Origin: the human T2T-CHM13v2.0 reference genome, Homo sapiens
Length of the DNA: 64,000 bases
Assembly (NCBI RefSeq): GCF_009914755.1
Contig: NC_060925.1
Reading direction: 5' to 3' (one strand)
In this document: one piece after another, positions 1 through 64,000 of the stretch
How the letters are laid out: the number at the start of each line of letters is the position of its first letter
Position numbering within the stretch: position 1 is the first letter of the stretch
Program-made: the position numbers and the translations under genes
Notes under the pieces: generated by a model
Told to the model about the DNA's origin: nothing
Databases searched by the model: none
What the model saw: the letters and a program-made list of their open reading frames with translations, nothing else

Positions 1-101
1 ATGATTTTTCAGATATGATAAATGTCAATGAACAGAAAAAAAAAAGAATAAACCAAGAACATACTGGTACAAAATATTATTTTTAATTGATATTTACTTA
101 C

Positions 102-6781
<6,680 letters not shown>

Positions 6782-6816
6782 TTTGCTTTGAAGTTGTCAG
6801 TGTCCTTTCCAGAAAC

Positions 6817-6980
6817 TATTTATATTCCTGTAAGAAGCACATTTTACAATGTAAATAGTAGCATGAATAAATACTTGAGGGCAAACTGTTTATTCATAAT
6901 CTGAAAAGGATTATCAATAATAATCCTAACTGGTGAAGAACATCAAAAAGTCTCTCATGGAAATCATCTCAATGACCTCT
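6817..6980 (-). promoter_or_regulatory. Ancestral pancreatic-type amylase proximal promoter (TATAAATA) and acceptor for the salivary untranslated exon
   Basis: Mirror of 61410-61573. TATAAATA at 6817-6824(-), acceptor TTCTTACAG|G at 6827. Confidence 0.6.
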
Positions 6981-6992
6981 TAGACATTAATG

Positions 6993-7586
6993 TTTCTTTT
7001 CTTTTCTTTTTTTTTTTTTTTTGCATATGGTAGCACTTTTATTTTTCCTTACACAATGACATGTTGCTGTGGCCTAATGTTCTCACATAACAGCAGAAAA
7101 CCAAAATTTGTTGTCAACTCTTAAAAGATCGAGAATTGCATACTAAAAAACTTTACATAAATTAAAAGGATGAATACATTTACCGGTATAAATGCGAACC
7201 GCTTCCAACTCAAGGCAAGTAACAGCCCACGGTGCTCTGGTAGATAACGTAAGCTAAGAAAGGAAACTGGGTCCTATGGCTTGGACTTTCCAACCCTGAC
7301 AGACCGACAAGACGGAAACAACTGGTTCAGGAGCCCTTCCCAGCCTCTAGATAAATCTCAGAACACTCAGCCCTGACACATTAATACCCTGCACGGATCA
7401 GAGACTGCTGACCACACAGACTCACCAAGCCAGACTTGTCTTCCACAAGCACGTTTTTAGCCATGAAGTGACCAAGCCACGTGTACTAAACACTGACATC
7501 AAAGGTATGTACAGATACCAAGGGGAAGAGTTAACTTGAATGCCAGGCCAAAATCAGCAACAAGTTCTACAATCCAGTGCTGATAT
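6993..7586 (-). pseudogene. Gamma-actin processed pseudogene 3'UTR with poly(A) tail; hosts the salivary AMY1 promoter and untranslated exon
   Basis: Matches the recalled ACTG1 3'UTR (GAAGTTAAC..., GGGTATTAAtGTGTCAGGGCTGAGTG..., GTAAGGAAAAATAAAAGTGCT) followed by an A16 tail. Probable donor CCG|GTAAAT at 7184/7183. Confidence 0.92.
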
Positions 7587-8035
7587 TGAGAAGAGAGAAA
7601 GACCCTGTCCTCTTGTTTTATATTGTTTTCTATTCAGTAAAAACAACAAGGAAGCAAAATCAAAGGCACAAAACCAGGCCTGGGCCTGGTTGGCCTAAAC
7701 CCAGTAGTTACAAATCAACTTATGATTTAGAAGCCGATGTTATTCATAGATTCCAGACATTGTATAGAAGAACATTGTGAAACTCCCTTCCATATTCTGT
7801 TTCTCCCTGACCACGGGTGCATGTAGTCCTTGTCGCATATCCCTGGCTTGTTCAAATCAATCACGACCCTTTCATGTGACATCTTTAGTGTTGTGTGCCC
7901 TTAAAAGGGACAGAAATTGTGCACTTGGGGAGCTCGGATTTTGAGACAGTAGCTATCCGATGCTCCCAGGTGAATAACACCCTTCCTTCTACAACTCGGT
8001 GTCTGAGAGTTTTGTCTGCCGCTTGTCCTGCTACA
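7587..8035 (+). repeat. 5' LTR (LTR2-type)
   Basis: TGAGAAGAGAGAAAGACCC...CCTGCTACA, direct repeat of 14959-15427. Confidence 0.93.
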
Positions 8036-8040
8036 TTTCT

Positions 8041-8058
8041 TGGTTCCCTGACCTGGAA
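8041..8058 (+). promoter_or_regulatory. Primer binding site for tRNA-Glu
   Basis: TGGTTCCCTGACCTGGAA, one mismatch to the complement of the tRNA-Glu 3' end (TGGTTCCCTGACCGGGAA). Confidence 0.88.
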
Positions 8059-8384
8059 GCAAGATAACTGATGGACGGCCGAGGCAGCTCCTTAGGCAGA
8101 TTAGGCATGCCTTGTGGAGTAAGGCCGGGGCATCCCTCAGGCTGCCAGGGACTCTGGCCAGCCTGAGGGATGGGATCCAAAGAGCGCTCCCAGGTAGGAA
8201 ATGGCCCCGGTTGAACGCCTCGCCAGAGCAGTGATCCCCGCGGAGGATTAACACAGTGGCTGAACACCAGGAAGGAACTGGCACTTGGAGTCCAGACATC
8301 TGAAACTTAGTAAGACAAGTCTTTTCAACTTGCCCCACTCCACCTGAGCGGAAGCTTGGCCTGATCGCTCATGGTGTGCCTGCA

Positions 8385-9737
8385 CCCATATCAATTTCCA
8401 TATAGAGATTCCTAGTTACAGCTAGTTTTAGATCCTCTACAGTGGTAAAAGGACAGGCAGCAGCAGTAGTAGTAGCAAAGGGACATTTATTTCAGGAAAG
8501 TTCTCGCTCCACCGGCCAAGAGAAGCCAGCACCTAAAGTTCTGTTTGACCCAGAGCTCGAGGACTCAAGGCAGGAGATGGCACCAACAGTGCCCTCAACC
8601 CCTTATCCAGTGGGGAGGCCCCCTTCTCCTGAGCCCACAGCCCCTAGACCACCCAGAGTAGACAAGAACAAAAGTGAAACTGCGGGAAAATCCACTTCCC
8701 TGGCAGCCCGCTTAACGGCCCAAGACGGGAATTCAAATGCCCTGAGAGAGCAGCGATATACTAGGACAGATGAGGTCAGACATACGGTAGAAAGGCATGC
8801 TTTTGTGTATCACCCTTTTACCTCTGCTGAACTACTCAACTGGAAAAATAACACTCCATCTTACACTGAAAAGCCTCAAGCCCTAATTGACTTGCTTCAA
8901 AGAATTATCCAGACTCAGAATCCTACTTAGGCTGATTGCCACCAGCTACTCATGTACCTCTTTAAAACACATAAAAGGCAACAGGTGCTGCAGGCAACAG
9001 TTAAATGGCTGGAGGAGCACATCCCAGCCAATTATCAAAGTCCCCAAGAATACATAAGAATTCAGCTGCCAGGAACGGACCCTCAATAGGATCCAAATGA
9101 AGGACCAGATATGGAAAGGCTAAGAGGGTACCGAGAGGCATTAATTGAAAGGTTGAAAAAAGGGGCTCAAAAGGGTACCAATGTAAATAAAGTTTCTGAA
9201 GTCATCCAAGGAAAGGAGGAAAGCCCAGCCCAGTTCTATCAAAGACCGTGTGAGGCCTATTGCATGTACACTCCTTTCGATCTGGAGAGTCCTGAAAATC
9301 AGCCGTTGATTAATACGGCCTTAGTTATTCAGAGTGCAGAAGATATCCAGAGAAAATTGCAAAAACAGGCTAGGTTTGCAGGAATGAAAACCTTGCAGTT
9401 ACTGGAAAGAGCTAATGAAGTATTTGTAAATAGAGATGCAACAAGCGGCCAAGAAAGCCGTAAGGAGGGCGAACGCCAGGCCAGGTGAAACGCTAGTTTG
9501 CTGGCTGTGACAATTAGAGGAATTCTCCTGAAAAGGCAGAAAAAAGGGGGTTCTGGGAGGAATGCCCTGTCCAATCACTCACATTTGCAGCATGACTAAT
9601 GTGCCTACTGTAAAGAAATAGGACATTAGAAAGATAAATGTCCCCAACTCAAAGAAAATCAGAGTGATGCAGAGCCAAAGACCTCAAACCAAGATGAAAG
9701 GATTTTGTTCAATCTAGCTGAGGGGCTGCTAGAATTA
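8385..9737 (+). pseudogene. gag: gag remnant (N-terminus deleted, stops and frameshifts)
   Basis: YHPFTSAELLNWKNNTPSYTEKPQ, MHR-like QGKEESPAQFYQR, zinc knuckle CAYCKEIGH*KDKCP. Confidence 0.9.
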
Positions 9738-12700
9738 AGGGGAACAGGCTCAAATGCCCCCAAGGAGCCCATGGTCAGGATGACAATAAGGGGCAAGGAC
9801 ATTAAGTTTTTAGTGGATACAAGAGCCGAACACTCAGTAGTAAGCACTCCAGTGGCCCCCTCATCTATAAAGACCATTGATAGAATTAGAGCAACAGGAG
9901 TCTCTACCAAGCAGGACTTCTGTCTACCGCGCAACTGCTCAGTGGGAGGACACAAAGTGATTTATCCATTTCTGTATATGTCTGACTGTCCCTTGCCTTT
10001 GTTGAGAAGAGACTTGCTTAGCAAGTTAAGAGCCACCATTTCCTTGACAAAACAAGGCACTTTACAGCTGGAGTTGCCAGAAACAGGAGTCATCATGGCC
10101 CTTCCAGTCCCCCAGGAAGAAGAGTGGAGACTTTTGCTAACTGAGCCAGCTCAGGAAATAAAAGTGGCTCCAGCTGAGTGACGGCTCTGAGTAGAGATGG
10201 AGGACAATCCTCTGAGGCTGGCAATCAATCAAGCCCCCGTACTCATAGAAGTTTAGCCTACGACCTAGCCAATTGGACAAAAGCCGTATCCTGTTCCCAG
10301 GGAAGCCTTTAAAGGAATAGAGACTCATCTTATATGCTTAAAAGCCTCTGGAATTCTAGTTCCTTGCCAGTCTCCATGGAACACCCACCTCCTACCTGTC
10401 CCTAAACCAAGGACCAAAGACTATCGACCCGTACAGGACTTGAAAGATGCCTTCTTCACATCAGGCTAGTTCCTGAGAGCCAAAAGCTGTTTGCCTTTCA
10501 GTAGGAAGATCCGGAGTCAGATGTCACCATTCAGTACACTTAGACTCGACTTTCCCAAAGGTTCAAAAAGTCCCCCACCATCTTTGGGGAGGCCTCGGTT
10601 GGAGACCTCCAAATGTTTCCTGCTAAAGACCTAGGTTGCATCCTGCTCCAGTATGTAGATGACCTTCTGCTAGGACACTCCATGGCAGTCAGGTGTGCAA
10701 AAAGGACGGGTGCCCTGCTTCGACACCTGGAGGACTGTGGATATAAAGTGCCCAAAAAGAAAGCTCAGATCTGCAGACAGCAGGTACACTACCTAGGATT
10801 CACTATTTGAAAAGGGGAGTGCAGTCTATGGTCAGCAAGAAAGCAGGTCATCTGCAGCTTACCAGAACCTAAAACCAGGAGGCAAATAAGAGAACATTTA
10901 GGAGCTGTGAGATTTTTGCAGACTGCAGATTCCAAACTTTGTGGTGTTAGCCAAAGCATTGAATGGAGTTATAAAGGGGGTGACCGAGAGCCTTTTAAAT
11001 AGAGGTCTCTACAACAACAAGACTTATAAGTTAAAAGAAAAACTTATGTCAGCCCAAGCTGACTCTAATGTAACTCTAAGGAACACCAAAAGACACCATT
11101 GGCTAACAAATGCTACATTAACTAAACACCAAAGCTTGTTATGTGAAAATCAATGTATAACCATAGAAGTCTGTAATTCTTTAAATCCTGCCACTTTGCT
11201 CCCAGTATCAGACAGCCCTGTTAAACATAACTGTGTAGAGGTGTTGGACTATGTCTATTCTAGCAGACCAGATCTTTGAGACCAGCCATAGGCATTGGTA
11301 GATTAGGAGTTCTACATGGACAGAAGCAGCTTCATCAACCCGCAAAGAGAAAGGTGTGCAGGATATGCAGTAGTAAACTTAGATGATGTTGTTGAAGCTA
11401 AGCCATTGCCTCAGAGCACTTCAGCCCAAAAAGCAGAACTCATTCCTCTAACTCGGGCTCTGGAACTCAGTGAACCTAAGATTGTAAACATCTATACTGA
11501 TTCTTGATATGCCTTTCTAACCCTTCAAGTATGTGGAGCATTGTATAAGGAAAAAATTCTAGAGGAAAAGACATAAAATGTCAGCAAGAAATTCTACAAT
11601 GATTAGAAGCAGTGTAGAAACCCCAAAAGGTGGCATTCATGCATTGCAGGGGATATCAGCGAGTTTCCGCTTCGGTTTGCCAAGGAAAGCCCTGAGCAGA
11701 CACAGAGGCAGGAAAAGCAGCATCTACTCCTTACCAGACATCAGTCACAGCCCTGCTACTCCTTCAAATGCTTGATCTGGTGCCAACTTATTCTAAAGAG
11801 GAAAAAGAATTTTTTCAGACAGAGAGAGGACAAACAATAAAGGAAAGATACATAAAGTTACCAGATGGAAGAATAGCAGTGCCACCGCTGCTATACAGTC
11901 ATGCTGACTGTATGTGAAACTACCCATTGAGGCCAAGAATCACTTGAAAAGCTGTTAGGCCAGTATTTCTACATCTCACCCTTGCCAGCTGTTGCTACAA
12001 CAGTAGCGCAGTGATGCCTTACCTGTGGACAGCACAATGCGAAGCAAGGCCCCTCTGTACCTCGGGGAATAGAAGCCTCTGGAGCAGCTCATTTTGAAGA
12101 TCTTCAAGTGGACTTCACAGAAATGCCTAAATGTAGAAGTAACAAGTATTTACTGGTTCTAGTGTTTACTTACTCTAAGTAGGTGGAGGCTTATCCAACA
12201 TGAACTGAAAAAGCTCCTGAAGTAACCTGTGTACTTCTTCAAAATTTCATCCCTAGGTTTGGACTGCCTCTACGAATTGGCTCAAATAATAGGCCAGCAT
12301 TTGTTGCTGACTTGATACAGAAGACGGCAAAGGTATTAAGAATTTCATAGAAGTTACATGCCGTTTACCAACCTTAGAGTTCCGGAAAGTGCAGCAAATG
12401 AATCGAACTATCAGAAAAAGTTTCTGGAAAGTATGTCAAGAAACAAATTTAAAATAGACACAAGTCCTTCCTATAGTATTGTTTAAAATTAAGTGTACCC
12501 CTTCTAAGAGAACAGCATACTCCCCCTTTGAAATTCTGTATCATAGGCCTCCTCCCATACTGGGAGGGCTTCCAGGTACTCCCCAAGAGTTAGGTGAGAT
12601 TGCATTACAGCGGCAGCTACAGGCCTTAGGGAAAATTACTCAGACTATCTCAACTTGAGTAAATGAGAGGTGCCCAGGCAGCTGATTCTCCCCAGTTCAC

Positions 12701-12930
12701 CCTTTTTCTCCAGGTGACATTGTGTGGATCAAGGACTGGAACGTGGCTCCGCTGTGGCCACAGTGGAAAGGACCCCAGACAATTAACCTGACCACTCCCA
12801 CAGCTGTCAATGTAGAAGGAATCCCAGCCTAGATTCACCACAGCCTCATGAAGCCTGCAGCCGCTGAGACCTAGGAGGCCAAACCAAACTTGGACAATCC
12901 CTGAAAAGTGACCTTGAAGAAAATGACAAG
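9738..12930 (+). pseudogene. pol: pro-pol remnant (protease, RT, RNase H, integrase)
   Basis: FLVDT(R)A, SPWNT, LLQYVDDLLL (YVDD 10652-10663), TSAQKAELI...NIYTDS, LQVDFTEMP, integrase GPY/F-like tail. Many stops. Confidence 0.9.
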
Positions 12931-12980
12931 CCCTGCTCCAATCACACCACGAAGCTGACTAGACTACACATGGCCAAAGC

Positions 12981-14930
12981 ATGAGGAAAATCGTCGTAGG
13001 ACTTATTGTCCTTATAACATGGACCTGTGTGGTAAAAGCTTCCACTACCTCTTCCCACACAGAGGACTGCCTTCAGTGCATACATCAGGACACTGAAGAA
13101 GGACAAGTTAAGATGATCGTTTTATTTTACAGCTATTATGAATGCCTAAGAACTCCAAACAGAACCTGTTTGTATAATAACACCCAGTACTAAGTATGTA
13201 ATCCAGGAAGTGACCAGCCCGATGTGTGCTATGACCCCTCTAAACCCCCATGATCACAGTCTTCGAAGTAAGACTAAGAACTGGTCCTTCTCTAAGTAAC
13301 ACAAGTAAAGTGATAGCTAGAACAGAAGAAAGAAGAGTCCCCACAAATGTAACTTTAAAATTTGATGCTCGTGCCACTATTAATACTAAACAGCAGAGGA
13401 TAAGATGCATTTCTCTAAATTTGGGAAAAATTACACACAGAAAATAAGTACATCTGTCAAGAACCATATTTATGTTCGATGTGTCAATAGTGGTATTGCG
13501 TCAGTTAGGCTACTTAGAAGAAAGATAAAAAAGATCCTGTTTGGCTCCAAAAAAGAAAAGTCAGCCCCTCTTGCACAAGTGGGAGCTGCAACCCTTTAAA
13601 ATTGATCATCACAAACCCCTCAGATCCAAAGTGGAATAAAAGAAAATATATAACATTAGGCATTGATAGAAAAGGACTAGATTCTAGTGTAAGCATCCTG
13701 ATAAAAGAAGAAGTTCAAAAACGCTCACCAGGACAAGTATTTCACACTTTCTATGATGAATTCAATGTGCCTATACCTGAAATTTCTGAAAAAAACTAAA
13801 AATTTGTTTTTGCAATTAGCCAAACATGTAGCCCAGTCTCTACAAGTCATTTCATGTGATGTTTGTGGAAGGACTGTAACAGGAGATCAATGGCCATAAG
13901 AAGCCCAAGAATTAGTTCCTACAGATGGAGTTCCTCACGAATTCCATCCCAAAAGAACAACCCCGACAATTTTTAGTTTCTAAAAGTCACAATTATTAGA
14001 CAGTAATGCGTAGCTAGAGAAAGAAAAGGATTTACTCATCCCGTAAGGCGGCTTATTTGTCTTAGGCAAAACCTGTATAATGGTGCCACAAAAACAGTTA
14101 CATGGTACAGTTCCAATTACACAGAAAGAAATGCATTCAGCAAATTTCCAAAGTTGCAGACTGTTTAGGCCCATCCAGAATTCCACCAGGACTGGACGGC
14201 CCCCACTAGGTTATGCTAGATATGTAGACACAAAGCTTATGCTAAGCTGCCTGACCAGTGGGCGTGTGGCTGTGTAATTGGCACCATGAAGCCATCTTTC
14301 TTCTTACTGCCCATAAAAACAGTTGAACTTGTAGGCTTCCCAGTCTATGCTTCCCAGGCAAAATGAAGCATAGCCATAAGTGGTTAGAAAGATGATGAAT
14401 GCACCCCTGAAAGAATCATACAATACTATGGACCCGCCACTTAAGTACAAGATGGCTCATGAGGATATCCAACCCCTATCTACATGCTCATATGGTTACA
14501 AGCTGCTTTAGAAATTATTACTAATAAAACCCAACAAGCCTTGACTGTTCTTGCCTGGCGAGAGAATCTGACGAAACATGTTGCCTACACATAGATGATA
14601 AAGAACAAGTAGTTGAGCATATACTTAAGGATATAACAAAACTGGCACATGTACTCGTGCAAGGCTGGCACAGACTCAATCCAGGAGCCATGTTTAGAAA
14701 GTAGTTCCCAGCAATAGGAGGATTTAAAACTCTTATAATAGAGGTAATAATAGTAATAGGAACCTGCTTACTGCTCCCTTGTCTGATACCTGTGTTTCTC
14801 CAAATCATAAAAAACTTCGTCTCTCCCTTATTTCACCAAAAGCCTTCAGCACAAGCATACAATATAAATGGCTATCAATCTATTGCACAGAAGAACATAA
14901 ATCATAAAAGTGACAGCTCCCACTAATAAA
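12981..14930 (+). pseudogene. env: env remnant
   Basis: Signal peptide MRKIVVGLIVLITWTC, CxxC, TM CCLHIDD, hydrophobic anchor VIIVIGTCLLLPCL. Many stops. Confidence 0.85.
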
Positions 14931-14958
14931 AATGAGTGAAAGTCTCAAAGAAAGAAAA

Positions 14959-15427
14959 TGAGAGAGGAGAAAGACCCTCTCCTCTTGTTTTACATTGTTT
15001 TCTATTCAGTAAAAACAACAAGGAAATAAAACCAAAGACAGGCAGCCCGGCGCCAGGCCCAAAAACAGACCTGGGCCTGGTTGGCCTAAACCCAGTAGTT
15101 GAACATCCACTTATGATTTAGAAGCCGATGTGATTCACAGATTCCAGATATTGTGTAGAAGAACATTGTGAAACTCTCTTCCATATTCTGTTTCTCCCTG
15201 ACCACCGGGGCAAGTAGTCCTTGTCATGTATACCTCGCTTGCTCAAATCAATCACAAAGCTTTCATGTGAAATCTTTAGTGTTGTGAGCCCTTAAAAAGG
15301 ACAGAAATTGTGCACTCCAGGAGCTCAGATTTAGAGACAGTAGCTGGCTAATGCTCCCAGCTGAATAAAGCCCTTCCTTCTACAACTCAGTGTCTGAGAG
15401 GTTTTTTCTGCGGCTCGTCCTGCTACA
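14959..15427 (+). repeat. 3' LTR (LTR2-type), preceded by a purine tract at 14947-14958
   Basis: TGAGAGAGGAGAAAGACCC...CCTGCTACA, AATAAA at 15364-15369. Confidence 0.93.
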
Positions 15428-15501
15428 ATGTCAGATACAAGCTTCAAGGACAACTTCTTTCCCAAGGCTTATTCCAGTTTTGTGAGGCTAGCATGAGGTG
15501 T
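15428..15501 (-). pseudogene. Upstream stub of the gamma-actin pseudogene 3'UTR, split off by the provirus
   Basis: Reverse complement ACACCTCATGCTAGCCTCAC...TGAAGCTTGTATCTGA continues into 7586 across the TSD. Confidence 0.85.
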
Positions 15502-15920
15502 ATTTTTTAATTTACCTGACCAAATGCACATAGGGAAAACACATTCTTTTTTGAATTGTTTATATAGAATCAGAAGTTGAGTCTTTTAAAGGATTGAAAT
15601 AAAACAGAAAATTCTAACTGGACTAAGATCATATGTATGCACTTGTTCATATGAATATTTGCAAATATTTTGTTTTTATAAGAAGTGTTATAATGAACAT
15701 CTGTATACATGTTTACACATGGGTAATTCTGTATGCTAGATAAACGTATGTGAAACTGGAAGCATATTTTTAAATTTTCATATTATGCAAAATTGCCCTT
15801 ACAAATGTATCAAAGTTTACTCTCTAGTAGCATTCTGTTATAGTACCTTTTGCCACACTCCCACCAAAAATGAATATTATCATAGCTCTAATTTTTGCCT
15901 AATAGATTAAAAATGATTTG

Positions 15921-16228
15921 GGCCAGACACGGTGGCTCACAGCTGTAATCCCAGAACATTGGGAAGTTGAGGCAGGCAGATCACGAGGTCAGGAGATGGA
16001 GACCATCCTGGCTAACATGGTGAAACCCTGTCTCTACGAAAAACACAAAAAATTAACCAGGCATGGTGGCGGGCCCCTGTAGTCCCAGCTACTTTGGAGG
16101 CTGAGGCAGGAGAATGGCGGTGTGAACTTGGGAGGCAGAGCTTGCAGTGAGCCCAGATCGCCCCAATGCACTCCAGTGTTGGCGACAGAGGGTGACTCCC
16201 TCTCAAAAAAAAAAAAAAAAAAAAAAAG
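15921..16228 (+). mobile_element. Full-length Alu (AluSc/Y-like) within an old L1 fragment
   Basis: GGCCAGACACGGTGGCTCAC...A24 tail, TSD-like A..GATTTG on both sides. Confidence 0.92.
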
Positions 16229-16532
16229 AGATTTGTGTTTTTCCCAATTACTAGCAAGGCTGAACATCATTTCACACTTTTTGGCCTTTTGAGTTTTCTC
16301 TTGAAATTTGCTTCTTCCTTTTCCCATCTAGTTTTGCTTTAATTGTTATGTTCTTTCTTATTGAATGTTTTGAGTTCTTATGTTGTTATCATTTGTCATG
16401 TATTGGAAATATACTGTCCTAATATATCACTGTTTTTTGAAGTCTTTCCAGTGCAAATTTAAGCAATCATGGATGTTGGTAAGAATTAGGACAGTGCCAA
16501 AGGTATGCCTGCATTATTATTTTTTGTCCAAC

Positions 16533-16817
16533 TACACTCATGCATTCCTTAATGACAGGAGTATGTTCTGAAGACAAAGCCCTTAGGTAATTAAGCCACT
16601 GTGCAAATATCACAGAATGGACTTCATTAACCTAGATTGCATAGCCTATTCCTCCTAGGCTACAAACCTGTAAAGCATGTTATTTTACTGAATACTATAG
16701 GCAACTGTAAAGCAGTGTAGCTGTGTATCTCAATACATTTAAACATAGGAAACTTCCAATAAATGTATGGCATAATAAACTTAACTATACCACCATCATA
16801 TATGCGGTGCATGACTG
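16533..16817 (-). mobile_element. Tigger3-like DNA transposon MITE
   Basis: Reverse complement starts CAGTCATGCACCGCATA..GATGGTGGT and contains CAGGTTTGTAGCCTAGGAG. Confidence 0.6.
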
Positions 16818-16868
16818 TACTCACCATGCAAAAGGTTTTAAGTTTTAAAGTGATTATTTGTTTAACTA

Positions 16869-17060
16869 CAGTGGTTCCTTGTGCCTCCATATCCATGAGG
16901 AATTGGTTCCAGGACCCACCATGGATACTTAAAGCAATAACTACTCGAGTCCTTTATATAAAATGTAGTATTTCCATATAACCTTTACATCATCTCAGAT
17001 TACTTATAATGACTAATGCAACGTAAATGCTATGTCAAAAGTTGCGATACTATGTTGTTT
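16869..17060 (+). mobile_element. MER2-like DNA transposon fragment
   Basis: ATTGGTTCCAGGACCC...GTCCTTTATATAAAATG...AGATTACTTATAAT. Confidence 0.65.
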
Positions 17061-17636
17061 TGCAATCGGGAAGTCCCCAAAATAACACTCTTTCTGCTTA
17101 CATTTCACAGCCAAAGCAAATCACTTGGACCTTCTGAAAATCAGCAGGATGGGAGTATTCATTTGCAAGGAGGATCACTAATATTTCTGAACAATAGTAC
17201 ACTGCATATGTGAGAGTGGAAATAAAAATTCTAACAGGAAAAGTAAAAGAATTTTCATTGGAGTGAACATTTGAAAAACAAGAAATGTGAGTTTAAATAT
17301 ATATTTTTAAGAAAAATACAATATATACAGAGCTTCTCACACTCAACCTCAATCTCTTACACCTCAACCTTTCCTTCAATAGCAAGACATTCAATTTCTT
17401 GCAAGTTTATATGATCATTTCTATGCGTGTTTTTGTGACTTACTTCATCTAATGTACCCATAAATAACACATAATGGTGTTTTATGTAGTTACCTTTTCC
17501 TAAGCTTTGAAAAGTTTCTCAAAATTGCTCTCATCTTAAATTTTGGATATTCAAAGATTCTGGTATATAAATTCCATATTAAGTGCTATTTTATAATTTA
17601 CAGAAAAATAAAATAAAATTTCTTATGTAAAATACC

Positions 17637-17921
17637 TTTTTTTGGATGTTACTCCATCACCCAGGCTGGAATGCAATGGCGCAATCTCAGCTCACTGCAA
17701 TCTCCCCTTCTGGGTCAAAACAATTCTCCTGCCTCAGCCTCCCAAGCAGCTGGGAGCACAGGCACGCGACACCAAGTCCAGCAAATATTTTTGTATTTTT
17801 AGTAGAGACGGGGTCTCACCGTGTTGGCCAGGCTTGTCTCTAACCCCTGACCACAGGTTGATTTGCCTGTGTTGGCCTCCCAAAGTACTGGCGTTACAGA
17901 AATGAGCCACTGTGCCTGGCC
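17637..17921 (-). mobile_element. Alu (AluS-like)
   Basis: Dimeric Alu sequence on the - strand. Confidence 0.9.
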
Positions 17922-18092
17922 TCTTTTTTTCCTTTCTAATTGATACCATTTAAATGGATATAACCACCTCAAATCTTTATATATTAGTCACAGTTGTTCT
18001 AGACTTATTTGATTTCCTAGCTTTTTCTTCATTGCTTTGACCTTGTTCATGTTGGGTACAGGGTATATCTTTCCTGAAGTTTTTCAATGTTT

Positions 18093-18132
18093 TGTGTGTG
18101 TGTGTGTGTGTGTGTGTGTCTGTGTGTGTGTG
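18093..18132. repeat. (TG)13 TC (TG)6 microsatellite
   Basis: Direct count. The mirror copy has 14 units. Confidence 0.9.
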
Positions 18133-18449
18133 AGATTTCCTGTTAGCTTTTATGTGGACACTCTATATAACGTTTGTTTTCAGAAAACATAGGGTGGGAT
18201 ATTTCACAGCTTACACACTTAGGATGAGAAGTCTCTATTCCTCTTGAAGACCATCAGTTCTACCTCTTAGGTGTCTGACAGAGGGGGTTAGCTCACATAT
18301 CTACTGAATAATCCTACTGAGCTCACTATTTTTTAGTATGCATTACTAAAGATAATTGAACCTAATAAAGTATCTTACAATTGACACATGAAAGAACTTT
18401 CCATTACTCACAAAAGGAAGTGCTGTCTTCTCACAGAGTAGTAAACATA

Positions 18450-19830
18450 AAATAATGACTACAAGCACTCAGCACAGCTCTTGTTGAGATTTCAAAATTC
18501 ATTTAGATAATCCTTTCAGTCTCCTAGGTTCTCAATTCCTTTAACTCATCTCCTTCCATCACTTTGCCTCTATGCTACCCCCATCTTCACATCCTAAAAC
18601 TTATACTCACAAGATAGTATATACTTAGCACTATGCTACTATACTTAGTATACTATACTTAGTACTATTATATACTATTATCCTCTAATACTTCCAATTT
18701 CAATCAACCCACTCTTATCTAAATCTCCCAAATTTCTAGTTCCTACCTCGAGAACTCCATTGCATCGTCAACCACACTGCAATCTACAATTGATGATACC
18801 ATTTTCCACTGTCTCAACCTTCTTTATTTTCTCACTTCACTCCTTAACCCAGATTACTTTCCATATCCCTCTTTTATAATCATTCTCCTAAATGTATGAA
18901 CATCTCATCACTGACTGTTTTATTCACCTAGAGAAATCTCACCTTTAGTTAAACTGAATTCTGTACTTATTCAGTGATAGCGCCTCTGCTGAACTGAACT
19001 GGAAAAGAACACGAAACCACATTGACTAATACCACTTAAATAAACCACAGATTGCCAAGAGTTTGTTTACTTTTGTACATTCCTAGCTATTCATTTTACA
19101 TCTCTTTTTCCTTCCTTAATCCTTCGTGATTTCTTCCCTTTTTATGAGCTTGCTTCCTATTTCACTGAGAAAATATCACAAAAATTTGACATGCTCCTCC
19201 TATCTACTGAACTACAAACATCTGGACCTCCATAATCTGACGTACATCCTACTGTTAGTAATTAGCTGTTTGTGTGCCTATCTTTAAAACCAAGCCTTCT
19301 ATTTTTTTACCAGGTCTATGTCTTCATCAATATCCCTCTGTTTCCTGCATTATGCTTTTTCTGTCTACTGAATCAGTCCCATTAGCATAGAAACCTGCTA
19401 TATCATCGATCTTAAAATAAACAGCTTTTTGATGCTATATTACCCTCCATTAACAACCCATTTCTCACATCCCCTTGAAAGCAAGACTCCTTAAGTGTTG
19501 TCTTCAATACTCACTATATTAAATTCCTCTCCAACATTCTCTTGAATACCTCCTCTTACTCCTGATATCCACCAAGTTGGTCAACGTCAATGTCCCAAAG
19601 GTTGCTCTACCCAGTGCTTAATCCAAAAACTCATCTTTCCTAACTCATCAACACAGCTAAAATATTTGATCACTCCTTCCTATTTGAGATACTTTCTTCA
19701 TTTAGCTTCTAGCTATTCCTCCTTAGTCTTCTTTAATAGTTCTTGAACTATTTTATATCTCACCATTGGGATGCTCCAGGGTTCATTTCTCCATGCCTCT
19801 AATTCCTGTCTCTAATGTTCTTACTCTCCC
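18450..19830 (+). mobile_element. Ancient L2 LINE fragment
   Basis: CT-rich, with degenerate L2 RT motif TTTGATCACTCCTTCC...TTTCTTCATTTAGCTTC. Boundaries approximate. Confidence 0.55.
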
Positions 19831-20409
19831 TGCCTCACGATGCTGTAAAAGGTAGGAAGCTATGATCCACAACAGCATTTTTACACAAGACTTGAGTCTT
19901 TTTGGGCAGTGCCTCTAAGGTAAAGGTGTAATCACAGACCCAGGAACGTACCTATAGGAATGAATCGAATAAAAAGAAGAATGTTTTCCTACGTATATAC
20001 AGCTGGAACTAATTTCACTAAAGGAAAAGAATAATTTTATGTGGGAAATATTTTCACCTTTGAGTGATGTTCTGACAGATGAAAGATCTGGGAGAACAAA
20101 AATGGTAGACTGTATTACGGCAAGGATACAAATTTCTAAATTGGGATAAATCCCCCACTTCCAAAAAACTAAAACCCAATAAAACTCGAAGCCAGACAAA
20201 TATAAAATAATTACAAAAAGCAAGATTACAATTTAAAAAATGTGAAACTGCATTCATATCCAGGCAAGAACTTTTAAAAGGCAGTTTTTGTAATCATAAA
20301 TAAAATATATTATAAAATTGCCTTAAAAAGAATTTGATGTAATCATCTAGTTATGTTCTCCTACATGTGTTAAACCAGGTAAAGAAAAAATACAAACACC
20401 ATTCCATTG

Positions 20410-20608
20410 GAAAGAAAACAATTTATTGTATTTGAGGAAAGTCATTAAAATACATGTAATATATTTCCAATTCACTGATTTAAAGGCATACAGATTTAAT
20501 TTTTAAATACACTTTCAAAGCTGTTACGCACAGTTCCATAGTCCGGGTGGTCAATTTCTTCTTCTCAAAGTTGGAAAGCACTTGAAGGACACGGGATTCA
20601 AAAGAAAC
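20410..20608 (-). other. Orphan terminal-exon-like segment (possibly a duplicated RNPC3 3' end)
   Basis: Mirror of 47779-47977: branch point, TTTTAG acceptor and AATAAA in non-repeat sequence. Identity is an inference. Confidence 0.3.
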
Positions 20609-21279
20609 CTAAAACATCATAAAAGCCAATTAGAAATAATAAGTATAACACAGCTCTTTAGTTTAAAAATAACTGAGAGCTGAACCATTTATATTTAGAA
20701 AATTAGTGAATCATGTCAGTATAACAAAATTTATCTAAATAAATGACTTATAAAGAAACTGATTTATAATATATACAAACTCATTTTAACTATGCCTGTA
20801 GAAAAATAATTGCATTTTCAATATCTATAGGTTTTGTACTTTTAAGGTGATAATAACCGAATTTTGAATTTGTTTTCATAGAACTAAGAATAGCAGCAGA
20901 TTTTTCAGCAAAGAAACACAGAGGCTCCAACCCTTTATTTTCCTAGTTGTTAATATAAGGTTAGATGGCTAGGTTGATACTAGGTACCTAACCATTTTAC
21001 TCTAACAAACCAGTATCCAAACTGCTCAGTCCTTAGAATAACTAAGGACACCTTTTCAAATCCGAGTCTTATACTCCATTCCCAGAGATTCATATGTATT
21101 AGTTCTAGGATAGAGTATAGGAATCTTTATGCATAAAAACTCTTCCTTGGTGGTTCCCGACCTTGGTTGCACATCAAAATCAGTTTGAGAGGTTTATTCC
21201 AACTTCTGTGCTACACTCTCAACACATCAAATGAAAATTCTGAATAAGGGAACCAGGCATCAACATATTTCTTAAGGAT

Positions 21280-22085
21280 TTTTTGAGGAGGGAGAGGGTC
21301 TCACTCTGTCACCCAGGCTGGAACGCAGTGGTGTGATCACGGCTCACTGCAATCTAAACCTCGGGGGCTCAAGTAATCCTCTTGCCTTAGTCTCCCAAGT
21401 AGCTGAGACCAGAGGTGCAAGCTATTTATTACTAGCTATGTATCCAAAGGAAAATAAATGAGTATATCAAAGAGTTAACCACACTCTCATATTTATTGCA
21501 CTATTCACAATAGCAAAGATATGAAATCAACCTGTGTCCATCAATGGATGAATGAATAAAAGCAACGTGGTATATATACAAGCAGTGGAAGAGTTTTTGT
21601 CCATAAAAAAGAATGAAATTTTATCATTTACAGCAAGACGGTTGGAACTGGAAGTCATTGTGTTAGGTGAAATAAGCCAGGCACAGAAAGACAAGCATCA
21701 CATGTTCTTATTCTAAGAATAGAACGTGAAAGCTAAAAATATTGATCTCATGGAGGTAGAGAATAGAATAATACATAGATACCAGAGGCTGGAAAGAGTT
21801 TCTGTGGGTGGGAGGAATAAAGAAAAGTTTGTTAATGGGTCCAAACATACAGTTACTTGGAAGACATAAGTTCTAATATTTCATAGCAGAGTAAGGTGAC
21901 TACATATAAACAGCAATGTATTGTATTTTCCAAAATAGCTAAAGGACTTGAAACTTTCTTAACATATGGAAATAATACTTGAGGTTATGGACACCCCGGA
22001 TACTTTGAATTGATCATTGTAAAGTCCAGGCAGGTAACAAAATATTACATATACACTATGTGTAGGTACAAATATATTAATGAAA
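21280..22085. mobile_element. Alu right-arm fragment (-, 21280-21420) abutting an L1M 3' end (+, 21430-22085)
   Basis: Alu arm motif, then L1 motifs TGTCCATCAATGGATGAATG and GAAATAAGCCAGGCACAGAAAGACAA. Confidence 0.75.
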
Positions 22086-23569
22086 AAATAATCCTCCTCT
22101 ACAATAAAATTTTATTATTGTTAATCTGACTAATTGAGAATTCATGATGATTTGGAGATTATTTGGCAAAATGTTGCCTGTGCAAAGCAAGCTTTTCTTC
22201 CTACATTGTGCAAATTATTAAAGTAATATAAATATGTATATAACTTCAAAAAGTGATTTTCAATATATTGTTCTACAGCACTCAAGCTTTTAATGTCACT
22301 GCTATTATGTTTTACAATAATAGGTAATAATTTAGCCCTCCCTGTAAATTAAGGTCTCTTTAGCCTGTTTATTTTTTTCAACAAACTTACAGACTGGATG
22401 TTTAGGTCCCAAAAATTTAAATAACTTGTCTCTCATTACTTATCAAATATATTGTATTTCTGAGATCTGACTCCAGACTCTATCTGTGGTTTTAGACTAG
22501 TACTCCAATGCTAATCTCATTTTAATCCACTGCAGGAGAACTATGTACTCTCTCTCTGGAAACTTTTAGCACAGCTTTTTATATGATTTTCTGAAATATA
22601 ACAATAAAATTTCTATCAACAGTTTATTTTTTATCTATGCATATTCTTAAGCTCATAATTTTCATTATCCTATTTTCCCTAAAATTTATTCGAACTCATT
22701 TTAATTAGATTTTTAGTTTTATGGTGGTATAATTCACAAGTTAAAATTATATATATTCAATGTGTACAACATGAGGTTTTGAGTTTTTTTTAATTAGCCC
22801 TAGTTGAGAAAGGCAAACACTTACTGGTACATACTAAAAAGTATTCAGGACAATGATGCTTAATATAAACTTGCTAACTAATAATCAATAGACTACTCAA
22901 ATGCTTTTTTGTTAAACAAATCTACAATTCTAGGTAGCATATTTTTACTGGTTTCCTTTACACTGCAGCATTTTTTCAACTAATATATATCTTACAAATA
23001 GTAAAATACATAAATCTTAAGCATATAGCATTATAATTTTTATAAGTGTATATATCCCCATCATCACTCAAATCAAGCAAGATATGGAGTATTTCCAGCT
23101 CCCACAACCACTCTCTTGCACTTTCTCAACCAGTTACTCACCAAAGGTCATCATTATCATGAACTCTATCACGATGGATTTCCCTGCTCCTCAATTTCAT
23201 ATAAATGGAAAGTTGCTATCTGTATTCTTTTGAGTCTGACTTCTTTCACTCAGTTGAAGTTTGTAAGAATCATCTACATTTTGTGTAGCAGCAGATCATT
23301 GTTTCATTGCTGTGCCGTATTCCCCTGTGGGAAGCAAAAGTAATTTATTTATTCATTCTACTGTGAATGGGCATTTGTGTTGTTTTTAGTTTAGAAGTTA
23401 TGACACATCAGTGATTTTATTTGATAAGAAGCCTAGGAGTTGCTGAGTTATATAGAATTGATTGCCTTACACACATTGTTTAAGTTGTGCCTACTCTTGT
23501 ATATATTTCATCCTTGATAGGTTTGTCTCTCTACTGTTTGGAACAAACCTGGAGCTCCCTATAGGAAAC

Positions 23570-24079
23570 TGATATCTTCTTTTTCTTTTCTCAACTTCTA
23601 TTTTAGGTTCAGGAGGTACATGTGCAGGTTTGTTACGTGGGTAATTGCATGTTGCTGGGGTTTGGTGTACAAATGATTTCATCACCCAGCTAGTGAGCAT
23701 AGTCCCCAGCAGGTAGTGTTTTGACCCTCACTCTCCTCTCACCCTGCGCCCATCAAGTATATATTAAAATGATTTTCACTATCAAGCTAATTAACATATT
23801 CATGTCTTCACATAGTTATCACATGTTGGGAAAGGATAATACTTAAGATCTACACTCCATGAACTTAAAGCATACATTATTATTATCTATTGTTACCATG
23901 TTGTACGTTAGATCTCCCTAACTTATTCATCTTATAATGGCAAGTTTGCATGGCTGTACCTGTAGTATTTTTCTTTCTCTGCCTGGCTTATTTCACTTAG
24001 CATAATATCCTCTAGGGTCATTCATTTTGTTACAAAGGGCCAAATTTCATTCTTTTTAATACTGAATGATATTCCATTG

Positions 24080-24124
<45 letters not shown>

Positions 24125-24617
24125 GATAGATATCACAATTCACATACTACTCATCTATCAACACTTAGGTTGTTTCCATATTTTGGGTTTTGGGAATAAT
24201 GCTGCAATGAACACAGGAATGCAGATATCTCTTCAAGATAGTGATTAGATTTCTTTTGTCTGTGAAAGGATAATTATATAAAATGGCATCAAGTTCTCGG
24301 CTCACTGGAACCTCTGCTTCCCAGGTTCAAACAATTCTCCATGCCGCAGCCTCCCAAGTAGCTGGGATTACAGGTGCCCACCACCACACCTGGCTAATTT
24401 TTATGGTTTTTAGTAGAGACAGGGATTCGCCATGTTGGCAACTCTGGTCTTGAACTCCTGACCTCATGTAATCTGCCTGCCTCAGCTTCTCAAAGTGCTG
24501 GAATTACAGGTGTGAGCCAACACACCCACAGGTATATAAATTTATACCTAAAAGTATAATTGCTGCATCATATGGTAAGTCTTTAATTATTTGAGGACCC
24601 TCCATGCTGTATTCCAT
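23570..24617 (-). mobile_element. L1 3' region (old L1M plus an L1PA-like 3' fragment) with nested partial Alu (about 24297-24530) and (AGAT)11 at 24081-24124; truncated at the breakpoint
   Basis: L1 3'UTR motifs on the - strand. The same element continues intact across 43766 in the right copy. Confidence 0.8.
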
Positions 24618-24862
24618 TTGCCCACTTCTAAGAAGTTCCCAATTAAAAATCTCATCGACTTTATTTCCTAAATTCTCTATTTTCTATTAGAAAATATTTC
24701 AAAGATACATCTGTAGTAGAATGTGAGCATCCCCAGTGCCCAATGCAAGGAAGTCACTATAGAATATCTCTTGAGGAATCATGGAATAAATGAATAATCC
24801 AATGGATTCTCAGGAGAAAAATGAGGTTTTATGAATCAATCATAACATTTTTACCTCAACAG

Positions 24863-31011
<6,149 letters not shown>

Positions 31012-31019
31012 AATTTAAA

Positions 31020-31025
31020 ATTAAA
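31020..31025 (+). terminator. Amylase polyadenylation signal ATTAAA
   Basis: Begins 9 nt after the stop codon, followed by GT/T-rich sequence. Confidence 0.65.
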
Positions 31026-31139
31026 TGCATGTCCTCAAAACAATAGCCAAGTGTGTTTCTTTTCTTACATGTACAGCAGTACTTATATTTCATTAATTTT
31101 TACTAAAAGCTCTAATTAGTAATTAGAGGTTCAAAAAAG

Positions 31140-34100
31140 TTGATAGTGTGAAACACAATTCCAGGTTACACAGAAGTTATTTATTTTGGCAAAAGGATGT
31201 CTCAGAAATTTTAAAACTAGGCAACAACCTTTACTCATTAAGAGGGAAGACTTAGCTTTCCAAACAGTCTGTCTCCTGTCTACTCTTTTCTCTCCTTGGC
31301 AGTCTACCAACAAGGCAAACCAAATATTTCATTATTCTTCTCTATTACATGAAAAATCTGTACAAGGGAAAGAAAACCAAATTTTACCCTTACATTGGTT
31401 TCAAAACATTCCTTTTTCCATAGGCAACGTTTACATTTTTATGCCTTTTTATAATCTTTTATGACAAACACATTTTACTGTTTTTACACACATTTTACAC
31501 ACTTTGCATGTAAATTTATTTTTAGTTGTCTTATTTACATGTTTTAATGGTAAATCTTAACTTTGCCATTTTAGTTAAAATGGTAACTTTAATGTAAAAC
31601 CTGGTAAGTTTTTTCAATTATGTACTAGATGCAGATAAAGTCTGACTTTTTCCATCCTAGTTAGGGGCATGGTTAATTTCATATGTCCCCAGGCCTTATC
31701 AAGTTGTAAAGTAGGCAGTATACAACCTTGAAACATTTAGCAAACCTGGTATCTAACTTATATGATTTAAACCTCCTATTTACGTGTTGATGATATTTGC
31801 ATTTTCCAATTTGATCTTTAAAACAATTTTTATTTCTTAGAGATGAAAGTCACATAAACTAAAAGGCATTGCAGTTTTAACTTTCCTCTAAAATGTTTGA
31901 TTTAAGTGCATATTTTTATTTCAGGCAATCAGTTATAGCTCGTTACAGACATCACACACAACACATATATCATTACACAGACAAACAGAAGCAGATCCAG
32001 TAGTTCTAAGATTTCTTCCTGTCCCACTTCCTAATTGAATTATTGGCTTCCCAGTAGAGCCCTTTAAGAGCAGGGATAGAAAAACCATGAAGTTTCTAGG
32101 GCCTAATCAACTTGTATAGCTGTAAGACAAAAGCAGATTTTGAGTGGGATCTATCAGCCTCTAAATTCTGGGATTCCATCAGGAAAACAGAGGTTTCTCC
32201 CAAAATGGAATCCACTGTGCCTTTTCTGTTTTTCCCAAAAAGTTTCAGGCCACCAGACATTACCTTGGGTGCATCAAGAGTGGAAAGACAGAGCGGAGGA
32301 CAGTAATTCAGCCAACAGAAAAATTCTTTTCAAGAAAAACACAATCCAAGAAGAGAAAAACATACGGGCCTTTTAAATATACCTATAACTTGAATATCCA
32401 CTTTTAATCAAGCTGAGCACTCTTTCAGAAATTCCTTTGAAATCTTCTGTTACCTGACTTTAGCTAAATCAAGCAGGTAATATTTCTGGCTTTTGAACTT
32501 TACTAAAAGTAACATCACAGGTGAAAACAACAACTCTCAATCAGGTTATAAGTTAACTGTGAGTATTCAAGATATTTTATAAGTGGTGGTAAGCAGCTTT
32601 TACTAGATCTAGAAACTTTAAAGGCAATTTAGAGAAAGGAAGATTTCAGAAAGGAAATTAGAGTTGTTCATGGAGGAGGAAGAGATGATTAAAGGTCATA
32701 CAGCTATTAAATTGAAAGTATTCATCACCCAAGCTAGGATTGAACCTGGGCCACCATTGTAAAATGGCAATGGCTAAAAAAGTCCTGCCACAAGGTTACA
32801 GGTTATGCTCAAGACATAAAACAAGATAGAGGCATGCAGCAAAGTTTGTTACTTACCAGTTTATGTGGGTGACTTGAATAGTGAGCTTATGGAGTCCCAG
32901 GCCTGGATTCCATTCCAACGTATTCCAACCCGTTCCAAGATGGGTTGTTACCCATGCAGAAAACGGGGGGAATATAAGGTGTCCCTTAGTCTCCTTTCTC
33001 CTTTTGAAGTGACCCAGGATGAAGCAAAAGATTACAGGGGTGTCCCTGTTCTCCTCTTTCCTCCCATCTCCTTTGGGTCCCGGTAACCATCATAGGTGCT
33101 GTCCATGGATGAAAGCATGAATTGCACCCATGGATGTGGAGGTGCTAGCTGGCAGGAGTAGTCATTTTTACCAGCACAATGCCTCCTCACACTGCTCTTC
33201 TGGGTTCCTAGGCCTCCCAGGAGATTCTACAGTAGATAAAGTTGGGTGAGACACTTTAATAGAGGGAGTGTTTTAACCCTATTCCTGCCTCCTCTAGTTA
33301 TGGACCTGGAAAAGCAGTGCATTCCCAGAAAATTTTATCCATTGACATTTAAATATAAAATCCCCTTTCTGTTTAAATGCCAATGTGGTTGGAAGCAGAA
33401 CAGGTGTCTCAAAAGAACATATAGATTTAATGGCTGTCCTCCTTCTGATGGAAACAGCACTAAGGCTAGAATTTGTCTCTCAAGGGTGGCTTCCTCCCAA
33501 CTGTTGAATGCGGAGTTTTTTTCCTTAGAAATGGGGCATAGGGTCTGCTTGCTGTTAGAGGAACACAAAAGAGGAAGAAATCTGGGCATTAGAATTTTTT
33601 GGCGAACGGCCACCAAGAATTTTTACGGAGAAAAATAGCCTATCTCATGAAGTGGTGCTGTAGGGTCTGAAAAGTTATGTAAAATCTGTGACTCTAAATT
33701 TTTTCCAGGAAGAAGTTAGAAAGAGAGGTTTGGGGTTTAACAGGCTGTCACTGTATATGCCTCCCAGCAGTAGAAAATTAACTTGTCTCATTAATAAACT
33801 GTTCAAATTCATTCAGCAGTGCTGAGCTTTTACATGAAGGAAAAGCAACTGAAATGGAGAGGGATGAGGGTATTCACTTGGGGTGAAATATCTTCTCATA
33901 GAGTGCCATGAATGACTGCTATTGCGGGACAAGAAGCACTTACTAGGTGAAGGTTTAGACTGAAATCTTGAAATCCCCTGGTATTTTGTGTGTCTGATTA
34001 CCTTTCCAAAGGAATAAAATCAGATATGTATCCATCTCAGTGAGCAGAGGGGTGACTTTGAGTAGAATGGGAGGAAGGTTTGTTCTAAGTAGTTTCCCGC

Positions 34101-34149
34101 TTGCATTTTCCCCAGTGATTTCAGGGGCCCAGTATATTTTCCTTTCACA
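31140..34149 (-). mobile_element. ERV1 MER4-group element: partial LTR (about 33985-34149) plus non-coding internal sequence
   Basis: Reverse complement begins TGTGAAAGGAAAATA...CCTCCCATTCTACTCAAAGTCACCCCTCTGCTCACTGAGAT. The internal region is typical of MER4-group elements. Subfamily and left boundary uncertain. Confidence 0.6.
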
Positions 34150-35212
34150 CATCTGACAAGGGATTAATAACCAGAATATCTACGGAGCTCAAACAACTCT
34201 AGAGGGAAAAAAAATCTAATAATTGCATCAAAAAGTGAGCAAAAGATTTGAATAGACATTTCTCAAAAGCAGACAGACATATGGTAAACAAGCATATGAA
34301 AATGTGCTCAACATCATTGATCAGAGAAATACAAATAAAAACTACAATGAGATATTATCTCACCCCAGTTAAAATGGCTTTTATTTAAAAAACAGACAAT
34401 AACAAATGCTGGTGAGGAGGTGGAGAAAAGGGAACCATCATACACTTTTTGTGGTTATGTAAATTAGTACAGCTGCTATGGAAAACAATTTGGAGGTTCA
34501 TCAAAAAACTAAAAATAGAGCTATGATGTGATCCAGGAATCCCACAGCTAGGTATATACCCAAAAGTAAGAAAATCAGTATATTGAAATGATAACTGCAC
34601 TCCCATGTTTATTCCAGCCCTGTTCACAATAGCTAAGACTTGGAAACTACCTAAATGTCCATCAACGTATGAATGGATAAAGAAGATGTGGTACATATAT
34701 ACAATAGAGTACTATTCAGCCATGGAAAAATGAGATCCTGTCATTTGCAACAACATAGATGGAACTGAACTGTACATTATTATGTGACGTAAAATAAACC
34801 GGCCCAGAAAGACAAACATCACATGTTCTCACTTATTTGTGGGAGCAGCAATTCCAAACAATGGAACTCACGGTCATAGAGAGTAGAAAGATGGTTACTA
34901 GAGGCTGAGAAGGGTGGATGGGAAGCAAGTGTGAATGTTCAATGAGTACAAAAAACAGAAGAATGAATAAGACCTAATATTTGACAGCACAACAGGGTGA
35001 CTATCGTCAATAACAACTTAATTGTACAATTTAAAATAACTAAAAGAATATAATTAGATTGTTTGTAACATAAAGGTAAATGCTCGTGGTGATGGATAAC
35101 CCATTTACCCTGATGCTATTACTACACATTATCTGCCTGTATCAAAATATGACATATGTCCTATAAGTATATACACCTCCTAGGTACCAACAACAATTAA
35201 AAATTTAAAAAA
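34150..35212 (+). mobile_element. L1MA-type 3' end
   Basis: ORF2 C-terminal motifs (ATCTGACAAGGGATTAATAACCAGAAT, CTCACCCCAGTTAAAATGGC), 3'UTR, A-rich end. Confidence 0.85.
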
Positions 35213-36374
35213 GTGTATCCTTCCCAGTGAACCGAAATATTTTACATTGATCATTTTTACATTATCATAGTGTGTTGGAATAATCATAGCTTTGGAAAGA
35301 AAAAAAATAAATGTAAACTTTCAAAGATGGCAGGAGATATAGATCTCTCTTTCTTTAGTAGATTAAAATATGCAATTTGTTATCAACATTGCACTGACAA
35401 TTTTTAACACAGGCCATATTCTGGAAATGATATGATTATAGGAGTTATAGGAAAAAGCATTTTTTCATACTGTGATTATCTAGGCTATGAGGAAAAGAGA
35501 TATTTCCTCTATGATGTCTAATTTAGCATAATTATTCTTTTTAAACTATATTTAGATTTAATTAAGAGATACACAAACAAATTAATTTTAGTAGTAAGAA
35601 GAGTTTTTAAAATGTTTTGTGTAAGATGACTATGTAGTAAAGAAGGTTACAAACCTGCTTTTTAACTTAGAAAAATAATCTCACCTTCTTGCCCCATGGA
35701 AAATTGAAATGTTATGTGGAACCCAATGTACAAAAACTCTCAGTGAGGATTTCTGTCTTAAGTTTCAACGGATTGAGGTGAGACCAGTGCCTGTTCCACC
35801 TTTTTCCTCCCTGTCCTAGGTGACTTGATAACATTTATACAGCCATAAAATTTTGCTTTTAAATTCAAGTATAGAAAATAAACTTTAAAATGTGATATTT
35901 TTATATATTTTACCTTAATAATTTATATGGGAAATATTTTTGAAAGATTAAAAAATTAAAATTTTTAAAAGAGTATAGTGAAATAATCTAATCACATGTG
36001 GAAATTGTGTTACTATTTCCCCAAGCATTTTTTGTACATGTAATTGAAAATGAGTTGAATGTAACTCATAAGTAGTATAAAACTGTTTAATATTTAATTT
36101 TCTGCTGCAGTAATGTGACATAACAACCTTAAATTCTTGGTACTTTAAACAAGATATTTTTTTTCTCCCAAATTTCTAGGTTATTTAAGGGCAGTTCTGC
36201 TTTATATTGCAGTTTGCCTGGGCTTTACTCCAGGCTGTGTGTTGAAGTTAGGTCTAATCTATTGTATCCCTACACATCCCACTTAGAAAAGCTAACAAAT
36301 TTCCTTTGGACTTCAGTCAGTTCGATTGTATTTGTCATTCAAAAGCCAAATCATTTATCCTAACACCAACGGCT

Positions 36375-36695
36375 TATTTATTTATTTATTTGTTTGTTTG
36401 TTTATTTATGTTTTAGAAGGAGTTTTTCTCTTGTTGCCCAGGCTGAGGTGCAATGGCGCGATCCTGGCTCACCGCAATGTCCCCTTCCCGGGTCAAGGGA
36501 TTGTCCTGACTCAGCGTCCTGAGTAGCTGGGATTACAGGCATGCACCACCATGCCCAGTTAATTTTGTATTTTTAGTAGAGATGGGGTTTCTTCGTGTGG
36601 ATCATTCTGTTCTAGAACTCCCGACCTCAGTTGATCCGCCAGCCTCAGGCTCCCAAAGTGCTGGGATTACAGGCGTAAGCCACCGCTCCCAGCCT
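36375..36695 (-). mobile_element. Alu (AluS-like) with (TTTA/TTTG)n tail
   Basis: Dimeric Alu on the - strand. Confidence 0.9.
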
Positions 36696-38051
36696 AACCG
36701 ATTGCTTCTTTTGTTCTGTAGTCTTTTGCCAAAACTGTTATTCTCTGGACTCACTTTCACCTTCTCTCACACATACATGTCCCTCGTGTCCCTTTGTGTC
36801 TCCAGGGTCTTCTATTTCCACGTAATCTTAATTTTTCATCACATCCTGGACTCATGAGTAATTAATCTGTTATTCTCCCTGAAAGTGCAGCCTTGTTGAA
36901 TAGAATGTGTTCTTTAAACAGCAGCTTTGTTTCTCGAGTGAGGTATTAACTTCCAGATTTAGGTGAAAATGAGTTCCAAGTTTTATGTTTCATTGTGTGT
37001 CTAAGACTGACACCGTTTATTACCGTGGCACTTACAGCTTGCTTTCAATGCCTCCAAATTCTCTATCTGAAAGGCTGGGTACCATATCTCATGTCTGAAC
37101 ATAGTCCTCAGAATCATGCAGTACCAGCTATGTTCCTTCTGTATATTATGGCTTCCGAGGTGCCTGTTAAGCAGCCAGGTGAAATTGCCTTTTAATCAAT
37201 ATAGGAACCAGTCTCTTTCCTGGTGATGCTAATGCTTTTTATAAAAAGGCCATGCTGTATTGAAGTTCTTCTTTCAGGACAAAACCACTAATGGAACTCA
37301 TCTACCTACTGATGGGTGGAAGCTCTTGGTATGCCAAAGTCTTGTTTTGTTTGTGAAGAATCTCTTTCCCTCAACAGTGATGTGCTACGTTAGGTCTCAA
37401 ATCATTGTTGCGTTTTAATCTAAATTTATGACAAAGATTTTCAGTTTCTATGCATAATTTCCTTCTCTGGCCTTAACCATCAGTCTGTGGACTTGCCAAG
37501 CATCAACAACAACAACAACAAGAACAACAAGTCTGAGGTCAAGAGGCAATATTTAGATCTCAGAATCATTTGTTGTCATTTATCCTTTGATAAAGTTTTG
37601 CCTTTCTTTCTTTATGAGTATATTTCCTCTCATGGTTTCCCAATCTCTTGAGAAAAAGAAAGTTCTTGCCTCTTGCAGTCTTTCTCATTAGTTGAATTAT
37701 ACCAGCAGTTCAGCTTCTGATCCTGTCGAGAAATCCACCATGAAGAAATAAAACATTTCTGATTACATGGATTACGTTTCCTGGATTCTTATAGGCATTA
37801 AACTTAGTTCTAGGATACAACCGCATGATCTTCTCTTATTCTCAGAACAAGAAATATATTACTATATACATTACAGTTTGTATATATTGCAGTTTATATA
37901 GAGTATATGTATATGTACTGTATATATATATGTACACATATATATAACAGTAAACCCTGTAGGCAAGCAGGAAAACTTCAGAATTCTCAATGAATCCATC
38001 ATTAGCTGTTAGTAATGACAACACTATTAGAAGTATTTCAATAATCAAACA

Positions 38052-38359
38052 TTGTTGTGGTCTGTATGTGCACCCCCAAAAGTAATATCTTGAAATTCTA
38101 ACACCTGAGGGCATAGTATTTGGAACTTGGGAGTGGAATTCTTTTTTGTGCTATTATGAATAAGATGCTTGCCTCTTCCATCAAATGAGGACACAGCCAC
38201 AAGTTACCCTCTAGGAGCTAGGAAGTTAGCCTTCACCAGACACAAAATCTGCTTGATTTTGAATTTAGTCTCCTGAACTGTGGAAAATAAATTTCTGCTT
38301 TTATAAGCCACTCAGTTTATGCTATTTGGTTATAGTGGCCCAAAGAGAGTAAAAAGACA
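38052..38359 (+). mobile_element. MLT1-type MaLR solo LTR
   Basis: TGTTGTGGTCTG...AATAAATTTCTGCTTTTATAAGCCACTCAGTTTATG...AAGACA. Confidence 0.7.
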
Positions 38360-40055
38360 CATTATTTACCTCCTTTGTGGACTCTCTGGAGTTGTTGCTT
38401 TAAACTTGCTTTAGTGCCTAACACTGCTCCAACTCCCTGTCCTTTAGCACACACGGATAAATAATTCTGCTGGGAACTGACATGTTTCACTCAGGCATCC
38501 AAATGTATTTATTATGTTGTCAAAATATATAGCACTTGTTACAATGTTTCCATGTTAGACATATTTTGAGATATATGCCTTAACACTGTGCTGTGATTAT
38601 TATTAATATCTAGTAACTAATCTTACCATATCTAAACTCAAAGTTTTCACGATAACACTGCCTTATTAGGGACTGAATTTTTTAAAGTATGAAGATCTTA
38701 CATCAAGTCCAAATTGATTCATCTGATAGTCTCGCAGTAAAATCAACGCCACAGAATTATCTATTCTGTTTCTTGTCTTGTTGTAGCTGATATTCTGTGA
38801 TTGGACATATTGCTAATATCTATTAACCTTAGCATAAAATGTCATATTGAAATTGAAGAGGAATATTGGAACTTGGCTAAGAAAGATTGCTTTTCAGACA
38901 CAGTGAGAACTAAAATGGACCCTCTGTTCCTGGAGGTATATTTTACAAAAATTGGGTGCTATTATAGGAATTCTGTACAATTCTATCTTATGCACTTGTG
39001 TTCCATCAGTGTCAATCCTCTCTGTATTTTAAATTGACTATGATTTCTTTTTCCATCTTTCTGTTTGTCAAGTATTCTTTTGCTGAAAATTTGTTATTCA
39101 TGTTCCAACAGAAAATAGATTTTTTTTCTTTTAACTCATTGGAAAGAATATTTAGAGTCTTTAGTGACAAATGACATGGTATAAATGAAAAGAAAATACT
39201 GACATTGTACTTGAGAAATACTAATTAATTGGGAGAATATTAATTAAAAGACATTGTTTAAATATTTCTATCACAAATTGACAGCAGAACAATACACACC
39301 ACCAGCAAGGTATAATAGTAGATATGAGAGGTAAAATGATTAATTAGATATTGCATTTTCTCCAGAAAACTTATTATTTAGTGGAAACTGGCCAATAATT
39401 TCTTAGGCCTTAGGATAATTTTACCTTTGATTCTCTAGTTAATCAAAAATATATAAAAATATTAACCAAAAATATATATTTTTAAAATACCTACATAATC
39501 TAATGCAGTATGTTTCGCTCTCTTCTTGAAGTGAATTAAATTCCTTATCACTGACCATAAAATTTAACTACATAGATGATTCTTGTTTAAAATAGTTAAA
39601 AGTGAACGTAAAGATCAGTTTTGGTTTTCCTTTTCTTACCCCCGTTTTTTACACTTATATTTGCCTGTGTCATTCATATACTTTTAGAATCCAAAACAAT
39701 AATTAAAAACATAATCATTTGGTTTTCAAAAGCTTTTTGCATCTCTAGAAAGTTAATATAGAGTCTTATAAAACTTTTAGCTAATTCAAAAACAAATCAC
39801 ACATATATAATTGAAGCAAACTTTGTTTGGTAGACTTCTTCGAACCACAGAAATTTCAGTTATGGCATGGTAGGTCTTTTGAAATGTTTCATTTTTTATA
39901 TTTGGAGATGCACAACAAAAGTCTTTCCACTCCAACTCCCCTTTAATAAAAACAGAATGTAACAAAAATATCAAAATCTGTAGGAAAATAACCCATTCGT
40001 CTATGTTAAAGCTATGAGATTTCCAGCCCAAATAAATTATAAGAACCAGTATAGA

Positions 40056-40360
40056 GGCCGGGCGCGATGGCTCACACTTGTAATCCCAACACTTTTGGGG
40101 GCTGAGGCAGGCGGATCAAGAGTTCAGGAGATCAGGACCATCCCAGCTAACACGGTGAAACCCCATCTCTACTAAATATACAAAAAAAGTAATTAGCCAG
40201 GCACAGTGGCGGGTGCCTGTAGTCCCACTACTCAGGAGGCTGAGGCAGGAGAATGGCCTCATCCTGGGAGGTGGAGTTTGCAGTGAGCCGAGATCACACC
40301 ACTGCACTCCAGCCTGGGAGATAGAGTGACACTCTGTCTCCAAAAAAAAAAAAAAAAAAA
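40056..40360 (+). mobile_element. Full-length Alu (AluSc/Y-like)
   Basis: GGCCGGGCGCGATGGCTCAC...A19 tail. Confidence 0.92.
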
Positions 40361-41069
40361 GCATGTAGAAATACTAATACAGTGAAATCTGGACTGATAT
40401 ATAAAGAAAATAACCAACAGATTTTGTCTATGGCACAAAATTCTTAGAAATTTTGAGATCTTTAGCCTTATAGACCTAACAAAATATTTATTAGTTTGAA
40501 CAGTGAGGTACTGGGATATGCTGGGCTTTGAGGCTATACGCAAATCTAATTTTAGAAGTCAGGAACTGTTGTAAGCAATAGCAAAGAATATGTTTGATGA
40601 TCAGCTTGGCAATTGTTGAACAAGCTTCATTCAGCACTGTGAGGATGTAATTAAAGCAGTTGCCCTGCAATCTATTCACTCTCTTCACTGGCGAATGGCC
40701 CAGGCATAAGACTAGAAGGAAGATGAACTGGTTTAGTCTCTTTGTCAGCTGAAATTTTGGTGAAAGAGACTACTGATATTTTTCTAGGATGAAGGGATCT
40801 TATCTCTGAAATACCCTTTGCAGGTTATTCCTGGCTGAAACAAATGCACAGATCCTTTCTTCTTGATCAATTTTGCTGTCGATTCTCATTTTACATTCTT
40901 TATTTCATTTATTTTATTCTTTAGCTCCAGAATTTTTGTTTGGGTTCCATTTTTTCCATCTCTCTGTTGAACTTCTCATTTGGTTTGTGTTTTGTTTTTT
41001 TCAAGTTTTAGTTGAATTGCCTATTTGTCCTCTTGTAACTCATTACTTTCCTTTAAAACAATTATTTGA

Positions 41070-44000
41070 CAGGAAAAACTGCACAAAAATAGAAAAATCT
41101 ATAAATCACATGACGAAGAATTCAAAATAATTATTTTAAAGAATTTCTGAATTTGCAGCAAAAGTTTGCTATAGAGCAACATGAAAGCACAGAAAAGTAT
41201 GAAACTCATTGATTAAGGTAAATATATAAAAAATGCAGAACATGCTAATAGTATAATAGTGGTGTGTAAATCTCTTTTATTGCTAGTATGAAGGTTAAAA
41301 TACCAAAGTAATAATAATTATAGCTACAATAATTTGTTAATAGATACAGAATATTAAAAATATATAATGTGACATCAAATATATAAAATATGGTGGGCTG
41401 AGTAAAAGTATAGGGTTTTGAATATGATCAAAGTTATCAGTTTAAAAGAGTTTGCTCCAATTACAAGATAGTATATATAAGCATCATGCTAATCAAAAAG
41501 ACAAAACCTATGGTAGATACCCAAAAGATAAAGAGAAATCAAACCATGTCAGTACAGAAAATCATGAAATCTCAAAGAAAGACAGCAAGGGAGAAATAAA
41601 GAAACTAATAATATGTTAAAAAGCCAAAAAACAATGAACAAAGTGGCAATTGTATGTTCTTACCTATCAATAATTACCTTGAAGGTAAATTCATTCTATT
41701 CTACATTCAAAACCCAGAATGGCTGAATGGATTACAAAAGAAGACCCATCAATATGCTGCCTACAAGAGACTCACTTCAGCTTCAAGGACACATATGGAG
41801 TGAATGTAGGGGATGAGAAAATTTGATATTCCATGCAAATTAAAACCAGAAAACAGCATGGATAGCTATCCTTATATCAGGCAAAATATACTTTAAGATA
41901 CAACTGTAGCAAGTGATAAAGATGGTCATTAAATAATGAAAAAGTGGTGAGTTGATTAAAGGGATGAAACAATTATAAATAAATATGCACTTAACATTGA
42001 AGCACCTGAAAATATAAAGCAAACATTAATATCTGGAGGGACAGATACACAGCAATCAATAATATTAGGGAAATAGGTAACCTTATTGATACTGTTGCAA
42101 TTATCAATACTCCAATTGCAACAATGGATAGATCATTTAGATAGACAATCTATAAGGAAAAAAAACATTAGACTTGATCTGCACTTTAGACCAAACGGAC
42201 CTAACAGATGTATGTTCACATTTCATCTACAGCTGGAGAACAGGTGTTCTTCTCAAGCTAACAAGAAACATCCTCCAAAATAGAGCATATTTGAAATTAC
42301 ATAATGTCTTAATACATTTAAGAAGATTGAAGTTGTATCAAGTATCTTTTTTAACCACAATGGTATATAACTAGAAATCAGCAACAGGAGGAAAACTGGA
42401 AAATTCAAAAATAAGTGAACATAATGCAATCCTTAACAAAAAGTGTTTTAAAAAGGAAATGAAAAGGAAAATAAAAAATCTTGATACAAAAATGAAAACA
42501 CAATACTCCAAAACTTGTGGCATGCAGTAAGACCGTGCTAAGAAGAAAATTTGTATGACAAACACCTACATTAAAGAAAAAACATCTCAAATAATCTATC
42601 ATTAAACCTCAAGGAACTAGATAAAAAGAAGAGCAAACTAAGCCCAAAGCTAATACAAGAAAGCAAAGAAATATCAAAGCAAAATAAAGAAATAGACAGT
42701 AGAAAAATAATAGAAATTGAAAGACTTTCTGTGTTCATCAATGGGAGAAATCAATACTGTCAAAATGCTATTGGACAAAACAATCTACAGATAAATGTAA
42801 TCCCTATCAAATGTCCAGCGGCATTTTTCACAGAAACAGAAATAAATACTAAAATTTGTATGAAATTACAAAAGACTATAAGTACCTAAAGTGATCTTGT
42901 GCAAGAAGAACAAACAGGAGGTACCACACTTCTCACTTTCAAGTTATATTACAAAACTACAGCAAATTTTATATATACTGACATGAAAACAGTGACATAG
43001 AAGAATGGAACAGAATAGAAAGCCTAGAAATAAACCTACACCAAGACGGTCAAAAAATCTTCAATAACATGCCCAAAATACCTAATGGAGACAGGATAGT
43101 CTCTTCAATAAATAGCGTTTAGAAAAACTGCAGGCCCACATGCAAAATAATGAAATTTGACAGTTATAATATGCACAGGAATAAATTGAACATTGAAAAG
43201 GAATTTAAACTTAACATCTGAAACCAAAGAATCCCTAGAAGAAACCAGGGGAAATCCTCCTTAAGATTGACCTTGGCATGATTTTTTGGCTATGAATCTC
43301 AAAATATAGACAAGACAAACAAAAATAAACACATGGAACTACACCAAAGTAAGAGGTTGCTGCACAGTAAAAAAAAAAATAATAATTAATTAATTAATTA
43401 ATTAATTAAAAAGGTCACCCATGGAATGGTAGAAAATACTTGAAAACAATATATCTGATAATGGATTAATATCTGAAACAGATAAGAAACTAATAATCAG
43501 AAAAAAATCCTGATTAGAACATGAGCAAGAGACCTGAACAGACTTTTTTCCAAGGTAGACTTGCACATGGCCAACACATGAATGAAGAGGTGCACAAAAT
43601 CACTAAACAAGTGGGAAATATAAACTGAAATGAAAATGAGATGTCACATTACATCTTTTAAAATGGCCAATATAAAAAGCCAAAAGATAGATAGTGTTGA
43701 CAAGGATGTATCAAAACGAGAATGCTTATAGAGTTTTGGTGGGAATGTAAATTGGTACAACCATTATGGAATACAGCATGGAGGGTCCTCAAATAATTAA
43801 AGACTTACCATATGATGCAGCAATTATACTTTTAGGTATAAATTTATATACCTGTGGGTGTGTTGGCTCACACCTGTAATTCCAGCACTTTGAGAAGCTG
43901 AGGCAGGCAGATTACATGAGGTCAGGAGTTCAAGACCAGAGTTGCCAACATGGCGAATCCCTGTCTCTACTAAAAACCATAAAAATTAGCCAGGTGTGGT

Positions 44001-44258
44001 GGTGGGCACCTGTAATCCCAGCTACTTGGGAGGCTGCGGCATGGAGAATTGTTTGAACCTGGGAAGCAGAGGTTCCAGTGAGCCGAGAACTTGATGCCAT
44101 TTTATATAATTATCCTTTCACAGACAAAAGAAATCTAATCACTATCTTGAAGAGATATCTGCATTCCTGTGTTCATTGCAGCATTATTCCCAAAACCCAA
44201 AATATGGAAACAACCTAAGTGTTGATAGATGAGTAGTATGTGAATTGTGATATCTATC

Positions 44259-44307
<49 letters not shown>

Positions 44308-44820
44308 CAATGGAATATCATTCAGTATTAAAAAGAATGAAATTTGGCCCTTTGTAACAAAATGAATGACCCTAGAGGATATTATGCTAAGTGAAATAAG
44401 CCAGGCAGAGAAAGAAAAATACTACAGGTACAACCATGCAAACTTGCCATTATAAGATGAATAAGTTAGGGAGATCTAACGTACAACATGGTAACAATAG
44501 ATAATAATAATGTATGCTTTAAGTTCATGGAGTGTAGATCTTAAGTATTATCCTTTCCCAACATGTGATAACTATGTGAAGACATGAATATGTTAATTAG
44601 CTTGATAGTGAAAATCATTTTAATATATACTTGATGGGCGCAGGGTGAGAGGAGAGTGAGGGTCAAAACACTACCTGCTGGGGACTATGCTCACTAGCTG
44701 GGTGATGAAATCATTTGTACACCAAACCCCAGCAACATGCAATTACCCACGTAACAAACCTGCACATGTACCTCCTGAACCTAAAATAGAAGTTGAGAAA
44801 AGAAAAAGAAGATATCAGTT
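41070..44820 (+). mobile_element. Old L1M (ORF2 endonuclease to 3'UTR, internally deleted) with nested partial Alu (about 43853-44090) and (ATCT)12 at 44259-44306
   Basis: ATATGCTGCCTACAAGAGACTCAC (ICCLQETH) and further ORF2 motifs. Runs uninterrupted across the arm boundary at 43766. Confidence 0.82.
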
Positions 44821-47778
44821 TCCTATAGGGAGCTCCAGGTTTGTTCCAAACAGTAGAGAGACAAACCTATCAAGGATGAAATATATACAAGAGTAGGCAC
44901 AACTTAAACAATGTGTGTAAGGCAATCAATTCTATATAACTCAGCAACTCCTAGGCTTCTTATCAAATAAAATCACTGATGTGTCATAACTTCTAAACTA
45001 AAAACAACACAAATGCCCATTCACAGTAGAATGAATAAATAAATTACTTTTGCTTCCCACAGGGGAATACGGCACAGCAATGAAACAATGATCTGCTGCT
45101 ACACAAAATGTAGATGATTCTTACAAACTTCAACTGAGTGAAAGAAGTCAGACTCAAAAGAATACAGATAGCAACTTTCCATTTATATGAAATTGAGGAG
45201 CAGGGAAATCCATCGTGATAGAGTTCATGATAATGATGACCTTTGGTGAGTAACTGGTTGAGAAAGTGCAAGAGAGTGGTTGTGGGAGCTGGAAATACTC
45301 CATATCTTGCTTGATTTGAGTGATGATGGGGATATATACACTTATAAAAATTATAATGCTATATGCTTAAGATTTATGTATTTTACTATTTGTAAGATAT
45401 ATATTAGTTGAAAAAATGCTGCAGTGTAAAGGAAACCAGTAAAAATATGCTACCTAGAATTGTAGATTTGTTTAACAAAAAAGCATTTGAGTAGTCTATT
45501 GATTATTAGTTAGCAAGTTTATATTAAGCATCATTGTCCTGAATACTTTTTAGTATGTACCAGTAAGTGTTTGCCTTTCTCAACTAGGGCTAATTAAAAA
45601 AAACTCAAAACCTCATGTTGTACACATTGAATATATATAATTTTAACTTGTGAATTATACCACCATAAAACTAAAAATCTAATTAAAATGAGTTCGAATA
45701 AATTTTAGGGAAAATAGGATAATGAAAATTATGAGCTTAAGAATATGCATAGATAAAAAATAAACTGTTGATAGAAATTTTATTGTTATATTTCAGAAAA
45801 TCATATAAAAAGCTGTGCTAAAAGTTTCCAGAGAGAGAGTACATAGTTCTCCTGCAGTGGATTAAAATGAGATTAGCATTGGAGTACTAGTCTAAAACCA
45901 CAGATAGAGTCTGGAGTCAGATCTCAGAAATACAATATATTTGATAAGTAATGAGAGACAAGTTATTTAAATTTTTGGGACCTAAACATCCAGTCTGTAA
46001 GTTTGTTGAAAAAAATAAACAGGCTAAAGAGACCTTAATTTACAGGGAGGGCTAAATTATTACCTATTATTGTAAAACATAATAGCAGTGACATTAAAAG
46101 CTTGAGTGCTGTAGAACAATATATTGAAAATCACTTTTTGAAGTTATATACATATTTATATTACTTTAATAATTTGCACAATGTAGGAAGAAAAGCTTGC
46201 TTTGCACAGGCAACATTTTGCCAAATAATCTCCAAATCATCATGAATTCTCAATTAGTCAGATTAACAATAATAAAATTTTATTGTAGAGGAGGATTATT
46301 TTTTCATTAATATATTTGTACCTACACATAGTGTATATGTAATATTTTGTTACCTGCCTGGACTTTACAATGATCAATTCAAAGTATCCGGGGTGTCCAT
46401 AACCTCAAGTATTATTTCCATATGTTAAGAAAGTTTCAAGTCCTTTAGCTATTTTGGAAAATACAATACATTGCTGTTTATATGTAGTCACCTTACTCTG
46501 CTATGAAATATTAGAACTTATGTCTTCCAAGTAACTGTATGTTTGGACCCATTAACAAACTTTTCTTTATTCCTCCCACCCACAGAAACTCTTTCCAGCC
46601 TCTGGTATCTATGTATTATTCTATTCTCTACCTCCATGAGATCAATATTTTTAGCTTTCACGTTCTATTCTTAGAATAAGAACATGTGATGCTTGTCTTT
46701 CTGTGCCTGGCTTATTTCACCTAACACAATGACTTCCAGTTCCAACCGTCTTGCTGTAAATGATAAAATTTCATTCTTTTTTATGGACAAAAACTCTTCC
46801 ACTGCTTGTATATATACCACGTTGCTTTTATTCATTCATCCATTGATGGACACAGGTTGATTTCATATCTTTGCTATTGTGAATAGTGCAATAAATATGA
46901 GAGTGTGGTTAACTCTTTGATATACTCATTTATTTTCCTTTGGATACATAGCTAGTAATAAATAGCTTGCACCTCTGGTCTCAGCTACTTGGGAGACTAA
47001 GGCAAGAGGATTACTTGAGCCCCCGAGGTTTAGATTGCAGTGAGCCGTGATCACACCACTGCGTTCCAGCCTGGGTGACAGAGTGAGACCCTCTCCCTCC
47101 TCAAAAAATCCTTAAGAAATATGTTGATGCCTGGTTCCCTTATTCAGAATTTTCATTTGATGTGTTGAGAGTGTAGCACAGAAGTTGGAATAAACCTCTC
47201 AAACTGATTTTGATGTGCAACCAAGGTCGGGAACCACCAAGGAAGAGTTTTTATGCATAAAGATTCCTATACTCTATCCTAGAACTAATACATATGAATC
47301 TCTGGGAATGGAGTATAAGACTCGGATTTGAAAAGGTGTCCTTAGTTATTCTAAGGACTGAGCAGTTTGGATACTGGTTTGTTAGAGTAAAATGGTTAGG
47401 TACCTAGTATCAACCTAGCCATCTAACCTTATATTAACAACTAGGAAAATAAAGGGTTGGAGCCTCTGTGTTTCTTTGCTGAAAAATCTGCTGCTATTCT
47501 TAGTTCTATGAAAACAAATTCAAAATTCGGTTATTATCACCTTAAAAGTACAAAACCTATAGATATTGAAAATGCAATTATTTTTCTACAGGCATAGTTA
47601 AAATGAGTTTGTATATATTATAAATCAGTTTCTTTATAAGTCATTTATTTAGATAAATTTTGTTATACTGACATGATTCACTAATTTTCTAAATATAAAT
47701 GGTTCAGCTCTCAGTTATTTTTAAACTAAAGAGCTGTGTTATACTTATTATTTCTAATTGGCTTTTATGATGTTTTAG

Positions 47779-47977
47779 GTTTCTTTTGAATCCCGTGTCC
47801 TTCAAGTGCTTTCCAACTTTGAGAAGAAGAAATTGACCACCCGGACTATGGAACTGTGCGTAACAGCTTTGAAAGTGTATTTAAAAATTAAATCTGTATG
47901 CCTTTAAATCAGTGAATTGGAAATATATTACATGTATTTTAATGACTTTCCTCAAATACAATAAATTGTTTTCTTTC
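47779..47977 (+). other. Orphan terminal-exon-like segment (possibly a duplicated RNPC3 3' end)
   Basis: CTAAT branch point, TGTTTTAG|G acceptor at 47778, AATAAA at 47960-47965, T/GT-rich downstream. Confidence 0.3.
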
Positions 47978-50267
47978 CAATGGAATGGTGTTTGTATTTT
48001 TTCTTTACCTGGTTTAACACATGTAGGAGAACATAACTAGATGATTACATCAAATTCTTTTTAAGGCAATTTTATAATATATTTTATTTATGATTACAAA
48101 AACTGCCTTTTAAAAGTTCTTGCCTGGATATGAATGCAGTTTCACATTTTTTAAATTGTAATCTTGCTTTTTGTAATTATTTTATATTTGTCTGGCTTCG
48201 AGTTTTATTGGGTTTTAGTTTTTTGGAAGTGGGGGATTTATCCCAATTTAGAAATTTGTATCCTTGCCGTAATACAGTCTACCATTTTTGTTCTCCCAGA
48301 TCTTTCATCTGTCAGAACATCACTCAAAGGTGAAAATATTTCCCACATAAAATTATTCTTTTCCTTTAGTGAAATTAGTTCCAGCTGTATATACGTAGGA
48401 AAACATTCTTCTTTTTATTCGATTCATTCCTATAGGTACGTTCCTGGGTCTGTGATTACACCTTTACCTTAGAGGCACTGCCCAAAAAGACTCAAGTCTT
48501 GTGTAAAAATGCTGTTGTGGATCATAGCTTCCTACCTTTTACAGCATCGTGAGGCAGGGAGAGTAAGAACATTAGAGACAGGAATTAGAGGCATGGAGAA
48601 ATGAACCCTGGAGCATCCCAATGGTGAGATATAAAATAGTTCAAGAACTATTAAAGAAGACTAAGGAGGAATAGCTAGAAGCTAAATGAAGAAAGTATCT
48701 CAAATAGGAAGGAGTGATCAAATATTTTAGCTGTGTTGATGAGTTAGGAAAGATGAGTTTTTGGATTAAGCACTGGGTAGAGCAACCTTTGGGACATTGA
48801 CGTTGACCAACTTGGTGGATATCAGGAGTAAGAGGAGGTACTCAAGAGAATGTTGGAGAGGAATTTAATATAGTGAGTATTGAAGACAACACTTAAGGAG
48901 TCTTGCTTTCAAGGGGATGTGAGAAATGGGTTGTTAATGGAGGGTAATATAGCATCAAAAAGCTGTTTATTTTAAGATCGATGATATAGCAGGTTTCTAT
49001 GCTAATGGGACTGATTCAGTAGACAGAAAAAGCATAATGCAGGAAACAGAGGGATATTGATGAAGACATAGACCTGGTAAAAAAATAGAAGGCTTGGTTT
49101 TAAAGATAGGCACACAAACAGCTAATTACTAACAGTAGGATGTACGTCAGATTATGGAGGTCCAGATGTTTGTAGTTCAGTAGATAGGAGGAGCATGTCA
49201 AATTTTTGTGATATTTTCTCAGTGAAATAGGAAGCAAGCTCATAAAAAGGGAAGAAATCACGAAGGATTAAGGAAGGAAAAAGAGATGTAAAATGAATAG
49301 CTAGGAATGTACAAAAGTAAACAAACTCTTGGCAATCTGTGGTTTATTTAAGTGGTATTAGTCAATGTGGTTTCGTGTTCTTTTCCAGTTCAGTTCAGCA
49401 GAGGCGCTATCACTGAATAAGTACAGAATTCAGTTTAACTAAAGGTGAGATTTCTCTAGGTGAATAAAACAGTCAGTGATGAGATGTTCATACATTTAGG
49501 AGAATGATTATAAAAGAGGGATATGGAAAGTAATCTGGGTTAAGGAGTGAAGTGAGAAAATAAAGAAGGTTGAGACAGTGGAAAATGGTATCATCAATTG
49601 TAGATTGCAGTGTGGTTGACGATGCAATGGAGTTCTCGAGGTAGGAACTAGAAATTTGGGAGATTTAGATAAGAGTGGGTTGATTGAAATTGGAAGTATT
49701 AGAGGATAATAGTATATAATAGTACTAAGTATAGTATACTAAGTATAGTAGCATAGTGCTAAGTATATACTATCTTGTGAGTATAAGTTTTAGGATGTGA
49801 AGATGGGGGTAGCATAGAGGCAAAGTGATGGAAGGAGATGAGTTAAAGGAATTGAGAACCTAGGAGACTGAAAGGATTATCTAAATGAATTTTGAAATCT
49901 CAACAAGAGCTGTGCTGAGTGCTTGTAGTCATTATTTTATGTTTACTACTCTGTGAGAAGACAGCACTTCCTTTTGTGAGTAATGGAAAGTTCTTTCATG
50001 TGTCAATTGTAAGATACTTTATTAGGTTCAATTATCTTTAGTAATGCATACTAAAAAATAGTGAGCTCAGTGGGATTATTCAGTAGATATGTGAGCTAAC
50101 CCCCTCTGTCAGACACCTAAGAGGTAGAACTGATGGTCTTCAAGAGGAATAGAGACTTCTCATCCTAAGTGTGTAAGCTGTGAAATATCCCACCCTATGT
50201 TTTCTGAAAACAAACGTTATATAGAGTGTCCACATAAAAGCTAACAGGAAATCTCACACACACACAG

Positions 50268-50299
<32 letters not shown>

Positions 50300-52887
50300 C
50301 ATTGAAAAACTTCAGGAAAGATATACCCTGTACCCAACATGAACGAGGTCAAAGCAATGAAGAAAAAGCTAGGAAATCAAATAAGTCTAGAACAACTGTG
50401 ACTAATATATAAAGATTTGAGGTGGTTATATCCATTTAAATGGTATCAATTAGAAAGGAAAAAAAGAGGCCAGGCACAGTGGCTCATTTCTGTAACGCCA
50501 GTACTTTGGGAGGCCAACACAGGCAAATCAACCTGTGGTCAGGGGTTAGAGACAAGCCTGGCCAACACGGTGAGACCCCGTCTCTACTAAAAATACAAAA
50601 ATATTTGCTGGACTTGGTGTCGCGTGCCTGTGCTCCCAGCTGCTTGGGAGGCTGAGGCAGGAGAATTGTTTTGACCCAGAAGGGGAGATTGCAGTGAGCT
50701 GAGATTGCGCCATTGCATTCCAGCCTGGGTGATGGAGTAACATCCAAAAAAAGGTATTTTACATAAGAAATTTTATTTTATTTTTCTGTAAATTATAAAA
50801 TAGCACTTAATATGGAATTTATATACCAGAATCTTTGAATATCCAAAATTTAAGATGAGAGCAATTTTGAGAAACTTTTCAAAGCTTAGGAAAAGGTAAC
50901 TACATAAAACACCATTATGTGTTATTTATGGGTACATTAGATGAAGTAAGTCACAAAAACACGCATAGAAATGATCATATAAACTTGCAAGAAATTGAAT
51001 GTCTTGCTATTGAAGGAAAGGTTGAGGTGTAAGAGATTGAGGTTGAGTGTGAGAAGCTCTGTATATATTGTATTTTTCTTAAAAATATATATTTAAACTC
51101 ACATTTCTTGTTTTTCAAATGTTCACTCCAATGAAAATTCTTTTACTTTTCCTGTTAGAATTTTTATTTCCACTCTCACATATGCAGTGTACTATTGTTC
51201 AGAAATATTAGTGATCCTCCTTGCAAATGAATACTCCCATCCTGCTGATTTTCAGAAGGTCCAAGTGATTTGCTTTGGCTGTGAAATGTAAGCAGAAAGA
51301 GTGTTATTTTGGGGACTTCCCGATTGCAAAACAACATAGTATCGCAACTTTTGACATAGCATTTACGTTGCATTAGTCATTATAAGTAATCTGAGATGAT
51401 GTAAAGGTTATATGGAAATACTACATTTTATATAAAGGACTCGAGTAGTTATTGCTTTAAGTATCCATGGTGGGTCCTGGAACCAATTCCTCATGGATAT
51501 GGAGGCACAAGGAACCACTGTAGTTAAACAAATAATCACTTTAAAACTTAAAACCTTTTGCATGGTGAGTACAGTCATGCACCGCATATATGATGGTGGT
51601 ATAGTTAAGTTTATTATGCCATACATTTATTGGAAGTTTCCTATGTTTAAATGTATTGAGATACACAGCTACACTGCTTTACAGTTGCCTATAGTATTCA
51701 GTAAAATAACATGCTTTACAGGTTTGTAGCCTAGGAGGAATAGGCTATGCAATCTAGGTTAATGAAGTCCATTCTGTGATATTTGCACAGTGGCTTAATT
51801 ACCTAAGGGCTTTGTCTTCAGAACATACTCCTGTCATTAAGGAATGCATGAGTGTAGTTGGACAAAAAATAATAATGCAGGCATACCTTTGGCACTGTCC
51901 TAATTCTTACCAACATCCATGATTGCTTAAATTTGCACTGGAAAGACTTCAAAAAACAGTGATATATTAGGACAGTATATTTCCAATACATGACAAATGA
52001 TAACAACATAAGAACTCAAAACATTCAATAAGAAAGAACATAACAATTAAAGCAAAACTAGATGGGAAAAGGAAGAAGCAAATTTCAAGAGAAAACTCAA
52101 AAGGCCAAAAAGTGTGAAATGATGTTCAGCCTTGCTAGTAATTGGGAAAAACACAAATCTCTTTTTTTTTTTTTTTTTTTTTTTGAGAGGGAGTCACCCT
52201 CTGTCGCCAACACTGGAGTGCATTGGGGCGATCTGGGCTCACTGCAAGCTCTGCCTCCCAAGTTCACACCGCCATTCTCCTGCCTCAGCCTCCAAAGTAG
52301 CTGGGACTACAGGGGCCCGCCACCATGCCTGGTTAATTTTTTGTGTTTTTCGTAGAGACAGGGTTTCACCATGTTAGCCAGGATGGTCTCCATCTCCTGA
52401 CCTCGTGATCTGCCTGCCTCAACTTCCCAATGTTCTGGGATTACAGCTGTGAGCCACCGTGTCTGGCCCAAATCATTTTTAATCTATTAGGCAAAAATTA
52501 GAGCTATGATAATATTCATTTTTGGTGGGAGTGTGGCAAAAGGTACTATAACAGAATGCTACTAGAGAGTAAACTTTGATACATTTGTAAGGGCAATTTT
52601 GCATAATATGAAAATTTAAAAATATGCTTCCAGTTTCACATACGTTTATCTAGCATACAGAATTACCCATGTGTAAACATGTATACAGATGTTCATTATA
52701 ACACTTCTTATAAAAACAAAATATTTGCAAATATTCATATGAACAAGTGCATACATATGATCTTAGTCCAGTTAGAATTTTCTGTTTTATTTCAATCCTT
52801 TAAAAGACTCAACTTCTGATTCTATATAAACAATTCAAAAAAGAATGTGTTTTCCCTATGTGCATTTGGTCAGGTAAATTAAAAAAT

Positions 52888-52961
52888 ACACCTCATGCTA
52901 GCCTCACAAAACTGGAATAAGCCTTGGGAAAGAAGTTGTCCTTGAAGCTTGTATCTGACAT
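52888..52961 (+). pseudogene. Upstream stub of the gamma-actin pseudogene 3'UTR
   Basis: ACACCTCATGCTAGCCTCAC...GTATCTGACAT. Confidence 0.85.
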
Positions 52962-55900
52962 TGTAGCAGGACGAGCCGCAGAAAAAACCTCTCAGACACT
53001 GAGTTGTAGAAGGAAGGGCTTTATTCAGCTGGGAGCATTAGCCAGCTACTGTCTCTAAATCTGAGCTCCTGGAGTGCACAATTTCTGTCCTTTTTAAGGG
53101 CTCACAACACTAAAGATTTCACATGAAAGCTTTGTGATTGATTTGAGCAAGCGAGGTATACATGACAAGGACTACTTGCCCCGGTGGTCAGGGAGAAACA
53201 GAATATGGAAGAGAGTTTCACAATGTTCTTCTACACAATATCTGGAATCTGTGAATCACATCGGCTTCTAAATCATAAGTGGATGTTCAACTACTGGGTT
53301 TAGGCCAACCAGGCCCAGGTCTGTTTTTGGGCCTGGAGCCGGGCTGCCTGTCTTTGGTTTTATTTCCTTGTTGTTTTTACTGAATAGAAAACAATGTAAA
53401 ACAAGAGGAGAGGGTCTTTCTCCTCTCTCATTTTCTTTCTTTGAGACTTTCACTCATTTTTATTAGTGGGAGCTGTCACTTTTATGATTTATGTTCTTCT
53501 GTGCAATAGATTGATAGCCATTTATATTGTATGCTTGTGCTGAAGGCTTTTGGTGAAATAAGGGAGAGACGAAGTTTTTTATGATTTGGAGAAACACAGG
53601 TATCAGACAAGGGAGCAGTAAGCAGGTTCCTATTACTATTATTACCTCTATTATAAGAGTTTTAAATCCTCCTATTGCTGGGAACTACTTTCTAAACATG
53701 GCTCCTGGATTGAGTCTGTGCCAGCCTTGCACGAGTACATGTGCCAGTTTTGTTATATCCTTAAGTATATGCTCAACTACTTGTTCTTTATCATCTATGT
53801 GTAGGCAACATGTTTCGTCAGATTCTCTCGCCAGGCAAGAACAGTCAAGGCTTGTTGGGTTTTATTAGTAATAATTTCTAAAGCAGCTTGTAACCATATG
53901 AGCATGTAGATAGGGGTTGGATATCCTCATGAGCCATCTTGTACTTAAGTGGCGGGTCCATAGTATTGTATGATTCTTTCAGGGGTGCATTCATCATCTT
54001 TCTAACCACTTATGGCTATGCTTCATTTTGCCTGGGAAGCATAGACTGGGAAGCCTACAAGTTCAACTGTTTTTATGGGCAGTAAGAAGAAAGATGGCTT
54101 CATGGTGCCAATTACACAGCCACACGCCCACTGGTCAGGCAGCTTAGCATAAGCTTTGTGTCTACATATCTAGCATAACCTAGTGGGGGCCGTCCAGTCC
54201 TGGTGGAATTCTGGATGGGCCTAAACAGTCTGCAACTTTGGAAATTTGCTGAATGCATTTCTTTCTGTGTAATTGGAACTGTACCATGTAACTGTTTTTG
54301 TGGCACCATTATACAGGTTTTGCCTAAGACAAATAAGCCGCCTTACGGGATGAGTAAATCCTTTTCTTTCTCTAGCTACGCATTACTGTCTAATAATTGT
54401 GACTTTTAGAAACTAAAAATTGTCGGGGTTGTTCTTTTGGGATGGAATTCGTGAGGAACTCCATCTGTAGGAACTAATTCTTGGGCTTCTTATGGCCATT
54501 GATCTCCTGTTACAGTCCTTCCACAAACATCACATGAAATGACTTGTAGAGACTGGGCTACATGTTTGGCTAATTGCAAAAACAAATTTTTAGTTTTTTT
54601 CAGAAATTTCAGGTATAGGCACATTGAATTCATCATAGAAAGTGTGAAATACTTGTCCTGGTGAGCGTTTTTGAACTTCTTCTTTTATCAGGATGCTTAC
54701 ACTAGAATCTAGTCCTTTTCTATCAATGCCTAATGTTATATATTTTCTTTTATTCCACTTTGGATCTGAGGGGTTTGTGATGATCAATTTTAAAGGGTTG
54801 CAGCTCCCACTTGTGCAAGAGGGGCTGACTTTTCTTTTTTGGAGCCAAACAGGATCTTTTTTATCTTTCTTCTAAGTAGCCTAACTGACGCAATACCACT
54901 ATTGACACATCGAACATAAATATGGTTCTTGACAGATGTACTTATTTTCTGTGTGTAATTTTTCCCAAATTTAGAGAAATGCATCTTATCCTCTGCTGTT
55001 TAGTATTAATAGTGGCACGAGCATCAAATTTTAAAGTTACATTTGTGGGGACTCTTCTTTCTTCTGTTCTAGCTATCACTTTACTTGTGTTACTTAGAGA
55101 AGGACCAGTTCTTAGTCTTACTTCGAAGACTGTGATCATGGGGGTTTAGAGGGGTCATAGCACACATCGGGCTGGTCACTTCCTGGATTACATACTTAGT
55201 ACTGGGTGTTATTATACAAACAGGTTCTGTTTGGAGTTCTTAGGCATTCATAATAGCTGTAAAATAAAACGATCATCTTAACTTGTCCTTCTTCAGTGTC
55301 CTGATGTATGCACTGAAGGCAGTCCTCTGTGTGGGAAGAGGTAGTGGAAGCTTTTACCACACAGGTCCATGTTATAAGGACAATAAGTCCTACGACGATT
55401 TTCCTCATGCTTTGGCCATGTGTAGTCTAGTCAGCTTCGTGGTGTGATTGGAGCAGGGCTTGTCATTTTCTTCAAGGTCACTTTTCAGGGATTGTCCAAG
55501 TTTGGTTTGGCCTCCTAGGTCTCAGCGGCTGCAGGCTTCATGAGGCTGTGGTGAATCTAGGCTGGGATTCCTTCTACATTGACAGCTGTGGGAGTGGTCA
55601 GGTTAATTGTCTGGGGTCCTTTCCACTGTGGCCACAGCGGAGCCACGTTCCAGTCCTTGATCCACACAATGTCACCTGGAGAAAAAGGGTGAACTGGGGA
55701 GAATCAGCTGCCTGGGCACCTCTCATTTACTCAAGTTGAGATAGTCTGAGTAATTTTCCCTAAGGCCTGTAGCTGCCGCTGTAATGCAATCTCACCTAAC
55801 TCTTGGGGAGTACCTGGAAGCCCTCCCAGTATGGGAGGAGGCCTATGATACAGAATTTCAAAGGGGGAGTATGCTGTTCTCTTAGAAGGGGTACACTTAA

Positions 55901-58900
55901 TTTTAAACAATACTATAGGAAGGACTTGTGTCTATTTTAAATTTGTTTCTTGACATACTTTCCAGAAACTTTTTCTGATAGTTCGATTCATTTGCTGCAC
56001 TTTCCGGAACTCTAAGGTTGGTAAACGGCATGTAACTTCTATGAAATTCTTAATACCTTTGCCGTCTTCTGTATCAAGTCAGCAACAAATGCTGGCCTAT
56101 TATTTGAGCCAATTCGTAGAGGCAGTCCAAACCTAGGGATGAAATTTTGAAGAAGTACACAGGTTACTTCAGGAGCTTTTTCAGTTCATGTTGGATAAGC
56201 CTCCACCTACTTAGAGTAAGTAAACACTAGAACCAGTAAATACTTGTTACTTCTACATTTAGGCATTTCTGTGAAGTCCACTTGAAGATCTTCAAAATGA
56301 GCTGCTCCAGAGGCTTCTATTCCCCGAGGTACAGAGGGGCCTTGCTTCGCATTGTGCTGTCCACAGGTAAGGCATCACTGCGCTACTGTTGTAGCAACAG
56401 CTGGCAAGGGTGAGATGTAGAAATACTGGCCTAACAGCTTTTCAAGTGATTCTTGGCCTCAATGGGTAGTTTCACATACAGTCAGCATGACTGTATAGCA
56501 GCGGTGGCACTGCTATTCTTCCATCTGGTAACTTTATGTATCTTTCCTTTATTGTTTGTCCTCTCTCTGTCTGAAAAAATTCTTTTTCCTCTTTAGAATA
56601 AGTTGGCACCAGATCAAGCATTTGAAGGAGTAGCAGGGCTGTGACTGATGTCTGGTAAGGAGTAGATGCTGCTTTTCCTGCCTCTGTGTCTGCTCAGGGC
56701 TTTCCTTGGCAAACCGAAGCGGAAACTCGCTGATATCCCCTGCAATGCATGAATGCCACCTTTTGGGGTTTCTACACTGCTTCTAATCATTGTAGAATTT
56801 CTTGCTGACATTTTATGTCTTTTCCTCTAGAATTTTTTCCTTATACAATGCTCCACATACTTGAAGGGTTAGAAAGGCATATCAAGAATCAGTATAGATG
56901 TTTACAATCTTAGGTTCACTGAGTTCCAGAGCCCGAGTTAGAGGAATGAGTTCTGCTTTTTGGGCTGAAGTGCTCTGAGGCAATGGCTTAGCTTCAACAA
57001 CATCATCTAAGTTTACTACTGCATATCCTGCACACCTTTCTCTTTGCGGGTTGATGAAGCTGCTTCTGTCCATGTAGAACTCCTAATCTACCAATGCCTA
57101 TGGCTGGTCTCAAAGATCTGGTCTGCTAGAATAGACATAGTCCAACACCTCTACACAGTTATGTTTAACAGGGCTGTCTGATACTGGGAGCAAAGTGGCA
57201 GGATTTAAAGAATTACAGACTTCTATGGTTATACATTGATTTTCACATAACAAGCTTTGGTGTTTAGTTAATGTAGCATTTGTTAGCCAATGGTGTCTTT
57301 TGGTGTTCCTTAGAGTTACATTAGAGTCAGCTTGGGCTGACATAAGTTTTTCTTTTAACTTATAAGTCTTGTTGTTGTAGAGACCTCTATTTAAAAGGCT
57401 CTCGGTCACCCCCTTTATAACTCCATTCAATGCTTTGGCTAACACCACAAAGTTTGGAATCTGCAGTCTGCAAAAATCTCACAGCTCCTAAATGTTCTCT
57501 TATTTGCCTCCTGGTTTTAGGTTCTGGTAAGCTGCAGATGACCTGCTTTCTTGCTGACCATAGACTGCACTCCCCTTTTCAAATAGTGAATCCTAGGTAG
57601 TGTACCTGCTGTCTGCAGATCTGAGCTTTCTTTTTGGGCACTTTATATCCACAGTCCTCCAGGTGTCGAAGCAGGGCACCCGTCCTTTTTGCACACCTGA
57701 CTGCCATGGAGTGTCCTAGCAGAAGGTCATCTACATACTGGAGCAGGATGCAACCTAGGTCTTTAGCAGGAAACATTTGGAGGTCTCCAACCGAGGCCTC
57801 CCCAAAGATGGTGGGGGACTTTTTGAACCTTTGGGAAAGTCGAGTCTAAGTGTACTGAATGGTGACATCTGACTCCGGATCTTCCTACTGAAAGGCAAAC
57901 AGCTTTTGGCTCTCAGGAACTAGCCTGATGTGAAGAAGGCATCTTTCAAGTCCTGTACGGGTCGATAGTCTTTGGTCCTTGGTTTAGGGACAGGTAGGAG
58001 GTGGGTGTTCCATGGAGACTGGCAAGGAACTAGAATTCCAGAGGCTTTTAAGCATATAAGATGAGTCTCTATTCCTTTAAAGGCTTCCCTGGGAACAGGA
58101 TACGGCTTTTGTCCAATTGGCTAGGTCGTAGGCTAAACTTCTATGAGTACGGGGGCTTGATTGATTGCCAGCCTCAGAGGATTGTCCTCCATCTCTACTC
58201 AGAGCCGTCACTCAGCTGGAGCCACTTTTATTTCCTGAGCTGGCTCAGTTAGCAAAAGTCTCCACTCTTCTTCCTGGGGGACTGGAAGGGCCATGATGAC
58301 TCCTGTTTCTGGCAACTCCAGCTGTAAAGTGCCTTGTTTTGTCAAGGAAATGGTGGCTCTTAACTTGCTAAGCAAGTCTCTTCTCAACAAAGGCAAGGGA
58401 CAGTCAGACATATACAGAAATGGATAAATCACTTTGTGTCCTCCCACTGAGCAGTTGCGCGGTAGACAGAAGTCCTGCTTGGTAGAGACTCCTGTTGCTC
58501 TAATTCTATCAATGGTCTTTATAGATGAGGGGGCCACTGGAGTGCTTACTACTGAGTGTTCGGCTCTTGTATCCACTAAAAACTTAATGTCCTTGCCCCT
58601 TATTGTCATCCTGACCATGGGCTCCTTGGGGGCATTTGAGCCTGTTCCCCTTAATTCTAGCAGCCCCTCAGCTAGATTGAACAAAATCCTTTCATCTTGG
58701 TTTGAGGTCTTTGGCTCTGCATCACTCTGATTTTCTTTGAGTTGGGGACATTTATCTTTCTAATGTCCTATTTCTTTACAGTAGGCACATTAGTCATGCT
58801 GCAAATGTGAGTGATTGGACAGGGCATTCCTCCCAGAACCCCCTTTTTTCTGCCTTTTCAGGAGAATTCCTCTAATTGTCACAGCCAGCAAACTAGCGTT

Positions 58901-60802
58901 TCACCTGGCCTGGCGTTCGCCCTCCTTACGGCTTTCTTGGCCGCTTGTTGCATCTCTATTTACAAATACTTCATTAGCTCTTTCCAGTAACTGCAAGGTT
59001 TTCATTCCTGCAAACCTAGCCTGTTTTTGCAATTTTCTCTGGATATCTTCTGCACTCTGAATAACTAAGGCCGTATTAATCAACGGCTGATTTTCAGGAC
59101 TCTCCAGATCGAAAGGAGTGTACATGCAATAGGCCTCACACGGTCTTTGATAGAACTGGGCTGGGCTTTCCTCCTTTCCTTGGATGACTTCAGAAACTTT
59201 ATTTACATTGGTACCCTTTTGAGCCCCTTTTTTCAACCTTTCAATTAATGCCTCTCGGTACCCTCTTAGCCTTTCCATATCTGGTCCTTCATTTGGATCC
59301 TATTGAGGGTCCGTTCCTGGCAGCTGAATTCTTATGTATTCTTGGGGACTTTGATAATTGGCTGGGATGTGCTCCTCCAGCCATTTAACTGTTGCCTGCA
59401 GCACCTGTTGCCTTTTATGTGTTTTAAAGAGGTACATGAGTAGCTGGTGGCAATCAGCCTAAGTAGGATTCTGAGTCTGGATAATTCTTTGAAGCAAGTC
59501 AATTAGGGCTTGAGGCTTTTCAGTGTAAGATGGAGTGTTATTTTTCCAGTTGAGTAGTTCAGCAGAGGTAAAAGGGTGATACACAAAAGCATGCCTTTCT
59601 ACCGTATGTCTGACCTCATCTGTCCTAGTATATCGCTGCTCTCTCAGGGCATTTGAATTCCCGTCTTGGGCCGTTAAGCGGGCTGCCAGGGAAGTGGATT
59701 TTCCCGCAGTTTCACTTTTGTTCTTGTCTACTCTGGGTGGTCTAGGGGCTGTGGGCTCAGGAGAAGGGGGCCTCCCCACTGGATAAGGGGTTGAGGGCAC
59801 TGTTGGTGCCATCTCCTGCCTTGAGTCCTCGAGCTCTGGGTCAAACAGAACTTTAGGTGCTGGCTTCTCTTGGCCGGTGGAGCGAGAACTTTCCTGAAAT
59901 AAATGTCCCTTTGCTACTACTACTGCTGCTGCCTGTCCTTTTACCACTGTAGAGGATCTAAAACTAGCTGTAACTAGGAATCTCTATATGGAAATTGATA
60001 TGGGTGCAGGCACACCATGAGCGATCAGGCCAAGCTTCCGCTCAGGTGGAGTGGGGCAAGTTGAAAAGACTTGTCTTACTAAGTTTCAGATGTCTGGACT
60101 CCAAGTGCCAGTTCCTTCCTGGTGTTCAGCCACTGTGTTAATCCTCCGCGGGGATCACTGCTCTGGCGAGGCGTTCAACCGGGGCCATTTCCTACCTGGG
60201 AGCGCTCTTTGGATCCCATCCCTCAGGCTGGCCAGAGTCCCTGGCAGCCTGAGGGATGCCCCGGCCTTACTCCACAAGGCATGCCTAATCTGCCTAAGGA
60301 GCTGCCTCGGCCGTCCATCAGTTATCTTGCTTCCAGGTCAGGGAACCAAGAAATGTAGCAGGACAAGTGGCAGACAAAACTCTCAGACACCGAGTTGTAG
60401 AAGGAAGGGTGTTATTCACCTGGGAGCATCGGATAGCTACTGTCTCAAAATCCGAGCTCCCCAAGTGCACAATTTCTGTCCCTTTTAAGGGCACACAGCA
60501 CTAAAGATGTCACATGAAAGGGTCGTGATTGATTTGAACAAGCCAGGGATATGCGACAAGGACTACATGCACCCGTGGTCAGGGAGAAACAGAATATGGA
60601 AGGGAGTTTCACAATGTTCTTCTATACAATGTCTGGAATCTATGAATAACATCGGCTTCTAAATCATAAGTTGATTTGTAACTACTGGGTTTAGGCCAAC
60701 CAGGCCCAGGCCTGGTTTTGTGCCTTTGATTTTGCTTCCTTGTTGTTTTTACTGAATAGAAAACAATATAAAACAAGAGGACAGGGTCTTTCTCTCTTCT
60801 CA
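52962..60802 (-). mobile_element. HERV-E provirus, second copy (3' LTR 52962-53430, env about 53459-55408, pro-pol about 55459-58651, gag about 58652-60004, PBS 60331-60348, 5' LTR 60354-60802)
   Basis: Reverse complement of 7587-15427 with the same integration site and TSD, so duplicated rather than independently inserted. Confidence 0.95.
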
Positions 60803-61365
60803 ATATCAGCACTGGATTGTAGAACTTGTTGCTGATTTTGGCCTGGCATTCAAGTTAACTCTTCCCCTTGGTATCTGTACATACCTTTGATGTCAGTGTT
60901 TAGTACACGTGGCTTGGTCACTTCATGGCTAAAAACGTGCTTGTGGAAGACAAGTCTGGCTTGGTGAGTCTGTGTGGTCAGCAGTCTCTGATCCGTGCAG
61001 GGTATTAATGTGTCAGGGCTGAGTGTTCTGAGATTTATCTAGAGGCTGGGAAGGGCTCCTGAACCAGTTGTTTCCGTCTTGTCGGTCTGTCAGGGTTGGA
61101 AAGTCCAAGCCATAGGACCCAGTTTCCTTTCTTAGCTTACGTTATCTACCAGAGCACCGTGGGCTGTTACTTGCCTTGAGTTGGAAGCGGTTCGCATTTA
61201 TACCGGTAAATGTATTCATCCTTTTAATTTATGTAAAGTTTTTTAGTATGCAATTCTCGATCTTTTAAGAGTTGACAACAAATTTTGGTTTTCTGCTGTT
61301 ATGTGAGAACATTAGGCCACAGCAACATGTCATTGTGTAAGGAAAAATAAAAGTGCTACCATATG

Positions 61366-61397
<32 letters not shown>
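60803..61397 (+). pseudogene. Gamma-actin processed pseudogene 3'UTR with poly(A); hosts the salivary promoter and untranslated exon
   Basis: ACTG1 3'UTR match, AATAAA near 61346, A17 tail at 61367-61383, probable donor CCG|GTAAAT at 61205/61206. Confidence 0.92.
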
Positions 61398-61409
61398 CAT
61401 TAATGTCTA

Positions 61410-61573
61410 AGAGGTCATTGAGATGATTTCCATGAGAGACTTTTTGATGTTCTTCACCAGTTAGGATTATTATTGATAATCCTTTTCAGATTATGAATAA
61501 ACAGTTTGCCCTCAAGTATTTATTCATGCTACTATTTACATTGTAAAATGTGCTTCTTACAGGAATATAAATA
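61410..61573 (+). promoter_or_regulatory. Ancestral pancreatic-type proximal promoter; TATAAATA 61566-61573; acceptor TTCTTACAG at 61562
   Basis: TATA box begins 43 nt upstream of the ATG. Candidate pancreas element GATGATTTCCATGAGA near 61422 (recall, low certainty). Confidence 0.6.
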
Positions 61574-61608
61574 GTTTCTGGAAAGGACACTGACAACTTC
61601 AAAGCAAA

Positions 61609-63948
<2,340 letters not shown>

Positions 63949-64000
63949 GTACGTCAATACATATAGGCATATAAAATATCATCCTATTCATTAGAAAATT

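What the first reader, a model, noticed from the sequence alone, without database searches (positions are those of the whole stretch)
8300..14958. The amylase HERV-E provirus looks APOBEC3G-hypermutated (GG->AG), possibly dead on arrival
Seen: in-frame stops sit where gammaretroviral proteins have Trp. TAG occurs at 8413 (DS*LQL), 8928 (NPT*ADC), 9087 (DPQ*DPN), 9627 (zinc knuckle GH*KD), 10502 (FQ*ED), 10541 (QYT*TRL), 11289, 11304, 12180 (*VEAYPT), 12348 (*KLH), 12455, 12830 (PA*IH), 12872, 14385 and 14702; TAA occurs at 13897 and 14442. Conserved Gly residues read as Arg: protease DTG->DTR (9816-9824), RT LPQG->LSQR, RNase H DGSS->DRSS, integrase SDNGPAF->SNNRPAF (12282-12302). Knowledge: TGG->TAG and GGN->AGN on the viral plus strand are the APOBEC3G signature and cannot arise from CpG decay. 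Inference: the genome was edited during reverse transcription, so the element co-opted for salivary amylase expression may have been non-coding from the start, and its regulatory sequence may contain edited bases. Several Trp codons remain intact. I cannot tell whether this is already reported for this locus.
Basis: partly seen in the sequence, partly recalled or inferred. Interest (0 to 1): 0.8.

Follow-up and report, generated by a model that had tools for sequence, protein, structure and literature searches.

The report
APOBEC3G-edited amylase HERV-E provirus
The retrovirus remnant that sits upstream of the human salivary amylase genes carries the mutation pattern left by the host enzyme APOBEC3G, so it was most likely already a dead virus when it entered the genome.

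Summary
All 17 listed stops and both checked motif readings are at the stated coordinates, and each stop aligns with TGG in at least 2 of 5 other HERV-E copies.

I built no consensus. I compared the provirus (7587-15427, + strand) with other copies pairwise and by triplet parsimony.
- Changes private to the amylase copy: GG>AG 32/187, against 34/744 at other non-CpG G and 17/308 for the opposite-strand equivalent CC>CT.
- A Hypermut-style test against four references gives OR 4.8-5.5 on the plus strand and 1.0-1.2 on the minus strand.
- GGC is spared: 4/44 against 60/184 for GGA/GGG/GGT.
- Hits rise weakly from 5' to 3' and are near absent in the LTRs.
- TGG gave TAG 11 times and TGA once.
- 15 of 17 copies in one test and 4 control copies in another lack the pattern.

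Twelve of the 17 stops are also stops in a chrY copy, and some recur in three more relatives. The sharing pattern fits independent hits at the same hot spots. An already edited ancestor is not excluded.

Editing of the regulatory LTR and leader is not supported. This is a new member of a known kind. Primate orthologues could not be checked.

The parts
7587..8035 (+). 5' LTR of the HERV-E provirus. It starts TG and ends CA. An alternative AMY1B first exon (7426-7595, minus strand, hub annotation) ends 9 bases inside it.
   Evidence: blastn of the two LTRs, 85.3% over 470 columns; 88.6% over aligned bases; ends and flanks. GG>AG hits 0/5.
8036..14958 (+). Internal proviral region holding gag-pro-pol-env remnants. 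It is A-rich and GG-poor on the plus strand. This is the region that carries the GG>AG excess.
   Evidence: GG 325 against CC 456; (AG/GG)/(CT/CC) is 1.94 here and 1.17-1.35 in four control copies; TGG:TAG is 95:112 here and about 165:100 in controls. Searches give the context tests.
8413..14704 (+). All align with TGG in at least 2 of 5 other copies.
8904..9425 (+). Gag p30 (capsid) remnant
   Evidence: PF02093, E=1.2e-27, stops read as X.
9762..10040 (+). Protease remnant. The active-site triplet reads DTR at 9816-9824.
   Evidence: PF00077, E=1.1e-9.
10439..10807 (+). Reverse transcriptase remnant, C-terminal part of the domain only. YVDD is at 10652-10663 and LSQR at 10550-10561.
   Evidence: PF00078, E=4.6e-12.
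11307..11606 (+). RNase H remnant. DRSS is at 11319-11330.
   Evidence: PF00075, E=3.4e-11.
12102..12374 (+). Integrase core remnant. SNNRPAF is at 12282-12302. A weak zf-H2C2 match lies upstream at 11919-12026, and MLVIN_C lies at 12698-12859 in another frame.
   Evidence: PF00665 E=4.6e-11; PF09337 24.1 bits, below its 25-bit cut-off; PF18697 E=3.2e-15.
14959..15427 (+). 3' LTR
   Evidence: GG>AG hits 1/8.
52962..60802 (-). Second copy of the same provirus, upstream of AMY1C. It differs at 3 of 7841 bases and belongs to the recent AMY1 segmental duplication.
   Evidence: One search finds 7 copies at about 100% identity in the amylase cluster of this genome.

Best explanation
The provirus at 7587-15427 is a gammaretrovirus-like HERV-E. 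Its minus-strand DNA was deaminated by an APOBEC3G-type enzyme, one that prefers CC on the minus strand (GG on the plus strand), during the reverse transcription that preceded integration.

Shown here: a plus-strand-only GG>AG excess that spares GGC, rises weakly towards the 3' end, is near absent from the LTRs, and turns Trp codons into TAG far more often than TGA.

Inferred: this enzyme acts on single-stranded DNA made during reverse transcription, so the edits predate integration. With a dozen or more premature stops in gag, pol and env, the genome could not have encoded a virus when it arrived ('dead on arrival'). About 19% of the surveyed GG sites are hit above background, which is roughly 49 of 258.

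The stops it shares with related copies are best read as independent hits at the same hot spots in separately edited proviruses of one heavily attacked HERV-E sub-lineage. The later enhancer role for AMY1 is taken from the literature and does not appear to depend on edited bases in the LTR.
For: 1. Context. Triplet parsimony for changes private to the amylase copy gives GG>AG 32/187 against other non-CpG G>A 34/744 (OR 4.3, p=6e-8). With two other outgroups the counts are 32/166 and 32/169. With columns near gaps removed it is 31/173 against CC>CT 15/283.
2. Strand. CC>CT is 17/308 (OR 3.5, p=4e-5). Pairwise Hypermut-like tests against 4 references give plus-strand GGD 35-42% against control 10-12% (OR 4.8-5.5, p 1e-21 to 1e-27) and minus-strand OR 1.0-1.2. 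The reverse change AG>GG sits at background, 1.7-3.7%.
3. Position +2. GGC is hit at 4/44 and GGA/G/T at 60/184 (p=0.0013). TGGG is hit at 7/10.
4. Gradient. GG sites hit per bin of about 1 kb from 5' to 3': 21, 17, 26, 25, 32, 46, 35%. LTRs: 0/5 and 1/8. 5' half 24%, 3' half 33%, p=0.011. C>T shows no gradient.
5. Codons. 11 TAG against 1 TGA arose from TGG.
6. Specificity. Four other full copies used as the focal copy give OR 0.6-2.5 against other G contexts and 0.8-3.4 against CC>CT; one of 12 control triplets (L034) reached p about 0.015 on both. In 9800-14300, only the amylase copy (42/99 against 20/114) and the chrY copy stand out among 17 copies.
7. Independence of shared hits. 39 GG sites are hit in both the amylase and chrY copies. 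A model of position, context and ordinary shared ancestry expects 31-34.5 (P=0.07-0.22). In env, the pattern of hits across five relatives fits independence (P=0.35). GG>AG is more homoplastic than other changes: 16/29 against 27/90 (p=0.025). The stem of the sub-lineage is not enriched (1/47).
8. The enzyme assignment rests on passages of Perez-Caballero 2008 (PMC2564838), which describe APOBEC3G as the only known mutator preferring GG>AG, Trp-to-stop changes, and 5'-to-3' gradients in endogenous primate gammaretroviruses.
Against: - Overall strand asymmetry outside GG is weak: private non-CpG G>A 66/931 against C>T 56/1049, p=0.11.
- The gradient in the amylase copy is modest, and the changes private to it are flat along the genome.
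- Twelve of 17 stops are also stops in the chrY copy. One env stop is shared by all five sub-lineage copies and another by four of the five. Observed sharing (39) is above every expectation computed (26-34.5). One relative (L043) has no private GG hits against 2.4 expected. So some edits may be inherited rather than made in the last cycle.
- Timing was not tested directly. No orthologue from another primate was available. The only older paralogue, the solo LTR L036, covers the LTR alone, where no GG>AG is seen.
- Env frames have no Pfam support.
- All references are themselves decayed copies. Sites were polarised by agreement among a few copies, not by a reconstructed ancestor.
Confidence: 0.8

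Rival explanations
1. The edits and stops were inherited. An already hypermutated, non-coding HERV-E genome was copied several times, either packaged by helper virus or retrotransposed without env. The amylase provirus is one of its descendants. It would still have been non-coding on arrival, but not edited in its own last cycle.
For: - 12 of 17 stops are also stops in the chrY copy.
- Stop 14385 is shared by all five sub-lineage copies and 14442 by four of the five.
- Changes shared by the amylase and chrY copies only are enriched in GG>AG: 34/241 against 31/710 at other G and 17/300 at CC.
- Observed sharing (39) exceeds the expectations of 26-34.5.
- L043 has 0 private GG hits against 2.4 expected.
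Against: - It needs three editing events, since both terminal branches are also enriched: 12.0% and 12.4% of GG against about 4-6% elsewhere. Independent editing needs only two.
- The env hit patterns fit independence (P=0.35). They are also homoplastic beyond other changes.
- The sub-lineage stem has 1/47 GG hits.
- The chrY LTRs are 94.4% identical and the amylase LTRs 88.6%, so the two integrations are far apart in time.
- No further close relative turned up. The best non-amylase hits are 86-87% identical.
Confidence: 0.2
2. Ordinary decay after integration (CpG deamination plus neutral substitution over some 25-40 million years) produced the stops. The apparent pattern comes from picking out Trp codons.
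For: - The provirus is old: the LTRs are 88.6% identical, and Le Dantec 2015 lists 11.9% divergence and 40 My (PMC4379568, table seen).
- Transversions are also high.
- It has four private deletions and 18 in-frame TGA or TAA stops, only 1 of which (a TGA) aligns with TGG in most reference copies.
Against: - CpG sites were excluded and the GG>AG excess remains at 3-5 fold on one strand only.
- Four control copies and 15 of 17 copies in the mid region lack it.
- Changes private to single LTRs, which arose after integration, show no GG preference: 3 of 13 G>A are in GG.
- A reference-free dinucleotide ratio separates the copy from controls.
Confidence: 0.03
3. Another mutator made the G>A changes: a GA-preferring APOBEC3 (3F, 3D or 3H), or reverse-transcriptase error under nucleotide-pool imbalance.
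For: The Hypermut-like test gives a small GA-context signal on the plus strand (OR 1.6-1.9, p 1e-2 to 1e-4). The chrY copy shows raised G>A outside GG (7.4-8.2%).
Against: In the changes private to the amylase copy, GA (14/283), GC (11/242) and GT (9/219) are alike, and only GG is raised (32/187). The GA signal uses the query's context, so GG pairs edited at both bases are counted as GA.
Confidence: 0.05

Closest known systems
APOBEC3G-hypermutated endogenous primate gammaretroviruses: CERV1/PtERV1 and CERV2 of chimpanzee, RhERV of macaque (Perez-Caballero, Soll and Bieniasz 2008, PMC2564838; passages read)
   Same: Class I, gammaretrovirus-like proviruses. Plus-strand GG>AG bias after CpG removal. 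Stops made at Trp codons. A 5'-to-3' gradient in some proviruses. The burden differs between individual copies.
   Different: Those families are absent from the human genome, are younger, and were scored against family consensus sequences. This one is a human HERV-E locus, older, and scored without a consensus. It is also a locus with a reported host regulatory role.
Hypermutated HERV-K(HML-2) proviruses in the human genome (Lee, Malim and Bieniasz 2008; Armitage et al. 2008). I saw these only as citations and one sentence in PMC4335370; I did not read the papers.
   Same: Fixed human proviruses that carry an APOBEC3G footprint.
   Different: They are betaretrovirus-like (class II) and much younger. 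By that review's sentence, 'at least two' such loci are reported, and no host function is tied to them.
Genome-wide screens for DNA-edited LTR retrotransposons (Knisbacher and Levanon 2016, PMC4866542, passages read; Carmi et al. 2011 and Anwar et al. 2013 seen as citations only)
   Same: They report GG or GA motif editing of primate ERV1 and ERVK elements, 44 'ultra-edited' elements in human, and the idea that editing may speed exaptation.
   Different: I could not see their element lists: the supplements were not readable and Anwar 2013 is not held. The amylase HERV-E may or may not already be in those tables. The main text holds no 'HERVE', 'HERV-E' or 'LTR2'.

Membership tests
APOBEC3G-hypermutated provirus | G>A enriched at GG dinucleotides relative to other G contexts, with CpG excluded | tested here: met
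   32/187 against 34/744, OR 4.3, p=6e-8. Gap-padded: GG>AG 31/173 against other non-CpG G>A 32/692. 71/258 against 64/729 when hits shared with the chrY copy are included.
APOBEC3G-hypermutated provirus | Confined to the viral plus strand (GG>AG exceeds CC>CT) | tested here: met
   32/187 against 17/308. Plus-strand OR 4.8-5.5 and minus-strand OR 1.0-1.2 against four references. Outside GG there is no asymmetry: 66/931 against 56/1049, p=0.11.
APOBEC3G-hypermutated provirus | The base at +2 is not C. This is the GRD pattern used by Hypermut, recalled and not taken from any call. | tested here: met
   GGC 4/44 against GGA/G/T 60/184, p=0.0013.
APOBEC3G-hypermutated provirus | Editing rises from 5' to 3' towards the polypurine tract and is low in the LTRs | tested here: met
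   24% in the 5' half and 33% in the 3' half, p=0.011. LTRs 0/5 and 1/8. C>T shows no gradient. The effect is weak in this copy and strong in the chrY copy (20% to 42%, p=4e-6).
APOBEC3G-hypermutated provirus | Trp codons become TAG rather than TGA | tested here: met
   11 TAG against 1 TGA from TGG in gag-pol (p=0.006).
APOBEC3G-hypermutated provirus | The edits belong to this provirus's own replication cycle and were not inherited from a master copy | tested here: inconclusive
   5 of 17 stops are unique among the five full-length copies; one of them (10541) is also TAG in 1 of the 22 mid-region loci. The other 12 are shared with the chrY copy. The private branch is still enriched. Sharing fits independence but lies above every expectation.
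APOBEC3G-hypermutated provirus | The edits were present at integration, so orthologues in other catarrhines share them | not testable with these tools
   Only this human genome is held. The older paralogous solo LTR (L036, with both flanks matching) covers the LTR only.
HERV-E (class I, gammaretrovirus-like ERV) | LTR-gag-pro-pol-env layout with gammaretroviral domains, and closest DNA relatives that are HERV-E copies | tested here: met
   Pfam domains: Gag_p30, RVP, RVT_1, RNase_H, rve, MLVIN_C. LTR pair with TG..CA ends. The locus is listed as HERV-E-AMY1B, 7837 bp, in Le Dantec 2015 (PMC4379568). Env has no Pfam match.
HERV-E (class I, gammaretrovirus-like ERV) | Primer-binding site complementary to tRNA-Glu | not tested
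   I read the sequence after the 5' LTR but did not compare it with a tRNA. I used no tRNA sequence from memory.

The most novel reading that the evidence does not exclude
The amylase provirus was lethally edited in the same infection cycle that placed it in the germ line. On this reading, one of the textbook co-opted retroviruses never encoded a virus in its host.

It also belongs to a HERV-E sub-lineage in which every sampled member (5 of 5 in env) was edited, apparently independently and at the same Trp hot spots. That would make APOBEC3G a main force in ending that lineage.
Probability: 0.5. Interest if true: 0.55.

Novelty: new member of a known kind. Interest (0 to 1): 0.42.

Why it matters
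The amylase HERV-E is a standard example of a retrovirus recruited for host gene regulation (Ting 1992, as cited in PMC5462908, and PMC4379568). If it arrived already inactivated by APOBEC3G, two things follow. It adds a gammaretrovirus-like human locus to the short list of hypermutated human proviruses. It also shows that a lethally edited genome can still supply a working enhancer.

The data do not support the more attractive idea that editing created the regulatory sequence. The LTRs and the leader carry almost no GG>AG.

I found no report of this for HERV-E or for this locus. The evidence for that is four full-text searches and the HERV-E review, whose text holds no 'apobec' or 'hypermut'. 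Element tables of the genome-wide editing screens could not be read and may already list it.

Tried and rejected
I replaced it with pairwise tests, triplet tests and site filters requiring agreement among reference copies.
I used five full copies, 22 pol-env loci, seven LTRs and three env fragments instead. The reference set is therefore small, and only the best-scoring candidates of each genome search were scored (40 of 330, 40 of 1265, 40 of 268).
- LTR test for edits that predate integration: the 12 changes shared by both amylase LTRs and the paralogous solo LTR include 0 G>A and 7 C>T. This gives no information on GG editing, because the LTRs have few GG sites.
- Pfam on env in all three frames gave 0 families, and the 5' gag region gave only a weak Gag_p30 edge. 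Env frames remain unconfirmed.
- I considered a hypermutated common ancestor of the amylase and chrY copies and did not adopt it as the main reading.
- I considered a GA-context enzyme and rejected it for the private changes.
- Papers not obtainable: Anwar 2013, Samuelson 1990, the supplements of Knisbacher 2016. Ting 1992 and Carmi 2011 were not looked up and were seen as citations only.
- I did not map the parotid enhancer fragment onto the window.
Full report
**What is there**

The window holds two nearly identical copies of one HERV-E provirus. One is at 7587-15427 on the + strand, head to head with AMY1B. The other is at 52962-60802 on the - strand, upstream of AMY1C, and differs at 3 of 7841 bases. 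This genome has seven such copies in the amylase cluster.

The LTRs are 7587-8035 and 14959-15427, with TG..CA ends. They are 85.3% identical over 470 aligned columns and 88.6% over aligned bases. With every stop read as X, Pfam finds these domains in the order expected of a gammaretrovirus: Gag_p30, RVP, RVT_1, RNase_H, a weak zf-H2C2, rve and MLVIN_C. Env gives no Pfam match in any frame.

Compared with five other full copies, this one lacks about 415-474 bases after 8382, about 108 after 10435, 209 after 11055 and about 82 after 14578.

The HERV-E review of Le Dantec et al. 2015 lists the locus as HERV-E-AMY1B: 7837 bp, LTR divergence 11.9%, 40 My (PMC4379568, table passage). Its text contains no 'apobec' or 'hypermut'.

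**The observation**

LSQR and DRSS are at 10550-10561 and 11319-11330.
- Each of the 17 stops aligns with TGG in at least 2 of 5 full copies.
- At the ten stops between 10502 and 13897, 15-20 of 22 further loci read TGG.
- The motif Arg codons are AGN where most copies have GGN.
- In 1365 gag-pol codons there are 35 in-frame stops: 17 TAG, 13 TGA, 5 TAA. Eleven of the TAG but only one of the TGA align with TGG in at least 3 of 4 references.
- Of 17 codons that are TGG in three references, 6 are TAG here, 1 is TGA, 7 are intact and 3 are something else. Against a 4.6% background, 6 of 17 gives p=7.5e-5.

**Method**

I used four approaches:
- pairwise comparison with natural copies;
- triplets, where a change counts as private to one copy when two others agree;
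- site filters that require agreement among three or six copies;
- reference-free dinucleotide counts.

The nearest non-amylase relatives are only 84-87% identical. The closest full copy is on contig C24, which is chrY by its length (locus L031, the same copy as L008), at 86.7%.

**The signature**

- Context and strand. Changes private to the amylase copy: GG>AG 32/187 (17%); other non-CpG G>A 34/744 (4.6%); CC>CT, the same change on the other strand, 17/308 (5.5%); other C>T 39/741. Two other outgroups give the same picture. Dropping columns within 5 of a gap changes little (31/173 against 15/283), and the reverse change AG>GG is at background.
- Hypermut-style test. Against each of four references the plus strand gives GGD 35-42% against 10-12% control (OR 4.8-5.5). 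The minus strand gives OR 1.0-1.2. Of the 24 control comparisons among the four references, the strongest has p=0.045.
- Extended context. GGC is spared (4/44 against 60/184) and TGGG is hit 7 times in 10.
- Position. GG sites hit rise from about 21% near gag to 35-46% in env, and are 0/5 and 1/8 in the LTRs. The trend is modest (p=0.011) and absent for C>T.
- Without any reference. The internal region has GG 325 against CC 456. Its product-to-substrate ratio is 1.94, against 1.17-1.35 in four controls.
- GA, GC and GT contexts are alike in the private changes. The footprint is therefore that of a CC-preferring enzyme. Per Perez-Caballero et al. 2008 (PMC2564838), APOBEC3G is the only known mutator with this preference.
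- Outside GG there is no strand asymmetry (66/931 against 56/1049, p=0.11).

**Is it special to this copy?**

Partly.
- The four other full copies show no enrichment when used as the focal copy, and the chrY copy does.
- In 9800-14300, measured against sites unanimous in six copies, the amylase copy (42/99 against 20/114) and the chrY copy (47/108 against 22/127) stand out among 17 copies.
- A search with env found three more relatives at 84-87%, on C12, C1 and C5. In env, all five members of this sub-lineage have raised GG>AG: 20, 25, 14, 10 and 9 of 47, against 8-14% at other G and 4.5-7.4% for C>T.

**Shared stops**

Twelve of the 17 stops are also stops in the chrY copy. Three pol stops recur in a group of 95-97% identical copies on other chromosomes. 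The env stop at 14385 is shared by all five sub-lineage copies, and the one at 14442 by four of the five.

In favour of recurrence:
- Both terminal branches are enriched as well as the shared class: 12.0%, 12.4% and 14.1% of GG sites. Inheritance therefore needs three editing events, where independence needs two.
- A model with position, context and the ordinary shared branch expects 31-34.5 joint hits against 39 seen (P=0.07-0.22).
- In env, the 32-pattern distribution over five copies fits full independence (P=0.35).
- GG>AG sites conflict with the tree more often than other changes: 16/29 against 27/90 (p=0.025).
- The sub-lineage stem carries 1/47.
- The chrY LTRs are 94.4% identical against 88.6% here, so the two integrations are well separated in time.

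In favour of inheritance:
- Observed sharing is above every expectation computed.
- One relative has no private hits.
- One env stop is present in all five copies and another in four of them.

I put independent recurrent hits at roughly two to one over an edited master copy. Under either reading the genome was non-coding when it integrated.

**Timing and the regulatory claim**

That the edits predate integration follows from the enzyme's mode of action. It was not tested, because no other primate genome is held.

A solo LTR at C1:103465136-103465602 has both flanks matching those of the provirus (80 and 92 of 100). It therefore descends from the same integration. I take it to be the AMY2A-type solo LTR of Samuelson 1990, which I recall but could not read. 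It shares 12 derived states with both amylase LTRs: none is G>A and seven are C>T.

The LTRs and the leader 8036-8600 carry 0/5, 1/8 and 3/25 GG hits. I therefore see no support for edited bases in the region next to AMY1B. I could not place the published enhancer fragment, because I had no access to the paper that gives its coordinates.

**Novelty**

APOBEC3G footprints are known in:
- endogenous primate gammaretroviruses (PMC2564838);
- two or more HERV-K(HML-2) loci (one sentence in PMC4335370);
- genome-wide screens, which report 44 ultra-edited human elements (PMC4866542).

Four searches found no paper that reports it for HERV-E or for the amylase locus. The element tables of the screens were not readable. 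This is a new member of a known kind, at a well-known locus.

Noticed in passing
L031 (G000:C24:17737285-17747284; provirus about 582-9802 of the locus): The closest full-length relative, on chrY, is itself GG>AG hypermutated: 27/180 against CC>CT 17/313. Its 5'-to-3' gradient is steeper (20% to 42%, p=4e-6), and it also has raised G>A outside GG (7.4-8.2%). Its LTRs are 94.4% identical, so it is younger than the amylase provirus.
   Followed up: partly
L043 (C12:9599807-9601833), L044 (C1:28429353-28431564), L045 (C5:140054073-140056151): Three env-bearing HERV-E copies did not appear in the pol search. They are 86-87% identical to the amylase env over aligned bases and also show raised GG>AG: 14, 10 and 9 of 47. 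The whole sub-lineage looks edited. Only the env stretches of these copies were fetched.
   Followed up: partly
L036 (G000:C1:103465036-103465702), about 261 kb before the window: A solo LTR inside the amylase cluster has both flanks matching the flanks of the AMY1 provirus. It is 89.7% identical to each amylase LTR. It is a remnant of the same integration in an older paralogue, probably AMY2A (that name is recalled, not checked).
   Followed up: yes
window 7587-8035 and 14959-15427, LTR alignment columns 119-272: Seven of the 12 changes shared by both amylase LTRs and the solo LTR are plus-strand C>T, and five of them lie within about 40 columns. No G>A is shared. This could be a subfamily difference or a small cluster of plus-strand deamination. 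It remains unexplained.
   Followed up: no
L025, L027-L030 (C11, C7, C4 and, further places on C8, C12, C13, C10, C19): A group of HERV-E copies 95-97% identical to each other share TAG at three of the same pol Trp positions (11289, 11304, 12180, all followed by G). They look like segmental duplicates of one provirus, and they show that these positions are hit recurrently.
   Followed up: partly
window 7426-7595 (minus strand): By the hub annotation, an alternative AMY1B first exon starts 9 bases inside the 5' LTR. That transcript's start therefore lies at the LTR edge, antisense to the provirus.
   Followed up: no
window 11734-12580 (minus strand) and 55809-56655 (plus strand): The predicted lncRNAs LOC105378878 and LOC124905670 (hub annotation) lie wholly inside pol of the two proviruses, antisense to the viral genes.
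   Followed up: no
window 8382, 10435, 11055, 14578: The amylase copy has four deletions that none of the five compared copies share: about 415-474, 108, 209 and 82 bases. They remove part of the leader/gag, RT, the RT-RNase H junction and the env end.
   Followed up: yes
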